This document shows positions 1 to 64,000 of a stretch of 64,000 nucleotides of DNA, in pieces (positions within the stretch are counted from its first letter, which is position 1; every line of letters starts with the position of its first letter). Location of the stretch: positions 7,072,001 through 7,136,000 of the forward strand of contig CBDBDQ010000005.1 in assembly GCA_965203905.1 (NCBI GenBank), read 5' to 3'. The stretch comes from Spirochaetia bacterium (GTDB lineage Bacteria > Spirochaetota > Spirochaetia > SZUA-6 > Bin103). The translations under genes were made by a program, and so were the position numbers. Under the pieces are notes generated by a model. That model made no database searches. It was not told the origin of the DNA and saw only the letters and a list, made by a program, of their open reading frames with translations.

Positions 1-1
1 C

Positions 2-979
2 TACGAGCGGGAGCCGCTGGCGTCCGACCAGGTTCGGGTCCGCAGCGAGTTCGGGGCCGCCAAGCACGGCACGGAGATGGCGCTGTACAAGGGCTACGGC
101 AATCCACGCGGCCACTACGACGGGGAGCTGCGCATCTTCACCCACGACTTCGGCGGCCGCGGGCCCTACCCCTCCGTGCTGGGGAACCAATGCGTCGGCG
201 AGGTGATCGAGATCGGTGCGGCGGTCACCGCGGTGCGACCCGGAGACCGGGTGTTCGCGCACGGCGGGTTCCGCCAGGAACACGTCTGGCCGGCCGAGCG
301 GGTGCGGGTGCTCCCGGAGGGCGTCTCCTGGCAGGCCGCCATCTGCCTCGACCCCACCGACTTCGCGCTCGGGGCCGTGCGCGACGGCCACGTGCGCATC
401 GGCGACGCGGTCGCCGTGTTCGGGATGGGCGCCATCGGCCTGCTGGCCCTGCAGCTCGCGCGGCTGGCGGGGGCGCACCCGGTGATCGCCGTGGACCCGA
501 TCCCGTTACGCCGCGAGGTGGCGCGCGAGGTGGGTGCCGACCTGACGCTCGATCCCAGCGCCTGCGACGCCGGCAAGGAGATCCGCCTGGCGACGGCGCG
601 TCGCGGAGCCGACGTCTGCATCGAGTACAGCGGCCATCACGCCGCGCTGCAGGCCGCCCTGCGCGGCGTCTGCTACCTGGGAACGGTGGTGGCCGGCGCC
701 TTTCCCGGCGCCTATCCCGCGGGCCTCGATCTCGGCGCCGAGGCGCATTTCAACCGCCCCAGCATCGTGTTCTCGCGCGCCTGCTCGGAGCCCAATCCCG
801 AGTACCCCAACTGGGACGAGCAGCGGCTGTTCGAGATAAGCTGGCGCCTGCTCAGCGACGGCAGTCTGAGCTGCGATCCGGTGGTGCAGCCGGTGGTCGC
901 CTTCGACGACCTGCTCACCGAGTACCCCAAGATCGCTACCGCACCCGAGCAGAACGTGAAGCTCGGCGTGCGCTTCTGA
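2..979 (+). CDS. Zinc-binding (MDR) sugar dehydrogenase, YcjQ-like; 5' end lies outside the window
   Basis: The frame is open from base 2 (YEREPLASDQVRVRSEFGAAKHGTEM), with GNQCVGEV and a Rossmann GMGAIG motif. Confidence 0.85.
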   Translation, partial: YEREPLASDQVRVRSEFGAAKHGTEMALYKGYGNPRGHYDGELRIFTHDFGGRGPYPSVLGNQCVGEVIEIGAAVTAVRPGDRVFAHGGFRQEHVWPAERVRVLPEGVSWQAAICLDPTDFALGAVRDGHVRIGDAVAVFGMGAIGLLALQLARLAGAHPVIAVDPIPLRREVAREVGADLTLDPSACDAGKEIRLATARRGADVCIEYSGHHAALQAALRGVCYLGTVVAGAFPGAYPAGLDLGAEAHFNRPSIVFSRACSEPNPEYPNWDEQRLFEISWRLLSDGSLSCDPVVQPVVAFDDLLTEYPKIATAPEQNVKLGVRF

Positions 980-992
980 CCCGGAGGTTGCC

Positions 993-2171
993 ATGGATAG
1001 AACGACTCGCACCTGCACTGCGACCGTCGTCATTTTCGTCTTTTGTGCCGCGGCCCTCGCCGCGGAGCCGATCAAGGTCGGCGTGCTGCTGCCCTCCTCG
1101 GGCGTGTACGCCGGCCTCGGCAATGACCAGACCCTGGCCCTGGAGATGGGCTTCGACCAGTTCGGCCGCGAGGTGGCGGGGCGCCCGATCGAACTGATCC
1201 ACGCCGATACCGAGTCCAAGCCGGGCACCGGCTTGGCGCAGATCAAGAAGCTGGTGCTCAGGGACAGGGTCGACGTCGTGGTGGGCATCATCTCCTCTGC
1301 GGTCGCGGGGGCGGTACGCGACTTCGTGCACAACGCCCAATTACCACTGATCGTGTCCAACGCCGGCAACGACGACCTCACCGGCCCCCAGTGCAGTCCC
1401 TGGATCCTGCGCAGCTCCTTCTCCAACGCCCAGATCAGCCGCGAGATGGGTCCCTGGATGGCGGCCCAGGGCTTCAGGAACGTGTTTCTGATGGCGTTCG
1501 ACTACGCCGCCGGCCACCAGGCGATGGAGGCGTTCCGCGGCGGCTTCGTGGCCGCGGGCGGCACCGTGATCGGCGAGGAGTATCCCCCACTGGGGGAGAC
1601 CGAGGACTTCGGACCCTACCTCGCCAAGGTGAAGGCCGCCGATCCCGACGCGGTGTACGTGTTCTTCGCCGGCGGACCGGCGATCAAGTTCGTCAAGGAG
1701 TGGGCCGCGTTCGGCCTCAAGGGCGAGATCCAGCTCGCCGGCGCCGGCTGGCTCAACTCGGCGCTGTACATCAACGCCCAGGGCATGGACGCGGAGGGCG
1801 CCCTCGGCATCCTCAACTACGTGCCCTCCATCGACACGCCGGAGAATCACACGTTCCAGGAGCAGTTCCGCGCCGCGCACGGCCGTGACGCGTCGGAATT
1901 CGGGGTGGCCGCCTACGACAGCGCCCGGCTCATCGTCGACGCGCTCAAGGCCACCGGCGGCAACACCGCCGACAAGGAGGCGCTGGTCGCCGCCATGCGG
2001 GCGACCCGCTTCGACGGTCCCCGCGGCCCGTTCCGGATCGATCCCCGGACCAACAACGTGATCCAGAACCTCTACATCTTCGAGGTGCAGGCGCAGGGCG
2101 ACGGCGTTGCCGCGGTGGTGCAGGAGGTGATCGCCGACGTCCAGGACCCACCCAACGGCTGCACCCTGTAA
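993..2171 (+). CDS. Liv-type ABC transporter substrate-binding protein
   Basis: Signal peptide, IKVGVLLPSSG, DYAAG and GPRGPF motifs; GGAGG Shine-Dalgarno upstream. Confidence 0.9.
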   Translation: MDRTTRTCTATVVIFVFCAAALAAEPIKVGVLLPSSGVYAGLGNDQTLALEMGFDQFGREVAGRPIELIHADTESKPGTGLAQIKKLVLRDRVDVVVGIISSAVAGAVRDFVHNAQLPLIVSNAGNDDLTGPQCSPWILRSSFSNAQISREMGPWMAAQGFRNVFLMAFDYAAGHQAMEAFRGGFVAAGGTVIGEEYPPLGETEDFGPYLAKVKAADPDAVYVFFAGGPAIKFVKEWAAFGLKGEIQLAGAGWLNSALYINAQGMDAEGALGILNYVPSIDTPENHTFQEQFRAAHGRDASEFGVAAYDSARLIVDALKATGGNTADKEALVAAMRATRFDGPRGPFRIDPRTNNVIQNLYIFEVQAQGDGVAAVVQEVIADVQDPPNGCTL

Positions 2172-2176
2172 CTGCC

Positions 2177-2216
2177 GCCCTGCCCCGCTCCCGGCCACGC
2201 GGAGCGGGCGCAGGGC
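2177..2216 (+). terminator. GC-rich stem-loop after the binding-protein gene (mRNA stabiliser or terminator)
   Basis: gccctgccccgctcc ... ggagcgggcgcagggc imperfect inverted repeat; no U-tract. Confidence 0.5.
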
Positions 2217-2288
2217 GACGCCAGGTTTGCGTGCCCCGCGGCAGGTCGGTAGCCTGATCAGTGACAACCAGGGGGAGAAATTGATCCC

Positions 2289-2531
2289 ATGCAGTATTCA
2301 GTGATGCTAGATGCCATCGACGAACCGGGGTTCGAGGGCTACTACTACGCTCACATTCCAGCGTTGGATCTGACGACGCAAGGTAAGGGGATCGAAGGAG
2401 CGGTAGCGGCTGCCACAGATCTGGCGGAATTGTGGGTAGCCGAAAAATTCTCCCGCGGAGAACCCATTCCAAAGGAATCACGTTCCGTGATCGCCCGCAT
2501 CGAAATCTCCGATGCCGTTCTCAGCCCGTGA
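2289..2531 (+). CDS. hicB: HicB-family antitoxin
   Basis: [20 protein letters not shown]...GEPIP signature, 80 aa. Confidence 0.85.
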
Positions 2532-2625
2532 GGTTCTCACGAAGCTGCATCGGGCCGGCTTCGCGGAAGTTCGACAGTCGGGATCGCACACCCCCTTGAC
2601 GCTTGCCGAGTTTCGCAAGCTGTAA
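2512..2625 (+). pseudogene. hicA: HicA toxin with an internal in-frame deletion (37 aa left)
   Basis: Hand translation [26 protein letters not shown]|[11 protein letters not shown]. The N-terminus with GSH and the C-terminal tail remain; the central strands and helix are missing. Confidence 0.8.
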
Positions 2626-2664
2626 CCGAGGACGCGGCCTGGCCCTGCCCCGAGAGGCGCTACC

Positions 2665-3543
2665 GTGTTGCTTGATCCGCAGTTCCTGATCGTGCAGACC
2701 CTCAATGGGCTGCAGCTCTCGGCCCTGCTGTTCCTGCTGTCGATCGGGCTTTCGGTGGTGTTCGGATTGATGAACTTCATCAATCTCGCACACGGCACGC
2801 TGTACATGATCGGCGCCTACCTGGCCCTGAGCGCGGTGCGCGCCTTCGCTTCGTTCTGGCTGGCCCTGCTGCTGGCGCCCCTCGGCGTCGCCCTGCTCGG
2901 CGGCCTGCTCTACGTGGTGCTGCTGCGCCACCTGCAGCGCGCCGATCCGATGCGGCAGGTGCTGGTGACCTTCGGCCTGATCTTCGTCGGTTTCGAGGCC
3001 ACGGACATCATCTGGGGCTCGCTGCCGCACGTGATCGAGGTGCCGGAGATACTGGCGGGCCGCAGCAGCGTGCTCGGGCAGGTGTATCCCACTTACCGCC
3101 TGTTCATCATCGCCCTGGGTGCCGCGGTGTTCCTGCTGCTGTACCTGGGCCTGGAGCGCACCCGCCTCGGCGCCATCGTGCGCGCGGGGGTGGACAACCG
3201 CACCATGGTGGCGGCGCTCGGCATCGACATCGGCCGCGTCTTCTTCCTGGTCTTCTGCCTGGGATGCCTGCTCGCCGGGCTCGCCGGGGTGGTGGCGGCG
3301 CCGGTGTTCTCGATCTACCCGGGCATGGACATGTCGGTGCTGATCCTGGCCCTGATCGTGGTGGTGCTGGGCGGCCCCGGCAGCCTCAAGGGGGTGGCGC
3401 TCGGCTCGCTCATCATCGGCATCGCGGACACCTACGGCCAGGTGGTGGTGCCCCAGTTGGCGCGGGTGACGATCTACGCCCTGATGGCGCTGATCCTGCT
3501 GCTCAAGCCGGCCGGCCTGGTGCCGGTCCGCAGCGGACACTGA
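2665..3543 (+). CDS. Liv-type ABC permease (LivH-like)
   Basis: GLSVVFGLMNFINLAHG and VVVLGGPGS motifs. Confidence 0.9.
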   Translation: MLLDPQFLIVQTLNGLQLSALLFLLSIGLSVVFGLMNFINLAHGTLYMIGAYLALSAVRAFASFWLALLLAPLGVALLGGLLYVVLLRHLQRADPMRQVLVTFGLIFVGFEATDIIWGSLPHVIEVPEILAGRSSVLGQVYPTYRLFIIALGAAVFLLLYLGLERTRLGAIVRAGVDNRTMVAALGIDIGRVFFLVFCLGCLLAGLAGVVAAPVFSIYPGMDMSVLILALIVVVLGGPGSLKGVALGSLIIGIADTYGQVVVPQLARVTIYALMALILLLKPAGLVPVRSGH

Positions 3544-4559
3544 TGCGCAGCGCCGATCCGCTGCAACTGCCGGTCGCGGGGCTGCTCGCCGCCGTCGCGG
3601 TGGCGGTGTGGTTCGGCTCCGGCTACTTCGGCAAGGAGCTGCTTGCCGAGGTCGCGATCCTGGCGATCTTTGCCATGAGCCTCGACCTCCTGGTGGGCGT
3701 CACCGGGATGGTATCGCTTGGTCACGCCGGCTTCCTGGCGCTCGGAGCGTATACCACCGCCGGGGCCACGATGCTGTGGGGCTGGCCACCGGCCGCGGCG
3801 CTGGCGCTGTCGGTAGCGGTGGCGGTGCTGATCGCCATCGGCGTCGGCGTGTTCGTGATTCGCCTGAGCGGCGTGTTTTTCATCATGATCACCCTCGCCA
3901 TCGGCCAGATGTTCCACGCCTACTTCTTCAAGGCGCGCGCCTTCGGCGGTGACAACGGGATGGCCGGCACCCCGCGCTTCGATCTCACCTGGCTCGGCCT
4001 CGAAAGCGGCGATCCGGCCGTGTTCTCCGCCCTGGCGGTGGTGGTCGCGGCACTCGTGTACCTCGTGCTGCTGCTGTTGCGGCGCTCGCCCTTCGGCACG
4101 ATGCTCGCTGCCATCCACCAGAACGAGAGCCGCCTCGCCGCGCTGGGCTGTCCGGTGCGGCGTTACAAGCTGGCCGCGTTCGCCACCGGCGGCGGGGTTG
4201 CCGGCCTCGCCGGTGCCCTTACCGCGCAGCACACCGGCTTCGTATCGCCCGACCTCGCCTTCTGGACGCTGTCGGGTGAGGCCCTGATCATCGTCATCCT
4301 GGGCGGCAGCGGCAGCCTGATCGGGGCCGCGGGCGGGGCGGCCCTGTTCATTCTGCTGCGCGACCAACTCAGCGACGGCTCCTTCTGGAGCCGCCTGGCG
4401 CTGCCGGCGGAGCTGGCCAGCCACTGGCAACTGGTCATGGGCCTGTTCTTCATCGCGGTGGTGCTGCTGGCGCGCGACGGCGTGTACGGGCGCCTCACCT
4501 GGCTCATCAGGGGCCTGGCGCGAACGGTGATGCGGGCACGGCGCGGAGGCGGAACGTGA
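3543..4559 (+). CDS. Liv-type ABC permease (LivM-like)
   Basis: TGATG coupling at 3541-3545; GMVSLGHAGF, SPFG and ILGGSGSL motifs. Confidence 0.9.
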   Translation: MRSADPLQLPVAGLLAAVAVAVWFGSGYFGKELLAEVAILAIFAMSLDLLVGVTGMVSLGHAGFLALGAYTTAGATMLWGWPPAAALALSVAVAVLIAIGVGVFVIRLSGVFFIMITLAIGQMFHAYFFKARAFGGDNGMAGTPRFDLTWLGLESGDPAVFSALAVVVAALVYLVLLLLRRSPFGTMLAAIHQNESRLAALGCPVRRYKLAAFATGGGVAGLAGALTAQHTGFVSPDLAFWTLSGEALIIVILGGSGSLIGAAGGAALFILLRDQLSDGSFWSRLALPAELASHWQLVMGLFFIAVVLLARDGVYGRLTWLIRGLARTVMRARRGGGT

Positions 4560-5323
4560 CCGACGCCGTGTTTCACGCGGCCGGACTGCGCAAGTCGTTC
4601 GGCTCGCTGCTGGTGACCGACGACGTCTCGCTGCAACTCCCCGCCGGCCGGCGCCACGGCCTGATCGGTCCCAACGGCGCCGGCAAGACCACCCTGTTCA
4701 ACCTGATCACCGGCGAGACCAGGGCCGACGCCGGCTGCGTATCGGTCGGCGGACGCGACCTGAGCGGCGCCAGGCCGGAGGTCAGGGCGCGCGCCGGGCT
4801 GGCGCGCAGCTTCCAGCGCAACAACCTGTTTCCCGGCCTCACCGTGCGCGAGAACCTGTTTCTCGCGTGCGCCCTGAAGCACCGCGTCGGCCACGTGTTC
4901 TGGCGGCCGGCGGCGCGCTTCGCGGCGCTGCGCGCGGAGGCGGAGGCGAGCGCGGAGCGGCTGGGACTGGCGGACCATCTCGGGGAGCGGGTCGACACTC
5001 TCGGCTACGGCACCCAGCGCCAGCTCGAGATCGGGCTCGCGCTGGTGCAGGAACCGCTGGTGCTGCTGCTCGACGAGCCGACCGCGGGGATGAGCCCGGA
5101 GGAGACCGCCACCATCCTGGAGCTGCTGTCGGCCCTGCCCGCGACGCTGACACTGCTGATCGTCGAGCACGACATGGACGTGATCTTCGGGCTGGCCGAG
5201 CGCATCACGGTGCTCGACTACGGCCGCGTGATCCTGGAGGGCACCCCGGCCGAGGTGCGCGCCTCGCCGGAGGTGCGCAGCCGCTACCTGGGCGGCGCCC
5301 GGCACGCTCCAGCAGCCTCGTGA
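4556..5323 (+). CDS. Liv-type ABC ATP-binding protein (LivG-like)
   Basis: GPNGAGKTT, LLLDEPTAG and VEHDM motifs. Confidence 0.92.
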   Translation: MTDAVFHAAGLRKSFGSLLVTDDVSLQLPAGRRHGLIGPNGAGKTTLFNLITGETRADAGCVSVGGRDLSGARPEVRARAGLARSFQRNNLFPGLTVRENLFLACALKHRVGHVFWRPAARFAALRAEAEASAERLGLADHLGERVDTLGYGTQRQLEIGLALVQEPLVLLLDEPTAGMSPEETATILELLSALPATLTLLIVEHDMDVIFGLAERITVLDYGRVILEGTPAEVRASPEVRSRYLGGARHAPAAS

Positions 5324-6042
5324 TGGCGACCCGGACGACGCCGCTGCTCCATATGGAGAACGTCGACACCTACTATGGCCACAGCCATGTCCTGCAGGGC
5401 CTCTCCCTGAATGTCGACCAGGGCAGCGTGGTGGGCCTGCTGGGACGCAACGGCGCCGGCAAGTCCACCGCCCTGAAGTCGATCATGGGCATCGTCGCCG
5501 CGGCCCGCGGCAGCATCCGCTTCGCCGGCGAGGCGATCCACCACCTGTCGCCGCACCGCATCGCCCGCCGCGGCATCGCCTACGTGCCGGAGGATCGCGG
5601 CATCTTCGCCTCGCTCACGGTGGACGAGCACCTGGGCCTGAATCGGCCGCGGAGCGCAGGCGGTCGCCGGGTCACCGCAGCCCAACTGTACGAGGATTTT
5701 CCCCTGCTGGCGGAGCGCCGCCGCCACCGCGGCAACCAGTTGAGCGGCGGCGAGCAGCAGATGCTGGCGATCGCACGCGCCCTCACCCTGGCTCCACGTC
5801 TGCTGGTCCTCGACGAGCCGACCGAGGGCCTGGCCCCGGTGGTGGTCGAGCGCATCGCCGCCATCGTCCACCGCCTCAAGACCACGGGAATGACCATGCT
5901 GATCGTGGAGCAGAACTACCCGTTCGCCACCGATCTGGCCGACGGCGTCTACGTCCTCGGCAAGGGCCGCATCCGCTGGCAGGGTACCGCCACGGAGCTG
6001 GAGGACAGTCCCGAGATCCGCGCCACCTGGCTGGGCGTCTGA
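5323..6042 (+). CDS. Liv-type ABC ATP-binding protein (LivF-like)
   Basis: GRNGAGKST, LSGGEQQ, LDEPTEG and VEQN motifs; TGATG coupling. Confidence 0.92.
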   Translation: MATRTTPLLHMENVDTYYGHSHVLQGLSLNVDQGSVVGLLGRNGAGKSTALKSIMGIVAAARGSIRFAGEAIHHLSPHRIARRGIAYVPEDRGIFASLTVDEHLGLNRPRSAGGRRVTAAQLYEDFPLLAERRRHRGNQLSGGEQQMLAIARALTLAPRLLVLDEPTEGLAPVVVERIAAIVHRLKTTGMTMLIVEQNYPFATDLADGVYVLGKGRIRWQGTATELEDSPEIRATWLGV

Positions 6043-6092
6043 GCGGCGCCGCACCCGTTGCGCACCCGGCCCGGCCGGATGATAATCCGCAG

Positions 6093-6605
6093 ATGGAGAT
6101 CAGGGCCGCCGTCGGAGCTGACGCGAGGGGCATCGCCGAGGTGCACGTGCGCTCGTGGCAGGCCGCGTATCGGGGCCAGATCCCCGACTCCGTCCTGGCC
6201 GCACTCTCGGTCGACGCCAGGGCGAAATGGTGGGAGCAGACCCTCGGCAACCCGGCCAACCGGGTCCTGGTGGCGGACGCGGCTCCGAAGATCGTTGCCT
6301 TCGTCAACTTCGGACCGTTGCGCGACGACGATGCCGACCGCGATTCGGTCGGCGAAGTCTACGCCATCTACTGCCTAACCGAGTTCTGGGACCGCGGGAT
6401 CGGCCGCAAGTTGATGGAGGCCGCCGTCGTATCGCTGTGCGACCTGAATTACGCGGCGGTCAAGGTCTGGGTCCTGGACACCAACCGCCGGGCGATTGCC
6501 TTCTACCGGAAACTGGGCTTCGCCGTCGACGGCGCCGAGAAGGTGGAGCAACGGGAGGACTATCAGATCCGCGAACTTCGCTACAGCCGCAACCTGCGCG
6601 TGTGA
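6093..6605 (+). CDS. GNAT N-acetyltransferase
   Basis: WDRGIGRKL and NRRAIAFYRKLGF motifs; promoter TTGCGC-N17-GATAAT ends 6 nt before the ATG. Confidence 0.9.
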   Translation: MEIRAAVGADARGIAEVHVRSWQAAYRGQIPDSVLAALSVDARAKWWEQTLGNPANRVLVADAAPKIVAFVNFGPLRDDDADRDSVGEVYAIYCLTEFWDRGIGRKLMEAAVVSLCDLNYAAVKVWVLDTNRRAIAFYRKLGFAVDGAEKVEQREDYQIRELRYSRNLRV

Positions 6606-6867
6606 ACGACGGCTACGACGTCTACTGCGGTCTGCTACGCCTGTACGACGAATTCTCGGCAGCACCGGACGCCGACGTTCCCAGGAAGTGGCGTTCGATA
6701 ACGGCCTACGTTCAGCGCCGCCGACGGCCGTCTGACCGAGATCCGGACCGTGCGGACCGTGCCTCACGGTTGTGCTGGAGAAAGTACCCGCGCCGACATT
6801 CACCTGCACCCAACGGACGCCTCGTGTTCGGAAGTGGCCCGCCGGTGACGGAGGCGCCAGCGATTGA

Positions 6868-6896
6868 TTGACGGCTGGCGCGCCGTGCGGCACACT
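6868..6896 (+). promoter_or_regulatory. Sigma70-type promoter of the carbohydrate ABC operon
   Basis: TTGACG-N17-CACACT. Confidence 0.5.
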
Positions 6897-6976
6897 CCCC
6901 AGATGGCCCCGACACGGTCTCTCCAGACCAGTAGCCTCTTGCGACTGCACCGTCGCGTCTCACCGCCGGCCGCATA

Positions 6977-7942
6977 GTGAGGCTTCCGTCGCTCTCGTCG
7001 CACAGGAGCCTCACGGGAGGTGCCGCTACCCGCTTTGCGGGCGGGGTCAGGGTCTATCTGCGCAAGTACCACGAGTTCTATCTGATGCTCGTGCCGGTGC
7101 TCGCGTTCTATTTCATCTTCAAGTACCTGCCAATGTACGGCGTGGTCATCGCGTTCCAGGATTACAGCATCTTCCGGGGCGTGGCCGGCAGCCGTTGGGT
7201 CGGGTTCGAGAACTTCGCCTGGGCGTTCGAGCAGCCGACGTTCTGGCTGGCCACCGCCAACACCATCAAGCTCAACCTGCTCTCCCTCATCTTCGGGTTC
7301 CCGGCGCCGATCATCCTCGCCCTGCTGCTCAACGAGGTGCGGCGGCGGTCGTTCAAGGCGGTGGTGCAGTCGATCTCCTACCTGCCGCATTTCTTCTCGT
7401 GGGTGGTGGTGTACGGCATCGTGCTGGCGTTCTTCAGCCCGTTCAACGGCATGCTGCCGAAGCTGTTGCACAACCTGGGGCTGGAATCGGTTGGGTTCCT
7501 GACCCGGATCAACTGGTGGTTGTCGATCTTCATCGGCTCCGGGATCTGGAAGGGCGCCGGCTGGGCGGCGATCATCTATATCTCGGCGCTCAGCGCCATC
7601 GACCCGGACCTGTATGACGCCGCCTACGTCGACGGCGCTGGACTGCTGCGCTCCACCTGGCACGTCACGCTGCCGGGGATCCGGCCGACCATCATCATCA
7701 TCTTCATCATCAACCTGGGCCAGCTCCTGAACATCGGCTTCGAGCAGCCGTTCCTGCTCGGCAACGCCCACGTCAGCGACGTCGCCGAGGTGCTGAGCAC
7801 CTATATCTACCGCTTCGGCCTGCTGCAGCAGGAGTTCAGCCTGACCGCCGCCGTCGGGCTGATGCAGTCGCTGATCAACTTCGGGCTGCTGATCCTGGCC
7901 AACTACGTCATCCGCCTCACCGGGCAGCGCGGCATCTGGTAG
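6977..7942 (+). CDS. Carbohydrate ABC permease (LplB/YteP-like)
   Basis: YLPMYGVVIAFQDY motif and EAA loop LYDAAYVDGA. Confidence 0.9.
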   Translation: MRLPSLSSHRSLTGGAATRFAGGVRVYLRKYHEFYLMLVPVLAFYFIFKYLPMYGVVIAFQDYSIFRGVAGSRWVGFENFAWAFEQPTFWLATANTIKLNLLSLIFGFPAPIILALLLNEVRRRSFKAVVQSISYLPHFFSWVVVYGIVLAFFSPFNGMLPKLLHNLGLESVGFLTRINWWLSIFIGSGIWKGAGWAAIIYISALSAIDPDLYDAAYVDGAGLLRSTWHVTLPGIRPTIIIIFIINLGQLLNIGFEQPFLLGNAHVSDVAEVLSTYIYRFGLLQQEFSLTAAVGLMQSLINFGLLILANYVIRLTGQRGIW

Positions 7943-7946
7943 GCAC

Positions 7947-8834
7947 ATGGTAAACGCCGGCCGCATCACCAACGCGTACCGGGTGTTCACGGTCTGCAAC
8001 ACCGTGCTGCTGGTAGTGTTGAGCTTCGCCTTCCTGTTCCCGTTCGTGTTCGTGATAGCGCGCTCGCTCAGCGACGGCTACTACGTGCTGAGCGGACAGG
8101 TGTTCCTCTATCCGCGCGGCTTCACCCTGCAGGCGTACGAGGTGATGATTACCGACCCGCGCATGCTCAAGGCGCTGTGGTTCACCACCCAGTTGGCGGT
8201 GCTCGGCACCGTGCTGAACCTGCTGTTCACGATCCTCGCCGCCTATCCGCTGTCGCGCAGCCGGCTGGCGGGCGTGGCGTTCATCCTGGGTCTCGTCTTC
8301 GTGAGCTGGTACTTCAACCCGGGGCTGATCCCCACCTATCTGGTGGTGCGCGGGATGGGGTTGATCGATACCATCTGGGCGCTGATCTTTCCCGACGTGA
8401 TCCAGCCGTTCCTGCTGATCATCCTCATCACCTACATCCGCGGCATCCCGCACGAGATGGAGGAGGCGGCGGTGGTGGAGGGCAGCTCCTACTGGGGCAT
8501 CCTGCGCCGCATCGTGATTCCGATGTGCCGGCCGGTCATCGCCACCTTGATCATCTTCTACGCGGTCGGGCACTGGAACCAGTTCTTTCAGGGCCTGCTC
8601 TACATCAACGACGGCGACAAGTACACCCTGCAGATGCGCTTGCGCATCATCATCGACCTGTTCTCGGAACGGCTCGAAAACGTCGCCGTCACCACGGAGA
8701 ACGACGGGTCGATGGTCGCCGAGACAGCGCAGGCGGCGGCCATCATCATCGCCACCGTTCCCATCGTGTTGATCTATCCGTTTCTGCAGCGTCATTTCAT
8801 CAAGGGGGTGACCCTGGGCGCAATCAAAGGCTGA
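7947..8834 (+). CDS. Carbohydrate ABC permease (LplC-like)
   Basis: MEEAAVVEGS, YAVGHWN and YPFLQRHFIKG motifs. Confidence 0.9.
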   Translation: MVNAGRITNAYRVFTVCNTVLLVVLSFAFLFPFVFVIARSLSDGYYVLSGQVFLYPRGFTLQAYEVMITDPRMLKALWFTTQLAVLGTVLNLLFTILAAYPLSRSRLAGVAFILGLVFVSWYFNPGLIPTYLVVRGMGLIDTIWALIFPDVIQPFLLIILITYIRGIPHEMEEAAVVEGSSYWGILRRIVIPMCRPVIATLIIFYAVGHWNQFFQGLLYINDGDKYTLQMRLRIIIDLFSERLENVAVTTENDGSMVAETAQAAAIIIATVPIVLIYPFLQRHFIKGVTLGAIKG

Positions 8835-8933
8835 GGCAGTAAGGAGACAAGGAAGGACGACGACCGAGGGTGCGCCGGCGCGGCGCATTTCGCATCCGGA
8901 ACAACAAGAAACCTCAAATGGGGAGGAGATGTT

Positions 8934-10493
8934 GTGAAAAATCTATTGATCGTGTTGCTGGCCCTGGGGCTGGCAACGACCGCGTTCGCCACCGGCGAGG
9001 GCGAGGCCGCCGGCGCGATGGCCGTGGTCACCCACATGGTGGCCGACCGCAACATCGTGCCGCCGGAGGTGGGTACCATCGACGACAACTGGTACACGCA
9101 GCTCGTCGACGAGCACCTGGCGCCGCTGGGGATCGACGTGGATATCGTCGTGTTTCCGCGCGCCGAGTACGACTCCAAGGTGGTAACGCTGCTCGCCGCG
9201 GGCGACGCCCCCGACGTGATGTGGACTTGGAAATTCCCGCCGTACGGCAGCCAGGCCGGCGAGTGGACACTGGAGGGCGGGCTGCTCGACTACGGCCCCT
9301 ACCTGGAGGAATTCGGACCCAACCTGCTCAAGCTCTACTCGGAGAAGGACCTGAAGGCGGGGTCGTTCTACGGCCAGCAGGTCGGCTTCAGGCGCCTGCA
9401 GACCACCAATCAGTGGTCCGTCCAGACGTTCATCCGGCAGGACTACCTCGATGTCCTGGGGCTGGAACAACCGCGCACCATCGATGAGGTGTACGAGCTC
9501 GCGGTCACCCTGAAAGCGAACGCCGACAAGCTCGGGCAGGATCCGGAGACCTTCTTTCCCATCCAACCTCGGAGTCTGCAGTGGATTCCGCATCGATATT
9601 TGCTGTCCGCGTTTCTGGACGAGACGCCGGGGCCGGAGCGGATGGTGGTGCCGTGGCAGATGTGGCCGGAAAGCAAGGAGGCGGCGCGCTGGCTCAACAA
9701 GCTCTACAACGAAGGGCTGGCCGCCGACCTGACGGTGGATCGCACCATGCACGGCCAGATGGTGATCAACGGTCAGACCGCGATCATCCCGTGGGTAATG
9801 CACAGCCCGATCTTCGTCGGCTACGGCGACTTCTACAACAAGATGGTGCAGAACAATCCGGACGCCAAGCTGGAGCCGATCTACCCGTGGACCAAGGATA
9901 CCAGTCTACCCTACTGGAACGAGCTCTTTGGCAATCCGGGCTACGGGCTCGGCTTCATCACCCCCTCCTACACCAAGCATCCCCAGCAGGTGGTGCAGTA
10001 CCTCGACTACCTGGCCTCCGACCTGGGCCGGCAGACGATGATCCTCGGCGTCGAAGGCCAGGATTGGGAGAAGACCGCGGACGGTGGCTTCCGGCGGCTG
10101 ATCAGCCCGCAGGAAGTGACCGACCGCATCGCCTGGATCCAGCCGCAGTGGGAAGTGCTGAGTCTGGCGTTTCCCGACAGCGCGGCACTCAATGGGCAGG
10201 CGCTGTACGGAACCCAGTTCCGCGGCGCCGAGTACGTGGAATGGGTACGCTACGCGGAGCAGAACTACCCCGTGCATCCGGCGCCGGTGGTGAGCCTGCC
10301 GGTTCCGGAACGGAACCGTTCGTGGGGCGCGATCAACGGCGACTGGAACAACGCGCTGCCGAAGATCCTGGTCGCTCCACCGGAGGAGTTCGACGCGCTC
10401 TGGGACGCCGCCGTCAAGGCGTTCCGCGACAACGGCGGCGACGCCATCGCGGAGGAGGCGGTCGCCAACTACGAGCAGTGGGTGTCGCAATAG
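8934..10493 (+). CDS. Extracellular solute-binding protein (carbohydrate type)
   Basis: Signal peptide, LLAAGDAPDV and IRQDYLDVLGL motifs; strong Shine-Dalgarno; operon context. Confidence 0.85.
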   Translation: MKNLLIVLLALGLATTAFATGEGEAAGAMAVVTHMVADRNIVPPEVGTIDDNWYTQLVDEHLAPLGIDVDIVVFPRAEYDSKVVTLLAAGDAPDVMWTWKFPPYGSQAGEWTLEGGLLDYGPYLEEFGPNLLKLYSEKDLKAGSFYGQQVGFRRLQTTNQWSVQTFIRQDYLDVLGLEQPRTIDEVYELAVTLKANADKLGQDPETFFPIQPRSLQWIPHRYLLSAFLDETPGPERMVVPWQMWPESKEAARWLNKLYNEGLAADLTVDRTMHGQMVINGQTAIIPWVMHSPIFVGYGDFYNKMVQNNPDAKLEPIYPWTKDTSLPYWNELFGNPGYGLGFITPSYTKHPQQVVQYLDYLASDLGRQTMILGVEGQDWEKTADGGFRRLISPQEVTDRIAWIQPQWEVLSLAFPDSAALNGQALYGTQFRGAEYVEWVRYAEQNYPVHPAPVVSLPVPERNRSWGAINGDWNNALPKILVAPPEEFDALWDAAVKAFRDNGGDAIAEEAVANYEQWVSQ

Positions 10494-10631
10494 CGCGACG
10501 CAACAACGAATGCAGTAACGCGCGGGTAACGACCGACGAACTGCGCCGGCGCGCCGGCGGCGGTGGCGGAACCGTTCCACCGCCGCCCCGGCGCGGCCCG
10601 GACTCCGATCGACACTGCGGAACGACCACGT

Positions 10632-11240
10632 TCAGACTGGCGGGAAACGCCGGTCATCCTGCGGTGGGTCCTGTCGGGTACGCAGGACATCGGTGGTGTT
10701 TGCGATCGGTGCAGCCTCAATCGTGCGCAACCACGCGAGCACCGGCGTACAGGCGCTGCCCTGTCCCAGGCCGCGCTTGAGCAGGGGGAAGAACTGGCCG
10801 CCGGTGACGGCGGCGGCGAGGCCGGCGAGTCCCCGCTTCCCCCAGCGTCGGGTACACTCTTCAATGATTCCCGGCAGGGCCGGATCGTGCTCCGAAACGG
10901 CGCTGGCGTAGCGGGCCGCCAGACGCATTTCCGATGGCGCCTCCCCTTCCGAGTCGACCAGCAATCGCCGAATGTCCGGCAGCGGGACGCCGGCCTCGGC
11001 GGCCATGTTGATCGCCAGCTTCAGACACGAGCCGCAGTCGGCATACCGGGTGGCGACGATCTTGGCTGCGAAGTAGGGCGCCGGAGGCAGTCCGAAACGA
11101 TGGCGCGTGAACGAGGAAGCCAACACCAGCTTGAGCGCTCCGTTCCGGTCGGTGTCCACCAACTCCTGCAGGTAGCTGGCGTCGTAGCCGTATCGGGAGC
11201 CGAATCTTGCGAACGATCTCTTCAAGGTGCGGGCGATCAT
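10632..11240 (-). CDS. AhpD/carboxymuconolactone-decarboxylase-like protein
   Basis: YGYDASY and DCGSC (CxxC) followed by MAAEAGV. Confidence 0.6.
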   Translation of the reverse strand: MIARTLKRSFARFGSRYGYDASYLQELVDTDRNGALKLVLASSFTRHRFGLPPAPYFAAKIVATRYADCGSCLKLAINMAAEAGVPLPDIRRLLVDSEGEAPSEMRLAARYASAVSEHDPALPGIIEECTRRWGKRGLAGLAAAVTGGQFFPLLKRGLGQGSACTPVLAWLRTIEAAPIANTTDVLRTRQDPPQDDRRFPPV

Positions 11241-11336
11241 GACACACCTACCGGCGCGCAACAGTTACGTCCAGAGGCGGCCAGCTTGGGCGTCACGCAA
11301 TTCACTGCGGCGAACTGCGAGCCGCTACGTAAGGGG

Positions 11337-11978
11337 CTACAGCGTGAGCGCATGTACTTGCTCTCGGAAGTACCGGAAGCTCGGCGAGGCGTTTCGGGCC
11401 ACGTCGATGTGCGGAGCTATGTGTTCAGCCCACGAGGCCTTCTCTCTGCCTATCGCTTGCCACCCCTCGCGTGCCAAGGCCTCTGCGCCGCCACGGTACA
11501 GTGCGTCCGCAAGCCGTTCCCAGGTTCCGCATATGTCGTCGTTGCGGTAGCGCCTAAGCACACTTGTGTCGACACGGGGATAGGCGGCCACGACTGCGCA
11601 ATAATCGCCAAGCAACCAAGCCTCACCCTCCTCGACAGCAATGCAGAACCGTGTCTCGGGCCTCGGCTTGCACGTTGCCAGGATCTCCATCAGCTCGCGA
11701 CGAAACTCTCTCAGGCACCTACGGTCAAGGTCACATACCACAATCACGGCTGCCGGGTAGTTCACGACAGTCCGTCCGTATCCTCGTAGCAATCTCGCAA
11801 GCTGGTCGAGCAACAACCGTTTGCTCGGATCAGAATTGCTCCTGAGGTTGCGCGGAATGTGTCCGATTCCCCGGTCGGCGATAACTCTGAATGTGTGCCG
11901 CTCACCGATGATCTTTGGCATAAGAATATCGAGAGATCGCTTGCCAGACGCATCTTCGACCAGTACCTCAAAGTGCAT
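11337..11978 (-). CDS. DUF4276-like (TOPRIM-related) protein
   Basis: FEVLVED, VVCDLD, EEGEAWLLGD and NASPSF motifs; directly follows an ABC-type ATPase. Confidence 0.75.
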   Translation of the reverse strand: MHFEVLVEDASGKRSLDILMPKIIGERHTFRVIADRGIGHIPRNLRSNSDPSKRLLLDQLARLLRGYGRTVVNYPAAVIVVCDLDRRCLREFRRELMEILATCKPRPETRFCIAVEEGEAWLLGDYCAVVAAYPRVDTSVLRRYRNDDICGTWERLADALYRGGAEALAREGWQAIGREKASWAEHIAPHIDVARNASPSFRYFREQVHALTL

Positions 11979-11982
11979 GCCT

Positions 11983-13256
11983 TTACCTGGCGTCAAGATA
12001 GTCGCTGTACCAAAGATTTCCGAGCGGCAACCCCTCGGCCACCATATTGGTGACAATTGGATCATCGCTAGCCCGACGTGCCATCGACATCCCGTCGGCT
12101 CCCTTGTCCAGGATCCACACTTCCGCTGGCTCCAACGAGTTGACGAAGTATGGCTGGTGCGTGGTTACAAACACCTGCGAGCCACGTCTATGCGTCGCAG
12201 CATGTTCGCGGAACTCGGTCGCCAGAGTTTCCAGCAACTTGTGGTATAAGCCATTCTCCGGCTCCTCGATGCACAGGAACGGAGGAGGCGTCGGATCTTC
12301 GAGCAGCAAAAGATAGCAGAAGACCTTGAGCGTTCCGTCCGACATCTGCTGGGCGTAGAACGGATCCGTGAAACCTTGGTCGTTGAACCTGAGCAGAAGC
12401 CGGCCATCGCTGGTCCGCTCCGTTTCGATCTTGTCTACCCCCGGAATCTTGGATGTGATTCTGTCGAGCACCCGCCTGAATCGCTCTGGATGATCCCGTT
12501 CCATGAACTGGACGACGTTACCCAGATTGTCGCCGTGTACATTGAGGTGTTTCTGGGGACCGGCCAAGGGCAAGCTACGTGCAGCGTCGGGGCTGAAGTA
12601 GCTCAGGTACCATGCCTGTACAAAGCGTCGAAACTCGGCAATCCGCGGGTGCTGTTTCAATGCCCCAAGCGTTGCGATTCCCAGTTGACTTGAGTCCGTC
12701 AACTCCACCCACTCCCGATCCCAGGACTCCTCTTGGTGTTCCAGCGTTTCCAGGTAGTCCTGAAAATCGTCCGGCTCCTCGGCGACACCAGCATCCTGCT
12801 CTCCCTTCCATGCTATTCCTTCGCCATTATTGAGCCAGAGGAAGGTAAACGGACGTCCGTGTTTTTGGCCACGCCGCCGCTGGCGAAGCCGTTCGTATGT
12901 GACGCGCGGCCTCCCACTCAAGTCCTGCTCAATCTCGACCTCGTAAGTTATTGGACGATCCCGTTGACGTTCCCGATAGTACAACTCGAACTCGATTGGT
13001 CCGTGCGTTCCCTGTGTATGCAGACGTATGAATCCGCCTCGGCCACGCGCGTCACAAGCGTACTCGACGCCATCGCTGAGCGCATCAGCAAGGAACCCGA
13101 ATGCATCGAACAGCGCACTCTTGCCCACTCCGTTCTTGCCAATCACCGCCGAAATCGGCGTAAGCGGCGTGCGGTCCTGCTGATTCCACAGTCGACCAAG
13201 AGTCACTTCCTTCAGTACTTTGAAGTTTTTACCCTAAAGCCTTCGATCCTCGCCAT
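11983..13256 (-). CDS. AAA_21-type ABC ATPase, frameshifted near codon 10
   Basis: GKNGVGKS, MSDGT, IEEPENG and TTH motifs. The N-terminus MARIEGFRVK/NFKVLKE is split across two frames at the T5 run 13226-13230. Confidence 0.8.
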
Positions 13257-13612
13257 TACCATGTCCCCGCGCGTCATTCGTCAAACGCGATCTATTATAC
13301 CTGAGACTCCGGCTCACGGGCACCTACCGAGCCTGACTCGAATCAACCGTCATCGGCGTAGTGGCCGGACAGGTCGGAGCCATACGTCTCGACCAAGGGT
13401 TCCACAACGGACAAGGCGACTCACACTCGCCTACCTCGTGGCAGACCGGCACGCGACGCTCATGGGTGTAGTCCATCTGCCACTGTCGGGGTTCGTGCAC
13501 GTCTGGTCCGAAAATGGCAGCCACCGTGCACTGCCCCATGCGCCGTTCTCATGGTCCTCGGTGTCACGGAGTGACCGTGCTGGCTCTCAGAGAATCGACC
13601 TGGCGAGCAGTT

Positions 13613-13641
13613 TTGACGACCCCTCCCTCGTAGGGTATGCT
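13613..13641 (+). promoter_or_regulatory. Sigma70-type promoter
   Basis: TTGACG-N17-TATGCT upstream of the gene at 13687. Confidence 0.6.
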
Positions 13642-13686
13642 GTCCCGCATCACGGGGGGCGCAGAGTTGCCCAGCGGAGGTAAGCG

Positions 13687-14979
13687 ATGGCCGATTCACC
13701 AGGCAGGATCAAGCGCGGCCCGTTGTCCGGCAAGAGCGTCGGACTGCTGGCGGGACCGGAGTTCAGCGACTTTCAGGCGTACTATCTCAACCTTTACCTG
13801 AGCGAGCTTGGCGCGCGGGTCACCAATCTGGTGATCGGCTGGCCGGAGGTGGGGTGGAAGATGACCCGCCCGGCTACCTCGGACACGGTGCAGGGCACCT
13901 TCGGGCTGCGCCTCGACCCGATCCCGACGATGGCCCCCGGCGACCGCTACACCTCACGCGTGTTCCGCAGCCAGGCGGAGCTCACCCCGGCCGCCGCCGA
14001 GGAGCTGGACGCGCTGATCGTGCTCGGCGGCCACTCCGCCGACGTGCTGCGCGTCGACCCCGCGGTGACCGGCTTCGTGTCCGCGGCCTGGAACGACGGG
14101 GTGCTGGTCGGCGCCCTGGAGTGCGGCCAGATGGTGCTGATGAGCGCCGGCGTGGTCTCCGGCCAGCGCGTCACCGGCTACCGCGTCGTGCGGCCGTTCC
14201 TGTCCCGTCTCGGCAGCTTCGTGGATCAGCCGGTGGTGGTCGACGGCAACCTGATCACCGCCCGCGACAGCGACGCCACGCCCGAGTTCCTGCGCGCCCT
14301 GGCGCGCTGGTTCCAGCCCGACTGGGAGGACCCCACGGCGGACCTGCTGGACGGCAAGCGCATCCTGATCATCGCCGGGCAGGACTTCGAGGACGTGGAG
14401 CTGTGCGTGCCGGCAATGGAGTTCGACCAGCGCGGCGCGCAGGTGGTCCTGGGCACCTTCCCCGCGCCGGTGGTGTCGCGTCCCCCGATGCGAGGACTGG
14501 ACGTGGTCATGGGCAACTTCGGCATGTCGGTGCCGTTCCAGGAGCTGGACGATACCCGCTATCCGGTGGCGCCGCTCGCCGACCTGAGCCTCGACGACTT
14601 CGACGCGGTGATGATTCCGGGCGCCTTCTGTCCCTGGAACTGTCTCGACGAGGGTTCGCCCGTGGAGCTGTGCCGGCGTGCGGCCGCGGCCGGCAAGGTG
14701 GTGGCGGCGATCTGCCACGGGCCCCTGGTGCTGGCCGCCGCCGACCTGGTGGACGGGCGCCGCATCGCCGGCTTCACCGCCTGCCGCGACGACGTGATCA
14801 CCATGGGCGCCCACTACGACTTCGGTTGGCCGGCGATGATCGACGGCAACATCGTCACCGGCCGCATCCCCGACGACGTCCCCGAGTTCATCGACGCCAT
14901 CACCGACGCCCTGTGCGGCACCTGTCTCCTGGAGGCCGCCACCCCGGCACCCGCGGAGGTTGCGAGCACTGCGCCGTGA
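13687..14979 (+). CDS. Tandem two-domain DJ-1/PfpI family protein
   Basis: Two repeats containing DALIVLGG/ALECG/VVDGNLITAR and FEDVE/IPGA/AICHG/DGNIVTGR. Confidence 0.85.
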   Translation: MADSPGRIKRGPLSGKSVGLLAGPEFSDFQAYYLNLYLSELGARVTNLVIGWPEVGWKMTRPATSDTVQGTFGLRLDPIPTMAPGDRYTSRVFRSQAELTPAAAEELDALIVLGGHSADVLRVDPAVTGFVSAAWNDGVLVGALECGQMVLMSAGVVSGQRVTGYRVVRPFLSRLGSFVDQPVVVDGNLITARDSDATPEFLRALARWFQPDWEDPTADLLDGKRILIIAGQDFEDVELCVPAMEFDQRGAQVVLGTFPAPVVSRPPMRGLDVVMGNFGMSVPFQELDDTRYPVAPLADLSLDDFDAVMIPGAFCPWNCLDEGSPVELCRRAAAAGKVVAAICHGPLVLAAADLVDGRRIAGFTACRDDVITMGAHYDFGWPAMIDGNIVTGRIPDDVPEFIDAITDALCGTCLLEAATPAPAEVASTAP

Positions 14980-14999
14980 ACACCTGCCTTGGAGCCGGA

Positions 15000-15344
15000 C
15001 TACAGACCGATGCGTTGGATCTCCTTGGCGACGAACGGAAATAGCTCCTCCACGATTTCCAGTATCCTGTGTTGGCGGTAATACTCAACGTGCCGGCGGC
15101 GTGTCTCGCACCAATCGAGGTCGTTCAGTCCCAAGCGGGTGATGGTAGCCGCGACGCTCTGCTTCCGGGATGCGTCCAGTGACGGGGCAGCGTATACACG
15201 GCACTCCACGATATCCATCACGAACCGGCGGCCGGGCGGACGAGGCGACGGTTGGCCAACCAGTTCCGCGATTGCCCATGACCCCGGCTTCCGGACCCTC
15301 TGGTCAAAGTGGTCCGGTTCCGGTCGTGGCGCAACTCGTACCAC
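15000..15344 (-). pseudogene. HNH-type nuclease partner of the ATPase, with its core deleted
   Basis: N-terminus PEPDHFDQRVRKPG and C-terminus ATITRLGLN...PFVAKEIQR are joined near 15222; the CAY..DH..N core is absent. Confidence 0.65.
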
Positions 15345-15346
15345 GA

Positions 15347-16659
15347 CTATTCGGTGGCTCGTTTCTTCTTCAGCAACTCCCGAAAGTGGCCCCATCCGGC
15401 AAGAAAGGGGTCGCAATCGGAAAGGACCCTGCCGAGTTCCCGGCCTACTTCTTCCACCTCTTCGAGCGAAGGTTGCTCGCCACTGAGAGCAACTCCCGGG
15501 CCCGCAGGACAACCCGCTCCGCCTCGATGCTGCCACGGTCGGTGAGCAGGTCGAACGCGTCGCTCGTGAGCCAGTGCCCGACCGCTCCTCGCCGTTCATA
15601 TGGCCTGCGTCTGAGCACCACTCCCGACTCGGTCTCCAGGTCAAGGTCGAACCAGGCGTCCCGCTCTTCATCGAACCAGACTTCGGCGGAGGACAGCACC
15701 AACGGGGAGTGAGTGGTGACTACCATTTGCACGGTGTCCGGTGTGCCCAGTTCTCGCATGGCGCCTGTAAGGCAGCTCAGAATCGATCGTTGCCAGCGGG
15801 GGTGCAGGTGGCTCTCCACCTCGTCTATCAGCAGCGCGACGCGATCGCACGGTAGTTCGCCGAGTTGTTCGGCAGCGAGCCGGTGTTCACGCCACGCCAA
15901 CGTGAGCATGTAGGCCAGCGCGACGACACGGCGGATCCCGGCGGAGGCGTGCAGGATGGAAATCGCTTCAGCGTAGCCGGTGCGGATGGTGGGGATGTCC
16001 CTGGGGTCGTCGATGGAGATGCGCGACAGACCGCCCGGCTGGACGCGGACACCCGTCCCATCGGACGCGAGCGTCTCGATCACCGCCTTCATGGTGGCGT
16101 GACTGTCATTCTGCGCGCTGATCCAGGCAGCCCAGTCGATGATCAGCCCGTTGCAGATCGGTACGCGCCGGCCGTTTTCCTGCACAAACGCGCCGTTCCA
16201 CACCTCGTCCTGAGTAAACACCTGCGCCGGACGGCGCTCGGAGAAGTCGGCGTCGCCACGGCGCCGCCAGTAATTCCGAGCCGGGTCCCAGTACGAGAAC
16301 GACCCATCCGTGTGAGCGTAGATCACCAAGCCCGGCAGCAACGGCCTTCCGGGGCCCCCCTTCCACGCTTGATCCCTTGCTACATACCGAGCCTCGTACT
16401 CGGCGCTGGTGCTCCTTCCGCGCGCTCGAAACCGGATGCTCGCATCCTCGCCGGCCGCCGCCGGTCGAGCCGCATACCCGGCGTTCACGTGCGGGTTCAC
16501 TTCCTGCGGCCATCTGCGCGTCAGCGCCCACCAGACCACGTCCAGCAGGAAGCTCTTGCCCAGTCCGTTGTCGCCGGTAATGACGTTGAGCCGCGGGGCG
16601 AGCTCCATATCCATCCCGAGCGCGGGACCGACGTTGCGGAGGCGCAGGTACTCAATCAT
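15347..16659 (-). pseudogene. AAA_21-type ABC ATPase (PtuA-like) with a C-terminal frameshift
   Basis: GDNGLGKS, ASAG, LIDEVESHLHP and TTHSP motifs. The given ORF stops at 15445, but after the CTCT at ~15487 another frame continues LSGEQPSLEEVEEVGRELGRVLSDCDPFLAGWGHF to a TAG at 15347. Confidence 0.7.
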
Positions 16660-17455
16660 GGCGCCAGTTCAGATTAGCAGAATGTGGGGATCGGGTATGC
16701 TGGCTCTCATGGTGAACGGCTACGAGGTTCTGGCCCAGCTCGCCGGTCTGAAGCAGCACCCTGAAGCCGTGGGATTCGACCTCGGCGCGTAGCCGGGCCG
16801 CGGTGCGATAGCGGCGGAACGGGTAGTACCATGACCCGTTGATGCAGATCGAGCCGTCGACCTGCTCCTTGCCGTCGTAAGGCTCGTAGTAGACGTCGGT
16901 GTCCGGGTCGAACAGGCTCGCCTTGTCGTAGCGGTCGAACACCCGGCTCGAGCGTCGATCGACCACCTGCCGGTCGCTGCGGTGCCGGGCGGCGGCGTAC
17001 ATGGCGCTGCTCACCAGGTAGTAGCCGCGCGGATCGAGCCGTGCCTTGACGGCACGGAACACCGCCTCCCGGTCCGCGTCGAGCACGATCCCCTGCAGGC
17101 AGTAGCTGTCTACGATCAGGTCGTAGGCCGGCCCGTGACGCGGAATCCGGGTAACGTCCATCACCTCGAAGCGCACCGCCTGGCCGCGCTCCGAGGCGAT
17201 GCACCGTGCCTCCGCTATGGCTTCCGGTATCACGTCGATGGCGTGGACATCGAATCCGCGTTCGGCCAGGTAGATCGCGCCAGGCCCGGTCCCGGTGCCC
17301 AGTTCCAGGACCCGCGGGCGGTCCCGCTGCAGGCGGAGCCGCGGAATCGCCTCTTCGAGAAACCCACGCGACGAGAAGTCTGCGTACTTGGCAGGAGCTC
17401 CCGTGCCCGCGACGCTTCGATAGCGCTCGATGTTCTCGCGCAGGTAGTTTCTCAT
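16652..17455 (-). CDS. Class I SAM-dependent methyltransferase
   Basis: VLELGTGTG, AIDV and YDLIVDSYCL motifs. Confidence 0.85.
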   Translation of the reverse strand: MRNYLRENIERYRSVAGTGAPAKYADFSSRGFLEEAIPRLRLQRDRPRVLELGTGTGPGAIYLAERGFDVHAIDVIPEAIAEARCIASERGQAVRFEVMDVTRIPRHGPAYDLIVDSYCLQGIVLDADREAVFRAVKARLDPRGYYLVSSAMYAAARHRSDRQVVDRRSSRVFDRYDKASLFDPDTDVYYEPYDGKEQVDGSICINGSWYYPFRRYRTAARLRAEVESHGFRVLLQTGELGQNLVAVHHESQHTRSPHSANLNWRHD

Positions 17456-17524
17456 CCTCGCAGGCTCCGCGCCGACCCTACCGGCGGCACCTCGGCTGCG
17501 CAACTCACGCGGACAAGTCGCCGA

Positions 17525-17552
17525 TTGACACTATTGGAAAAAAAATTATCTT
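17525..17552 (+). promoter_or_regulatory. Promoter with an A8 tract in the spacer; leaderless start
   Basis: TTGACA-N16-TATCTT ending 6 nt before the GTG at 17559; A8 at 17538-17545. Confidence 0.6.
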
Positions 17553-17558
17553 AATCTC

Positions 17559-19127
17559 GTGACCGCCCCCTGGTCCTTCTACGGACGCCGCGAGGAACTC
17601 GGCAGTCTCCTGGAAATCATGCGCCGGCCGCGCTGGTTCTTCGGGGCGATCCGTGGACGCCGCCGGATCGGCAAGACCGCGCTCATCCAACAGGCACTGA
17701 AGACCATCTCCGAAGATGGCCCGGCCGGCCAACCCGTCCTGCTGGTGCGCATCCCGGACAGCAGTCCCGCCGACTTTGCCTCGGTATTCCGGAGCGCGCT
17801 GGGGGAAGCAGGGCTGGCGCCGGACACCGGGACGGGAGAGCTGATCCGTGACTTGCCGCAAATAGCCACTACGGTGGGTTCGCTGTGCTCCCGTGGCGCG
17901 ATCGTGATCCTCGACGAGTTCCAGGTCTGCCATCGTGGCCCGCTGAGCGGTCTCCCCTCTCTGCTGCAGGCGCAGGTGGATCGGCTTCAGGACCGCGACG
18001 CAGCGGGCGGCCTGATCGTCCTCGGTTCCGTGCAGGCGGAGATGGAGGCGCTGCTGCACGACCGACGGGCACCGCTGTTCGGACGCGCGACGTTCGAGCT
18101 GACTCTCGGACCGTGGGATCTGGCCACCATCTTCGAGGTGTGCCGCGCACATGGCGCCGCCGACCCCGCCCGTTCCCTGACGCTGTACACCCTGTTCGGC
18201 GGCGTGCCCAAGTATTGGCGACACTACGCCGAAACCGACGGCCTGGATGCCATCGGGGAATGGGAACCGTGGGCGCAGCAGGTGTGCGAACGGCTGTTTC
18301 TGCGCAACGACTCGCCCTTGCGGGAGGAGGGAGACGGGTTGCTCGCTCGTGAACTGCGGCGCAACTACCTCGCCATTCTGAGGACGCTGGCCGAACGTCC
18401 AAGCTGTACCCACGCCGAGCTGAAGGATGCGTTGCCGGAACTCTCGCTGGGACCGTACCTGCACGCCGTGACCAGCGACCTGCGGCTGGTCGAGAGGAGA
18501 CTTCCGATCTTCGCGGGTGAGCGACAGCGCCGCGCGCGCTATACGATTTCCGACCCGTTCCTCTGCGCCTGGCTGCGCGTGATGCAACCCGCGAGTCAGG
18601 CCGCGCGCGTGTTGCCGTCGCAGCAGGTGGCGCTCCGGTTGCTGTCCCGGCTGCGCACGCTGGAGGGACATGCGTTCGAACGCATGGTGCGGGACGCCAC
18701 CGAGACGGCATCGCGCGCGGGCGCCGCGGACTTCCCGATCACCGATCGTGTTGCCGGCTACTGGAGCCGGTCCCGGCCGCAGCCCGGATCCGTGGAGATC
18801 GACCTCATTGCGTGGAACGAAGAAGACAGATGCGTGCGCTTCGGCTCGTGCAAGCGCAATCCCGAGCGCCACGATGCCGCGTCGCTGCGCGGATTTCGCG
18901 ACCATGTCAATCGTTTCCTCGCAACCGCTGTCGGCAAGCGCTTCACCGGTTGGCGCCACCAGTTCGCTCTGCTTTCGCCACGGTTCTCCGAGCAGCAGCG
19001 AGCCCGGCTGGAGGCGGAGGACTGGATCTGCCGCGACCTCGTCGACTTCCAACGCATGCTGCGCAGCGTTCAAAACGGTGCGGCCGGTGTGTTGCCCCCA
19101 TCCCCGAAGCTGAACGGTATGGAGTGA
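17559..19127 (+). CDS. ATPase (archaeal-ATPase/DUF234 type) with a C-terminal PD-(D/E)XK-like domain
   Basis: FYGRREEL, GRRRIGKT, ILDEFQ, GGVPKY and EIDLIA...GSCK motifs. Confidence 0.85.
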   Translation: MTAPWSFYGRREELGSLLEIMRRPRWFFGAIRGRRRIGKTALIQQALKTISEDGPAGQPVLLVRIPDSSPADFASVFRSALGEAGLAPDTGTGELIRDLPQIATTVGSLCSRGAIVILDEFQVCHRGPLSGLPSLLQAQVDRLQDRDAAGGLIVLGSVQAEMEALLHDRRAPLFGRATFELTLGPWDLATIFEVCRAHGAADPARSLTLYTLFGGVPKYWRHYAETDGLDAIGEWEPWAQQVCERLFLRNDSPLREEGDGLLARELRRNYLAILRTLAERPSCTHAELKDALPELSLGPYLHAVTSDLRLVERRLPIFAGERQRRARYTISDPFLCAWLRVMQPASQAARVLPSQQVALRLLSRLRTLEGHAFERMVRDATETASRAGAADFPITDRVAGYWSRSRPQPGSVEIDLIAWNEEDRCVRFGSCKRNPERHDAASLRGFRDHVNRFLATAVGKRFTGWRHQFALLSPRFSEQQRARLEAEDWICRDLVDFQRMLRSVQNGAAGVLPPSPKLNGME

Positions 19128-19888
19128 TGGAAACCGAGAGTCCTTCTCCTTTTATCATCGAAAACGGCAACTGGGGTGCGACCAGCCTGCGGGCGATTCG
19201 CGGCGTGCTCAACTCGGCGTCCGACGTTCTGCTGGCGGCCTTTGGAAAAAGGCCGGACGCGGCCATTCACGTGGCGCCCTGGCGCCGGGCCCCGCAAGTG
19301 TCGTACGACCTGCGCCCCTACCGGATGTGGCTCAGCGCGCGCGACACCTACTGGTGCCAGTACGTGTACCAGTTCGCGCACGAGCTGTGCCACGTCATGA
19401 CCCACTTCGACCGCTACCGGGACCACAGGCACCGCTGGTTCGCCGAGGCGCTGTGCGAACTGGCCTCTCTCTTCGTTCTCCAGCGCCTCGCGACGGTGTG
19501 GGCGGAGCATCCTCCGGACGGCGTTGCGGAAGCGGCAGCGTACGCACCCCACTTCGCCACCTACGCGGTGCAGGTCGCGGACCGGTACTCTTGCCCCAGC
19601 GATCTACCGCAATGGCTGGCGGACCACCTCCCGGAGATGGAAGCGGATCCCTACGTGCGGGCTCTCAACGGCGTGGTGGCCGTCAGCCTGCTGCAACGGT
19701 TCCTTGCCGCCCCCTCTCTGTGGCGCGACTGCAGCCGGCTGAACTGCTGGGATCCGTCCGCGAACCGGACCTTCGAGGATTACCTCGATGCCTGGGCTCA
19801 CGATCTCCGTCGCGCGGGCTCGACACCGCGCGTGCCGCTGCTGATCCAGGAATCGTTTTACCGTCCTACGGGCCAGCTCCCGATCTGA
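19127..19888 (+). CDS. Putative HExxH zinc metallopeptidase-like protein
   Basis: YQFAHELCH...WFAEALCE motif; TGATG-coupled to the upstream ATPase. Confidence 0.65.
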   Translation: METESPSPFIIENGNWGATSLRAIRGVLNSASDVLLAAFGKRPDAAIHVAPWRRAPQVSYDLRPYRMWLSARDTYWCQYVYQFAHELCHVMTHFDRYRDHRHRWFAEALCELASLFVLQRLATVWAEHPPDGVAEAAAYAPHFATYAVQVADRYSCPSDLPQWLADHLPEMEADPYVRALNGVVAVSLLQRFLAAPSLWRDCSRLNCWDPSANRTFEDYLDAWAHDLRRAGSTPRVPLLIQESFYRPTGQLPI

Positions 19889-21836
19889 CGCGGCGCCAGA
19901 GATTCTCGATCGGGACCGGCTCGATGGCGTCGGCGAGGTCGAAGCCGAGGATGCGGGAGTAGAAGTAGAGCTCGGCTTCGAGGGCGCGCCTGGCGTTCTC
20001 GGCCTTGCGGAAGCCGTGCTGCTCGCCGGGGAACGGCACGTAGGCGACCGGCAGCCCCTTGCGGCGCAGCGCCTCGACCATCAGCTCGGCCTGGTTCGGC
20101 GGCACGATTCGGTCCTCCAGCCCCTGCAACAGGATGATCGGACAGGAGAGCCGCTCGGTGTGGTGGAGCGGCGAGCGCTCCAGGTAGCGGTCGCGGCGTT
20201 CCGGATAGGGGCCGACCAGCGAGTCCAGGTAACGCGACTCGAACTTGTGGGTCTCCTTGGCGAGGGCTTCGAGGTCGCTCACCCCGAAGTGGCTGGCGCC
20301 GGCGCGGAACACGTCGCGGAAGGTGAGCGCGGCCAGCGTGGTGTAGCCGCCGGCGCTGCCGCCGGTCACCAGCAACCGGTCGCCGTCCACCTCGCCGGTG
20401 CGCACCAGGTGCAGCGCGGCGTTGATGCAGTCGTCCACGTCCACGATTCCCCAGCGGCCGTTGAGCCGGCGCCGGTAGGCGGTGCCGTAGCCGGTGCTGC
20501 CGCCGTAGTTCACGTCCACCACCGCGATGCCGCGGCTGGTCCAGAACTGGTTGCCCAGGCTCAGCGCCGCGGAGGTGGAGCCGGTAGGCCCGCCGTGGCT
20601 CTTGACCAGCAGCGGCGGGCGCTCCCCCGGCGCAGCTTCGTAGTCGCGGTTGCAGGGCGGGTAGTAGAAGGCGTGCGCGGTCTCCCCGCCCGTGGTCTCG
20701 AACGCGATCGGCCGCGGCACCGAGAGGTAACCGGCGTCCACCGTGAGCTCCCGCGACTGCCGCAACCGGGTGACCTCGCCGCTGGCCGGATCCAGCGACA
20801 GGAGACATGCGGGAAGGTCGTGCGCGGCGGCCACCATCACCACCCGGCCGGGGGCAGCCCTGATGTCGCCGCGATCCGCCTCCGTGTAGTCGGTATCGAT
20901 CGGCCTCAACCGCTTGCTCCGGGTGTCCAGCGCCGCCAGCCGCGAGCGGCCCTCCTCCAGGTAGCGGCAGAAGAGCCGGTCGGCCGACTCGAAGGCGTAG
21001 GTCCGCGTCCCCAGGGTCCATGCCGGCACCGCGAACTCGGCCTGCATCGGCGCCAGCGCCTCATGCGGTCCGTCACGCCAGCGGTACAGGTTCCACCAGC
21101 CGCTGCGGTCGGAGACGAAGTACAGCGCCCCGTCCGGCGACCACTCCGGCTGGAACACCGACTCGCCGCGGTCGCCGGCTACCTTGTTCGCCGCGCCCAC
21201 GGCGCCATCCTCATCCAGGTCCGCCACCCACAGCTCGGTCTCGTCCCAGGGCATGTGCGGGTGGTCCCACGCCAGCCAGGCCAGCCGGGTGCCGTCCGGG
21301 CTGACCGACGGATAGCCGTAGAAGTCGCTGCCGGACACCAGCAGCTCGCCGGCGCCTCCGGCCGCCAGGTCCAGCGCTACCACGGCGTTGACCGCCTCGC
21401 GCCCGGGCTCGCGATGGTCCTCGCGCACGCACACCAGGCGGCCCCGGCGGAGGTCCACCATGCCGTCGCCAAAGCGCAGGTCCACCCCCTCCGGAGTGAT
21501 CGCCACCGGCGCCGCGCCCGGCTCCTGCCGGTACACCCGCTGGTCGGCGAAGTTGGCGAACCACACCACGCCGTCCACCACCCAGAAGCAGAGCCCGCCG
21601 TACTCGTGCACCCGGGTACGCACGTTGAACGGCGGCGGGGTCACGTCGCCCGTCGCGCCGTCGGGCGTGCGGCGCACCACCACGTTGCGGCCGCCGTCGG
21701 AGGCCCGCGTCTCCACCCAGTACACGTCGTCGCCGTCGAGCTGGATCGCCCCCAGCCGCACCGCGTCCTGCACGATCAGGTCGCTGGTGATGGGCGATCT
21801 CCACGAGCCACACGGTGCGATGGTCGGCATCTTCAT
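19866..21836 (-). CDS. S9 family (prolyl oligopeptidase/acylaminoacyl) peptidase
   Basis: HGGP, GGSAGG nucleophile, QGLED and EQHGF motifs. Confidence 0.93.
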   Translation of the reverse strand: MKMPTIAPCGSWRSPITSDLIVQDAVRLGAIQLDGDDVYWVETRASDGGRNVVVRRTPDGATGDVTPPPFNVRTRVHEYGGLCFWVVDGVVWFANFADQRVYRQEPGAAPVAITPEGVDLRFGDGMVDLRRGRLVCVREDHREPGREAVNAVVALDLAAGGAGELLVSGSDFYGYPSVSPDGTRLAWLAWDHPHMPWDETELWVADLDEDGAVGAANKVAGDRGESVFQPEWSPDGALYFVSDRSGWWNLYRWRDGPHEALAPMQAEFAVPAWTLGTRTYAFESADRLFCRYLEEGRSRLAALDTRSKRLRPIDTDYTEADRGDIRAAPGRVVMVAAAHDLPACLLSLDPASGEVTRLRQSRELTVDAGYLSVPRPIAFETTGGETAHAFYYPPCNRDYEAAPGERPPLLVKSHGGPTGSTSAALSLGNQFWTSRGIAVVDVNYGGSTGYGTAYRRRLNGRWGIVDVDDCINAALHLVRTGEVDGDRLLVTGGSAGGYTTLAALTFRDVFRAGASHFGVSDLEALAKETHKFESRYLDSLVGPYPERRDRYLERSPLHHTERLSCPIILLQGLEDRIVPPNQAELMVEALRRKGLPVAYVPFPGEQHGFRKAENARRALEAELYFYSRILGFDLADAIEPVPIENLWRRVRSGAGP

Positions 21837-22975
21837 GCTCCCGTTACCTGCCGCAGCAGGTCGAAGAACGCGCGCTTGCGCGGCGTGTTGATGCTCCAGT
21901 CTATCGGCACGCTCTGGAAGCCGTCGCCGTAGTTGCCGGGGGCCAGCCCGCCGCCAGCACCGGGTCCCGGATCGAAGTACCCCCACCCCGCCCGCCGCGA
22001 CAGCGCCGCGGTGAAGTTGTTCTGTGCCCGGTCGAAGTCGAAGTGGTCGTCCTCGGTGAACATGATCGGCTGCCCGGCATAGGCCGGCAGGGCGCGGGTG
22101 TCGTCCACCATGGCCGCAATGCGCCGCGGCTCGGTCACGCCGTTGCCGTGCAGCAGGATGAAGTCGGAGGTGGCGCACACCGCGTCGCCCGGGATCCGGC
22201 CGCCGCCGTAGCTGGTGCCCACCAGCAGCCTGTCACCGTTCCGCGTCACCCGCTGCGCGCGTGCGATCAACTCGTGCACGCGGCGCGGCTGCAGGATCTC
22301 GTGTTCGTAGCGCGGCACGTCGCACTCGTTGTTGACCTCGATCACCACGTTGCGCCAGCCCCGCTGCAGCACCCAGCCGCAGGTCTCCTCCAGCGCGCGG
22401 CACACCGCGGCCTCGTCGCGCAGCCGCTCGTCCTGGCCGAAGTAGAAGATGCCCAGCACCACCACCATGCCGAGCTCGTCGGTACGCTGCAGGATCCGGT
22501 CCAGTCGCGCGAGATGGCCGCCGGGCTCCTCCAGCAAAGCGCCGTCGGCCGCGAACGGCGAATTGTGCCACGGCTGGGAGTCGGGCCCCGGCAGGCCGCG
22601 CCACAGCTCGGCGTCGGTGTACGCCACCTGCCGCTCGGCGAGCAGTTGCCGAAACGGCTCGGCGCGGTAGTAGCCGAACGGCGCTCCACCCTGCAGGTTC
22701 ACGGTGACCGCGGTCAGGCCGTGCTCACGGTAGAGCGGCAGGCAGCGTACGAACTCGTCGCTGTTGCGCTCCGCGTCCCAGCGGGCAGTATCGGGGTACT
22801 GCCACAGGAAGCGGGTCGCGGGATTGGCGTCATCGAAGACCGCGTTGGCCATGCGACTGTTCAGCAACAGGCCCTCGATCTGCCAGCCCCGGTACTCCCG
22901 CCCGCGATAAGTCGGTTTGCCGTTGATACGCCACGCGTCGCCGTCGATCGTGACGTGGGTCCTTCTACGCGTCAT
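21833..22975 (-). CDS. Putative clan GH-A-like TIM-barrel glycoside hydrolase
   Basis: IEVNNE, LLHGNG and PIMFTED motifs. Confidence 0.55.
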   Translation of the reverse strand: MTRRRTHVTIDGDAWRINGKPTYRGREYRGWQIEGLLLNSRMANAVFDDANPATRFLWQYPDTARWDAERNSDEFVRCLPLYREHGLTAVTVNLQGGAPFGYYRAEPFRQLLAERQVAYTDAELWRGLPGPDSQPWHNSPFAADGALLEEPGGHLARLDRILQRTDELGMVVVLGIFYFGQDERLRDEAAVCRALEETCGWVLQRGWRNVVIEVNNECDVPRYEHEILQPRRVHELIARAQRVTRNGDRLLVGTSYGGGRIPGDAVCATSDFILLHGNGVTEPRRIAAMVDDTRALPAYAGQPIMFTEDDHFDFDRAQNNFTAALSRRAGWGYFDPGPGAGGGLAPGNYGDGFQSVPIDWSINTPRKRAFFDLLRQVTGA

Positions 22976-23429
22976 TCAGCCGCTCGCCCGCGATGCGGGT
23001 TTCCGCCACGTCACGTGCCATTTGCCGGAGGTGGTCGTGCGCTCCGTCAGCCGGCGGGTACAGCACGATCCCGGTCCTGAGCGCGAGGGCGGCGATGGGG
23101 ATGTTCCCCGCGGCCACCTCCCGCTCGGTGTAGACGAAGAGATCGACACCCACTCCGAGGTCCAGGAAGTAATCGCGAAACAGGGCAGCGCGATCCAGGA
23201 ACGGTGTGTGGCAGGCATGCACCACCACCAGGAGATCCACATCGCTCGAGGGAACGGCGCGGTCGCTGGCCAACGAGCCGAACAGGACGACGCGTACTAC
23301 CTCTTCATGCCGGCGGCCCAGGTTCCTCGCCGCTTGGGTGATCCGGCTCATCAGCAGGTTTCGGTCGAGCCAGAACACCTTCACAGAACCGTAGGATCGC
23401 TTCTGAATGACCGATCGCGACATTGGCAT
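22965..23429 (-). CDS. Minimal nucleotidyltransferase (MNT antitoxin), now also in frame with the HEPN start at 23498
   Basis: LFGSLASDRAVPSSDVDLLVV...VDLFVYT motif. Confidence 0.85.
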   Translation of the reverse strand: MPMSRSVIQKRSYGSVKVFWLDRNLLMSRITQAARNLGRRHEEVVRVVLFGSLASDRAVPSSDVDLLVVVHACHTPFLDRAALFRDYFLDLGVGVDLFVYTEREVAAGNIPIAALALRTGIVLYPPADGAHDHLRQMARDVAETRIAGERLNDA

Positions 23430-23498
23430 CCTCATCGCGCGCGCACTTTCCAGGTCGCGCCGCGCCTGCCTGAGCCAGTCGCCGCTACGCTCGGCCAT
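23305..23498 (-). pseudogene. HEPN toxin with a large internal deletion
   Basis: N-terminus MAERSGDWLRQARRDLESAR is joined at ~23436 to the out-of-frame C-terminus DEDANVAIGHSEAILRFCEGVLA. Confidence 0.75.
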
Positions 23499-23548
23499 AG
23501 CCTATCATACGTCCCTCGCGCGGCACCGCTCAACGGCGTTCACTCCGT

Positions 23549-24451
23549 TCACTCCCCCTTTGCGCCGGGCACGTCCCTGCGCTGGAAGATCCAGAACGCT
23601 GCGCCAAGCAAGACCGCCGTGTATGCCAGCATGACGACGAACGCCCGCGCGTGGTCCGCCGGGAACGCCGCGCTCATCCATTCGGAAACGTTCGAGCCCA
23701 GGAGAGTTACGTCCAGGACGTTCCCCAACCATCCGGCTATCCCGGCGAGCGCGGGAGCGATCAACAGCTCGAAGAGGAAGTAGCCCATCGACAGCGCCAC
23801 GCCCTGTGCGTTGGACCGGGTCGCCACCGTCAGGAACACCGCCAACGCGACGTACGGCGCCAGGGCGTACGCCGCCTTGCCCAGCGCTGTTGCCACGGCC
23901 TTCCACGCCGCCGCGTTGCCAGCCACGAGCGGTCCCTCCCCGGCGGGCGGCAAGATTCCCGCGACGAGGCTGGCAATTCCGACGAGCGCGGCAATGGCGA
24001 TGATCCCGGCGCTACCCGCAACCATGAGCATGGCGTACTTCGCGCTGAGCAGCTGCCAGCGTCCGGCCCCTCGGGTCAACGTCGCCCTCAGCGTGCCCAG
24101 ACCGTACTCCACGCCGATGACCGTAGCCGCAAGGATCATGATGGGTATGACGAAGATCATGGGGAGTTGCCCGGTCGTGCGATTGAGGCTGAACGGCAGG
24201 GTGAACCCGCCCGTTCCTGCGCCGCCTGCGTCCAGACCGACGCTTACCGAGAGACCTTCGCCGCTCTCAAGAGCGGCGGCGCCGGTCTCCGCTGCCGCTA
24301 CGGAATCGGCGCCAAGGTGGTAGCTGACATAGCCCATCCAGAAGGCGCCCTGCGTGATGGCGGCGACGATGCCCAGCAGTATCCAGGGAATCCGCCGTCG
24401 GCGCAGCTTGTACCACTCTCCTCTCGTCAGTGTCAGAACGTGGGTCATCAT
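23549..24451 (-). CDS. ABC-2 type exporter permease
   Basis: EWYKLRRR, EYGLGTLR and FQRRDV motifs; several TM segments. Confidence 0.85.
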   Translation of the reverse strand: MMTHVLTLTRGEWYKLRRRRIPWILLGIVAAITQGAFWMGYVSYHLGADSVAAAETGAAALESGEGLSVSVGLDAGGAGTGGFTLPFSLNRTTGQLPMIFVIPIMILAATVIGVEYGLGTLRATLTRGAGRWQLLSAKYAMLMVAGSAGIIAIAALVGIASLVAGILPPAGEGPLVAGNAAAWKAVATALGKAAYALAPYVALAVFLTVATRSNAQGVALSMGYFLFELLIAPALAGIAGWLGNVLDVTLLGSNVSEWMSAAFPADHARAFVVMLAYTAVLLGAAFWIFQRRDVPGAKGE

Positions 24452-25374
24452 GGTGTCGTCTCCTTCAAGTCGCTGCCGGTTACTTCCAGGAAGTACTGTT
24501 CGAGGGACCTCCCGAAGGGCGCCATCTCGGTGACGTAGACCTCGGAGCGGCTCATGGCCGCCACCAACTCCCCCGACCTCTCGATAGGCGCCGCCACGGA
24601 AAGTGCGCCATCCTCCGTCGTTCCCACCTCCCCGACCCAGTCCAGCGCCGACAGAATCGCGCGCGCCTTACGGTCGTCGGTGGTCTTCACGCGGACCAGT
24701 TCGTCCCGGTCCGCACGGACCAGTTCGGCGACCTCGCCCTGCACTACCAGCTTTCCCTTCGAGATGATGGTGACGCGGTCGCAGACCTGTTCGATCTCGT
24801 GCAGCAGGTGGCTCGACACCAGCACGGTCCTGCTGCCGTCGCCGAGGCTCCGTATCAGTTCGCGCACCTGGATCACGCCCTCGGGGTCCAGGCCGTTGGT
24901 GGGCTCGTCCAGGCACACCAGCTCCGGGTCGCCCAGCAGGGCGTAGCCTATCCCCAGCCGCTGCTTCATCCCGAGCGAGTAGGTGTGGAAGCGGTCGTCG
25001 CCCCGGCCCGCCAGTCCCACCTGTTCGAGCAGGTCGCCGACCTCGGCCGTCGAACCGCGGCCGGAGATGAGACGGAAGTACTCGAGATTCTCCCGCCCCG
25101 ACAGGTTCGGATAGAAGGCCGGGCTCTCGATGACGGCCCCGATGCGGCGCAGCGCCTCCCGGTGTGGCCCGGTCGAGCCAAACAGTCGAAAGCTGCCCGA
25201 CGTCGGCCTCAGCACGCCGAGCAGCATCCCCATCGTCGTAGTCTTGCCGGACCCGTTGGGTCCCAGCAATCCGTAGATATGGCCGCGCCGCACCTCCATC
25301 GAGAGGTCGTCCACCGCCGTGATCTCTCCGAAACGCTTGGTCAGACCGTCGGTCTGAATTACCGGTTCATCCAT
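24448..25374 (-). CDS. ABC exporter ATP-binding protein (BcrA-like)
   Basis: GPNGSGKTT, YSLGMKQRL, LDEPTNGLDP and SSH motifs. Confidence 0.92.
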   Translation of the reverse strand: MDEPVIQTDGLTKRFGEITAVDDLSMEVRRGHIYGLLGPNGSGKTTTMGMLLGVLRPTSGSFRLFGSTGPHREALRRIGAVIESPAFYPNLSGRENLEYFRLISGRGSTAEVGDLLEQVGLAGRGDDRFHTYSLGMKQRLGIGYALLGDPELVCLDEPTNGLDPEGVIQVRELIRSLGDGSRTVLVSSHLLHEIEQVCDRVTIISKGKLVVQGEVAELVRADRDELVRVKTTDDRKARAILSALDWVGEVGTTEDGALSVAAPIERSGELVAAMSRSEVYVTEMAPFGRSLEQYFLEVTGSDLKETTP

Positions 25375-25401
25375 TCGAACCTCCACGGTGATTGATTGTT
25401 C

Positions 25402-25431
25402 CAGTGTACTACTTATCTAATACACTGTCAA
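25402..25431 (-). promoter_or_regulatory. Promoter overlapped by a YtrA/GntR-type operator palindrome
   Basis: Minus-strand TTGACA-N17-TACACT; inverted repeat CAGTGTA-N12-TACACTG. Confidence 0.7.
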
Positions 25432-25589
25432 CCGCTCTCGCCTGGCCCGCTCCGACCCGCCCTCCGCTCGGCTCACCTACTCGCCCGCGATCCGCCGAGG
25501 CGCCAGGCACCGGGGTATCGCGAGCGAGCTCCGGCCCGGGACCAGCGGCCTCGGTTGCGGGCCGCGCGGCTGGCCGCTACCGTGAGCCC

Positions 25590-26885
25590 ATGGAAAGCCG
25601 CGTCGACACCCAGGTATACCGCCAGCGCCGCGAGCGCCCCGACCTGCTCGGCGAGCAGTCACCTCAGGGAATGCGGGTCACCCAGATCAGTGCCGAGGCC
25701 GAGCACCCGCACAGCAACATCTACATGGAGGCGCGGGTGTTCACGCCCGACTCCAAGCGCTTCGTGTTCCAGCGTTTCCCCGACCCCGCCGACATCGATG
25801 CCCGCGGCAGCCGGCGCGAATACCTGCTGTGCGATGTCGAGGACGGCTACTCGTTCATCCAGTTGACCGACGAGGAGGGCGCCATCGGCCCGAGCGTGTC
25901 GCCGGACGGACGCTACCTGTACTACTTCATCGACCGCACCGTGGCCGGCGGCGGCTGGTGGGCGATCAAGCGCGTGGACCTCGACACCTTCCAGCGCGAG
26001 ACGCTCGCGAAGTTCGAACGCCCGCTGCCGGAGGCCGGCCGCCACCTGAGTAATCTCTACGTGCTCAGCAGCATCTCCTCCGACGGCGCCCGCCTGTGCA
26101 TGTCCGGCTACCTTGGCGACGGCCGCAGCCACAACGCACCGTGGGGCCTGGTGGTGTTCGACATCGAACGCGCCGCCGCCTCGCTGATCCTGGAGGGCCA
26201 GAGCTTCTGCAACACCCATCACCAGTACTCCCGCTCGACCGACCCGGCGGATAGCCACGACATCCTGGTTCAGGACAACCACGGCTGCGACATCGACGAG
26301 CTGGGCAACATCGTCACCCTCGCCGGCGGCAACGGCGCCGACGTGCACGTGATCCGCGACGACGGCAGCGACTTCCGCTGCTACGGATTCGGCCGCGACG
26401 GCGTCGAGCGGTGCCAGGGGCATCAGGCATGGCGCGGCGAGCAGACGTCGGTGGTGGCGAGCGTCGCCATCGAGGGTGAGGAGCGGTATCCGCTGCTGGA
26501 GGGTAGGCCGGTCCGTGCCGAGCCCGGGACCATGCACCACGGACGCCTGATTGCGGGGGCCACGCGCAACCGCATCAGCCGCTCGATGGAGCGCGAGGAT
26601 TCCTGCCACTTCGCCTTCGACCCGAGCGGAACCAGGTTCGTCTCCGACACCTTCGGCTACCGCGGCCGCAACGCGGAGTGCGTCATCTACGTCGGAACGC
26701 TGCCGGACGAGCCCGATGCGGGCCTGCAGACGCGTTACCTGCTCCACCCCCGCACCTCGTTCGGCCGCTCGCAGCACACCCACCCGCATCCGTTTCAGTC
26801 ACCGGACGGCAAGGTGGTGCTGTTCAACTCCGACGAATCGGGACTGCCGCAGGTCTACGCCGTCGAGGGCTTCGAGTACCCCTGA
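25590..26885 (+). CDS. Oligogalacturonate-lyase-like beta-propeller protein
   Basis: FTPDSKRFVF and C-terminal HTHPHPFQSPDGKVVLFNSDESG motifs. Confidence 0.7.
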   Translation: MESRVDTQVYRQRRERPDLLGEQSPQGMRVTQISAEAEHPHSNIYMEARVFTPDSKRFVFQRFPDPADIDARGSRREYLLCDVEDGYSFIQLTDEEGAIGPSVSPDGRYLYYFIDRTVAGGGWWAIKRVDLDTFQRETLAKFERPLPEAGRHLSNLYVLSSISSDGARLCMSGYLGDGRSHNAPWGLVVFDIERAAASLILEGQSFCNTHHQYSRSTDPADSHDILVQDNHGCDIDELGNIVTLAGGNGADVHVIRDDGSDFRCYGFGRDGVERCQGHQAWRGEQTSVVASVAIEGEERYPLLEGRPVRAEPGTMHHGRLIAGATRNRISRSMEREDSCHFAFDPSGTRFVSDTFGYRGRNAECVIYVGTLPDEPDAGLQTRYLLHPRTSFGRSQHTHPHPFQSPDGKVVLFNSDESGLPQVYAVEGFEYP

Positions 26886-26915
26886 GCGCCGACGGGACCC
26901 AGGTAGTCCGGGGCT

Positions 26916-27695
26916 CTATCCGGCGCGCAGCGTGATGCTGGTGCGGCCCTCCAGTCCGGCCACCACCCGGTACTGCCGCTCCCGCGGCTGACGGTCCGCG
27001 GGCACGTAGCGCACGTTCGGCGGAAAGTAAGCGTACAGCGCCGTGTGACGCGGACGGTCCGAGCGGTTGGGCCCCGACCCATGCACGATGTTGCTGTGGA
27101 ACAGCACCGCGCTGCCCGCCGCCAGCGGCACGTCGCGCAACTCCGAGACATCCACGTCGGTGCGGTCGGTCATCGCGGCCGCGCCGTCGCGGGCGATGTT
27201 GCCCCATTCGCCGACCGGCCAGCGGTGGCTGCCGGGGATCACCTGGATGCAGCCGTTCTCGCTGTCGCTGGCGGACAGGGCGATACTGACGGTCACCAGC
27301 GTGGGTGGTTCCAGCGGCCAGTAGGCGACGTCCTGGTGCAGCGCATGGCGGGAGCCATGACGGGCGGGCTTGAGCATCAGGGTGGAGCGGAACAGCAGCA
27401 GATCCGGCCCCAGCAGCTCCCGCACCACCTCCAGCACCCGCGGGTTGGCGCCCATGCCGGCGAACAGCTCCGAGATCCGGTCACTGCCTTCGATCTTGCG
27501 CAGCACCGGCCGCCCCTGCTCCGCACGCGTGTCGGTGAACGGCTCGAACTGAAACGCCGCCGCCTCCGGATCGGCGGCCGCCACCTGGTGCAGGCGTTCG
27601 ATCTCCGTCGCGGCAGCCGCCACCTCGTCGGGCCGCAGGACCTCGGGCAGGACCAGGTAGCCCTCTTCCTCGTACTGGCTCAGACTCACCCCCAC
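26916..27695 (-). CDS. PhyH-family Fe(II)/2-oxoglutarate dioxygenase
   Basis: LHQD, IPGSH and VHGSGPNRS motifs. Confidence 0.9.
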   Translation of the reverse strand: MGVSLSQYEEEGYLVLPEVLRPDEVAAAATEIERLHQVAAADPEAAAFQFEPFTDTRAEQGRPVLRKIEGSDRISELFAGMGANPRVLEVVRELLGPDLLLFRSTLMLKPARHGSRHALHQDVAYWPLEPPTLVTVSIALSASDSENGCIQVIPGSHRWPVGEWGNIARDGAAAMTDRTDVDVSELRDVPLAAGSAVLFHSNIVHGSGPNRSDRPRHTALYAYFPPNVRYVPADRQPRERQYRVVAGLEGRTSITLRAG

Positions 27696-28003
27696 GGTCG
27701 ACCTCCTCGGCTCTACGAAGTCTATCTCGGGAACGGGCGACGTTTGTACCTTCTCGCGTTCGCCACGTTAATGCAGCAGCAACGCCCGGGCGCAAAGGGT
27801 CGAGCACGTGCGCCGTCAAGAGCCAAGAGCGCAAGCAGGCGATCCTTGATAAGATGGCGTCCGAGGCCGGCCGTATTGACCGTGATCGTCCAAGAGTTGG
27901 GCAAGGATCTCGCCTTCTTAGTCTGTCACTGTCACATCACCTTGGAGGGCTGCTGCTGCGGTGTGGTCCACGTTCCGCCCAGCCGGGACGGTGCTGATAG
28001 GAT

Positions 28004-29209
28004 ATGGCCATGACCCGTGTCCCAGTGCCCCCCGAGATGCTTGGCTGGGCCTGTGAACGTGCCGGCATCGACGTGGAGCACCTTGCGAAGCGCATACCGC
28101 AGCTCCCGGCCTGGGTCCGGAGCGAGAGGCAGCCGACGCTGAAGCAGCTGGAGAAGCTGGCCAAACTCACCCATACGCCGCTTGGTTACCTGTTCCTCCC
28201 CGAGCCTCCCGGCGAGCGCCTACCGGTGCCGGACTATCGCACCGTGACTGACACTGCCCGAGGGGGCAGGCCGAGCCCTGATTTGCTCGACACGCTCTAC
28301 ACGATGCAACGCCGACAGGAGTGGCTGCGGGAGTCCCTCGTCGAGAACGACGTGGAACCACTTGCCTTCGTGGCAAGCGCCAGTCTTGCCGATGAGCCGG
28401 ACGTTGTAGGTCGCGAGATGCGACGGACTCTCGGCCTTGATGGGGGATGGGCGACGAAAGTCTCGTCTTGGCAAGTCGCAGTGAGCGAGTTGCGTCGCGA
28501 GATCGAGCAACTCGGCGTGATGGCGGTGATCAATGGTGTGGTGGGTAACAACACCTCTCGCCGACTGAGTGTGGAGGAGTTCCGCGGCTTTGCGCTCACG
28601 GATCCCTATTCGCCGCTGATCTTCGTGAACGGTGCGGACGCGAAGTCGGCGCAGATGTTCACGCTCGCTCACGAGTTGGCGCACGTATGGCTCGGCTCGG
28701 AGGGGGTCTCCGGCTTTGATGGTCTACACCCCGGCGGTACGGAGGTGGAGGACTGGTGCAACCGAACGGCGGCGGAGTTCCTCGCGCCCGCAGAGGAGAT
28801 CAGAGCGCGTTGGGCGATAGTCAGGCGGCGAGAGAGTCCCTTCGAGGCACTCGCACGGACGTTCAAAGTGAGCCCCGTGGTGGCCGCCCGCCGTGCTCTC
28901 GACCTGAATCTCGTTGAACGCAGCACCTTCTTCGACTTCTACAAGCGTTACGTGAAGCGGGATCGCGAGAGTGGCACCGAGCCGAGTGGGGGCGACTTCT
29001 ACAAGAACCAGAACACGCGTATCGGAGAGCTGTTTGCGACCCAGGTGGTGCGCGCGGCGATGGAGGGCCGCATAGGATTCAAGGAAGCCTATGACCTGAC
29101 AGGGCTGCGCGGAGGGACCTTTCAGAAGTACGCAGCCTCGCTGAACATCTGTTTCGATTGGACGGGAGACGGGCACGCAGGAGGGAGCACGCCACCCCCA
29201 TCACCTTGA
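28004..29209 (+). CDS. XRE HTH plus ImmA/IrrE metallopeptidase
   Basis: N-terminal HTH (PTLKQLEKLA), FRGFAL, FTLAHELAH and EDWCN motifs. Confidence 0.88.
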   Translation: MAMTRVPVPPEMLGWACERAGIDVEHLAKRIPQLPAWVRSERQPTLKQLEKLAKLTHTPLGYLFLPEPPGERLPVPDYRTVTDTARGGRPSPDLLDTLYTMQRRQEWLRESLVENDVEPLAFVASASLADEPDVVGREMRRTLGLDGGWATKVSSWQVAVSELRREIEQLGVMAVINGVVGNNTSRRLSVEEFRGFALTDPYSPLIFVNGADAKSAQMFTLAHELAHVWLGSEGVSGFDGLHPGGTEVEDWCNRTAAEFLAPAEEIRARWAIVRRRESPFEALARTFKVSPVVAARRALDLNLVERSTFFDFYKRYVKRDRESGTEPSGGDFYKNQNTRIGELFATQVVRAAMEGRIGFKEAYDLTGLRGGTFQKYAASLNICFDWTGDGHAGGSTPPPSP

Positions 29210-29286
29210 TCACGTCGCACAGCGAGCCAATCCAGGCCACCAATTGGGGGACTTGCGCGGCTCCCGGCGTGGTATATCCTGGGCCC

Positions 29287-30114
29287 ATGGCGAGCCCGAT
29301 CCTGAAGGGCGAGCGGTTCTCTGCACAGGAGACCGCGCGCATCGGCGAACGCATCAGCCGCGACGGCTACTGCTCGCTGGGAACGGTGCTGGAGCCGGAA
29401 GAGGTCGCGGCGCTGCGCGAGGCGATGGAGCGCAAGCTGGCCGACCCCGCGATGCAGGAGGGTCAGCCCGGCGACCACCGCCGCGGCTTCTCGCTGATGC
29501 GCATGTTCGAGTACGACCACGCGTTCCGCGACCTGATCGTGCGCGAGCCGTTCGCCAGCCTGGCGGAGGCGATGCTGGGCGACGACTGCCACTGCATGTC
29601 GCAGAACGCGCTGTTCACCGACCCCAAGCCCGACGTGGTGGCGGACGGTCCCGGCGGCTGGCACGTCGACGACCTGGTGCAGTTCCCGTTGCCCCCGGAC
29701 GTCCCCCGCCACGACCCGCGCGTGCCGCTGCCCTGCCTCGCCTTGCAGCTGTTCACTCCGCTTACCTCGATCGAGACGGTGGAGTTCGGCCCGACGCAGG
29801 TGGTGCCGGGCAGCCACTACGCGGGACGCCGCCCGGCGGATCAGGATCGGCCGCACTTCGCCGGCAACGGTCCGGTGTCGATGCTGGCCCGGCCCGGCGA
29901 CGCCTACCTGTTCAACAACCAGGTGTGGCACCGCGGCGCTCCCAACGTGTCGCAGCGGCGCCGGCTGCTGGCGGGGGTCACCTACAGCCGCCGCTACGTC
30001 GCCCAGCGCTTCTATCCCTTCATCGACTACCGCATGCCGGAACACGTCTGGGAGGGCGCCGGGCCGCGCCTGCAACGCATGCTCGGGCGCCACCGCAAGG
30101 GCCCCTACGGCTGA
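29287..30114 (+). CDS. PhyH-family dioxygenase
   Basis: WHVD, VPGSH and WHRGAPN motifs. Confidence 0.9.
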   Translation: MASPILKGERFSAQETARIGERISRDGYCSLGTVLEPEEVAALREAMERKLADPAMQEGQPGDHRRGFSLMRMFEYDHAFRDLIVREPFASLAEAMLGDDCHCMSQNALFTDPKPDVVADGPGGWHVDDLVQFPLPPDVPRHDPRVPLPCLALQLFTPLTSIETVEFGPTQVVPGSHYAGRRPADQDRPHFAGNGPVSMLARPGDAYLFNNQVWHRGAPNVSQRRRLLAGVTYSRRYVAQRFYPFIDYRMPEHVWEGAGPRLQRMLGRHRKGPYG

Positions 30115-30239
30115 GCCCGGTTGCCGATTGCGGCGGCGCGGGTATCATGTGACCGGCTCAAGCGGCTCGGCCGGCGAGCGATGCGCGTCCGCCGCCCCTG
30201 CCGACTCATTCCAAACGCTCTCTCAAGGAGGAGTACCAC

Positions 30240-31499
30240 ATGACACGGGCATCCATCGTTCGACTTCTTACCGGCGCCGCGATCGCGCTGTGCGCCTGCG
30301 GCGTGCTGTATGCCGACGACGTGACCATCGAGGTGGTCGGCTGGGGATCCGGACAGGCGGTCGTCTACGAGACCTTCATGGAAGAGAACCCCGATATCAC
30401 CGTGACCGAGCAGATGCTGCCGTTCGGCGATCTGATCGTGTTCCTGAAGACGCGGTTCCTCGCCGGCGAGGCTCCCGACATCGTCCAACTCCAGCCCGGC
30501 AACCTGATCGAGTTCAAGGACAGCCTGCTGCCGCTCGACGACCTGATCGCGAGCGATCCAGAACTCGACCTGGACAAGTTCGTGCAGCCGGTTCTCGGCA
30601 CTACCATCGTCGACGGCGTGCTGCTGGGAATCCCCCAGCATCCCATGGTGAGCGGCATGATCTGGTACAACCAGGACGTCTTCGACCGCCTCGGCCTCGA
30701 GGTTCCCACCGACTACGACGAGCTGAAGCAGGTGGCACAGGCGTGCCGCGACGCCGGCCTGCTGCCGCTGATCGTGAATGCCGGCGACGCCTGGAATCGC
30801 CTGATCGTCACCGAGCAACTGTTCGCCTACTTTGCGCCGGGTAAGATGGCGCAGGCGGTGGCCGGCGACATCCCCTGGACCGATCCCGACCTGGTGGCCG
30901 GCATGGCGTTCTGGAAGACCATGGTCGACGACGGAGTATTTCAGGACGGCGTGATGGGCGCGGACTGGCAGACCTTCACGCCATTCGACGAGGGCAACGG
31001 CTGCATGGCGGTGCAAGGAAGCTGGGCCAAGGGAGGTCGCCTGATCGGCATTCGCGGCGAGGGCGTCATGGGGGTTTCACTGCCGATGCAGTTCCCTGAC
31101 CTGACCAACTCCGGCGCCGCCTGGATGCCCGCAATTTCGTCGGGCCACGCGTTCGCAATCAACAAGGACAGCCCCAACATCGACGCGGCATGGGAGGTAA
31201 TGAAACAGATCATTCGCCTCGGCGACCCGCTCGCGAACTACCCCGTGCTGATCCCGGTGTACGAGTCCGACATGGCGTCCCCGGTGCTGGCGAACGCCAC
31301 CAATGCCGAGCAGCTGGCCGCGGTGAAGGAGTTCGAGTTGGGCGCCTGGGAGATGCCCTACTTCCTGGACGACTGGTTGTACGCGGAGGTGCGTGACGCC
31401 ATCGCCGAGGCTGCCTCCGGCGTCGCTACCGGACAGGTCAGCGCAGAGGTCGCCATGCGGGAGGTCAATCGGGTCGCGCAGCGCGTTCTGCGGCGTTAA
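30240..31499 (+). CDS. Carbohydrate ABC solute-binding protein
   Basis: Signal peptide, AGEAPDI and WYNQDVFDRLGLEVP motifs; AGGAGG Shine-Dalgarno. Confidence 0.88.
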   Translation: MTRASIVRLLTGAAIALCACGVLYADDVTIEVVGWGSGQAVVYETFMEENPDITVTEQMLPFGDLIVFLKTRFLAGEAPDIVQLQPGNLIEFKDSLLPLDDLIASDPELDLDKFVQPVLGTTIVDGVLLGIPQHPMVSGMIWYNQDVFDRLGLEVPTDYDELKQVAQACRDAGLLPLIVNAGDAWNRLIVTEQLFAYFAPGKMAQAVAGDIPWTDPDLVAGMAFWKTMVDDGVFQDGVMGADWQTFTPFDEGNGCMAVQGSWAKGGRLIGIRGEGVMGVSLPMQFPDLTNSGAAWMPAISSGHAFAINKDSPNIDAAWEVMKQIIRLGDPLANYPVLIPVYESDMASPVLANATNAEQLAAVKEFELGAWEMPYFLDDWLYAEVRDAIAEAASGVATGQVSAEVAMREVNRVAQRVLRR

Positions 31500-31504
31500 G
31501 GAGC

Positions 31505-32452
31505 GTGTCGGGTCCGCCCGACGACGTCCCGGCGCAGGACACCATGGCCGTCTCGAGGTCGGCGCCGCTACGGCAGGGACGGCGCCCCAGAGTCAACTGG
31601 GGCGCCTACCTGTTCCTGCTTCCCGCGTTCGTCCTGTTCGCGGTGTTCGTAGCCTACCCGATCGGCTTCAACACCTACCTGAGCCTACACAACTGGAACG
31701 GGGTATCGGATGTCTGGGAGTGGGTGGGGCTGGAGCACTTCGGGCGGCTGCCCGAGGAGCGCACGATCCGGCTGTCGCTGCGCAACTCCGGCTTCTTCTT
31801 CGCCGGCCACCTGGTCAACATGGCGATCGCGCTGCTGCTCGCCGTGCTGCTCAACAACCGCATCCCCGGCCGCAACCTGGCGCGCACGCTGATCTTCGTG
31901 CCGTTCGTGGTGGCCGGGTCGATCGTCGCGGTAACCTGGCAGACGATCTACGACCCCAACACCGGGGCCCTCAACAACAGTCTGCGCCGGCTGGGGCTGG
32001 AGTTCCTCGCCCAGACCTGGCTGGCCGACCCGCGGCTCGCCATCTGGTCGCTGGTGGTGGTCGGCATCTGGGCCGGCCTGGGTTTCAACCTGGTGGTCTA
32101 CCTGGCGTCGCTGCAGGCGGCTGATCCAAGCCTGAAGGACGCCGCCCGCATCGACGGCGCCAGCCCCGGACAGGTGTTCCGCTTCATCACCTTCCCACTG
32201 CTGCGCAACACCCACCTGGTGCTGATGATGCTGGGCATCATTGCCGCGGTGCAGACCTTCGAGGTGCCCTTCATCATGACCGAGGGCGGCCCCTACGGCG
32301 CCACCACCACGCTGGCGATCGACGTCTACAAGAACGTGTTCAACTTCGGCGAGTTCGGCTACGGCGCCGCGATATCGCTGTTCACCATGGTGATCCTGGT
32401 GCTGCTGATCCTGCTGCAGCGCCTGCTCCTGCGCGAGCAGAGGATCGACTGA
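31505..32452 (+). CDS. Carbohydrate ABC permease (MalF-like)
   Basis: DAARIDGAS and MTEGGP motifs. Confidence 0.9.
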   Translation: MSGPPDDVPAQDTMAVSRSAPLRQGRRPRVNWGAYLFLLPAFVLFAVFVAYPIGFNTYLSLHNWNGVSDVWEWVGLEHFGRLPEERTIRLSLRNSGFFFAGHLVNMAIALLLAVLLNNRIPGRNLARTLIFVPFVVAGSIVAVTWQTIYDPNTGALNNSLRRLGLEFLAQTWLADPRLAIWSLVVVGIWAGLGFNLVVYLASLQAADPSLKDAARIDGASPGQVFRFITFPLLRNTHLVLMMLGIIAAVQTFEVPFIMTEGGPYGATTTLAIDVYKNVFNFGEFGYGAAISLFTMVILVLLILLQRLLLREQRID

Positions 32453-33261
32453 TGCTGCGCCGCGAGGACCGGGTGCGCGCCCTCAACACCGTGCTGATGG
32501 TCGTCGTCACCACGATTCTGATGTTGCCGGTCATCCACGCCTTCGGGCGTTCGATCGAGCCACCCGGCGGCCTGGGCAACTATCTGCGCGTGCTGACCGA
32601 CGTCCGCCTGCCACGGTTCTATTTCAACAGCGTCGTGGTCAGCGCGGGCACCATCCTGCTCACCGTGGCGTGCGCGAGCCTGGCGGGGTTCGCGTTCTCC
32701 AAGCTCCGGTTCCCGTTCAAGAACCTGTTGTTCATCATCCTGCTGATTACCCTGCTGGTGCCGTTCACGACCATGATCATCCCGCTCTTCGTGTTGATCC
32801 GAGGGCTGGACCTCTACAACACCTACCTCGCCCTGATCCTGCCCCTGGCGGCGTTCGGAGTGCCGTTCCACACCGTGCTCACCGCCAACTACCTGAACAG
32901 CCTGCCCAACGAACTGATCGACTCGGCGCGCATCGACGGCTGCTCCGACCTGGGCGTGTTCTGGCGCATCATGCTGCCGTTGAGCCTGCCAGTGCAGGCG
33001 GTGGTGATCGTGCTTACCTTCCTGGGGTCGTGGAACAACTACATCCTGCCGCTGATCATGCTCAAGGACCAGCAGATGCACACCGTGCCCCTTGCCGCGG
33101 TGAGTTGGGCTTACCAGGCGGGCGCGCTGTCCCAGTTCGGTGAGATATCGTACGACACCCTGTTCGCGGCGCTGTTCCTGCTGGCGGCGCCGACGCTGAT
33201 CATCTTCCTGCTGTTCCAACGCGTGTTCATCGGCAGCGTCACCTCCGGCGCGATCAAGTAG
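32452..33261 (+). CDS. Carbohydrate ABC permease (MalG-like)
   Basis: LIDSARIDGC and SWNNY motifs. Confidence 0.9.
   Translation: MLRREDRVRALNTVLMVVVTTILMLPVIHAFGRSIEPPGGLGNYLRVLTDVRLPRFYFNSVVVSAGTILLTVACASLAGFAFSKLRFPFKNLLFIILLITLLVPFTTMIIPLFVLIRGLDLYNTYLALILPLAAFGVPFHTVLTANYLNSLPNELIDSARIDGCSDLGVFWRIMLPLSLPVQAVVIVLTFLGSWNNYILPLIMLKDQQMHTVPLAAVSWAYQAGALSQFGEISYDTLFAALFLLAAPTLIIFLLFQRVFIGSVTSGAIK
33157..33261 (+). repeat. Permease 3' end, copy 1 (repeated at 34278-34382)
   Basis: 105-bp ungapped alignment with about 6 substitutions plus a TAG/TGA difference. Confidence 0.92.
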
Positions 33262-33271
33262 TGCGGCGCCG

Positions 33272-33449
33272 TCAGGCGCGGGCGGGGTGGATCGGATCGA
33301 CCCATTCCACCTTTTCCGGCTCCTCGGCCACGGGGATGTCCAGGTTCACCACCACCGGTTCCTGGTCTCGGCGCACCAGCACGCACTCCAACGCCTCCTC
33401 GCGGCTGGCGTTGATCGCCTGGTGCGGCACGTACGGCACGTAGATGAAG
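33272..33449 (-). pseudogene. Duplicated 3' fragment of the cupin gene (matches 36087-36267)
   Basis: FIYVPYVPHQAINASREEALECVLVR...VDPIHPARA*, with one 3-bp indel relative to the intact gene. Confidence 0.92.
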
Positions 33450-33450
33450 A

Positions 33451-33479
33451 TTGACAACCCGGACACGGAAGCGTACCGT
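33451..33479 (+). promoter_or_regulatory. Sigma70-type promoter of the ncRNA-NYN cassette
   Basis: TTGACA-N17-TACCGT. Confidence 0.75.
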
Positions 33480-33485
33480 AGAAGA

Positions 33486-33562
33486 GCATCCCGTTGGGAT
33501 GGTTTGCGTGCGGCCCCGTTGGGGTCATGTTGATCTGGGCCCCACTTCGGGGCCCTTTTCTT
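33486..33562 (+). ncRNA. Candidate ~75-nt structured RNA (putative RNA antitoxin or attenuator) upstream of the NYN gene
   Basis: Hairpins CATCCC-GTT-GGGATG (33487-33501) and GGCCCC-GTT-GGGGTC (33512-33526) share CCCGTTGGG, followed by a terminator hairpin. Confidence 0.5.
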
Positions 33563-33564
33563 TT
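33537..33564 (+). terminator. Intrinsic terminator between the promoter and the NYN gene
   Basis: GGGCCCC-ACTTC-GGGGCCC followed by TTTTCTTTT. Confidence 0.8.
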
Positions 33565-33578
33565 CTTGAGTCTGGGCT

Positions 33579-34250
33579 TTGACTGATTCGTATGCAGGGT
33601 TCATAGATGTCGGCTTCCTGCATGCCGAAGGTGCGAGGAAGATTCGCAAGAAGAGAAGCTCCGTCCGACTCCAGGCAGCGGAAGTCGTACGCTGGCTCCA
33701 AAGCCTCACCCGAACGCCGTTCGTCGACGGATCATTCCTGAGGGCCTATTGGTACGACGCGGCTTTTGGCCCTGAGCATCCGCGTTACCGCGACCAGCGA
33801 AAGTTCCTCGACGCGATCGCGCATACACCGGGAGTCCAACTGCGGCTCGGTCACCTCGCGGAGCATCCCTCCAGATTGGAGAAGCCGGTCAGGCAAGCCC
33901 TGGCCTCCACGGCCTATCGTCTTGGCATCGAGCCCGACCGTCTGACCGCCGAGTTCGATCGACATTGGACCTTTCGGCCGGAGCGCCGACAGAAGGGCGT
34001 CGATACGCTGATCGCGCTGGACATGGTTCGCCTCGCAGGCCGTTCGGTGTTCTCCACCGCCGTGTTGATTGCCGGCGACCGGGATCTGGCGGAGGTAGTA
34101 CGCACAACACAAGACTTCGGAGTACGAGCGCTTGTCGCAACCCCGGACGAGGACAGCGTCTCCAAAGAGTTGGCCCAGCTTGCCGACGAAGTGATAGTCA
34201 TGAACCAGGATGAGCTTGAGAAGATGATGGCCGACCGCCTCTCAGCGTAG
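33579..34250 (+). CDS. NYN (LabA/DUF88, PIN-like) ribonuclease
   Basis: FIDVGFL, YWYDA, QKGVDTLIALD, AGDRD and SKELAQLADE motifs; TTG start. Confidence 0.9.
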   Translation: MTDSYAGFIDVGFLHAEGARKIRKKRSSVRLQAAEVVRWLQSLTRTPFVDGSFLRAYWYDAAFGPEHPRYRDQRKFLDAIAHTPGVQLRLGHLAEHPSRLEKPVRQALASTAYRLGIEPDRLTAEFDRHWTFRPERRQKGVDTLIALDMVRLAGRSVFSTAVLIAGDRDLAEVVRTTQDFGVRALVATPDEDSVSKELAQLADEVIVMNQDELEKMMADRLSA

Positions 34251-34277
34251 CCTCGCGCCACCGGCCGGGCGTCGGCA

Positions 34278-34382
34278 ACCCTGTGCGCGGCACTGTTCCT
34301 GCTGGCGGCGCCGACGTTGATCATCTTCCTGCTGTTCCAGCGCGTGTTCATCGGCAGCGTCACCGCCGTCGCGATCAAGTGA
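34278..34382 (+). repeat. Permease 3' end, copy 2 (orphan fragment)
   Basis: Aligns with 33157-33261. Confidence 0.92.
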
Positions 34383-34435
34383 TTCGCTCTGCCCATGGTG
34401 TAGTCAGTCCTCGCTTGAGATGCCCTCGGCGACCC

Positions 34436-36013
34436 TCACATGCCCCACACGTCGACCGGCACCGCGCCCTGGCCGCGCCGCTGATGCGCCGAGTGGCGCC
34501 GGAGATGGAATACCTTCTCCTCCCAGCTCCGGTTCTCCCGCCGGTCGATGACGACCAGGTGCCCCGCCTCGGCAGCGCAACGATCCACGTACCTTGCCGT
34601 CTGCTCCACGCCCTCGTCCATGACGCTCTCAAGCCCGTTGTACTCGCGGACCACCTTGCACTCCACCACGAACTCCTGCACCCGGCCTGCCAGCGGCCAC
34701 ACGATCAGCAGGTCGACCCGTCCGCTCCCCAGGGCGTACTCCCGCTCGATGCGGCCGCCGCCGTTCACGATCCGCTGCAGGTACGCCTGCAGGAGCAACT
34801 GCGGCCACGCCTCCTCGTACGCGAAGCGGGTCCTCCAATACTGCGAGTTACGGCGGAAGAAGCTCTGAAACTCCTCCATCAGCAAGTCTGCGTCCAAGCT
34901 GCCGTCCGCCCTCATGTACCGTGGCGGTGACAGGTCCAGCGTCTCCTGCGCCGCCCATGCGAGCTCGCGCGGCAGCACCTCGGCGTAGATCGGGTTCGCC
35001 ACCCGCAACGGCGCATCGGGGGCCACCAGCCCCAGGTCGCGTACGTACGAGATATCGCGGTCCGTAAGGGTGTGCCGGTCCGTGCCGCTCAGCATCGGCT
35101 CGATCACCCGTCGCACGCGATCCTCGCGCAGCTTGTCCGCCAGATAATCCAGGTGCGTCACCCGGTTCACGATCAGCTCCTCGCGGGCCGCGGCGATGTC
35201 GTCCGAGGTCACCGTTCGCGAACGGTCTTCGCACAATGCCTTGTTCTCGAAGCAGGCCACGTTCGCCAGCGCGTTCACCAGCCAGGGCTGGCCGCAGGTC
35301 AGCGTCCACACCGCTTCCAGCGCCTCCGGAGCGAACGCCTGGCCCGTGTCCTTGGTGTGCTGATGCAGCAGAGCCAGCGTCTCTTCGTGCGAGAAGTCGC
35401 CCATCCGCAACGACTTCGCTGCGATGTTGAACGGGCTGCCCGCGGCGCCCATCCGGTAATCGCGCGGGTCGCGCATGCCGCACAGGACCACGCTGTGGGG
35501 GAAGCGCGCCGGGCGGCCGGGGTAGCCGGCGCGAAGCTGTTGGAGCACCGAGAGCAGCGAATCACCCACCAGCGTATCGATCTCGTCGATCAGCAGCACC
35601 AGCGGCCGCGGCGACGCCTCGGCCCAATGCTCCAGTGCCACGCTCAACGCCAGGTCCGGCCCGAACTCGGCGAGGGTTGCCGCCCAGATGTCCCGAAGGA
35701 ACCGGTCGCCCAGAGCAGCACTCGCCGCGTTCGCCAGCGCGGCGAGCACCACGCGCATCGCCCGCTGCACGTCGTCACGGGCGGTGCGGGCGGTTTCTAC
35801 CGTAACGTACACGCACCCGTAGTCGCGCTCGTTCAGCAGTTCGGCCAGCGCCAGCAGCGCCGAGGTCTTCCCCGTCTGCCGTGGCGCGTGCAGCACGAAG
35901 TACTTCTTGTCGCGCACCAAGCCGAGCACCGCGCCCAGATCGATCCTCGACAGCGGCGCGATCAGGTAATGATCGATCGGGTTTACGGGGCCGGCGGTGT
36001 TGAACGAACGCAT
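34436..36013 (-). CDS. AAA-like ATPase with a C-terminal PD-(D/E)XK nuclease domain
   Basis: FNTAGP, APRQTGKT, LIDEID and REYALGSGRVDL...VECK motifs. Confidence 0.88.
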   Translation of the reverse strand: MRSFNTAGPVNPIDHYLIAPLSRIDLGAVLGLVRDKKYFVLHAPRQTGKTSALLALAELLNERDYGCVYVTVETARTARDDVQRAMRVVLAALANAASAALGDRFLRDIWAATLAEFGPDLALSVALEHWAEASPRPLVLLIDEIDTLVGDSLLSVLQQLRAGYPGRPARFPHSVVLCGMRDPRDYRMGAAGSPFNIAAKSLRMGDFSHEETLALLHQHTKDTGQAFAPEALEAVWTLTCGQPWLVNALANVACFENKALCEDRSRTVTSDDIAAAREELIVNRVTHLDYLADKLREDRVRRVIEPMLSGTDRHTLTDRDISYVRDLGLVAPDAPLRVANPIYAEVLPRELAWAAQETLDLSPPRYMRADGSLDADLLMEEFQSFFRRNSQYWRTRFAYEEAWPQLLLQAYLQRIVNGGGRIEREYALGSGRVDLLIVWPLAGRVQEFVVECKVVREYNGLESVMDEGVEQTARYVDRCAAEAGHLVVIDRRENRSWEEKVFHLRRHSAHQRRGQGAVPVDVWGM

Positions 36014-36086
36014 TTTTTTTTGGTCCGGCTTCCTGCGAAGGGTATCACAGGCGCATTCCCGACCTGATGTGTCCCAGCCGGCGCGG

Positions 36087-36557
36087 CTACTCGCGGGCGG
36101 GGTGGATCGGATCCACCCAGTCCACCTCTTCCGGTTCCTCTGCCACGGGGATGTCCAGGTTCACCACCACCGGTTCCTGGTCGCTGCGCACCAAGACGCA
36201 CTGCAGCGCCTCCTCGCGGCTGGCGTTGATCTCCTGGTGCGGCACGTAGGGCGGCACGTAGATGAAGTCGCCGGGGCCCGCCTCCGCCACGTACTCCAGG
36301 CGCTCGCCCCAGCGCATGCGCGCCCGGCCGCGCACCACGTAGATCACGCTCTCCAGCGCTCCGTGGTGGTGGGCGCCGGTCTTGGCGTTGGGATGGATCT
36401 CGACCGTGCCCGCCCACAGCTTCTCGGCACCGGCGCTGGCGCGGTTGATCGCCGCCGCCCGCGTCATTCCCGGCGTCTGCGGCGTGTTGAAGTCCAGCCG
36501 CTCGCTCGTTACCACGCGCACGCCGTGCGTACGCCAATTGCGCTCCGCCTCTGCCAT
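36087..36557 (-). CDS. Cupin domain protein
   Basis: TGAHHHGALE and GDFIYVPPYVPHQE motifs. Confidence 0.9.
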   Translation of the reverse strand: MAEAERNWRTHGVRVVTSERLDFNTPQTPGMTRAAAINRASAGAEKLWAGTVEIHPNAKTGAHHHGALESVIYVVRGRARMRWGERLEYVAEAGPGDFIYVPPYVPHQEINASREEALQCVLVRSDQEPVVVNLDIPVAEEPEEVDWVDPIHPARE

Positions 36558-37588
36558 CCGCTGTCCCCGCGCCCATCCTACCCGCCGCGCGCTGCAAGTG
36601 GCGACACCCGCGCTCGGCCGAAGGAGCACGCCTCGGCGTATGGCTGGCGTGGCTGGCGGCGCCGACTTGCGTGGGCGCGGGCGCACGGCTACCATGACCC
36701 ATTGTCGGATCACGGTTCCAAGGAGGGCCCCTATATGCCACGCTCCGTTTCCGCAGTTTCGCTGATCGTCATTCCCCTGCTGATGGCGACCGTCCCGCTG
36801 CTGGCCAGCGGTACCGAGGAAGGCGGCGCAGCCGCCGGCGCCACGGGCGGCGCCAACATGGCCCTCGCCATGATCGACGAAGAGCCGTACATCGACCACA
36901 TCCACGCCAGCCCCGCGGCCTACACCGCCGCCACCGGCACGGCGCTCGACACCTTCTACGAGGCGCCCGTGCTGGCCGCCCTGGTGGCCGAGGGCAAGCT
37001 GCCGCCGGTGGAGGAACGGATCGGCCGTGATCCGCAGGTAATCCGCCCGGCGTTCGAGATCGGGCAGTACGGCGGCATCCTCAACGACGTCGGCAGCGAG
37101 GGAGACGCCGGACAGCTCGTCGAGGAAGGGCAGCAGCCGATGGCCAAGTGGAATCCGCCGGCCAACATCTTCTATCCCAACATCGCCCGCACCTGGGACA
37201 TTTCCGACGACGGGCTGGTGTTCACGCTCAACCTGCGCCACGGCATGAAGTGGTCCGACGGCGAGGATCTCGACGCCGACGACTTCGTGTTCTTCTACGA
37301 GGCGATCCTCGCCAACGAGGAGATCAACGCGGTGACCCCCGAGCCGCGCGGCCGCTACCGGCCCGGCGGCGAACTGATGCAAATACGGGTGCCGGACCGC
37401 TACACCGTCGAGTACACCTTCGCCGCGCCGTACCACAACGCCGCCGAGAGCGGCTGGGCGCGGGGCCGTTCCTTCGCCCCGGAGCACCACCTGAGCAAGT
37501 ACCACCTCGAATACAACGACGAGTAAACATTCGGTCTACCGGTGTGGGACCGCTGGACACATCCGGACCGGTGTGCTACGAATGAGGT

Positions 37589-39214
37589 GTGGGAGGGTTC
37601 TGGCGGAAAACGAGTGGCTGCACGGCGGCGTGCCAGAGCCAGATGGACGAGTTGCGGTGCGAGGTAGTAGAGCTGCGACGACAGGCGCGCTATTACCGCA
37701 GGATGCACGGCAAGGCGGTAGCGCGCGAGCAACGGCTGAAACAGAAACTGCAAGCGGCACGGGCCAAGCTCAAGGAACTGCGCCAGCGCCTGCGGGAACG
37801 CTGGGCACGGCGCCGCGGCAGCGAGAAGCGAACCAGGAGTGGCGGCGCTCCTGAGGCAACCGCCGCGCCACCGCGGCGCCGCGGTCAGCAACCCGGGGCG
37901 CCAAGCCATGGTCGGCGCCGGCACGCACACCTGCCGGTACAGGTTGAAGCACACGACGTTGCCCCGGACCGGCGCCGCTGCGCGGCCTGCGGCGCTGAGT
38001 ATCATTCGCACGGCAGCGAGGATTCCGAGCAGTTGGAAGTCGAGGTGCGCGCCTACCGGCGGGTGATCAAGCGGCGGCGCTACCGCCGCAGCTGCCAGTG
38101 CACGGCGGCCGCGGCGGTGCTCACGGCGCCAGCGCCGCCACGGCTGATCCCGAACGGCATCCTGGGGATCTCGATCTGGGTGACGGTGCTGCTCGACAAG
38201 TATCTGCTGTACCGGCCCACGCATCGGTTGCTCGCGGATCTACGCACGCATGGGCTGGATCTTGCCCAAGGCACCGTCACCGACGGTCTGCGGCGTCTGG
38301 CGCCGTTGTTCGCGCCACTGCGCGAGGCGCTGATCGAACGCAGCCGCACGAGCGAGCACTGGCATGCTGACGAGACCAGCTGGCAGGTGTTCGAGGCGGC
38401 CAGCGAGGACACCTGCCAGCGCTGGTGTCTGTGGCTGTTCTGGAGTGCCGAGGTGGTGGTATTCACGCTCGATCCAACCCGTTCGGCGCGGGTGCCGAAG
38501 CAGCATTTTGCGACCGTGACGGGGGGCGTGGTGAGCGTCGACCGCTTCTCCTCGTACAAGCGGCTGGCCAAGGATACCGAGCTGGAGTTGTCGTTCTGCT
38601 GGGTGCACATGCGCCGCGACTTCATCACGGTAGCCCATGAGCGGGACGATCAGCAGGAGTGGGCCGAGCAGTGGCTGGCTGACATCGCTACGCTGTATCG
38701 CCTGAACGACGAGCGTCTTGAGGTGCGTGGTGAGCCCGCGCAGTACGCGGCGGCCGATGCGGCGTTGCGGGCGGTGGTGCAGGCGATGGAAGAGCGACGA
38801 GAGCGCGAACTGGCGCAGCAGCCGAAGCTGGCGGCAGCGTGTGCGAAGGTGCTGCGCAGCATGCGCAACCACTGGCAGGGGCTGACGCGGTTCGTCGAGG
38901 ATCCCGACTTGCCGCTGGACAATAATCAAGCCGAGCGTGCGCTGCGCGGCCCGGTGGTGGGGCGCAAGAACTACTACGGCTCGGGGGCGCAGTGGAGCGG
39001 TGAGTTGAGCGCGGCGCTGTTCAGCCTGTTCCACACCCTCGAACGATGGCAGATCAACCCGCGTACTTGGCTGACCGAGTACCTGAGCGCCTGTGCGGTC
39101 GCCGGCGCTCGCGTGCCTGAAGACTACGAGCGGTTCCTGCCCTGGCACCGTCCCGAGGCGCGCTTGCTGCCCCGCGGCTCACCCGCCAAGCTGGTCGACG
39201 ACCGTGCCGCCTGA
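37589..39214 (+). CDS. tnpC: IS66 DDE transposase (start codon uncertain)
   Basis: Coiled coil, CAACG zinc finger, HADET, SVDRFSSY, CWVHMRRDF and DNNQAERALR motifs. Confidence 0.93.
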   Translation: MGGFWRKTSGCTAACQSQMDELRCEVVELRRQARYYRRMHGKAVAREQRLKQKLQAARAKLKELRQRLRERWARRRGSEKRTRSGGAPEATAAPPRRRGQQPGAPSHGRRRHAHLPVQVEAHDVAPDRRRCAACGAEYHSHGSEDSEQLEVEVRAYRRVIKRRRYRRSCQCTAAAAVLTAPAPPRLIPNGILGISIWVTVLLDKYLLYRPTHRLLADLRTHGLDLAQGTVTDGLRRLAPLFAPLREALIERSRTSEHWHADETSWQVFEAASEDTCQRWCLWLFWSAEVVVFTLDPTRSARVPKQHFATVTGGVVSVDRFSSYKRLAKDTELELSFCWVHMRRDFITVAHERDDQQEWAEQWLADIATLYRLNDERLEVRGEPAQYAAADAALRAVVQAMEERRERELAQQPKLAAACAKVLRSMRNHWQGLTRFVEDPDLPLDNNQAERALRGPVVGRKNYYGSGAQWSGELSAALFSLFHTLERWQINPRTWLTEYLSACAVAGARVPEDYERFLPWHRPEARLLPRGSPAKLVDDRAA

Positions 39215-40100
39215 GGCGGTGCGCTACTGCGGCCGGCCCTTCAGCGAGCAGGAGCTGCAGTTGATCCGCGCGCTCATCGCTGAGGACCCTACCCGCCATC
39301 GGTTCGCCCTCTCGAAGGTGGTGTGCGAACGGCTGCACTGGCGGCGTGCCAACGGACAACTGAAGGACATGAGCTGTCGCGTCGCGATGCTGCGCATGCA
39401 CCGCGACGGGCTCATCCGGCTGCCGGCGCCGCGGCGGCGTCACTACAACGGCACGCTGCGCCGCCGTCGTACCGCGCAGGCGGAACCGGAGCTGCCGATC
39501 AGCGCCCGCGTCGATGAGCTGCCCGCGCTGCAGGTACGACCGCTGGCCGATCAGCGCGAAGCGCTCCTATGGCGCGAGTACGTGGACCGCTACCACTACC
39601 TTGGCTATACGCCGCTACCGGGTGCGCAGCAGCGCTACTTGGTCACCTGCCAGCGGCAGGTGCTGGCGGTGGTCGGCTTTGGCGCCAGCGCCTGGAAGGC
39701 GGCTCCTCGCGACCGCTTCATCGGCTGGAGCGTTGCCCAGCGCGAAGCGCGGCTGCACCTGGTGGTGAACAACGCCCGCTTCTTGATCCTGCCTTGGGTG
39801 CAGGTGTGCAATCTCGCTTCCACCGTGCTGGCGCGCATCAGCCGCCGGCTGCCCGCCGACTGGCAGGCGCGTTATGGGTACCGACCGCTGCTGCTGGAGA
39901 CCTTCGTGCAGTCCGACCGCTTCGCCGGTACCAGCTACCGCGCCGCCAACTGGACCCACGTCGGACAAACCCAAGGACGCGGCAAACTCGACGTACGTCG
40001 AATGCACACGCTGCCCACCAAAGACATCTGGCTCTACCCGCTCAGGCGCGACTTCCGCCGTCGACTGTGCGCTCCTCTTGATCCGCCCCCCAACCTGTAG
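39204..40100 (+). CDS. DUF4338 (DruA-like, Mom/GNAT-related) protein with an N-terminal helical domain, inside the IS
   Basis: RYCGR, YHYLGY, RDRFIGW, NNARFLILPW, NLAS, LLETFV and GTSYRAANW..VGQTQGRG motifs; its stop codon lies in the right TIR. Confidence 0.85.
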   Translation: MPPEAVRYCGRPFSEQELQLIRALIAEDPTRHRFALSKVVCERLHWRRANGQLKDMSCRVAMLRMHRDGLIRLPAPRRRHYNGTLRRRRTAQAEPELPISARVDELPALQVRPLADQREALLWREYVDRYHYLGYTPLPGAQQRYLVTCQRQVLAVVGFGASAWKAAPRDRFIGWSVAQREARLHLVVNNARFLILPWVQVCNLASTVLARISRRLPADWQARYGYRPLLLETFVQSDRFAGTSYRAANWTHVGQTQGRGKLDVRRMHTLPTKDIWLYPLRRDFRRRLCAPLDPPPNL

Positions 40101-41416
40101 ACCGAATACTTACAACGACGATGCCGCAAGTGTCGCCAAGGAAGAAGGTTACGAGACCTGGATGGACGCGTTCGCGGCCCACCATTCCGACCGCGGACAC
40201 TCCGGCTCGCGGCCGGTGGCGCACCGCTTTCCCGAGCTGCCCACCACTGACACCTGGGTGCTGAAGGAGGCCAAGCCGGGAGTCCGCTTCTGGGGCCGCA
40301 ACCCCTTCTACTGGAAGGTGGACACGGCCGGCAATCAGCTCCCCTACGCCGACGGCGTGCAGGTGCTGGTCGTCGAGAACCCGGCCGACGTGGTGCCGGC
40401 CAAGGCGATGGCCGGCGAGCTCGACTGGCCCAAGAACGAGTTCATGGACATCGCCGACGCACCGGCCTACCGCCGCAACGAGGCCTCGGGAGGCTACCGC
40501 ACCCATCTCTGGCCCAGCTATGGCGGCGCCTTCGCCTTCGGCGTGGTGCTCAACTACACCAACAAGGATCCGGTCAAGCGCGAGCTGTTCAACGACCTGC
40601 GCTTCCGCCAGGCGCTGTCGCTGTCGATCAACCGCCAGGAGATCAGCGACAAGCTGTACTTCGGCGAGTCGGTCCCCTGGGTGGCCCCGGTCAGTCCCAC
40701 CTGGACCGGGTTCGAGGACTGGATGGCGACCCACTATGCCGAGTACGACGTGGACCGCGCCAACGCGCTGCTGGACGAGATCGGGCTGGCCTGGGACGCC
40801 GACCGCACCTGGCGCGTGCAGTCGGACGGCAAGCCGCTGGCCATCGACGGCAGCTACAGCAGCAACCTGCAGACCACCGCCGACGCCATGGAGCTGCTGT
40901 CCCGCTACTGGGCGGCGATCGGGGTGCGGATGGAACCGAAGTTCGTGCAGGGCGAGCTGTGGACGGAACGCGGCTTCGCCAACCTGTGGGACGCCGGCTT
41001 CGGCGGTCACGGGACTCCCGAGGCGGTGGCGCGTGCCGACTACCCGCTGAACCTGATCCCGCCGTGGCACTACTACCACTGCTGTCCCAAGTCCTCCTAC
41101 CCGTGGGGCACCTGGTACCACACGTTCGGCGAGCAGGGCGAGGTGCCGCCGCCGGAGATCCAGCGGCTGTTCGAGCTTGCCGATGAGTGGGCGAAGACGA
41201 AGCCGGGCACCCAGGAGTATCACGACACGGTCAATGAGCTGATCAGGTTGAACGTGGAGAACCTGTACGCGATCGGCACCGTGTCGACGCCGCCGACGCC
41301 GATGATCGTGAACAACCGGGTGGGCAACGTGCCGGGTGAGATCGGCTACCTGCTGATGAGCCAGGTGGAGACCTACAACATCGATACGATCTACATAAAG
41401 AGCTGATGATCCTTCG

Positions 41417-41442
41417 GGGACCTGACCACTGGTCGGGTCCCC
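41417..41442 (+). terminator. Stem-loop after the binding-protein gene
   Basis: GGGGACCTGACCA-C-TGGTCGGGTCCCC inverted repeat. Confidence 0.55.
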
Positions 41443-41478
41443 CTTGCGATCCGAGTCGAATGGCCGACGGCTGAGGCG

Positions 41479-42471
41479 ATGTCCGGGTACCTGGTCCGGC
41501 GCCTGCTCTACATGCTGCTGCTGCTGTGGCTGGTGAGCGTGGTGGCGTTCACCATCATCCAGCTCCCGCAGGGCGACTTCGTCACCTCGCTCGCGGTGCG
41601 CCTCGGCGAGCAGGGCGAGACGGTCACCCAGGAACTGCTCGACGGCCTGCGCCGCCGCTACGGCCTGGACCAGCCGGCGCACGTGCAGTACCTGAAGTGG
41701 TTCGGCAACGTGCTGCGCGGCGACTTCGGTTTTTCGTTCTACACCAACCGGCCGGTGAGCGATGTCATTGGAGAACGCCTGGCGCTCACCGTGCTGATAT
41801 CGGTCTGCTCGCTGGCGTTCTCCTACGGCGTCGGGATCCCCGTCGGCATCTACTCGGCGACTCACCAGTACCGGTTCGGTGACTACCTGTTCATGGCCGT
41901 CGGCTTCATCGGCCTGGCCACGCCCAATTTTCTGCTGGCGCTGGTGCTGATGTTCGTCGCCCTGGAGCTGGAGATGAGCGTGGGCGGCCTGTTCTCCCCC
42001 GAGTACCTGCGCGCGGGGTGGAGCCTCGCCAAGTTCGTCGACCTGCTCAAGCACCTGCCGCTGCCGGTAGTGATCGTCGGCACCGCGGGCACGGCGGGGC
42101 TGATCCGCATCATGCGCGGCCAGCTCCTGGACGAGCTGGAGCGCCTGTACGTGATCACCGCCCGCTCCAAGGGAGTGAGCGAGGTCCGCCTGCTGTTCAA
42201 GTACCCGGTGCGGGTGGCGGTGAACCCGATGATCAGCACCATCGGCTGGCTGTTGCCGGAGATCGTTTCCGGCAGCACCATCACCTCGCTGGTGCTGGGC
42301 CTGCCCACGGTGGGACCGCTGCTGTTCGTCGCCCTCACCAGCCAGGACATGTTCCTGGCCTCGACCCTGGTCCTGTTCCTCAGCGCGCTCACCGTCCTCG
42401 GCACGTTCATCTCCGACATACTGCTGAGCGCCATGGACCCGCGCATCCGCATGAGCCGCCAGAACGCATGA
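41479..42471 (+). CDS. Dpp/Opp permease B
   Basis: YGLDQP, GDFG and YVITARSKG motifs. Confidence 0.92.
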   Translation: MSGYLVRRLLYMLLLLWLVSVVAFTIIQLPQGDFVTSLAVRLGEQGETVTQELLDGLRRRYGLDQPAHVQYLKWFGNVLRGDFGFSFYTNRPVSDVIGERLALTVLISVCSLAFSYGVGIPVGIYSATHQYRFGDYLFMAVGFIGLATPNFLLALVLMFVALELEMSVGGLFSPEYLRAGWSLAKFVDLLKHLPLPVVIVGTAGTAGLIRIMRGQLLDELERLYVITARSKGVSEVRLLFKYPVRVAVNPMISTIGWLLPEIVSGSTITSLVLGLPTVGPLLFVALTSQDMFLASTLVLFLSALTVLGTFISDILLSAMDPRIRMSRQNA

Positions 42472-43580
42472 GTGAAAAAACTACGACGTCTCGCGCCAAA
42501 GAAGAGTCCTACTACCTCGCCTCCCAGTGGCAGCTCATGTGGCGCAAGTTCCGGCGCCACCACCTGGCCCTGGTCGGCGGCGTGATCCTCGGGCTGCTGT
42601 ACCTGGCGGCGCTGGGGGCCGACTTCATCGCGCCCTACGACCCCAACGAGCTGTACGAGCACATCCATCACCCGCCGTCGCGGATCCGCTTCCTGCACGA
42701 GGGACGGCTGGTGGGGCCGTTCGTGTACGGAGTCACCGAGACGTTCGACCGGGAAGCGTACCAGTCGGTGTATACCGTGGATCGCAGCGTCCGCTACCGG
42801 GTGCGGCTGTTCGTTCGCGGCGCCCCGTACCGGTTTGCCGGTCTGCTACCGTCGCGGCTCCACCTGCTCGGAGCGGAAGATCCCGGACGGGTGTTTCTGT
42901 TCGGTACCGATACGCTCGGCCGCGACCTCTTCTCGCGCACCGTCCACGCCTCCCGCATCTCGCTCTCCATCGGGCTGGTAGGCGTGGCGCTGAGCTTCGT
43001 GATCGGAACCGCGCTTGGTGGCCTGTCCGGCTACTACGGCGGCCGCGTCGACACCTTCGTCCAGCGCTGTATCGAGTTCCTCATCTCCCTGCCCACCATT
43101 CCGCTGTGGATGGCGCTGGCCGCCGCGCTGCCGGCGGAGTGGAACGTGCTCCAGATCTACTTCGGCATCGTCATCATCCTGTCGCTGGTAAGCTGGGGCG
43201 GGCTGGCGCGCGTGGTGCGCGGCAAGCTGCTGGAGCTGCGCGAGCACGACTTCGTGATGGCGGCCCAGATCGGCGGCATGCGGGAGCTGACCATCATCCG
43301 CCGCCACCTGCTGCCCTCGTTCGCCAGCTACCTGATCGTGCACCTCACCCTGGCGATCCCGCGCATGATCCTGGCCGAGACCGCGCTCAGCTTCCTCGGC
43401 CTGGGTTTGCGTTCGCCGGCGCTGAGCTGGGGCGTGCTGCTGCAACGGGCGCAGAACTTCCGCAGCGTGGCCATCTACCCCTGGCTGCTGATCCCCGCCG
43501 CCTTCGTGATCATCACCGTGATGGCCTTCAACTTCGTAGGCGACGGCCTGCGCGACGCCGCCGACCCCTACAAGCAGTAA
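42468..43580 (+). CDS. Dpp/Opp permease C
   Basis: GTDTLGRD, ETALSFLGLG and GDGLRDAADP motifs. Confidence 0.92.
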   Translation: MSEKTTTSRAKEESYYLASQWQLMWRKFRRHHLALVGGVILGLLYLAALGADFIAPYDPNELYEHIHHPPSRIRFLHEGRLVGPFVYGVTETFDREAYQSVYTVDRSVRYRVRLFVRGAPYRFAGLLPSRLHLLGAEDPGRVFLFGTDTLGRDLFSRTVHASRISLSIGLVGVALSFVIGTALGGLSGYYGGRVDTFVQRCIEFLISLPTIPLWMALAAALPAEWNVLQIYFGIVIILSLVSWGGLARVVRGKLLELREHDFVMAAQIGGMRELTIIRRHLLPSFASYLIVHLTLAIPRMILAETALSFLGLGLRSPALSWGVLLQRAQNFRSVAIYPWLLIPAAFVIITVMAFNFVGDGLRDAADPYKQ

Positions 43581-43682
43581 TCTCCCGGCCGCGCTCCCGG
43601 CACCGAGCAGCGGTTCCGAGGGCTCCGAGTCACCTGATTCGCCCGCCCCGCGGTTGCGCGTATAATTCGGTTGGACCCTGCC

Positions 43683-44663
43683 ATGCCCACGCGCGCTCCC
43701 CGAAATCGTACCGTCTCATGCACCGAAGCGGATCGCGAGCGACTGGCACACCACGTCCTGCGGCTGGGTGGCTCCGTCTCCTGCCGCGATCTTGCCGGCC
43801 ATGTTGTCGCCGGCGACTTCTTTACCGTGGCGAAACACTTCCCCTCTGCCTTCGTCGACCTGCTCATCCTGGATCCGCCATACAATATTTCCAAGGACTT
43901 CAATGGCAGCGCCTTCCGGAAAAAACCGGCAGATGAATACCGCCGTTGGTTTCAGGATCTCATCGATCTTCTCATGCCGATGATGAAACCGAACGCGACG
44001 CTGTACGTGTGTTCGGACTGGAGCACATCGACACTGATCTTCCCCGTCCTGAACGCGGCATTTCAGGTCCGGAATCGAATCACCTGGGAACGGGACAAGG
44101 GTCGAGGCGCGAAGACGAACTGGAAGAACAACGCCGAGGACATCTGGTTCTGCACCAGGTCGGACGAGTATTACTTCAACGTGGAGGCGGTGAAGCTGAA
44201 GCGCAGGGTGCTCGCACCCTACCGCGCGCACGGGACGCCGAAGGACTGGTCCGAAGAGTCCAATGGCAAGTTCCGCCTGACCCATCCGTCGAACATCTGG
44301 ACCGACATCACCGTCCCGTTCTGGTCGATGTCGGAAAACACCGACCATCCGGCTCAGAAGCCGGAAAAACTGATCGCGAAGCTGACTCTGGCGAGCTCGA
44401 GACCGGGCGACTGGGTATTCGATCCTTTTCTCGGCAGCGGCACCACCGCGGTCGTTGCGGAAAAGCTCTCACGCCGTTGGTGCGGCGTCGAGATCGATGC
44501 CGAATACCAGTGTCTGGCACTCAAGCGGCTCGCCGCGGCCAGGACCGATCGGTCGATCCAGGGTTACGCTGACGGCGTGTTCTGGGAACGCAACGCTTTT
44601 TCCGGCCGCACGCGGAGGGCCGAACATGACAGCGCAAGCGGACAATCGGATCTGTTCGCATGA
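43683..44663 (+). CDS. DNA amino-methyltransferase (N6-A/N4-C, beta class)
   Basis: DPPY precedes HPAQKP and DPFLGSGTT; TATAAT at 43661. Confidence 0.92.
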   Translation: MPTRAPRNRTVSCTEADRERLAHHVLRLGGSVSCRDLAGHVVAGDFFTVAKHFPSAFVDLLILDPPYNISKDFNGSAFRKKPADEYRRWFQDLIDLLMPMMKPNATLYVCSDWSTSTLIFPVLNAAFQVRNRITWERDKGRGAKTNWKNNAEDIWFCTRSDEYYFNVEAVKLKRRVLAPYRAHGTPKDWSEESNGKFRLTHPSNIWTDITVPFWSMSENTDHPAQKPEKLIAKLTLASSRPGDWVFDPFLGSGTTAVVAEKLSRRWCGVEIDAEYQCLALKRLAAARTDRSIQGYADGVFWERNAFSGRTRRAEHDSASGQSDLFA

Positions 44664-45328
44664 AATCGCGGTTCTACTACGACGGTCACCATCAGGCCGT
44701 AGCCATCGGTATCAGAGATCACCTGAATTCGGTAGCCGACTTCCTCACACCGCAGACTGCCAACAGTCCCAGAGCTGTCGGTGACGCGCTGGAGTCGATC
44801 GTCGCCGAGCAGTTCGATGCTCTCCTCGGCGCGTGGTGCGCAGAATACTCAAGCGACTTCGCCCGTCGTGCTATGGCGGACCTCGCTTTCACCGATCGAG
44901 AGGGCATCTACTCAGTAGTGGACGTCAAGACCCACCGGGAAGACACTCGATTCAACATGCCCAACCTCACGTCGGTGGAGCGGCTTACCCGATTCTACGA
45001 ATCCGATGCCAACGTGTTTGCGCTATTGCTCATCAGGTACTCGATCCAGGACACGAGCTTTACGGCATCCGAAGTCATATTCGCGCCGATTGAGTTTCTG
45101 GATTGGGACTGTCTTACGATAGGGGCGTTGGGCTGGGGGCAGATCCAGATAGCCAACGCAAACGACGTCCGCGTCAGGGATCGATATTCGCGGAAGCGAT
45201 GGATGTTGGAACTCTGCGACACGATGATCGAGTTCTATCCGAGGGAGATCGACAAGATTCGTAGCAGGATGGACCGATTCGCTGACGTGCGGGCATACTG
45301 GGAATCGAAGCAGGACGTATGGGAATGA
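44660..45328 (+). CDS. Putative type II restriction endonuclease
   Basis: ATGA-coupled to the methyltransferase; GDALE...MADLAF...VDVKT PD-(D/E)XK pattern. Confidence 0.7.
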   Translation: MKSRFYYDGHHQAVAIGIRDHLNSVADFLTPQTANSPRAVGDALESIVAEQFDALLGAWCAEYSSDFARRAMADLAFTDREGIYSVVDVKTHREDTRFNMPNLTSVERLTRFYESDANVFALLLIRYSIQDTSFTASEVIFAPIEFLDWDCLTIGALGWGQIQIANANDVRVRDRYSRKRWMLELCDTMIEFYPREIDKIRSRMDRFADVRAYWESKQDVWE

Positions 45329-45344
45329 AGGAAGGCGGCTACGA

Positions 45345-45625
45345 AGAGTCATTCACCCGGACCATAAGATTCTCGGAGTAGCGACGGTCTTCGTGGGGAC
45401 TCTCGTCCCCGTACAGTGGTTGATCGACTACCTGGAGGCGGACCGATCGCTGGCCGAGTTTCTGGACGACTTCCCCAGTGTTACCGGCAGCCAAGCTATC
45501 GCAGTGCTGGAACAGGCGAAGTACGACATCGACTCACTCATGCCGCCGATGCCTGCCGTCCGCGACGCGTTCCGCGACGTGGAGCCTGCGCGGATCATAG
45601 AGCTTGTCGAACAGCGCTGCCAGAC
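45345..45625 (+). pseudogene. Decayed DUF433 antitoxin fused to the tail of a PIN (DUF5615-like) toxin
   Basis: RVIHPDHKILG..VFVGTLVPV..LIDYLE...FLDDFPSV...AVLEQAK runs at ~45521 into YDIDSLMPPMPAVRDAFRDVEPARIIEL; no proper start codon. Confidence 0.6.
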
Positions 45626-45723
45626 GCAGTGCAATGTCGCCGGGGTCGCGCATCGAGCCGACGACGTCTTCGGGCCTCGGGTGCGATCAATGTACGCATG
45701 TGCGCTCCTTGGCATGAAAATGA

Positions 45724-46509
45724 TCACGTGAGCTGCATGCCGGATGAGCCTCTAATTGTGGCTGTAATCTTTGCACGCCGGGGCGAAATGACCTCATCAA
45801 AGATCTCCTGAACGAAAGGCGCAACCCAATATTGAGAATCAGGTGCCGGCTGTACTCCACATTCGAGGGCATCGGTATAGTCACTAGACATCATATAGTG
45901 ATCCTTCAAGAAAAAGACGTACCCAAGGTGCATAACAAGGAGATCTTGTGCATCGGCTCTGAACGTGTCTATCCACGGCATTCGAGTCGGAAGACTAACT
46001 TCGTTGTCATTAACCAATACATGGTGATAGAATTTGTAGTGTGTATGGGCATTGCAGCGATCTCGTATAGATCTGTACCGATTTTCAGATAGTAGAATGG
46101 TTATCGGTTTGGCCATCTGTGCATTGGTGATGTACTTGCGCATTGTTTCATATTGTGGCAACTGTGCTTTGCCGGCCAACCATTTTTGAATTTTTTTTAC
46201 GATGAAGTTCTGAGTGCTGAAATGCTCGGCCAGGTAGAGCTTGGTGTAAATGTCGATAACAGCCGAATCGTAGTATTTTCTAAGTAGACAATATGCATCG
46301 TTGATCCGTCCCGACAGAAGAATAGCTTGGATAGATTCAAGTGTGCCATGCATGGAGCTGTACGTGTAGCTATCAATATTCTCTATTGATTTGACTCCCA
46401 TAGTTGGGAAGCGAAATACGGACATTGTCAGACTTTTGTAGAAGGAGATATTTCGCGCGAGGTCTGCGAATACGCTATGGGACTGGTATGCCTCGCTATT
46501 TACTTGCAT
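45724..46509 (-). CDS. Low-GC hypothetical protein, possibly HEPN-like
   Basis: 261-aa ORF with DAYCLLRKYYDS and RDRCNAHTH; promoter TTGACA-N17-TAGACT at 46647-46619. Confidence 0.65.
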   Translation of the reverse strand: MQVNSEAYQSHSVFADLARNISFYKSLTMSVFRFPTMGVKSIENIDSYTYSSMHGTLESIQAILLSGRINDAYCLLRKYYDSAVIDIYTKLYLAEHFSTQNFIVKKIQKWLAGKAQLPQYETMRKYITNAQMAKPITILLSENRYRSIRDRCNAHTHYKFYHHVLVNDNEVSLPTRMPWIDTFRADAQDLLVMHLGYVFFLKDHYMMSSDYTDALECGVQPAPDSQYWVAPFVQEIFDEVISPRRAKITATIRGSSGMQLT

Positions 46510-46871
46510 CAGACATTACTCGTTAAATATTAATTGGAAATGGGGAGTAACAGTCGGTCTCGCTTCTTGATTCTTTCGCGGGGAGGTGGCCCCGATTCGG
46601 TTACACAGTATAAGGGGTAGTCTATAGTGTATTCCGTTGGTTGTCAACAAGGTGTGACAGCGGCTGGGCGTTTCCCAGTGGGCCTGATTTTCGCGCTCGT
46701 ACTTGCAATAGGGATAGGGTAAAGGACCAGGGACCAGCGGGCGTTCGCACCTCGACGATAAACGTACGGACGTTCTCTGTTGGTTCCTGCCGGTACAGTA
46801 ACAGCGCGTCGCAGAACTTGGGGTGACGATGAACGCTGGCAGCCCCTCGCTGGCCAATCCTCTCTGCCGAT

Positions 46872-48137
46872 TCAGAGGACTGACGCGGTGGGGAGTTCCG
46901 AGAGCAGGGTTTCCGGGAAGCGGAGGTAGGTTACCTGCTGCCAGCGGTGGGGGATGAACAGGTGCACCGTCCCGCGGTCGATGAACAGGTCCATGTAGGA
47001 GCACTGGTGGTTGCGGAACGGGGTGTCGAACGAGGGCTCCAGCGCGTTGGCCAGCAGGAAGCGCGGCTCGGACCAGGAACGGCCGCGGTCCGAGGAGAGG
47101 GCGACCCATAGTTCCGAGCGGTCGGCCATCAGCTCCGGCTTGCTGCCGCTGAGCCCGGTGTAGTCGAGGTCATGGTGCCGGTTGTGGTGGAAGGCGGCCA
47201 GGGTGGCGCCGTCCGAGAGCCGGAACAGCATCGGCGGGGCGTCCGGGTGGACCAGCGGCGTCGGCTCGGGATAGCTCCAGCTCCTGCCGTCGTCCATGCT
47301 GCGCGCCTGCCACAGGTGCCCTTCCGGCGACCGCGCCATGAGCAGTATCTCGCCGGCGCCGAGATCGATCGGCCGGCCTTCGTCCATCCTCCCGAAGCAA
47401 CGCGCGAACCAGCCGCCGTGCCGGACCTCGGGCAGCAGTTGCCAGCTCGCACCCTGGTCCTCGCTGCGCAACAGGTACTGGCGGGTCAACAGCGGCTTGT
47501 AGCTCCAGTCCGCTTCGTGGGAACCGATCAGCCAGGTTCCCGCCTCGGTCTCGCACATGCGCATCACCGACATGCCCGTGAAGCGGGGGTCGTTGTCCGG
47601 CTCGATCAGGCGCACGTCGCTCCAGGTGTGCCCGTCATCGTCCGACCACCGGTAGCCGATCGGGGCGTTCTCCTGCAGCCCGCGTTCGCGGGTACGGCGG
47701 CCCCAGATCGGCTGCGTGCCGAAGGAGTAGATGCGACTGCCGCCACGCGGGATCAGCGGCACGAACCCGTGCTGGTTGTAGTCGATGGCGAAGGAGATCG
47801 TGGGGCCGTGCCAGGTGTCACCGCCATCCGCGGATCGGAACGCCACCAGGTCGTTGATCTTGCGCGCGGCGCGGCCGTAGTGGCAGCCGCCCTCGGCCGG
47901 GTCGTGATCGGCGCTGTCGGTGGGGAACATCAGCAGGTAGTCGCCACCGGGGGTGACCGTGGCGCGGGTCTCGAACAGCGTTCCCGGCGCGCGGTAGATC
48001 ACCTGCCCCTGCACTCCCGGCACCGAGAGCAGCCCGACCTGTTCCAGCGCCACCAGGCCGTCGGGCGGGGAGCCCACGCTGATGGGCGCTCCATGAACGG
48101 TGGTGCGGTCGGCCAGCGGCAGCGGTTGGTACGTCAT
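46872..48137 (-). CDS. Sialidase-family (Asp-box/BNR) protein
   Basis: Five Asp-boxes: SADGGDTW, SDDDGHTW, SEDQGASW, SMDDGRSW, SSDRGRSW. Confidence 0.85.
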   Translation of the reverse strand: MTYQPLPLADRTTVHGAPISVGSPPDGLVALEQVGLLSVPGVQGQVIYRAPGTLFETRATVTPGGDYLLMFPTDSADHDPAEGGCHYGRAARKINDLVAFRSADGGDTWHGPTISFAIDYNQHGFVPLIPRGGSRIYSFGTQPIWGRRTRERGLQENAPIGYRWSDDDGHTWSDVRLIEPDNDPRFTGMSVMRMCETEAGTWLIGSHEADWSYKPLLTRQYLLRSEDQGASWQLLPEVRHGGWFARCFGRMDEGRPIDLGAGEILLMARSPEGHLWQARSMDDGRSWSYPEPTPLVHPDAPPMLFRLSDGATLAAFHHNRHHDLDYTGLSGSKPELMADRSELWVALSSDRGRSWSEPRFLLANALEPSFDTPFRNHQCSYMDLFIDRGTVHLFIPHRWQQVTYLRFPETLLSELPTASVL

Positions 48138-48259
48138 CGCGAGGAGCCGACCTTACCACCGGCATCGTGGCCGCTCAAGCGCAGACAGGCGCACAGGCGC
48201 ACGTCACGCGAGCGCACGCCGGGCGGCGCGCGTCCGCGGAGTATGGTAGGCTGCGCGCG

Positions 48260-49579
48260 ATGGGCATCACACAGCGGCAGCGGGAGCTGCTGGCGCACAC
48301 CTGGGTCGACTTCATGCCGATGCAGCGCTTCGCCGAGGCGCCGCTGATCGTGGAGCGGGCCGACGGCGTCTACTACTGGGACGTGGCGGGCAAGCGCTAC
48401 CTGGACGCCATCGGCGGCGTCTTCGTGGCCAGCCTCGGCCACCGCCACCCACGCCTGCTGGAGGCCGTGCGCACGCAGCTGGAGCGGCTCACCCTGGCGC
48501 CGCCGATGCACGGGGTAGCCGACGTGACCCTGGAGCTGGTAGAGCGCCTCGGCGCGGTCACGCCCGGCGACCTCGACTTCATCAAGACCTTCAGCGGCGG
48601 CTCGGAAGCCAACGAAGCCGCCATCAAGCTCGCGCGCCAGTACTGGAAGCAGAGCGGCCATCCCGGCAAGTACAAGGTGATCAGCCGCTACTTCGGCTAC
48701 CACGGCAGCACCTTCGGCGCCATGGCCGCCAGCGGCACCGGACCGCGCAAGAGCAAGTTCGAGCCGCAGATGGGGGGCTTCGTGAAGGTGTTTCCCCCCA
48801 CCCACTACCGCGACCGCTTCGCCACCTGGGAGGAGTGCAACCGCTTCGCCGCCGCCAGCGTGGAGGACGTGATCGTGGCCGAGGACCCGGAGACGGTGGC
48901 CGCCGTGATGCTGGAGCCGATCGGCAATACCGGCGGCATCATCACCCCCACCGGGGAATACCTCGCACTGTTGCGCGAGATCTGCGACCGTCACTCCGTG
49001 CTGCTGATCTTCGACGAGGTGATCACCGGGTTCGGCAAGACCGGCAGCATGTTCGCAGCCCAGACCTTCGGCGTGACCCCCGACGTCATCTGCTGCGGCA
49101 AGGGCATGTCCTCGGGGGTGGTGCCGATCGGCGCCATCGCCGCGCGCCGCGGCATCGGGACAAGCTTCTGGGGCGACGAGCGGGACAACGTCCACTTCGC
49201 CCACGGCAACACCTACGCCGGCAATCCCCTGGCCGCCGCCGCCGCCATCGCCGTGCTCGACGTCATCGAAGACGACGACCTGTGCGCACGCGCCCGCGAC
49301 CACGGCGCCTGGCTGCGCACGCGGCTGGAGGCTCTGCACGACACCGGCGTGGTGCGCGAGGTACGGGGGCGCGGGGTGTGGCTCGGGGTCGAGCTGACAG
49401 ACCCGCGCGTGGGGACGGCCCTGGCACGCCGTGCGGTCGGCGACGGGCTCATCCTGCGGGTCGATCCCGGCTGGTTCGCCATCGCCCCGGCGCTCACCGC
49501 CAGCCGCGCCGAGCTCGAAGCGATCTGCGACCGGATCGAGGCCAGCCTCAGCGCCGCCATCTCCGACGCCGGCTTGTAG
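48260..49579 (+). CDS. Class III PLP aminotransferase
   Basis: GGSEANE, YHGST, FDEVITGFGKTG and CGKG motifs. Confidence 0.93.
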   Translation: MGITQRQRELLAHTWVDFMPMQRFAEAPLIVERADGVYYWDVAGKRYLDAIGGVFVASLGHRHPRLLEAVRTQLERLTLAPPMHGVADVTLELVERLGAVTPGDLDFIKTFSGGSEANEAAIKLARQYWKQSGHPGKYKVISRYFGYHGSTFGAMAASGTGPRKSKFEPQMGGFVKVFPPTHYRDRFATWEECNRFAAASVEDVIVAEDPETVAAVMLEPIGNTGGIITPTGEYLALLREICDRHSVLLIFDEVITGFGKTGSMFAAQTFGVTPDVICCGKGMSSGVVPIGAIAARRGIGTSFWGDERDNVHFAHGNTYAGNPLAAAAAIAVLDVIEDDDLCARARDHGAWLRTRLEALHDTGVVREVRGRGVWLGVELTDPRVGTALARRAVGDGLILRVDPGWFAIAPALTASRAELEAICDRIEASLSAAISDAGL

Positions 49580-49588
49580 CGACGCGGG

Positions 49589-50575
49589 TCAGTCGAGCTC
49601 GGCGTCGATAACCTGGAGCTGGGTGCGCAGGTCCTCTACCTCCTGGGCCCAGAACGCCGCCCCACCCCACTGTGGAAACGACTCGCGGAAGCGCAGGTCG
49701 TGGCGCTGCAGCGCCGACCAGGCCAGGTAGTAGATCATCCGCATCACCCGCAGCGGCTCGATCAGCCGCTGCTCGCGCCGATCGAACGGCCGGAACTGCT
49801 CGTAGCCCTCCAGCAGCAACGCCAGCTCGCGGCGGCTGTCGGCCATCCGGCCCGGCAGCAGCAGCCACAGGTCCTGCACCGCCGGCCCGAGCATCAGGTC
49901 GTCGAAGTCGATCAACAGCAGGCCCTCGGCGGCGCGATCCAGGATGTTGCCGCGGTGGCAGTCGCCGTGCACCGGCTGCAGCGACACGCCTTCGAACCGC
50001 GGCCCGAACCGCTCCACCGCGCCGCGCGCCAGCTCGAAGAACTCCGCCGCGGCAGCGGGTGCCACCACGCTCGCCTGCTCCAGCTCGTCGATGAACCGTG
50101 CCGTCGCCCGCCGCGGGGTGCAGCTCAGCCGGTGCTCGACGCTGCCACCAGCCAGTGCGACGTGCAGGCGCCCCACCAGCGCGCCGATACGCAGCCAGTC
50201 CTCGTCGCGGTCGGCGTCGAAGTTGCGTCCGCTGCGCTTGGGGTAGACCGCGTAGTAGAACTCCTGCTCGGCGGTCGCGCCGGCCGCGGTCACGGCGTGC
50301 AGCGTCTCGCCGCCGGCGTCGGCCAGCGGCGCCACCACCGGAAGCTCCGCGGCGGCGCACCTGGCCACCAGGCGGTGCTCCTCCGCGATCGCCTCCCACG
50401 ACCAGCGCCGCGGCCGGTAGAACTTGGCGACGAACTGGCGACCGTCCTCGTCGCCGAACCCGTACACGCGGTTGACGTAGCTGGGGTAGCCGGTAAGCGC
50501 TCCGTCGACCGGAGTCGCGATTACCGATTCGATGGCCTGCACGGCCACGTAGGGGGTAAGCAGAGCGAAGCTCAT
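49589..50575 (-). CDS. srkA: SrkA/RdoA (YihE) Ser/Thr protein kinase
   Basis: SYVNRVY, AKFYRP.RWS, HGDCHRGN, DFDD and QDLW motifs. Confidence 0.88.
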   Translation of the reverse strand: MSFALLTPYVAVQAIESVIATPVDGALTGYPSYVNRVYGFGDEDGRQFVAKFYRPRRWSWEAIAEEHRLVARCAAAELPVVAPLADAGGETLHAVTAAGATAEQEFYYAVYPKRSGRNFDADRDEDWLRIGALVGRLHVALAGGSVEHRLSCTPRRATARFIDELEQASVVAPAAAAEFFELARGAVERFGPRFEGVSLQPVHGDCHRGNILDRAAEGLLLIDFDDLMLGPAVQDLWLLLPGRMADSRRELALLLEGYEQFRPFDRREQRLIEPLRVMRMIYYLAWSALQRHDLRFRESFPQWGGAAFWAQEVEDLRTQLQVIDAELD

Positions 50576-50621
50576 GACAGGGCAAGTGCGGGCGGTGCGA
50601 CCACATGCACCGCGCGCGAAC

Positions 50622-52082
50622 CTACGGCGCCTCGCCGCTCGCTGCGCCGCGTGCCGGCTGCGCGCCGAATGCCTGGCGCCCGATCGTTTCCAGAGGCGCC
50701 GGCGCGCCCGGCTCCGGCGGCGTGCTGGCCGCGGCACCGTAGGCGAAGACGACCACGCCGCCGACTCGTTCGCGGCGCGCGAAGTCGATCTGCCGCAGCG
50801 TGGTGTCGACCGGGTTGAGGTAGGCCCCGATCCCCGCCCACAGGCGCTCGCGCTTCCCCGCCGTGATACGCGCGGAGGCGATCCAGTTGTGAAACAGCTC
50901 GGTGTCGGCGGTGTAGGCCATCGGCACCGCCACGTCGATGATTCCGTCGGCCAGCCACGCGGTCCACGCCTGGTAACGTTGTTCGCGCGCCTTGCGCTGG
51001 TCGGCAAGGACGGCCGCCGAGATCAGGAGTTCGGGCCGTAGCGCCTTTACCGCCTCGTAGACGCCCCGCACCAGGTCGGTCACGCTGTCGCGCCGGAATA
51101 CGTCCCAATGCTCGGGCAGAGCGTCCACCATGGCGTAGGGGTCCTGCTCCGCCGCCGCGGCCAGCTCCCGGAAGCGAGCGGCAGGCAGGCGCGGCTCGAC
51201 CCAGACGCGGAAACGCTCCAGGGCGCCGCGCGAGTAGTCGAAGTCAGGCGACGGGAACCGTACGTAGTCGAAGTGGATGCCGTCTACATCGTAGTTGCCG
51301 GCCAGGTCCAGCCACACCTGTTGCAGGCGGCGCTGCACGGCGGGATGCGAAGGGCTGGTGAACAGGCCCTCCAGCTTGGGTACGTTGGCCGCCGCATGGT
51401 CGATGAGCCGGGCTACGTAGTCGACCGTGTGCGGATCCTGGTCGTAGAGTTCGCGACCCAGGATGCGAGGCACCGCCAGCCAGTCGGGATGGGCGTTCAC
51501 CAGGTGCACGGGGCTGCGCGGCGGGTCGACCGGGCCCCACACGAGATGGGTGTTGACCCACGCGTGCACCGCCATGCCGCGAGCGTGCGCTTCCTCGAGT
51601 GCCACCTGCAACGGGTCGAATGCGGGGTCGTCGGGGAGGCTCTCGGCGCGCGGCTCGTGGGCCGATGCATACAGCGCATCACCGCGGCCGCGGACCTGCA
51701 CCAACACGGTGTTGAAGCCACTGGCGTCGGCCTCCGCCACCAGCGCACGCACCTGCTCCGCGCTGCCGAGCGCGGTGCGGACCACCCACAGGGCGCGCAC
51801 CTCGGCGTAACGCCGGAGGGGACGGGTCGGCGCGGCGGCACCCGGACGCGCAGCCGCGGCCGCCACCGAGGCCGGATAGGGGGCCGCTGCCTCGGTCTCG
51901 GCGTGCGCGGGCGAAGGACTGCCCGCCCACAGGGCCGCCAGCAGGGCAGCCGCCAGCAGCTTGGTGAAAGCGGCGGCCGGCGACCGGTGCGACGACTGGC
52001 GAGCAGGCGCGGTCACTCGGTGACGCCGAAGTGGCCACTCCATGGCGCCGGAAACCATGGTAAACGGGTGCACCTGGTTCAT
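50622..52082 (-). CDS. GHL10 (YddW/DigH-like) glycoside hydrolase; start codon uncertain
   Basis: EVRALWV, QVRGRGDA, VHAW, YDVDGIHFDYVR and PMAY motifs. Confidence 0.85.
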   Translation of the reverse strand: MNQVHPFTMVSGAMEWPLRRHRVTAPARQSSHRSPAAAFTKLLAAALLAALWAGSPSPAHAETEAAAPYPASVAAAAARPGAAAPTRPLRRYAEVRALWVVRTALGSAEQVRALVAEADASGFNTVLVQVRGRGDALYASAHEPRAESLPDDPAFDPLQVALEEAHARGMAVHAWVNTHLVWGPVDPPRSPVHLVNAHPDWLAVPRILGRELYDQDPHTVDYVARLIDHAAANVPKLEGLFTSPSHPAVQRRLQQVWLDLAGNYDVDGIHFDYVRFPSPDFDYSRGALERFRVWVEPRLPAARFRELAAAAEQDPYAMVDALPEHWDVFRRDSVTDLVRGVYEAVKALRPELLISAAVLADQRKAREQRYQAWTAWLADGIIDVAVPMAYTADTELFHNWIASARITAGKRERLWAGIGAYLNPVDTTLRQIDFARRERVGGVVVFAYGAAASTPPEPGAPAPLETIGRQAFGAQPARGAASGEAP

Positions 52083-52101
52083 CTGCTGGACATGGTTCGG
52101 A

Positions 52102-53061
52102 CTAGGCAGGTTGTAGCGCGTGGCTGCCGGCAACCTGGCCATGGATGTCGGTGCCCACCACCTCGCTCCAGCGCTCCAGCACGCGCCGCCACACCGGTCC
52201 GGGCCTGCCGTCGCCGATCGGCACCCCGTTGAAGCGCGCCACCGGAGCCAGGCAGTAGGGGGTGGTCGGCAGCCACGCCTCCTCCGCGTTGAGCACGTCG
52301 TAGGTCTGCAGGTCCTCCTCCACGAAGCCGATACCGAGATCCTCAAGCAGCTCGGTCAGCACCGTCAGGCTCACCCCCCACAGGATATTGTGCCGGCGCG
52401 GAGAAATCACCCTGCCGTCGCGAAAGATGACGAAGTTGGAGCCGCTGGTCTCGGTGATATTGCCGTCCAGGTCCAGGTAGACGGCAACGGCGTCCGGATC
52501 CACGAGGTGCGCCTGGTGGTCGCCGATCCACATGTGCAGCCGGTTGCGGTTCTTGATCTTCGACGACAGCGACGCGGGAGGCCAGTGACGCGGCGCCGGT
52601 GTAACACAGTGCGCACCGCGGGTGAACAGCGGCGCCCACAGGTGGAACGGGAGCGGAAAGGTGTGCTGCACATAGGTTGCCCGCCGTTCACCGGTCAACC
52701 CGGCGGCGCCGGCGTAGACCGGGTTCTCACCCGCGGTGACGTAGTAGACCAGCCCCAGCTCGGCGCCGCCGGCCGCGGCGCGATTGTTGGCGATCAGCCG
52801 GCGCGTCACCTGCATCGACTCGCCGGCATCGATGGGCGGATCGATGTGTGCGTACTTGCAGGAGCGGTACAGCCGCTGCACGTGGTCCTCCAGCCGGTAC
52901 GGCTCGCCGCCGAAGGTGCGCAGGAAGTCGGTAACTGCCGCGCCGAGGATGATGCCGAGATCGTAAATCGGCAGCTTGCACTCCGCCGCCGTGACGAATT
53001 CGCCGTTCAGGAAGGCAAGGGTTTCGCGCCCACCAGCGCCGTCCAGGTGTCCAGGTGTCAT
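52102..53061 (-). CDS. Class IV PLP aminotransferase
   Basis: LNGEFV, HVQRL, KIKNRNRL, ETSGSN and ILWGVS motifs. Confidence 0.9.
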   Translation of the reverse strand: MTPGHLDGAGGRETLAFLNGEFVTAAECKLPIYDLGIILGAAVTDFLRTFGGEPYRLEDHVQRLYRSCKYAHIDPPIDAGESMQVTRRLIANNRAAAGGAELGLVYYVTAGENPVYAGAAGLTGERRATYVQHTFPLPFHLWAPLFTRGAHCVTPAPRHWPPASLSSKIKNRNRLHMWIGDHQAHLVDPDAVAVYLDLDGNITETSGSNFVIFRDGRVISPRRHNILWGVSLTVLTELLEDLGIGFVEEDLQTYDVLNAEEAWLPTTPYCLAPVARFNGVPIGDGRPGPVWRRVLERWSEVVGTDIHGQVAGSHALQPA

Positions 53062-53138
53062 GGCCGGATCATGCCCGGAACGGCGCCGATGAGGAAGCGC
53101 ATCCCCAACGCGTGCCGGCTACCGCCCCGAGAGCGTCG

Positions 53139-54437
53139 CTACCGCCACTCGCCGTCGAGCCAGAGGTAGGCGCGCCCGCTGTTGCCAAGCGGGCGGAACG
53201 GTCGCCGCGGCTGCTCCAGCCCTCCCGGCCCCTGCCAGCCGAACAGGGTGAGGCAGCGCGCCACCTCGCTGCCGTCGGCGCGCTCCACCGGCTTGGGGTT
53301 GTTGTACAGCAGGCCATCTTCCGGCACCAGGCGCGCGTCGCGCTGCCAGGTCTCCCCTTCATCGCGCGAGCGCCACCGCTCTATCTCGCCGCCGCCGTAG
53401 CGCAGCCCGGCCCCGTCCACCGTGCCCACGGTCAGGTAGGCGACGATCGAACGATCTGCGTCGCGGCTCACGTGGGAGCCGGACCAGATGTCGTTGGTGC
53501 GCACGATCGGGTGGCGTTCCCACGCGCCATTCCGGTGGCGGACGAAGTAGTACACCACGTCGTTGCGCGTGCTGTCGGATACCGGCACCACGAATGCCGC
53601 GTCCCCCTGCCCCGCTCCCGTGGGTGCGTCCGCCGGAAGAATCGCCGGGTTGAGCGAGTAGCGGTACCCGGTGTCCCACAGCTTGCACGCCTCGCCGCCG
53701 GCCCGCGTCAGCGGCCGCTGCAGCCGGCTTCCGTCGGGTGCGTGCAGCTCGCCCGTAGCCAGCTCCAGGCACACGTAGTAGAGGTGATGGCGCTTGCCGG
53801 TACGCTCGTCCATGTAGTTGAAGCCGATGTGCAGCCACTCGCGGTCCGCGCTCAGGCGGGCGCTGTGGTAGGTGCAGGCCCAGGTGTCGAGGTTGGTCTG
53901 CGGGTTCTGGTCGAAGTCGACCAGCGGCAGGTCCGGGCGGGTCCAGGAGTAGCCGCCGTCGTCGGAGATCTGGTACCCCCAGTTGCCCATGTGCCCGAAG
54001 GTGCGGAAGTAGAGCAGCAGGCGGCCGTCGCCGAGCGGGAACGCTCGGGGATAGGAGATCGAGGGTGCGATCTCCGGACCTGGGCGCCAGGAGGCGATGG
54101 AGTCGGGCTGCTCCGACACCAGGTGCACCCCGCCGTCGGCGCCGTGACAGTGGTAGAGCAAGTGCAGATGGGCCCCGGAGTCGCGCCAGATGATCGGCGC
54201 GAAGTGGTGGTCGTAGCCGCGCACGTGGCCTAGCCTGACCGGCTCCGACCAGCGCCGGCCGCTCACCTCGTAGGCGATGGCGTACGGATGGCCGCGCAGC
54301 GCGGCGTTTTCGCCGCCGGTGGAGTGGTAGACGATGTGGATCGTGTCCTCGTGCCACAGCGCCTGTGGGCCCATGCGCAGGTCGTAGACCATCTTCTCGG
54401 TGCCGTGGCGGGCGAACGGCCGTGCCGCGGAAGTCAT
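53139..54437 (-). CDS. BNR-4 repeat beta-propeller protein
   Basis: DHHFAP, HLLYHCHG, SYP, SDDGGYSW and SRDEGETW motifs. Confidence 0.75.
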   Translation of the reverse strand: MTSAARPFARHGTEKMVYDLRMGPQALWHEDTIHIVYHSTGGENAALRGHPYAIAYEVSGRRWSEPVRLGHVRGYDHHFAPIIWRDSGAHLHLLYHCHGADGGVHLVSEQPDSIASWRPGPEIAPSISYPRAFPLGDGRLLLYFRTFGHMGNWGYQISDDGGYSWTRPDLPLVDFDQNPQTNLDTWACTYHSARLSADREWLHIGFNYMDERTGKRHHLYYVCLELATGELHAPDGSRLQRPLTRAGGEACKLWDTGYRYSLNPAILPADAPTGAGQGDAAFVVPVSDSTRNDVVYYFVRHRNGAWERHPIVRTNDIWSGSHVSRDADRSIVAYLTVGTVDGAGLRYGGGEIERWRSRDEGETWQRDARLVPEDGLLYNNPKPVERADGSEVARCLTLFGWQGPGGLEQPRRPFRPLGNSGRAYLWLDGEWR

Positions 54438-54500
54438 CGGCCGGATCCTATACCAATTAGCCCGGCGCCGCGGTGCGCGGCGCCGGGGTATGATCGGGGT

Positions 54501-55457
54501 GTGGCAATTCTGATCACCGGTGGTGCCGGGTTCATCGGCAGGACGCTGGCGCGTCACTTCGTCGCCGCGGGACGGGAGGTGCTGGCCTTCGACATGGCGC
54601 CGCCCGAGGCGGCCGCAAGCGCCGACTGGCCGGCAGGAGTGGGCTATGTCAGCGGCGACATTCGCGATCCCGCGACGGTGCGGGCGGCGGTGGAGCGCAG
54701 CGGCGAGCAGGATCCCATCGTCCACCTGGCGGGCATGCTGACCGCCGGCTGCGACCGCGACCCGGCGGCGGGCATGGCGGTGAATGTCGGCGGCAGCTTC
54801 CACGTGCTGGATGCGGCGCGTGCATGCGGTGGACGGCGGGTGGTGCTGGCCAGCACCATCGGCGTGTACGGTCGCGACCTGCCGCAGCCGATTGACGAGA
54901 CCATGGCCACCGAGCCGGACGGCTGGTACGGGTACACCAAGCGCTGCGCCGAGGAGATGGGGCTGCTGCACGTGCGCCGCCACGGCATGGACGTGCGCGC
55001 CGTCCGCATGGCGGCGGTGACCGGCCCGTTCCGGCAGGCGGCCGGATCGGCGAGCCTGTTCACCTCCCTGATCCCCGAGAAGGCGGCGCGCGGTGAGCCC
55101 TACGCCGTCGAGGTGAGCGAGGACACCGCCTATCCCGTGGTCTACGTGGACGACGCGGTCAGCGCCCTGGCCCGCCTGGCCACCGCAAGGGAGGCTCCGC
55201 AGCGCATCTACAACGTCGCCTCCGGCCGGGTGGTGGTGCGCGATATGATCGCCCACGTCCGGCGGATCCTGCCGCAGGCACAGTTCACGTTCGCTCCGGA
55301 TCCGGTGATCATGCAGGTGGTGAGCGGCTACCGCGAGTGGCACATCGACTGCCGGCGCATCGCCGCCGAGCTGGGCTGGGTGCCGCGCTTCGGCGTCCGC
55401 GAAATGGTGGACGACATCATCCGCCGCGTGCGCGACAGCCAGCGGGAGCGCCCGTAG
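54501..55457 (+). CDS. NAD-dependent epimerase/dehydratase (extended SDR)
   Basis: ITGGAGFIG, VHLAG and YGYTK motifs. Confidence 0.92.
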   Translation: MAILITGGAGFIGRTLARHFVAAGREVLAFDMAPPEAAASADWPAGVGYVSGDIRDPATVRAAVERSGEQDPIVHLAGMLTAGCDRDPAAGMAVNVGGSFHVLDAARACGGRRVVLASTIGVYGRDLPQPIDETMATEPDGWYGYTKRCAEEMGLLHVRRHGMDVRAVRMAAVTGPFRQAAGSASLFTSLIPEKAARGEPYAVEVSEDTAYPVVYVDDAVSALARLATAREAPQRIYNVASGRVVVRDMIAHVRRILPQAQFTFAPDPVIMQVVSGYREWHIDCRRIAAELGWVPRFGVREMVDDIIRRVRDSQRERP

Positions 55458-55476
55458 CGCCGCCGGCGCCGCCGCC

Positions 55477-56934
55477 TTACCAGATCGAGGCCATCTCCCA
55501 GGCATCGAGCGAGACCACGGTTGCGCTGCCGGATACGGCGAATGCCGCCACCGCGAGGTCCTCCTCGGGCGGGTAGTCTACGCGGGTGACGGCGGCCGCC
55601 CCGTCCTGGACAAACAGCTCCATCACCGAGTGGTCCAGGAACAGGTGCAGCCGGAGCGTCTCGCCGGCGCGGAGCCGCAGCGGCAGGCGGGTGCCGGCCA
55701 CGTCCAGCGTACCGGCGACATAGTTGATCGCCAGGCCGCCGGAGCCGTCTTCCCGGCAGCGCACCCTCAGCCCGCAGCTCGCCGCATCCCGCGGGGCCAG
55801 CTCGGCGACGATCTCCAGCGCCTTGCCGCGTGCTTCCGGGATGAGTCGCACGCCGTCCTCGAGCGCCAGGCGCTCGACGCGGGTATGCCGCCGACGCAGG
55901 CGGCTCAGCTCCGGCAGCGGCGTCTGGATCAGGCGGCCGCCCTCGAGGCCCAGCACTCGCGGCAACGACATGCAGCCACGCCAGCCGCGTCCCTCCGCGA
56001 AGCCGCTCACCCAGCCCACCAGAACGGTGCGCCCGCCGGGGCCACCCGCCGGGTCGACGAAGGCCGAGGTGCCGTAGAGGCCGCGCGAGTAGCGGTCCGG
56101 TTGCACGTCGCCGCCATAGCCGTGGTCGAGGATGCGTGGCGGGCCGGCCGCGGCGAACGTCACCGCATCCGGATCGAAGCGGCCCAGCAGGTAGCTGATC
56201 GGATAGGTGGAGCGGATCAGCACGTAGCGCCCCTGCAGGGTGAACACGTTGGGGCACTCGCCGGCCACCCCCTCCTCGGCCGCCGCGATCGAGCCGGTGC
56301 CGCCCAGGTGGCCCAGCGCCCGCCACGCGGTCAGCTCCTGGTTCTGCGCCTCGCATACCAGCCCGTGGCTCTGCTTGAAGGTGGCGAACACGCGGTCACC
56401 GTGGTCGAACAGGTAGATGTCGGCCCAGATGGCGGGGATGTCGGCGGGCACCCCGCTGGTGCCGGGGGTCAGCCCCAGGTCGACCGTCCGCCAGGTGATC
56501 AGGTCGTCGTCGACCGGCAGGGCGCCGCGCGGCTCGCGCTTGTGCTCCGGGAAGTCGAGCGGCGTATGGGTGTAGAACAGCATCGGCACGCCGTCGGTGC
56601 GGATCCACGAGCTGCCGGACGCGAACGCCCGCGCGCCGTCCTCCGGCCGCGGCAGCAGCGCCGGCGGCAGGAACTCCCAGTGCACCAGGTCACGGCTGCG
56701 TGCGTGGCCCCACCCCATGCCCACCTTCACCGCCGCGATGTCATCCGACCAGGGCAGGAACTGAAAGAAGACGTGGTACCAGCCGCGGTGGTGGAACGCG
56801 CCGTGCACGTCGTTCATCCACTGCGCCGGCGGCAGGAAGTGGTAAACCGGGCGCGCCGGATCGGCGGCTGCACGCGGCGCGGCCTCCGCCACCGCCGCCA
56901 GCGCACGCCGCCGCAGCTCGTCGAGTTCCACCAT
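55477..56934 (-). CDS. Glycoside hydrolase family 32
   Basis: WMNDVHG, WGHARSRDLVHW, SGS, ECP, MSLPR and DHSVMELF motifs. Confidence 0.88.
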   Translation of the reverse strand: MVELDELRRRALAAVAEAAPRAAADPARPVYHFLPPAQWMNDVHGAFHHRGWYHVFFQFLPWSDDIAAVKVGMGWGHARSRDLVHWEFLPPALLPRPEDGARAFASGSSWIRTDGVPMLFYTHTPLDFPEHKREPRGALPVDDDLITWRTVDLGLTPGTSGVPADIPAIWADIYLFDHGDRVFATFKQSHGLVCEAQNQELTAWRALGHLGGTGSIAAAEEGVAGECPNVFTLQGRYVLIRSTYPISYLLGRFDPDAVTFAAAGPPRILDHGYGGDVQPDRYSRGLYGTSAFVDPAGGPGGRTVLVGWVSGFAEGRGWRGCMSLPRVLGLEGGRLIQTPLPELSRLRRRHTRVERLALEDGVRLIPEARGKALEIVAELAPRDAASCGLRVRCREDGSGGLAINYVAGTLDVAGTRLPLRLRAGETLRLHLFLDHSVMELFVQDGAAAVTRVDYPPEEDLAVAAFAVSGSATVVSLDAWEMASIW

Positions 56935-57019
56935 GGCGCGAGTCCGCAAATCATGCCCAGCACGCGAACCAAGTGCACCGGTTTTCATGGTTTCTGACGT
57001 CACGGGGTGGCCTTGCGCA

Positions 57020-58213
57020 CTACTCTGCCACCCGTTGCCGCGATTCGGCAACCTCACCCAGTCCCAGTTCCTGCAAGGCCTCGCGCCAGTGCAGGCACAG
57101 CACGCCACCAATCTGCATCCGCCCCGGATCCCTGCTGATGCACAGGGCCAGCGGGCGGCCGAAGTCACCCGCGAACCGCCTCAAGCCGCGCGTGTCGCGC
57201 TCGTCGATGCGGTCGGACGACTTGATCTCGATCAGCACTACCGGCATAGCGGGCCGCTCGATCACCAGGTCGATCTCCACCCCGGCTCCGGTCTGCAGGT
57301 AGAACAGCCTCCAGTCAGGGTATCGGTACCTCGACAGGTGCAGAATCTGGGTGATGACGAAGTGTTCGAATGCCTTGCCGAATTCGTAGGTCCCGGCGCG
57401 AAGCGGCACCTCCAGCGTCCGCTCCAGCGACCGTTTGACGCCGATGTCGAAGTAGTAGAACTTCGGATTCGTGCGCTGCTGCTTCCTGATCGAGCGGTGG
57501 TAGGCGGGCAGGTGAAAGCCCACCAGCGTGTCTTCCAGGATGCTGAAATAGGAAATGATGGTCTTGGGATCCGCTCCCACGTCGCGTGCGATGTTGGCAT
57601 AGTTGATGATGGTGCCGTTCGACTGCGCCGCGACCTCGAGAAACTCGCGAAACGGATCGAGCCGTCTGATAATCTGCTCGGCGACGATCTCTTCCTTCAG
57701 GTAGGTAAGGGCGTACGCGCGAAGGTAGGCCCGCTTTTCCTCTCCGCCCGCCAAAGAGTAGATCTTCGGCAGCGTGCCCCAGTGCAGGGCGTCGTCGAGA
57801 ACGAACGCGTCCTGCAACTCCGGAACGGTAAACGGGTAGAGGTTGTACACGAACGCTCGTCCCGCCAGCAGATTGGAGGCCCCCCTTCTGAACTTCCTGC
57901 CGCTCGATCCGGTGAGCACGAACCGCTTTCTGGTGCTCTCGATCAGCCGATGAGCCACGTCCAGCAGTCGAGGCGCGCGCTGCACCTCGTCGATCAGGAT
58001 CCACTCGACCGATGCGGGCAGCGCTCTGACCTCACCCTCCAGCCGGCCGGGGCTCCTCCGGTAGCGATCCTCCACCTCCGGGTCCAGCAGATCCACGTAC
58101 CACGACGCGTCCGGATCGAACGCTTTACCGATGTAGGTGGTCTTGCCGGTGCCGCGTGCACCGAACAGAAAGAACGAATTGCGGCGGCTGACCCGCAGAA
58201 GCCGGCGAAACAC
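57020..58213 (-). CDS. AAA_14 + DUF4143 ATPase
   Basis: GARGTGKT, IDEVQ, LTGSS, LAGR, KFYYFDIG and EIDLV..IEIK motifs. Confidence 0.9.
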   Translation of the reverse strand: MFRRLLRVSRRNSFFLFGARGTGKTTYIGKAFDPDASWYVDLLDPEVEDRYRRSPGRLEGEVRALPASVEWILIDEVQRAPRLLDVAHRLIESTRKRFVLTGSSGRKFRRGASNLLAGRAFVYNLYPFTVPELQDAFVLDDALHWGTLPKIYSLAGGEEKRAYLRAYALTYLKEEIVAEQIIRRLDPFREFLEVAAQSNGTIINYANIARDVGADPKTIISYFSILEDTLVGFHLPAYHRSIRKQQRTNPKFYYFDIGVKRSLERTLEVPLRAGTYEFGKAFEHFVITQILHLSRYRYPDWRLFYLQTGAGVEIDLVIERPAMPVVLIEIKSSDRIDERDTRGLRRFAGDFGRPLALCISRDPGRMQIGGVLCLHWREALQELGLGEVAESRQRVAE

Positions 58214-58386
58214 CGGAATATCCTATTCGAAAAAAGGATCATGGTCCGTATATCCGTTAGAAAAACGGAGTATGGTCTGCATATCGCCCGCCGCATGGAG
58301 CCCTTCCCTGCCGGTTGGCGGCGCGCCGTCGGCGTGGTCGACACCATCGCGGCCAACATCACGCCTCGGTGCGGCCGGCGGACTGG

Positions 58387-59223
58387 TCAGGGCCTGCCGT
58401 TGCGCTCTACGAGAGCTTTCAGGGGGACGTCGGCTTCCTTGGGCAGGTAGTAGCTCAGCGGGTCGCTCACCGCGCCAAGCAGTTGCCGCTGGATCGGGTT
58501 GCTGCGGGCAAGCAGCTCCTCCGGCATCACGACGTAGTCCATCGGCTTCACCCAGCGGTAGGCGTAACCGATGAAGATCGTCTTGCGTGCGGTGCCCGAC
58601 CAGTTGCGTCCGATGCCGTGCCAGGTGCGCTGCTCGAAGATGAAGGCATCTCCGGCCTCGACGTTCATGCTCACGGCGCCGCGCGGCCAACCCGTCTCCG
58701 GATCGACCGCCGGGCGGCCCGAGAGCCGGTTGCTGCCGGGCACCAGGACGGTGGCCCCCGAGGCGGGGTCGGACTGATCGCTGATCGCGTACGCGATCTT
58801 CAGCAGGATGCGCGGGTGCGGCTCCTGCATCTCGGCATACGAGGTGCCTCCGTCGCGATGCAGCCCGACGTGGCCCTTCTCGTCCGGAGCCGGCTCGGGG
58901 CCGGAGGGCAGCACGATCAGGTGCGAAGTGTTGAGCTGAATGTTCCAATTGAGGATGCCCCACGCGAGCGGAGCGGTGGCCGGCCAGTCGAGCAACCGGA
59001 AGAACGCCTCGTGGTGCACGATGCAGTTGCGCAACTCGAACTTGCCGTCGTCGTGCAGTTTCCCCTCGGCCGGCCCGCGGGCACGGACTTCTTCGACGGC
59101 GGCATCGATTTCGTCGACCGCCTCCAGCGGCAGAGCGCCCTTGATCACCAAGTAGCCATTGTCTTCGAAGAAGGTGCGCTGCTCGGCGCTGAGCTCGACA
59201 TAGCCGGGGGAAGGAGCGTTCAT
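58387..59223 (-). CDS. PhyH-family dioxygenase
   Basis: LHRD, VPGSN and WHGIGRN motifs. Confidence 0.9.
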   Translation of the reverse strand: MNAPSPGYVELSAEQRTFFEDNGYLVIKGALPLEAVDEIDAAVEEVRARGPAEGKLHDDGKFELRNCIVHHEAFFRLLDWPATAPLAWGILNWNIQLNTSHLIVLPSGPEPAPDEKGHVGLHRDGGTSYAEMQEPHPRILLKIAYAISDQSDPASGATVLVPGSNRLSGRPAVDPETGWPRGAVSMNVEAGDAFIFEQRTWHGIGRNWSGTARKTIFIGYAYRWVKPMDYVVMPEELLARSNPIQRQLLGAVSDPLSYYLPKEADVPLKALVERNGRP

Positions 59224-59281
59224 GGCAAGTTACCGGTTTACGTTGACCTACGTGCCACCTCGCGTCAACCGAGCGCGCTAC

Positions 59282-59768
59282 CTACGCTACCTGCCCCGCC
59301 CGATTGTACGTAGCTCCTAGCGCCCCGAAACCGCCGCCTGCCGGGGACGCCGGGGAATCCGGCCGCCACCTCGATGCCGCGCGCCGCCAACATCGCCCGC
59401 GCGATACCGCGCGCCCTTCCGCCCGGCTCCGGCGGCGCTGCGAGCCCAGTAGGAGATCGTTGTCCGGCCCGGTGCCTTCCCGCTCCCCGAGCACCGTTCC
59501 CACCCGCTCCAGCACCGCGCTGGTCCGTGCCGAGAGCGTCTCCTCGTTCAACGCGGCGTGGACCTCCGCCCCCGTCCAGCCGGAAACGCCCGGCTCCGCG
59601 CCGGCTCCCGACATGCCCCATCCTCCAGCAAGTAGATGGTCAGCCCCGACCGCCGGCTCCGCGAACGGCCCATCGTGCGCGCCTCCGGCACCTCCACCCA
59701 CACCTCCGGGAACCCCCACGCGCATACTGCACCAGCTTGCGCCGACGCACGTCGGTGGTATGGTCCAC
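59282..59768 (-). pseudogene. 5'-truncated, frameshifted Uma2-like endonuclease remnant
   Basis: VDHTTDVRRRKLVQYA / WGFPEVWVEVP / GWTGAEVHAALNE are spread over different frames and cut at the low-GC boundary. Confidence 0.6.
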
Positions 59769-60298
59769 TGTTAACCACTAGGTCGTAGGTTCCAGTCCTG
59801 TCGGCGGAGCTTAATTCTTTTTGTGCTAATTAATTATAGTCTCTATCATTCCACTAGCGGTTTTTTTCTGCAGAATTCCTTGACAATAACCAGAATGTAT
59901 GATAGCCGTGCATGTATGGGTCTGAGGTATGATCGTTTCGATAGACCTAATCAGATCATCAGTCTTTTTTTAGTCGCGGAGATAATCTATATGGCGCGAC
60001 CGTCGAAGTACCTCGGCGCTTTTACAATGTCAACGTCTAAAATTGTCAGAGTTGAATCCCACCACACTTTGCATGCGTTGAATCTTATTGATTCAATCGT
60101 TACAAAATGTAGCGGAACGGCAGGTTATTTGGAACTACTCGGCAATTGTGGAGTTCTCACACCGTTCGTAAGTAAATACAAGGAGGCAAACCCAAACAAT
60201 ATTAAACTGGTACGCAATAGGTCCTTTCGAAGATTGCTGGCCTGATTGCAGGCATTGGCAATTCAATAACGTCAGACTCTGAAAAGCTAAGGGCGAAG

Positions 60299-61621
60299 GT
60301 GATGAAGCAAAACATTAGGTTACTTGGCGCGATGTTATGTGTTTTTTTTGTCGGAGCAATTCCGCTGTTTGCCAGCGCCGCTCAAGAAGGTGGACAAAGC
60401 TCAACAGCGGAAAAGATGAAAATTGTGATGTGGGATTGGCATACACCTCGCATGGACGGATTAAGACCGATGGCCGAAGAGTATCAAAAATTGAATCCTC
60501 ATATCGAGTTTGAAACGATGGTTATGCCGAGTGACGAATACTGGAAGAAAGTACTGGCCAGCTCGGTATCGAGAGATTTTGCCGTTGATATTTTTCAAAT
60601 CGCAAACAATCGGATTGCGGAGTTATCGAATTATATCACCCCGTATCCAGAGGATATGTTCCCCATGGCACAACTGAAAGAGGAGTATCCTGCCATAGAT
60701 ATCCTTCTCTACAACGACAAGCTGTATATGTGGCCCTTGGGTATCATGTCGTCGGCGATTTACTACAATGCTGACATGTGGGATGACGCCGGACTGGGAG
60801 CTAGACCCAAAACATGGGACGAGTTGAGAGAAGCAGCAGTGCAACTCACCCAGTATGATGGAGACAATGTAAGTGTTGCGGGATTTGGATTCACCGGTGA
60901 CGGCTACATGCAGTTCATTTGGGGAGATATGCTCTATCAAAAGGGCGGTTGGTACTACAATGAAGATGGTGCTAAAGTCGATGATTCCTGGATTCAGTCT
61001 CCTGGCGTAGAGGCGCTGGAATACCTCAAGGATATGGTTTTCGAGGATCGTGTTACCGAACCAGGATTCTTGGGATTTCTCGAAGCTTTCGGAACCGATC
61101 GAGCCGCCATGGTCTACGCATGGACCTGGTTTACTGGATTCCTGAATACTACTCATCCTGACAAGAACTACTATGTGTCTGCCTTGCCTACATTTACCGG
61201 GAGCCCATTACCTGCGGTTGCTCGTAATGATCCATCGAGTCTATCTTCTGTAATCTCCTCAGACGAGGATAAGATTCCCGAAATCTTCAAGTTTCTGAAA
61301 TGGATGTTTGACGATGATGACTATCTGATCAACATGAATATCACGCAGTCGGTAATACCGTTGAAGAAGGAATTATTGAAAGACCCAAGAATCGCGGATG
61401 ATCCAGTCATCAGTGAGCTTATCAAGGTGTCTTCCTATACGGTCTATCCGGGCGAATACTCAGTGTGTCTTGGACCTTCGATGTCGAATATTGAAGCGAG
61501 GATCTTCCAGGGTATGTCAGCGCAGGAAACAATGGAAGTCGTGAAGGCCGAGATAGATGTGTGTTTGGAAGACACTCCAACGACATGGGTCGTGGAACGG
61601 AGATATCAACCGGGCCTCTAG
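60299..61621 (+). CDS. Carbohydrate ABC solute-binding protein (low-GC island)
   Basis: Signal peptide and YYNADMW...PKTWDEL motif. Confidence 0.88.
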   Translation: MMKQNIRLLGAMLCVFFVGAIPLFASAAQEGGQSSTAEKMKIVMWDWHTPRMDGLRPMAEEYQKLNPHIEFETMVMPSDEYWKKVLASSVSRDFAVDIFQIANNRIAELSNYITPYPEDMFPMAQLKEEYPAIDILLYNDKLYMWPLGIMSSAIYYNADMWDDAGLGARPKTWDELREAAVQLTQYDGDNVSVAGFGFTGDGYMQFIWGDMLYQKGGWYYNEDGAKVDDSWIQSPGVEALEYLKDMVFEDRVTEPGFLGFLEAFGTDRAAMVYAWTWFTGFLNTTHPDKNYYVSALPTFTGSPLPAVARNDPSSLSSVISSDEDKIPEIFKFLKWMFDDDDYLINMNITQSVIPLKKELLKDPRIADDPVISELIKVSSYTVYPGEYSVCLGPSMSNIEARIFQGMSAQETMEVVKAEIDVCLEDTPTTWVVERRYQPGL

Positions 61622-61646
61622 TCCACAACTAGGAAGTATTCACTTG

Positions 61647-61684
61647 AAAAGGGGCTTTCCACTTCACGGAGCGCCCCTTTTTTT
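61647..61684 (+). terminator. Terminator-like hairpin between the binding-protein and permease genes
   Basis: AAAAGGGGC...GCCCC followed by T7. Confidence 0.7.
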
Positions 61685-61756
61685 GAAGTTCTCCTCACAG
61701 GTGGAGCTCAACCTGAGGAGAGCCTCATACTTGATTTTGGTACAAGGAAATTTCAC

Positions 61757-62680
61757 ATGTCTGTTGCTGAAAAAATCAAGAGCAACTTGAATCCGGGAAA
61801 GCTGATAATTCTGGTAGCCATTGTACCGTGCATGATCTACTACCTAATCTTCTATCACGGCGCAATGTTCTATGCGTTTTATCTTAGCTTCACGAACTGG
61901 CAATTAGGAGTGGACACCAAATTCATAAAACTCGATAACTTCGTAAGAATCTTTACTGCCGACAATCTGTTCTTCAAATCCCTGGTCAACACATTGTACT
62001 ATACAGTCTTCACCGTCCCGGTTGGAACGGTTCTCGCCATTTTTGTGGCTTCTCTCATCAACGGTCAAGGGAGAAAGCTGGCAAGTGCATTTAGAATCAT
62101 ATACTTCATTCCGGTTGTTACTTCGTTGGTTGCTGTCGCCGTCGTGTGGAAATGGCTGTATCAGCCAAGCTTCGGCCTTATAAACCAAGTTCTCGGTATA
62201 TTCGGCTTTCGCAAGGTTATGTGGTTATCATCGCCATCCGTTGCGATGTTAAGCGTAATGATAATGAGCATATGGCGTGATCTCGGATTCAAGGCAGTTA
62301 TCATCATGGCTGCGCTTCAGGGGATTCCCAGGACGTATTTTGAGGCCGCCATGATTGATGGAGCTCAAAAGGTACAAATATTCCTGAAAATAACCATCCC
62401 CCTGATATTTCCGGCCATTACTTTCATCGCGGTCACTGGGATGATTAGTGCCATGCAGGTGTTCACTGAGATGCATGTCATGATGAGTTCGAATCACATG
62501 AGTATAGGCGCATCAGGGCCCCTGGATTCAACAAGAACTGTCGTCGTGCACTTGTATGAACGAGCCTTTTCTCGATACAGAATGGGCTACGCCTCTGCTA
62601 CGGCGATACTCCTCTTTATAATCATATTAGCCATGTCACTCATTCAACTTCGTATAATGGAAAAGAGAACGAGAATTTAG
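61757..62680 (+). CDS. Carbohydrate ABC permease
   Basis: YFEAAMIDGA and MGYASA motifs. Confidence 0.9.
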   Translation: MSVAEKIKSNLNPGKLIILVAIVPCMIYYLIFYHGAMFYAFYLSFTNWQLGVDTKFIKLDNFVRIFTADNLFFKSLVNTLYYTVFTVPVGTVLAIFVASLINGQGRKLASAFRIIYFIPVVTSLVAVAVVWKWLYQPSFGLINQVLGIFGFRKVMWLSSPSVAMLSVMIMSIWRDLGFKAVIIMAALQGIPRTYFEAAMIDGAQKVQIFLKITIPLIFPAITFIAVTGMISAMQVFTEMHVMMSSNHMSIGASGPLDSTRTVVVHLYERAFSRYRMGYASATAILLFIIILAMSLIQLRIMEKRTRI

Positions 62681-62691
62681 CGTGAGGCCAA

Positions 62692-63525
62692 GTGATGATA
62701 CGTATGGCACAAGATAGATCAAGTTTCATAGCTACTGTTATCCTTGTGTTGGGCTCCGTAATTATGGTGTTCCCATTAATCTGGATGATAAGTACTGCGT
62801 TCAAGATTCCTTCTCAGATAATCAGCTATCCGCCAAATATTTTACCTAAACCGCCTACGCTCCAGCACTTCGACCGTTTACTCGAAGTGCCATACTTCGG
62901 AAGCAGTTTCTTGAACAGCGCATATATAGCATCTCTGGTAGCTGCAATCAGCGTATTTACCAGTACCTTGGTGGGTTATGTATTCGCAAAGTTCAGGTTC
63001 TTTGGTCGAGATGTCATATTCATCATGATTCTGTCTACCATGATGATACCCTTTCCGGTCATAATGATTCCGCTATTTCTGGTGGTCTCCACACTAGGTT
63101 TTGGTAATAGTCATGCGGCCTTGGTCGTGCCTTTTTTATACAGCACATTTGGTATTTTTCTTATGAGGCAGTTCATGTCGACGGTACCAAACGAACTCAG
63201 AGAGGCAGCGATCATTGAAGGTTGTACCGAGTTCCGGGCTTTTAGGAGTATCATTTTACCACAGTGCATGCCCGCTATTTCTGCGTTATCAATATTTCAA
63301 TTTATGTGGCATTGGGAGAGCTTCGTGTGGCCTCTGATAGTGATTCAAAGTACTGCGAAATTCACGTTGCCGGTTTTTCTCGCGACATTTTCGAATGAGT
63401 GGTGGACAGATTACGGATTGGTAATGGCCGGAGCCACGATAACAATACTCCCAATACTCATCGTGTTTTTCTTTTTTCAGAAGCAAATTATCCGAGGCAT
63501 GGCTCTCACGGGACTAAAGCTGTAA
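62692..63525 (+). CDS. Carbohydrate ABC permease
   Basis: LREAAIIEGC, WESFVWP and FQKQIIRG motifs. Confidence 0.9.
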   Translation: MMIRMAQDRSSFIATVILVLGSVIMVFPLIWMISTAFKIPSQIISYPPNILPKPPTLQHFDRLLEVPYFGSSFLNSAYIASLVAAISVFTSTLVGYVFAKFRFFGRDVIFIMILSTMMIPFPVIMIPLFLVVSTLGFGNSHAALVVPFLYSTFGIFLMRQFMSTVPNELREAAIIEGCTEFRAFRSIILPQCMPAISALSIFQFMWHWESFVWPLIVIQSTAKFTLPVFLATFSNEWWTDYGLVMAGATITILPILIVFFFFQKQIIRGMALTGLKL

Positions 63526-64000
63526 ATCTAACAGAAAGTCGCTTGGCCGAAGGAGAGTTGCATAAGACAATTGTGAGGCTATCCGAGGACTGTCAGTGAA
63601 TTAGGGTAGGCGACTTCCTTCGTAAGGCCGCCTCCGGTGCTCAAAGCCTTTCGTTGCTAGTGTGCCGAAATGCTGACACTCCAGAGAGATCACCCTGGCC
63701 GGTGGACATCATCCACGAAAGCCGCTTTTCCGGAATAGCCGAATGTGCGATGAAGGCTCGGTTGTGAACCTGTCGCAATTCCCACCGTATATGTTTGGAA
63801 AACACGTAAAATACCAGGTAGGCATTGGGCCATTCGGCGAACGCCGGGCTTTGCAAATGCGTTCCTCCATCGCCGCGCATCATTTCGGTCCAGTGACCGT
63901 TTCCATTGATGAAGAGAAACGAATCCGGGTGTGCAAGCGCTTCCTCCTCATCCTTCTGACGGCTCCCCCAATCCAGCAGACGGAAACCTGCGGAGGAGAC

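Follow-up and report, generated by a model that had tools for sequence, protein, structure and literature searches.

Organisation of the locus

The locus described here lies within a window of 64,000 nucleotides (the whole stretch of DNA that was analysed) belonging to an 8-Mb genome. Between positions 33451 and 34250 a preliminary description had placed a promoter-like site, a pair of triloop hairpins, a GC-rich stem-loop ending in a U-tract and, after these, an intact gene for an NYN protein, and direct reading of this interval confirmed that layout. The features of the locus and its immediate flanks are the following (positions in the window).

33157 to 33259, forward strand: 3' end of an ABC permease gene (family D2)
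33264 to 33437, reverse strand: isolated 3' part of a cupin gene (family D1)
33449 to 34270, forward strand: self-contained cassette comprising the promoter, the leader and the NYN coding sequence, the unit common to relatives in unrelated contexts
33451 to 33456, forward strand: -35-like hexamer TTGACA
33474 to 33479, forward strand: -10-like hexamer TACCGT, preceded by a 17-nt spacer
33486 to 33565, forward strand: predicted leader RNA of ~80 nt, with an inferred start ~7 nt after the -10 hexamer and an inferred end in the U-tract
33487 to 33501, forward strand: hairpin H1, CAUCCC-GUU-GGGAUG (apex 33490 to 33498), 6 bp and a triloop, near the 5' end of the RNA
33512 to 33526, forward strand: hairpin H2, GGCCCC-GUU-GGGGUC (apex 33515 to 33523), 6 bp and a triloop
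33537 to 33555, forward strand: intrinsic-terminator-like hairpin, GGGCCCC-ACUUC-GGGGCCC, followed by the U-rich run UUUUCUUUUCUU at 33556 to 33567
33579 to 34250, forward strand: gene for a predicted NYN (PF01936) endoribonuclease of 223 aa, with a TTG start and no promoter of its own
34278 to 34380, forward strand: detached second copy of the permease 3' end (family D2)

The promoter had been called near-consensus, but its -10 hexamer TACCGT is weak: it agrees with TATAAT at just 3 of the 6 positions, for which reason a simple promoter scan reported no site. We consider the call supported because the position of the site is conserved in relatives. The -35 hexamer is TTGACA or TTGACG in the window, in four of four orthologues of the same genus and in an orphan leader discussed below, and the same -10 position reads TATAGT, CACTAT or CACTTT in the orthologues. 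A promoter-like pair scoring at least 9 is found in 18 of 27 leaders, as against 1.2–2.8% of random windows, and its spacing to the first hairpin is constant. This sigma-70-type promoter would drive an RNA of ~80 nt with three GC-rich hairpins. A 43-aa open reading frame (33451–33582) was considered as a leader peptide and dismissed, as its start falls within the -35 hexamer.

An in-frame TGA lies shortly before the TTG start codon at 33579. Its distance from the terminator, previously given as 14 nt, is actually 23 nt from the end of the stem and 11 nt from the end of the U-rich run. The latter gap leaves no room for a promoter, so synthesis of NYN would depend entirely on transcription that continues past the terminator.

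Structure and conservation of the leader RNA

The predicted 80-nt RNA folds with an energy of -37.7 kcal/mol (z = -3.1), which none of 200 shuffled sequences equalled. H1 and H2 do share the apex CCC-GUU-GGG at the two places named in the preliminary description, and the GC hairpin with its U-tract (33537–33567) is found both by direct reading and by a terminator scan. In most relatives the terminator loop is again a triloop, of the type C-NNU-G. The leaders carry two or three hairpins ~25 nt apart that share only form and apex, the form being kept where the number changes, and it is in this sense that the hairpins are repeated: they do not constitute a sequence repeat, as Tandem Repeats Finder returned no row at a score of at least 30. 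The sequence CCCGTTGGG occurs 57 times in the 8-Mb genome (two strands), two of them here within 25 nt, and strict hairpin-plus-U-tract sites number only 76 across the whole genome. Among the 499 C-NUU-G hairpins of at least 6 bp in the genome, which lie mostly within genes, no second leader-like pair was found.

Homologous leaders provide evidence that this structure is real. All four same-genus orthologues (67–95% amino acid identity) keep the -35 hexamer, the three hairpins and the terminator, and their sequences upstream of the -35 are unrelated. A covariance model (R1) built from such leaders matched 25 of 37 loci of the subfamily, in several phyla, always 6–41 nt before the NYN start. 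In the window the match has 58.7 bits (33508–33563), with helix 1 corresponding to H2 and helix 2 to the terminator hairpin. Over 27 distinct leaders pairing is kept in 96% of alignment cells, and 11 of the 14 pairs show changes in both partners; fitting this alignment to the model favours pairing, but the hairpins were also found by a scan without a model and by folding of single sequences. The covariation score is 0.467, compared with 0.164 for shuffled alignments (none of 500 reached 0.467) and at most 0.142 for slid partners. All seven pairs of helix 1 covary, and 99.5% of cells pair in helix 2. H1, compared among six three-hairpin leaders, shows compensatory changes from A-U to G-C and from U-A to C-G, with 100% of cells pairing. 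Covarying hairpins with a terminator upstream of NYN homologues, which the preliminary description had proposed to look for, are therefore present, and the RNA structure is real.

Two further structural proposals did not hold. A cross-paired, antiterminator-like structure is the minimum-energy fold both for the window RNA and for a six-sequence alignment, and over the 27 leaders it is poorly supported (68% pairing, score 0.169). Concerted evolution of two hairpin apices was not significant, as the apices of H1 and of the terminator resemble each other within a leader no more than they do across leaders (permutation p 0.11 and 0.24).

The leader belongs to a motif absent from Rfam: Rfam 15 gave no meaningful match in 33000–34600 at E up to 10, and none at the gathering score in 13 related loci. 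The distribution of the motif is also uneven. R1 has no match in 12 of the 37 related loci, and a gammaproteobacterial group (L030–L036) has at most a degenerate version of the leader. Comparable hairpins were not found in at least three lineages (L033, L037 and L044), where the NYN genes keep every invariant Asp, and for this reason an obligatory antidote is unlikely in lineages of that type.

The NYN protein

The protein matches the Pfam NYN profile over residues 71–208 with E 1.4e-11 (45.5 bits, cut-off 24.2). Its AlphaFold2 model has a mean pLDDT of 89.1, and the top Foldseek matches are 2qip (E 6.9e-8, TM by target 0.70) and the NYN domains of MARF1 (5yaa and 6fdl). Six aspartates (D10, D60, D142, D148, D167 and D169) do not vary among 13 sequences, and the motifs GVDxxxxLD and GDRD align with DVGITLD and GDGD of 2qip. 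Profile, NYN/PIN-like fold and conserved acidic active-site residues all place the protein in the NYN family, with its acidic motifs intact as originally described. The nuclease fold, as modelled, and the invariant Asp residues are preserved, and the catalytic role is a prediction from these. An NCBIfam search of the protein returned no match. In PADLOC-DB 2.0 the sole match was partial (HEC-09, E 5.3e-10, residues 135–215), and according to passages of a preprint HEC-09, an NYN candidate, did not protect against phage when it was tested. By the same three features the protein is a member of the NYN.COG1432/LabA-like proteins, listed as 'function unknown' in passages of a classification of PIN-like domains (PMC5499597) that make no mention of a leader RNA for them. 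The GC3 of the gene is 0.70, compared with 0.75–0.94 (mostly 0.82–0.94) in genes within ~6 kb on each side.

A compact mobile cassette

The limits of the unit are best seen in the orthologue locus L026 (95% identical), where the alignment begins at GATTGACA (33449) and fades ~20 nt past the stop codon, with unrelated flanks, which defines a cassette of ~820 bp. Contigs in runs X15 and X1 likewise end just before GATTGACA, as loose ends. In the window the cassette sits between duplicated host fragments: the permease 3' end on one side is repeated with 94% identity on the other, and the cupin fragment is 90% identical to 36079–36252, the 3' end of a full cupin gene (Pfam Cupin_2 at 36090–36500). 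The leader DNA is single-copy, with no extra copies elsewhere in the genome, and no inverted repeat joining the ends of the cassette was found. No relative was found among viral contigs that would indicate carriage by phages. A phage collection yielded one weak match, of 28% identity.

Relatives of the cassette occur in differing contexts. The genes flanking the NYN loci are mostly metabolic or housekeeping, defence genes are not enriched (24 loci), and scanning of 64 flanking ORFs in these 24 loci revealed no conserved neighbour or protein antitoxin, in agreement with the earlier remark that no protein antitoxin adjoins the gene here. One metatranscriptome contig runs from foreign upstream context through the promoter and the leader into the ORF; it comes from a single RNA run in the form of contigs, among which no discrete small RNA was seen, but in which RNA ends are not visible and DNA may be present.

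Association of the leader with NYN genes and orphan leaders

The leader is tied specifically to this NYN family, across phyla and including paralogues in the same genome. The three R1 matches with E <0.1 in the 8-Mb genome all lie directly upstream of NYN-family genes, and five of the seven PF01936 genes of this genome have a leader with a hairpin and U-tract terminator; leaders of different NYN subfamilies share architecture and not sequence. In 41 relatives there are 15 R1 matches: nine precede NYN ORFs, one precedes an NYN remnant, two are orphan leaders and three are weak generic terminators. A further 150 genomes of the phylum gave only two weak matches, both ordinary terminators. Throughout these two sets every match of at least 30 bits either adjoins an NYN gene or what is left of one, or is homologous to a leader that does.

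The leader can persist after loss of the NYN gene. The orphan L085, from a congener, is syntenic with L029 (89% over 1554 nt) with homology stopping at the terminator; it retains an intact promoter, three hairpins and terminator, with a compensatory change in H1, and a search for remains of NYN at this locus found none.

Comparison with known systems

The closest analogue is RCd22-AbiF from the phi027 prophage of Clostridioides difficile. As set out in passages of its preprint (bioRxiv 10.1101/2025.04.15.648962), a housekeeping promoter is followed by an RNA of ~100 nt in which a conserved hairpin motif occurs twice; next come a Rho-independent terminator, an RBS and a nuclease-like gene, with no internal promoter. 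The same passages report that the short RNA predominates, that the terminator lowers expression of the gene, and that RCd22 neutralises AbiF in cis and in trans via direct binding. The NYN cassette, known from its sequence, has the same architecture, so the gene order does match that of an experimentally studied AbiF-type unit, as had been claimed, within what these passages describe. The components are different: AbiF is an Abi_2 protein, whereas the present one has a PIN-like fold and only NYN in Pfam; the abiF motif RF03085 has no match in the window at E up to 10 or in 13 related loci at the gathering score; and, unlike in RCd22, the last motif copy of the NYN leader is itself the terminator.

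Type III toxin-antitoxin systems (ToxIN, CptIN, TenpIN, and also AvcID) are a looser analogue. They likewise have an RNA gene directly 5' of the effector in one transcription unit, an intervening terminator and no protein antitoxin, and here too a predicted terminator (33537–33567) precedes the start codon (33579), an arrangement seen in 25 of 37 loci. In ToxIN the terminator sets the ratio of RNA to toxin. The toxins belong to the ToxN, CptN or TenpN families, whereas only NYN is recognised in the present protein by Pfam and by fold, and nothing by NCBIfam. Type III antitoxin RNAs consist of tandem direct sequence repeats (to our knowledge all known ones are sequence repeats), which this leader does not contain. 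ToxI is described as a pseudoknot in passages of PMC5772629, in contrast to the plain stable hairpins that make up the NYN leader; passages on AvcID indicate that type III is not confined to ToxN-like RNases. Protein family and RNA motif both differ, so the NYN cassette belongs neither with RCd22-AbiF nor with type III. Our full-text literature search found no description of NYN proteins as type III toxins, in line with the earlier statement to this effect, and the paper reporting 224 motifs (PMC5737381) does not mention NYN, DUF88, LabA or nuclease.

Leaders through which ribonucleases regulate their own synthesis form a third comparison. They include those of rne and rnc of E. coli, and Regnase-1, a PIN-like RNase preferring triloop hairpins, acts on a stem-loop in its own mRNA. 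As in the NYN cassette, a ribonuclease gene carries a stem-loop, and in these cases it is recognised by the enzyme itself. We know of no leader of this type that has an intrinsic terminator or is found as an orphan unit.

Possible mechanism of control

A recurring short folded RNA with a terminator in front of a nuclease gene suggests an undescribed RNA-controlled nuclease module. In the explanation that we prefer, to which we give a probability of about 0.5 as a whole, a compact, horizontally mobile cassette of ~820 bp would encode a terminated hairpin RNA that controls the downstream NYN. The terminator very probably throttles NYN in cis, in which case the short RNA would far exceed the NYN mRNA. 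The odds are about even that the hairpins, each with a C-rich arm, an NUU triloop and a G-rich arm, are also the cognate ligand of NYN; in cis as well as in trans they would then serve as a decoy, an inhibitor or a feedback substrate, by analogy with RCd22 and AbiF.

The main competitor, somewhat unlikely in our estimate, is a leader that acts purely in cis, its 5' hairpin stabilising the transcript and a leaky constitutive terminator keeping a possibly harmful RNase low and insulated from outside transcription, with no recognition of the RNA by NYN. The strength of the terminator, the poor support for an alternative antiterminator pairing, the resemblance of NYN-subfamily leaders in architecture rather than sequence, the absence of the leader from some lineages and the lack of concordance between apices within a leader are all as expected for such a device. 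Against it stand the unusual apex that both hairpins keep across phyla (a 3-nt loop, C-G closing, a 5' arm rich in C and U, and a 3' arm rich in G and A), needless for a terminator or a stabiliser, the retention of this form whether there are two hairpins or three, and the survival, without NYN, of an orphan leader that is intact and has undergone a compensatory change. In another reading the leader would be a small-RNA gene in its own right, directed at its own targets, with NYN riding on its read-through or processing the RNA. The G006 orphan possesses a promoter and a terminator of its own, and the leader recalls the usual build of trans-acting small RNAs, in which a short unpaired spacer separates a hairpin at the 5' end from the terminator hairpin. 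We regard this as improbable, as its single-stranded spacer is short and weakly conserved and the stronger R1 matches in the 41 relatives and 150 genomes keep to NYN genes, their remnants or homologues of their leaders.

Least probable is a role at the level of DNA, in which the hairpins would signal recombination or insertion of the mobile cassette. The differing contexts, the sharp borders and the placement between duplicated host fragments would fit such a role, but the hairpins are on one side only, where they follow a conserved promoter and run into a U-tract, the ends are not joined by an inverted repeat, and G-U pairs, functional in RNA and not in DNA, are kept in the stems, for instance in cells of the 27-leader alignment and, for one H2 pair, in four of six sequences.

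Within the preferred explanation, a terminated hairpin RNA controlling NYN, it is rather doubtful that freed NYN would be toxic and the two would form a true type III-like toxin-antitoxin pair. The lineages that lack the leader and the absence of defence-gene enrichment in the loci are evidence against a strict antitoxin role. A broader proposal is also unlikely, namely that PF01936 NYN ribonucleases are RNA-antidoted family-wide, with each subfamily's own promoter-proximal hairpin-terminator RNA limiting synthesis of the enzyme, binding and silencing it. This would make them a very large and so far unrecognised class of toxin-antitoxin (type III-like) or defence systems, and orphan leaders such as that of G006 would then be anti-addiction immunity genes.

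There are thousands of bacterial NYN proteins in PF01936, roughly 470 of them in the present subfamily, and a covarying RNA tied to their genes offers a first concrete handle on how NYN is controlled, and possibly on the RNA shape that it recognises. Since the cassette is self-contained and below 1 kb it can be cloned and tested directly. If the RNA does neutralise the enzyme, the logic of RNA antitoxins, known to date for ToxN-like toxins, AvcD and AbiF, would be extended to a new and widespread nuclease fold.

Architecture of the cassette

All the elements that the preliminary description had listed, from the −35 and −10 hexamers through two hairpins and a GC hairpin with a U-tract to the ORF, are present in the sequence.

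Elements of the leader-NYN cassette in the window, read from the sequence (GC hairpin: sequence and terminator scan)
33451–33456, + strand: −35-like hexamer TTGACA
33474–33479, + strand: −10-like hexamer TACCGT, 17 nt from the −35
33487–33501, + strand: hairpin H1, CAUCCC-GUU-GGGAUG
33512–33526, + strand: hairpin H2, GGCCCC-GUU-GGGGUC
33537–33555, + strand: GC hairpin, then a U-rich run to 33567
33579–34250, + strand: NYN ORF, 223 codons, TTG start directly past an in-frame TGA

Two of the original characterisations need qualification. The promoter is near-consensus in its TTGACA and 17-nt spacing, but the −10 hexamer is weak and a simple promoter scan does not report the site. H1 and H2 do repeat the same CCC-GUU-GGG apex, but Tandem Repeats Finder detects no sequence repeat in the leader. 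The predicted 80-nt RNA has a more stable fold than all of 200 shuffles (z = −3.1). The ORF product matches Pfam NYN (E 1.4e-11), its AlphaFold2 model (mean pLDDT 89) is nearest to the NYN structures 2qip and MARF1, and six Asp residues show no variation across 13 relatives. The acidic motifs are indeed intact, and the protein is an ordinary PF01936 member. The entry for NYN.COG1432 in the PIN-like classification gives its function as unknown (PMC5499597).

Conservation of the leader

Close orthologues (67–95% amino acid identity) are found in four of the ten other genomes of the genus and in none of 30 searched genomes of other genera. Within ~130 nt 5′ of the start, all four keep the −35 hexamer with a same-spaced −10-like hexamer and three hairpins with the CCC-GUU-GGG apex; the terminator hairpin is likewise GUU-looped in two, and H1 shows an A-U to G-C compensation. 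Wider scans yielded 14 loci in genome contigs (assemblies labelled Spirochaetia, Gammaproteobacteria, Gemmatimonadetes, Thiotrichales, Spongiisociaceae and Solirubrobacterales) and 41 in metagenomes, and a protein search returned 467 relatives at E ≤ 1e-5. When these wider loci were folded one at a time and scanned for hairpins without a model, most proved to share one plan.

Common plan of the leader, 5′ to 3′
1: promoter-like site
2: GC-rich 7-bp hairpin with a C-G-closed 3-nt loop (GUU, AUU or UUU)
3: spacer of 6–10 nt
4: second hairpin of the same kind, then a U-tract
5: Shine-Dalgarno sequence, then the start codon

A promoter-like pair scoring at least 9 is present in 18/27 leaders, against 1.2–2.8% of random windows, and in two-hairpin leaders the first hairpin begins 1–12 nt after the end of the −10. 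Leaders contain two or three hairpins, and across phyla both hairpins keep the apex, with its C-G-closed 3-nt loop, pyrimidine-rich 5′ arm and purine-rich 3′ arm.

A covariance model of the two-hairpin leader (R1, built from 16 leaders; helix 1 corresponds to H2 and helix 2 to the terminator hairpin) matches 25 of 37 subfamily loci, a set from which six duplicates had been removed, and every match lies on the gene's strand and ends 6–41 nt 5′ of the NYN start. In the model-fitted alignment of 28 leaders (27 distinct), 96% of paired cells can pair and 11/14 pairs, including 7/7 in the first helix, change on both sides; fitting to R1 biases the alignment towards structure, but the hairpins were first found model-free. 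The covariation score is 0.467; shuffled alignments give 0.164 (0/500 reach the observed value) and slid partners no more than 0.142. The expectation that covarying hairpins and a terminator would precede NYN homologues is thus borne out. Energy minimisation favours a cross-paired fold of the two hairpins for the window RNA and for the six three-hairpin leaders, but we rejected this fold, as across 27 leaders no more than 68% of its cells pair and its score is 0.169.

Specificity and orphan leaders

R1 has three matches at E < 0.1 in the 8-Mb genome that carries the window, all directly 5′ of NYN-family genes: the window leader and the leaders of two distant paralogues, both of which have a promoter-like site, hairpin(s) and terminator of their own. 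Among 15 matches at E ≤ 0.01 in 41 related genomes, nine precede NYN-family ORFs, and one stands before a paralogue of which just the first ~20 codons remain. Two more are orphan leaders and three, all ≤26.4 bits, are ordinary terminators, as are both matches (28.3 and 28.7 bits) obtained when another 150 genomes from the phylum were scanned. Hairpin(s) and a U-tract terminator abut the start codon in five of the seven PF01936 genes of the genome (the window gene, L101, L103, L105 and L106, not L100 or L104), which has just 76 terminator-like sites in a strict scan. These five genes span different subfamilies and their leader sequences are unrelated. Separately, the contig carrying the window has 18 pattern matches (~17 element-like; e.g. 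L099, C5:5998100-6000300), none in the window, to a conserved structured element of ~150 nt. The element consists of a CGCCCGC-GUU-GCGGGCG hairpin and, 3′ of it, GAGAGTAGCC...TACTCTC, and has no match in Rfam. The one copy examined is upstream of an SBP_bac_5 gene, and the element may serve a family of paralogous transporters as a common 5′ leader.

In the intact orphan (L085, on contig C25 of genome G006) the promoter (TTGACA-N17-CACCGT), all three C-GUU-G hairpins and the terminator are retained. The locus is syntenic with that in G007 (89% over 1554 nt, homology ending with the terminator), and H1 differs by a compensatory change from CGUCCC/GGGACG in G007 to CGCCCC/GGGGCG in the orphan. 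No NYN remnant was found 3′ of it by tblastn (E up to 10); a GNAT-type acetyltransferase-like ORF starts ~80 nt past the leader, in the position NYN occupies in relatives. The second, in G021, is a decayed copy of H2 and terminator only (93% to the window over 55 nt), lacking the −35 and NYN. The RNA unit can thus outlive its gene, as seen in this one intact case, and the L085 leader could have been co-opted to serve the GNAT gene.

Mobility and genomic context

Against the 95%-identical orthologue, homology begins at 33449 (GATTGACA) and fades ~20 nt past the stop codon; contigs of two sequencing runs also break at this left border, and the DNA upstream of the −35 is unrelated among the window and the four orthologues. 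GC3 of NYN is 0.70 versus 0.75–0.94 (mostly 0.82–0.94) for genes within ~6 kb either side. On one side of the cassette is a 3′ fragment of a cupin gene and on the other a copy of the permease 3′ end, both detached and, respectively, 90% and 94% identical to the copies on full genes. The permease-3′-end/cupin-3′-end junction is present twice (33157–33437 and 34278–34380 + 36079–36252) with the cassette between, the second copy being interrupted by an AAA-ATPase/PD-(D/E)XK gene (34436–36013, − strand). The doubled junction looks like integration via recombination with DNA of a diverged relative rather than transposition. A single contig (run X7, labelled sponge metagenome) has a variant cassette that differs from the window at 33518–33528 and 33903–34108, with an 11-nt deletion in H2 and an in-frame 204-nt deletion in the ORF.

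No flanking gene is shared across 24 loci, in agreement with the reported absence of a protein antitoxin, and the flanks are mostly metabolic or housekeeping, with exceptions in Cas genes (L027), transposases (L048, L058), an IrrE-like gene (L038) and a MrfA-like helicase (L037). No relative was found in viral contigs. On a Kitasatospora purpeofusca plasmid (L098, NZ_CP108563.1, 2702–3639), a 39%-identical NYN homologue without hairpin leader overlaps (TGA/ATG) the end of a 100-aa ORF of unknown family, to which it is translationally coupled. The two lie in a patch of low GC beside dnaB and dciA, in an arrangement reminiscent of a type II toxin-antitoxin pair. Elsewhere in the window, an SBP_bac_5 solute-binding gene is apparently split, with an IS66-family transposase gene between its pieces (36750–37523, 37589–39211, 39874–41403; first piece profile positions 3–87, second 114–348), and mobile/defence-type genes at 22968–23498, 28004–29206 and 43671–45728 encode a nucleotidyltransferase-domain protein, an IrrE/M78-like protein, an N6/N4 DNA methylase followed by an unknown ORF, and a DUF433 protein.

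Proposed mechanism and relation to known systems

How would the leader control the gene? The NYN start codon is 11 nt past the U-rich run, a gap too short for a promoter, and therefore NYN must be expressed from read-through transcripts. We find no supported alternative pairing able to block termination, and the simplest reading would be a constitutive leaky terminator, keeping the short RNA abundant and NYN scarce. Conservation of the apex across phyla, variation in hairpin number and maintenance of an orphan suggest that the hairpins are read by a protein, for which NYN would be the obvious candidate. We give this full mechanism a probability of about 0.5.

That the pair is a toxin and its RNA antitoxin, as originally proposed, is a candidate reading. 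The closest studied system is RCd22-AbiF, with a SigA promoter, a ~100–130-nt RNA with two abiF motifs, a Rho-independent terminator and an RBS in this order, no internal promoter and a dominant short RNA; there, deletion of the RNA raises abiF expression 17-fold and the RNA neutralises the toxin by direct binding in cis and in trans (bioRxiv 10.1101/2025.04.15.648962). Against the toxin-antitoxin reading, 12/37 subfamily loci have no R1 match: the gammaproteobacterial group has at best a GUCCC-N3/4-GGGAC hairpin plus a second that is degenerate, and L033, L037 and L044 have no comparable hairpins yet keep every invariant Asp. Moreover, no sequence repeat underlies the RNA units, no co-variation is seen between the two apices of a leader, and the loci lie outside defence islands. 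The sole defence-library match of NYN is partial, to HEC-09, an NYN candidate that, according to a preprint, gave no protection against the phages tested. The metatranscriptome consists of contigs, which do not show where an RNA ends, and one of them runs across the promoter from a foreign context; it could stem from DNA or from read-in transcription.

Full-text literature searches revealed no link between NYN proteins and either RNA antitoxins or leader motifs, in line with the earlier statement that NYN is not a described type III toxin family, and no family in Rfam 15 matches the leader. The cassette has its architecture in common with type III families and abiF, but not the protein and RNA features that define them. 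For this reason we class the leader-NYN cassette as an RNA-leader-controlled nuclease module in which the RNA motif and the nuclease fold are both new and the architecture is one already known elsewhere.

Follow-up and report, generated by a model that had tools for sequence, protein, structure and literature searches.

The IS66-family element located at positions 37523-40113 of the DNA analysed here (a stretch of 64,000 nt, referred to below as the window) raises the question of what a gene coding for a DUF4338 protein does inside an insertion sequence, next to the transposase gene. Little besides a transposase is generally considered necessary for an insertion sequence, and in the IS66 family the accessory genes are themselves poorly understood. 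Classical IS66 elements are organised as tnpA-tnpB-tnpC; the ISBst12 group has an IS66-family transposase without tnpA or tnpB, tnpC being the only gene. A first-pass annotation of the locus had proposed a variant in which tnpA and tnpB are absent and a DUF4338 gene, possibly related to the DNA-modifying enzyme Mom of phage Mu, is an integral part of the element.

A two-gene IS66-family element that moves as a unit

The element is 2591 bp long and contains a transposase gene and a DUF4338/PF14236 gene within inverted ends. The left terminal inverted repeat (37523-37548, + strand) starts with GTAAAC, and the right one (40088-40113, - strand), delimited by a repeat search and by homology to an element of another genome, ends in CTTAC. 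The repeat search of the window showed the two arms to be 26 nt each and 81% complementary; by direct reading, 15 of their outermost 17 nt, from GTAA on, match. The ends and their GTAA start are as first annotated; the 17-bp repeats described at that time are the outer part of longer, imperfect arms. The perfect 8-bp target-site duplication was confirmed, AACGACGA being read directly at 37515-37522 and again at 40114-40121.

The tnpC gene (37589-39214, + strand; alternative start ATG at 37643) begins only 40 nt from the left repeat. It proved to be intact, as had been claimed, and codes for an IS66-family DDE transposase of 541 aa that matched PF03050 (E 9.9e-60) and NF033517, ‘IS66 family transposase’ (296 bits, cut-off 180). 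The IS66 family is characterised by terminal inverted repeats starting with GTAA and by an 8-bp target duplication. With an NF033517 score above the cut-off, GTAA ends and an 8-bp duplication, the element belongs to this family. The ORF list of the window contained no tnpA or tnpB within the element, and the single TnpB_IS66 match in the genome (C5:1282567-1282746) lies outside all element copies.

The second gene (39204-40100, + strand), classed as DUF4338/PF14236 or ‘DruA-like’, codes for 298 aa, with a GTG start and a TAG stop; its product matched PF14236 with an E-value of 7.1e-48 (163.7 bits, gathering cut-off 27). Its reading frame is open from 39093, but GTG 39204 is the likely start, since a 91%-identical relative, also of 298 aa, aligns with it from residues 1-297 to 1-297. 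The gene overlaps tnpC (stop codon at 39212-39214) by 11 nt, an overlap also present at loci L025-L030, and its own stop codon (40098-40100) sits within the right inverted repeat, in agreement with the first-pass annotation. In the explanation favoured here the two genes are translationally coupled. Upstream of its start the DUF4338 frame stays open for another 111 nt, and natural fusions of ∼810 aa join transposase and DUF4338 modules at this same point; judging from these sequences, it is a possibility that the element also makes a TnpC-DUF4338 fusion protein. Relative to the orthologues at locus L025, dN/dS was 0.15 for the DUF4338 gene, which is under purifying selection, and 0.23 for tnpC.

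A count of the copies in the genome gave six full-length elements, 100% identical to one another and sharing the same left repeat. All six are flanked by perfect 8-bp duplications, each different from the others, and a genome scan for either 26-nt end, allowing up to four mismatches, recovered these 12 ends only. Because the six identical copies each have their own duplication, a chance origin of the structure is excluded. A second genome contains six copies of an element 88-89% identical to this one, five of them with perfect 8-bp duplications; the homology runs exactly from end to end, beginning at the left repeat (37523). The two genes thus move together as a single unit bounded by the inverted repeats. 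The element is an intact, recently active IS66-family insertion sequence, and the DUF4338 gene is an integral part of it, not cargo, as had been proposed.

The window copy lies within a gene for a family-5 solute-binding protein. The upstream part (35997-37526, + strand; ORF as listed, start approximate) now stops at a TAA codon to which the first bases of the element contribute, and the translation of 36600-37523 matches positions 3-87 of the SBP_bac_5 profile. The downstream part (40114-41406, + strand), the reading frame of which continues across the duplication, matches positions 114-348. The two flanks therefore derive from one solute-binding-protein gene split by the element. A contig from an RNA library of a relative (n = 1) joins 37511 to 40111, which corresponds to the empty site.

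When compared with ISBst12-type elements, the one described here has the same kind of DDE transposase, GTAA ends and 8-bp duplication and likewise lacks tnpA and tnpB; it differs in that the transposase gene is not alone, a second conserved gene being present inside the repeats. With classical IS66 elements it shares the transposase family, the kind of ends and duplication, and the presence of accessory gene(s) coupled to the transposase, but it has one GNAT-fold gene downstream of tnpC instead of the unrelated tnpA and tnpB upstream. The tnpC gene of the only classical IS66 copy in the genome is broken by an internal stop, while the six copies of the DUF4338 element are intact.

Recurrence of the DUF4338 module with several transposase families

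The DUF4338 module was met again with several unrelated transposase families, either as a neighbouring gene or as part of an in-frame fusion. In the same genome, a 43%-identical DUF4338 paralogue directly precedes an ISKra4-family transposase gene (353 bits, cut-off 205). This second element is 2.9 kb long, has GGG ends and is present in five copies; perfect 9-bp duplications were found at three of the four copies evaluated. A contig search followed by a BLAST test showed a transposase gene on the same strand adjoining the DUF4338 match at 62 of 80 related loci, although these loci were picked for likeness to the present IS-borne protein, which skews the sample in favour of IS contexts. The adjoining transposases belonged to IS66 (30 loci), ISKra4 (21), the DDE_Tnp_1 type (7), IS4 (3) and IS701 (1); the pairing of tnpC with DUF4338 noted in the window is a recurrent one. 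At the remaining 18 loci the BLAST test detected no adjacent same-strand transposase gene; some of them adjoin unrelated genes, such as those for a helicase, a thioredoxin-like protein or an ion channel.

Further, many relatives are single proteins of ∼810 aa in which an IS66 transposase is fused to DUF4338. PF03050 and PF14236 were found within one protein in 118 of the best 120 longer homologues, and one more had Tn5-type domains. All ten long representatives tested were transposase fusions (IS66, three; IS4, six; IS630, one). The modules abut end to end in the fusions, as in P0436, where they occupy residues 11-520 and 528-809. In public records the stand-alone proteins are named ‘DUF4338 domain-containing protein’ or ‘hypothetical protein’ and the fusions ‘IS66 family transposase’; one coding sequence annotated as ‘ISAs1 family transposase’ includes the GNAT part. 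The family runs to thousands of proteins, with 9615 cluster representatives at E ≤ 0.001.

Four ISKra4 elements carrying genes of unknown function were described earlier (Guerillot et al. 2014, PMC3942029). The ISKra4 element of the present genome likewise has an extra gene; the genes reported in that article are, however, unnamed in the available portion of its text, whereas the extra gene found here codes for a DUF4338 protein and is common to IS66 and other families.

Predicted fold and Mom-like residues of the DUF4338 protein

The AlphaFold2 model of the protein (pLDDT 94.2) showed two domains. The small N-terminal one (residues 1 to about 75; 39204-39428, + strand) is modelled as a β-hairpin and three helices. 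A structure search with it gave no PDB match at E ≤ 0.001; sub-threshold matches to the PaaX winged-helix domain were obtained for the corresponding domains of 17 of 51 relatives (best E 0.013), and it is possibly a winged helix. The C-terminal domain (residues about 99-290; 39498-40073, + strand) is predicted with confidence to have a GNAT fold. Of 178 PDB matches at E ≤ 0.001, the 37 listed were all GNAT-type acyltransferases or GNAT-superfamily proteins, and 54 structural matches to the model were found in BFVD.

Mom of phage Mu (PF25680; PDB 8bv8) is described in the available part of PMC13219725 as a GNAT that transfers glycine from Gly-tRNA(Gly) to the N6 of adenine in double-stranded DNA, and as an enzyme that shields DNA from restriction. 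Its active site is formed by H58, Y59, R111, S124, D149, R151 and Y159, and a helix-turn-helix-like insertion at residues about 175-209 is essential (PMC13219725). The likeness to Mom suggested by the first-pass annotation held for the fold and the motifs. Mom (8bv8_B) ranked third of at least 500 PDB matches (TMq 0.42), with the top TM-score among the matches listed, although the generic GNATs SpeG and RimI match the fold as well as Mom does. The only PHROG match, to ‘Mom-like DNA modification protein’, fell on the GTSYRAANW stretch (E 7e-4, 30 residues). The HY and GTxYxAxN motifs align with active-site residues of Mom, five of the seven positions being identical (H131, Y132, S206, R239 and Y245). 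Among 57 sequences, the residues at the positions of H58, Y59, S124, R151 and Y159 were H in 57, Y in 46, S in 55, R in 45 and Y in 55, respectively; at the position of D149 this protein has Q, and 50 of 57 relatives have D or E.

Membership of the Mom family, in contrast, did not stand. Profile alignment with 38 Mom sequences (hhalign) was co-linear over 151 columns, with a probability of only 9.1% (E 0.0036), and a Pfam scan at E ≤ 0.01 detected only PF14236. The essential R111 of Mom falls in an alignment gap and has no partner in the DUF4338 protein, and opposite the insertion (residues about 175-209) the DUF4338 profile has gaps. Other differences are the extra N-terminal domain of the DUF4338 protein and its location in insertion sequences, Mom being a phage-encoded family. 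The protein therefore resembles Mom but lies outside the Mom family, and its chemistry is something that we infer. GNAT enzymes bind the pyrophosphate of acetyl-CoA through a Q/R-x-x-G-x-G/A motif after strand 4. By inspection, this glycine motif was not seen at the matching place, where the family consensus is V-x-N-L-A-S.

Possible roles of the DUF4338 protein

Taken together, we estimate a probability of about three in four that the DUF4338 protein is a dedicated cis-acting accessory module of the transposase. As such it seems to be a transposition helper of a kind not described before, which would act in cis with TnpC, in or beside the transposition complex, and would fill the place that TnpA and TnpB have in classical IS66 elements. 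An alternative accessory factor was one of the roles first suggested for it, and the recurrence and the transposase fusions strongly support this. A more tentative proposal, possible but not one that we would expect to hold, is that the protein is an active transferase performing a Mom-like acylation or aminoacylation of nucleic acid and not an acetylation from acetyl-CoA. The N-terminal domain might then steer the transferase to the element ends or to target DNA, and the resulting chemical mark might govern when or where the element moves. More doubtful is the specific version in which the module is a transposase-tethered Mom-type nucleic-acid modifier, possibly aminoacyl-tRNA-dependent, that marks transposon ends or target DNA during transposition.

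The protein might instead be a regulator that acylates the transposase or a host factor, or a catalytically silent binding module through which a small molecule or a charged tRNA is sensed and transposition is gated. Fusion to a transposase fits a cis-acting regulator as well as it fits a DNA modifier, most of the best-scoring GNAT structures belong to enzymes whose substrates are proteins or small amines (RimI, RimL, SpeG), and PaaX, to which one in three N-terminal domains shows a weak likeness, is an acyl-CoA-sensing repressor. However, the conserved residues are the Mom active-site set and not a generic pattern, and the usual acetyl-CoA-binding motif was not seen; we regard regulation of this kind as unlikely. 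The first-pass annotation had also raised anti-restriction. In a version with the gene as passenger cargo, its product would modify DNA in trans and so shield the element, or the replicon of the host, during horizontal transfer, with the IS as no more than its vehicle. The resemblance to Mom in fold and motifs, and the protection that Mom confers (PMC13219725, available part), would agree with this. So would a type II restriction-modification pair noted near the window copy, of which the DNA methylase is real (PF01555; 43671-44660, 3.5 kb downstream) but lacks an identified partner nuclease; as the flanks of the other five copies also differ from these, the methylase neighbour is coincidental. 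In-frame fusions to at least three transposase families are unexpected for a trans-acting enzyme, the elements are of minimal size with nothing else aboard, and the essential insertion of Mom is missing. The anti-restriction reading is therefore not favoured and appears quite improbable.

Two further explanations have still less in their favour. The protein belongs to the Pfam family named ‘Druantia protein DruA’ (PF14236), and could be a phage-defence DruA of Druantia type I carried by chance on insertion sequences. Yet its matches to the PADLOC DruA models reached no more than 16-18 bits (E about 1e-3) and covered some 50 residues (PDLC00002: 16.3 bits, E 0.001, residues 141-188 only), and their lengths are 407 and 675 compared with 298 aa here. 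The two-gene element has no druB-E, its six copies share no neighbours, and a transposase is the neighbour at most related loci. By sequence comparison the protein appears far from true Druantia DruA, and a defence role of this type is very improbable. The remaining explanation, a GNAT toxin of the TacT/AtaT type that would target charged tRNA and maintain the element through addiction, draws on the fact that such toxins act on aminoacyl-tRNA (PMC13219725, available part) and that Mom also binds charged tRNA. The element contains no antitoxin-sized gene, six intact copies coexist in one genome, and fusion to a transposase does not fit, which makes this explanation the hardest to credit.

The DUF4338 domain is also found in defence settings, an observation that, like the 18 loci at which no adjacent same-strand transposase gene was detected and the bias in the choice of the 80 loci, runs against an accessory role: besides the name it shares with Druantia DruA, it is called a GNAT and reported to be fused to DndF in the available part of PMC10853773.

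Our literature search found no paper on the pairing of an IS66 transposase with DUF4338. The proposed accessory module is a gene with an enzyme fold and conserved Mom-like catalytic residues that is a partner of the transposase and often one of its domains, in a pairing that, across many phyla, spans IS66, ISKra4, IS4, IS701, IS630 and ISAs1-type elements. Were DNA or the transposase to be modified by this module, transposition would have a new layer of control, and a DNA-targeted transferase might become available as a tool; an idea open to testing would also follow for DruA, which is encoded by the first, uncharacterised gene of Druantia type I. Should the Mom-type marking prove true, it would be the first DNA hypermodification built into a transposition machine, through a module that at least six transposase families had acquired independently of one another, and the same chemistry would explain what DruA does in Druantia type I defence.

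Structure, copies and flanks of the element

The IS66-family element spans positions 37523-40113 of the window (2591 bp) and is filled by two long ORFs in the same strand. A repeat search placed its terminal inverted repeats at 37523-37548 and 40088-40113 (26 nt, 81% complementary); their outer 17 nt start with GTAA and match at 15 positions. Both flanks carry the 8-bp target duplication AACGACGA (37515-37522 and 40114-40121). The first ORF, tnpC (37589-39214), matched PF03050 (E 9.9e-60) and NF033517, 'IS66 family transposase' (296 bits, cut-off 180). The second, the DUF4338 gene, matched PF14236 ('DruA', formerly DUF4338) with 163.7 bits (cut-off 27) and ends at a TAG (40098-40100) lying inside the right terminal repeat. 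Its start codon is most likely the GTG at 39204, since a 298-aa relative (91% identical) aligns with the predicted protein residue 1 to residue 1, and a paralogue in the same genome aligns from the same point. This start leads to an 11-nt overlap with the end of tnpC, including its stop codon (39212-39214). The description of ends, duplication, tnpC and second ORF in the first-pass annotation thus agrees with the sequence. A scan of 37450-40200 found neither sigma-70 promoters nor terminators.

The copy count proposed in that annotation came to six full-length copies, 100% identical, in the 7.99-Mb, five-contig genome. Each is flanked by its own perfect 8-bp duplication (TGCCTTCC, AACGACGA, TCACGGTC, TCTCGGAG, AACGCAGC and GATCCGCA). 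A whole-genome scan for either 26-nt end, allowing up to four mismatches, detected twelve ends, all belonging to these six copies; there are therefore no miniature or solo-end derivatives in the genome at this threshold. The window copy splits a gene for a family-5 solute-binding protein, with positions 3-87 of the SBP_bac_5 profile encoded in the left flank and 114-348 in the right one, and an RNA-library contig from a relative joins 37511 to 40111, representing an empty site. A second genome (OZ253572.1) contains six copies 88-89% identical to the window element; their homology starts and stops exactly at the repeats, and perfect 8-bp duplications flank five of them. The element is a live mobile element, and tnpC and the DUF4338 gene transpose as a single unit.

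Among the sequencing runs listed, nine were recorded as RNA, and the RNA or guessed-RNA runs with any words of the element hold at most 9% of them. Contigs matching the element were mostly 90-95% alike and therefore derive from relatives. One 151-nt RNA-library contig was identical to 39810-39960, although such contigs cannot prove transcription and expression is not claimed.

The first-pass annotation had also pointed to a restriction-modification pair 3.5 kb away. At that distance downstream of the element there is indeed a gene for an N6/N4 DNA methylase (43671-44660; PF01555, E 8.8e-41), while its supposed restriction partner found no backing, the neighbouring ORFs at 42527-43933 and 45727-46509 having no Pfam match. 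The methylase was ruled out as a functional partner of the element because the flanks of the other five copies are different.

DUF4338 genes beside and within transposases

The DUF4338 gene is conserved. Compared with the orthologous element in the related locus L025, tnpC had a dN/dS of 0.23 and the DUF4338 gene one of 0.15, and the 11-nt overlap of the two genes is also present in the related loci L025-L030. A search of the genome for PF14236 identified eleven places, namely the six element copies and five copies of another element. The latter is an ISKra4-family element of about 2.93 kb whose ends begin with GGGTGCGG, located on contig 5 at 1283700-1286800 and near 5006073, 5379660, 5620375 and 7646932. 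Of the four copies evaluated, three showed perfect 9-bp duplications and one an imperfect duplication (6/9). Its DUF4338 gene (301 aa; 157 bits; product 43% identical to the window's DUF4338 protein) lies directly 5′ of, and abuts, a gene for a 537-aa ISKra4-family transposase (353 bits, cut-off 205). The same accessory gene is therefore carried by two unrelated insertion sequences in one genome.

One ISKra4-type copy has its DUF4338 gene disrupted by an insert of about 2.6 kb (contig 5, 5380329-5382963), which is single-copy, encodes an IS3-like transposase (HTH_21 and rve domains) and has no Rfam match. Just beside another copy sits the sole classical IS66 remnant of the genome (contig 5, 1281102-1282746), where a TnpB_IS66 match adjoins a tnpC with an internal TAG. 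Classical IS66 is thus represented by a single copy with a broken tnpC, against six intact copies bearing the DUF4338 gene. No DUF4338 match was found near two further IS66-type transposase genes (contig 5, 670683 and 7178301).

Beyond this genome, at least 7999 of 8000 candidates scored were relatives of the DUF4338 protein; PF14236 was present in all 120 relatives listed, and 9615 cluster representatives matched at E ≤ 0.001. When one genome per species was scanned, 120 out of 197 candidate stretches were confirmed, and 80 loci from many phyla were kept. Their neighbours were searched by tblastn with representative transposases that had been assigned to families by NCBIfam or Pfam. The pairing highlighted by the first-pass annotation recurs: a same-strand transposase gene directly adjoins the DUF4338 match in 62 of the 80 loci, a proportion that is too high for PF14236 at large, since the loci were picked by likeness to an IS-borne protein. 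The neighbour was an upstream IS66 transposase in 30 loci, a downstream ISKra4 transposase in 20 (plus one with an upstream ISKra4 fragment), an upstream DDE_Tnp_1-type transposase in seven, an IS4 transposase in three and an IS701-like transposase in one. In the other 18 no transposase neighbour was detected; nine neighbours scanned from these comprised one opposite-strand IS66 transposase, four unrelated proteins (helicase, thioredoxin-like, membrane-fusion protein and ion channel) and four without a Pfam match. In locus L074 (6215-7696) the gene after DUF4338 codes for a ResIII/DEAD-box helicase instead of a transposase, which may be a defence-type context of the same clade. Loci L035 and L055 both contain a pair of DUF4338 matches a few kb apart or less; the two in L035 are each accompanied by a separate DDE_Tnp_1-type transposase, an arrangement suggestive of tandem or nested copies.

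The two modules also occur in one polypeptide. All ten long representatives scanned were transposase fusions, with the module C-terminal in three IS66 proteins and N-terminal in six IS4 proteins and one IS630 protein. Of 4866 candidates in a search for longer proteins, 2077 matched at E ≤ 0.001; in 118 of the best 120 longer homologues listed, PF03050 and PF14236 were combined in a protein of typically about 810 aa. One of these 120 had Tn5-type domains, and one, 91% identical, had IstB and DnaA domains and seems to result from read-through out of an adjacent gene. The two modules of the IS66 fusions abut (in one of them, P0436, the transposase occupies residues 11-520 and DUF4338 residues 528-809), so the two genes of the window represent, in split form, what is commonly one protein. 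In the window, 111 nt of open DUF4338 frame precede the GTG codon and run alongside the last part of tnpC (39093-39214), and a +1 shift within this segment would produce a fusion resembling the natural proteins. Two of 72,556 records in a plasmid collection matched, one of them with the GNAT part inside a CDS annotated as 'ISAs1 family transposase'. The DUF4338 module is thus found repeatedly next to, and fused with, DDE transposases that are unrelated to one another.

Fold of the DUF4338 protein and likeness to Mom

An AlphaFold2 model of the DUF4338 protein (57-sequence alignment; pLDDT 94.2, pTM 0.87) comprises a small N-terminal domain (residues 1 to ~75) built of a hairpin and three helices, which a linker joins to an alpha/beta domain at the C-terminus. 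A Foldseek search of the PDB gave 178 matches at E ≤ 0.001, those listed all being GNAT-type acyltransferases or GNAT-superfamily proteins; SpeG ranked first (E 1.5e-5), RimI second and phage Mu Mom (8bv8_B) third (E 2.2e-5), Mom having the highest query TM-score (0.42) at 17% identity. Among viral models there were 54 matches at E ≤ 0.001, with a Mom seventh. The sole PHROG match was 'Mom-like DNA modification protein' (E 7e-4, residues 234-263). A PDB sequence search with the family profile returned nothing at E ≤ 10. In a published passage DUF4338 is already termed a GNAT domain (PMC10853773).

According to passages of a 2026 paper, Mom takes glycine from Gly-tRNA(Gly) and attaches it to the N6 of adenine in double-stranded DNA, its active-site residues are H58, Y59, R111, S124, D149, R151 and Y159, and a helix-turn-helix-like insertion (~residues 175-209) is essential (PMC13219725). 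Residue numbers in those passages are ten higher than in the 231-aa record, in agreement with the invariant columns of the Mom alignment. In the profile alignment, H58 corresponds to H131 of the DUF4338 protein (H in 57 of 57 relatives), Y59 to Y132 (Y in 46), S124 to S206 (S in 55), R151 to R239 (R in 45) and Y159 to Y245 (Y in 55). D149 corresponds to Q236, a position with D or E in 50 relatives and Q in four, and R111 falls in a gap, an invariant R192 lying five residues upstream. The likeness to Mom proposed in the first-pass annotation thus holds for the predicted fold and, by this alignment, for five of the seven residues; it does not extend to membership of the Mom family, as hhalign against a 38-sequence Mom alignment was co-linear over 151 columns with a probability of just 9.1% (E 0.0036), and Mom's insertion has no counterpart. 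Model and alignment therefore describe a protein outside the Mom family that has a GNAT fold and whose active-site pattern resembles that of Mom.

Modelled separately (pLDDT 78.2), the N-terminal domain had no PDB match at E ≤ 0.001 and no usable match in an Atlas feature search. That it is a DNA-binding winged helix is only a guess, given this lack of a PDB match and PaaX winged-helix matches that were all sub-threshold (17 of 51 members).

Possible roles of the DUF4338 protein

The Rosetta-stone fusions, found in several transposase families and at either end, are the main reason for reading the DUF4338 protein as an accessory module of the transposition machine that probably acts in cis and would fill the place held by TnpA/TnpB in classical IS66 elements. 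There is about one chance in three that it is an active Mom-kind transferase marking DNA at the ends or target. The usual acetyl-CoA glycine motif of GNATs appears to be missing from the family, which has a V-x-N-L-A-S consensus instead; this apparent absence would suit an enzyme that, like Mom, uses some co-substrate besides acetyl-CoA in its place.

A less likely alternative is a regulatory protein, one acting by modification of the transposase or by sensing a metabolite. Trans-acting anti-restriction cargo, a role that a Mom-like active site would suit and that fusion to transposases would not, is distinctly less probable. A defence gene is very improbable despite the name of the Pfam family: PADLOC DruA models gave the protein 16-18 bits only, far from true Druantia DruA. 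A toxin is the least probable of all.

In the searchable literature no paper was found linking DUF4338 or DruA to transposases, although an ISfinder entry with such a gene is possible. In one preprint (10.1101/2025.09.15.676423) 'DruA' matches just the word Druantia, and the passages found of PMC13639185 and PMC13463889 contain no such link. Passages of a 2014 paper mention extra genes, their function unknown, in four ISKra4 elements (PMC3942029). The window element is rated as an IS66-family insertion sequence whose accessory module is new and widespread.
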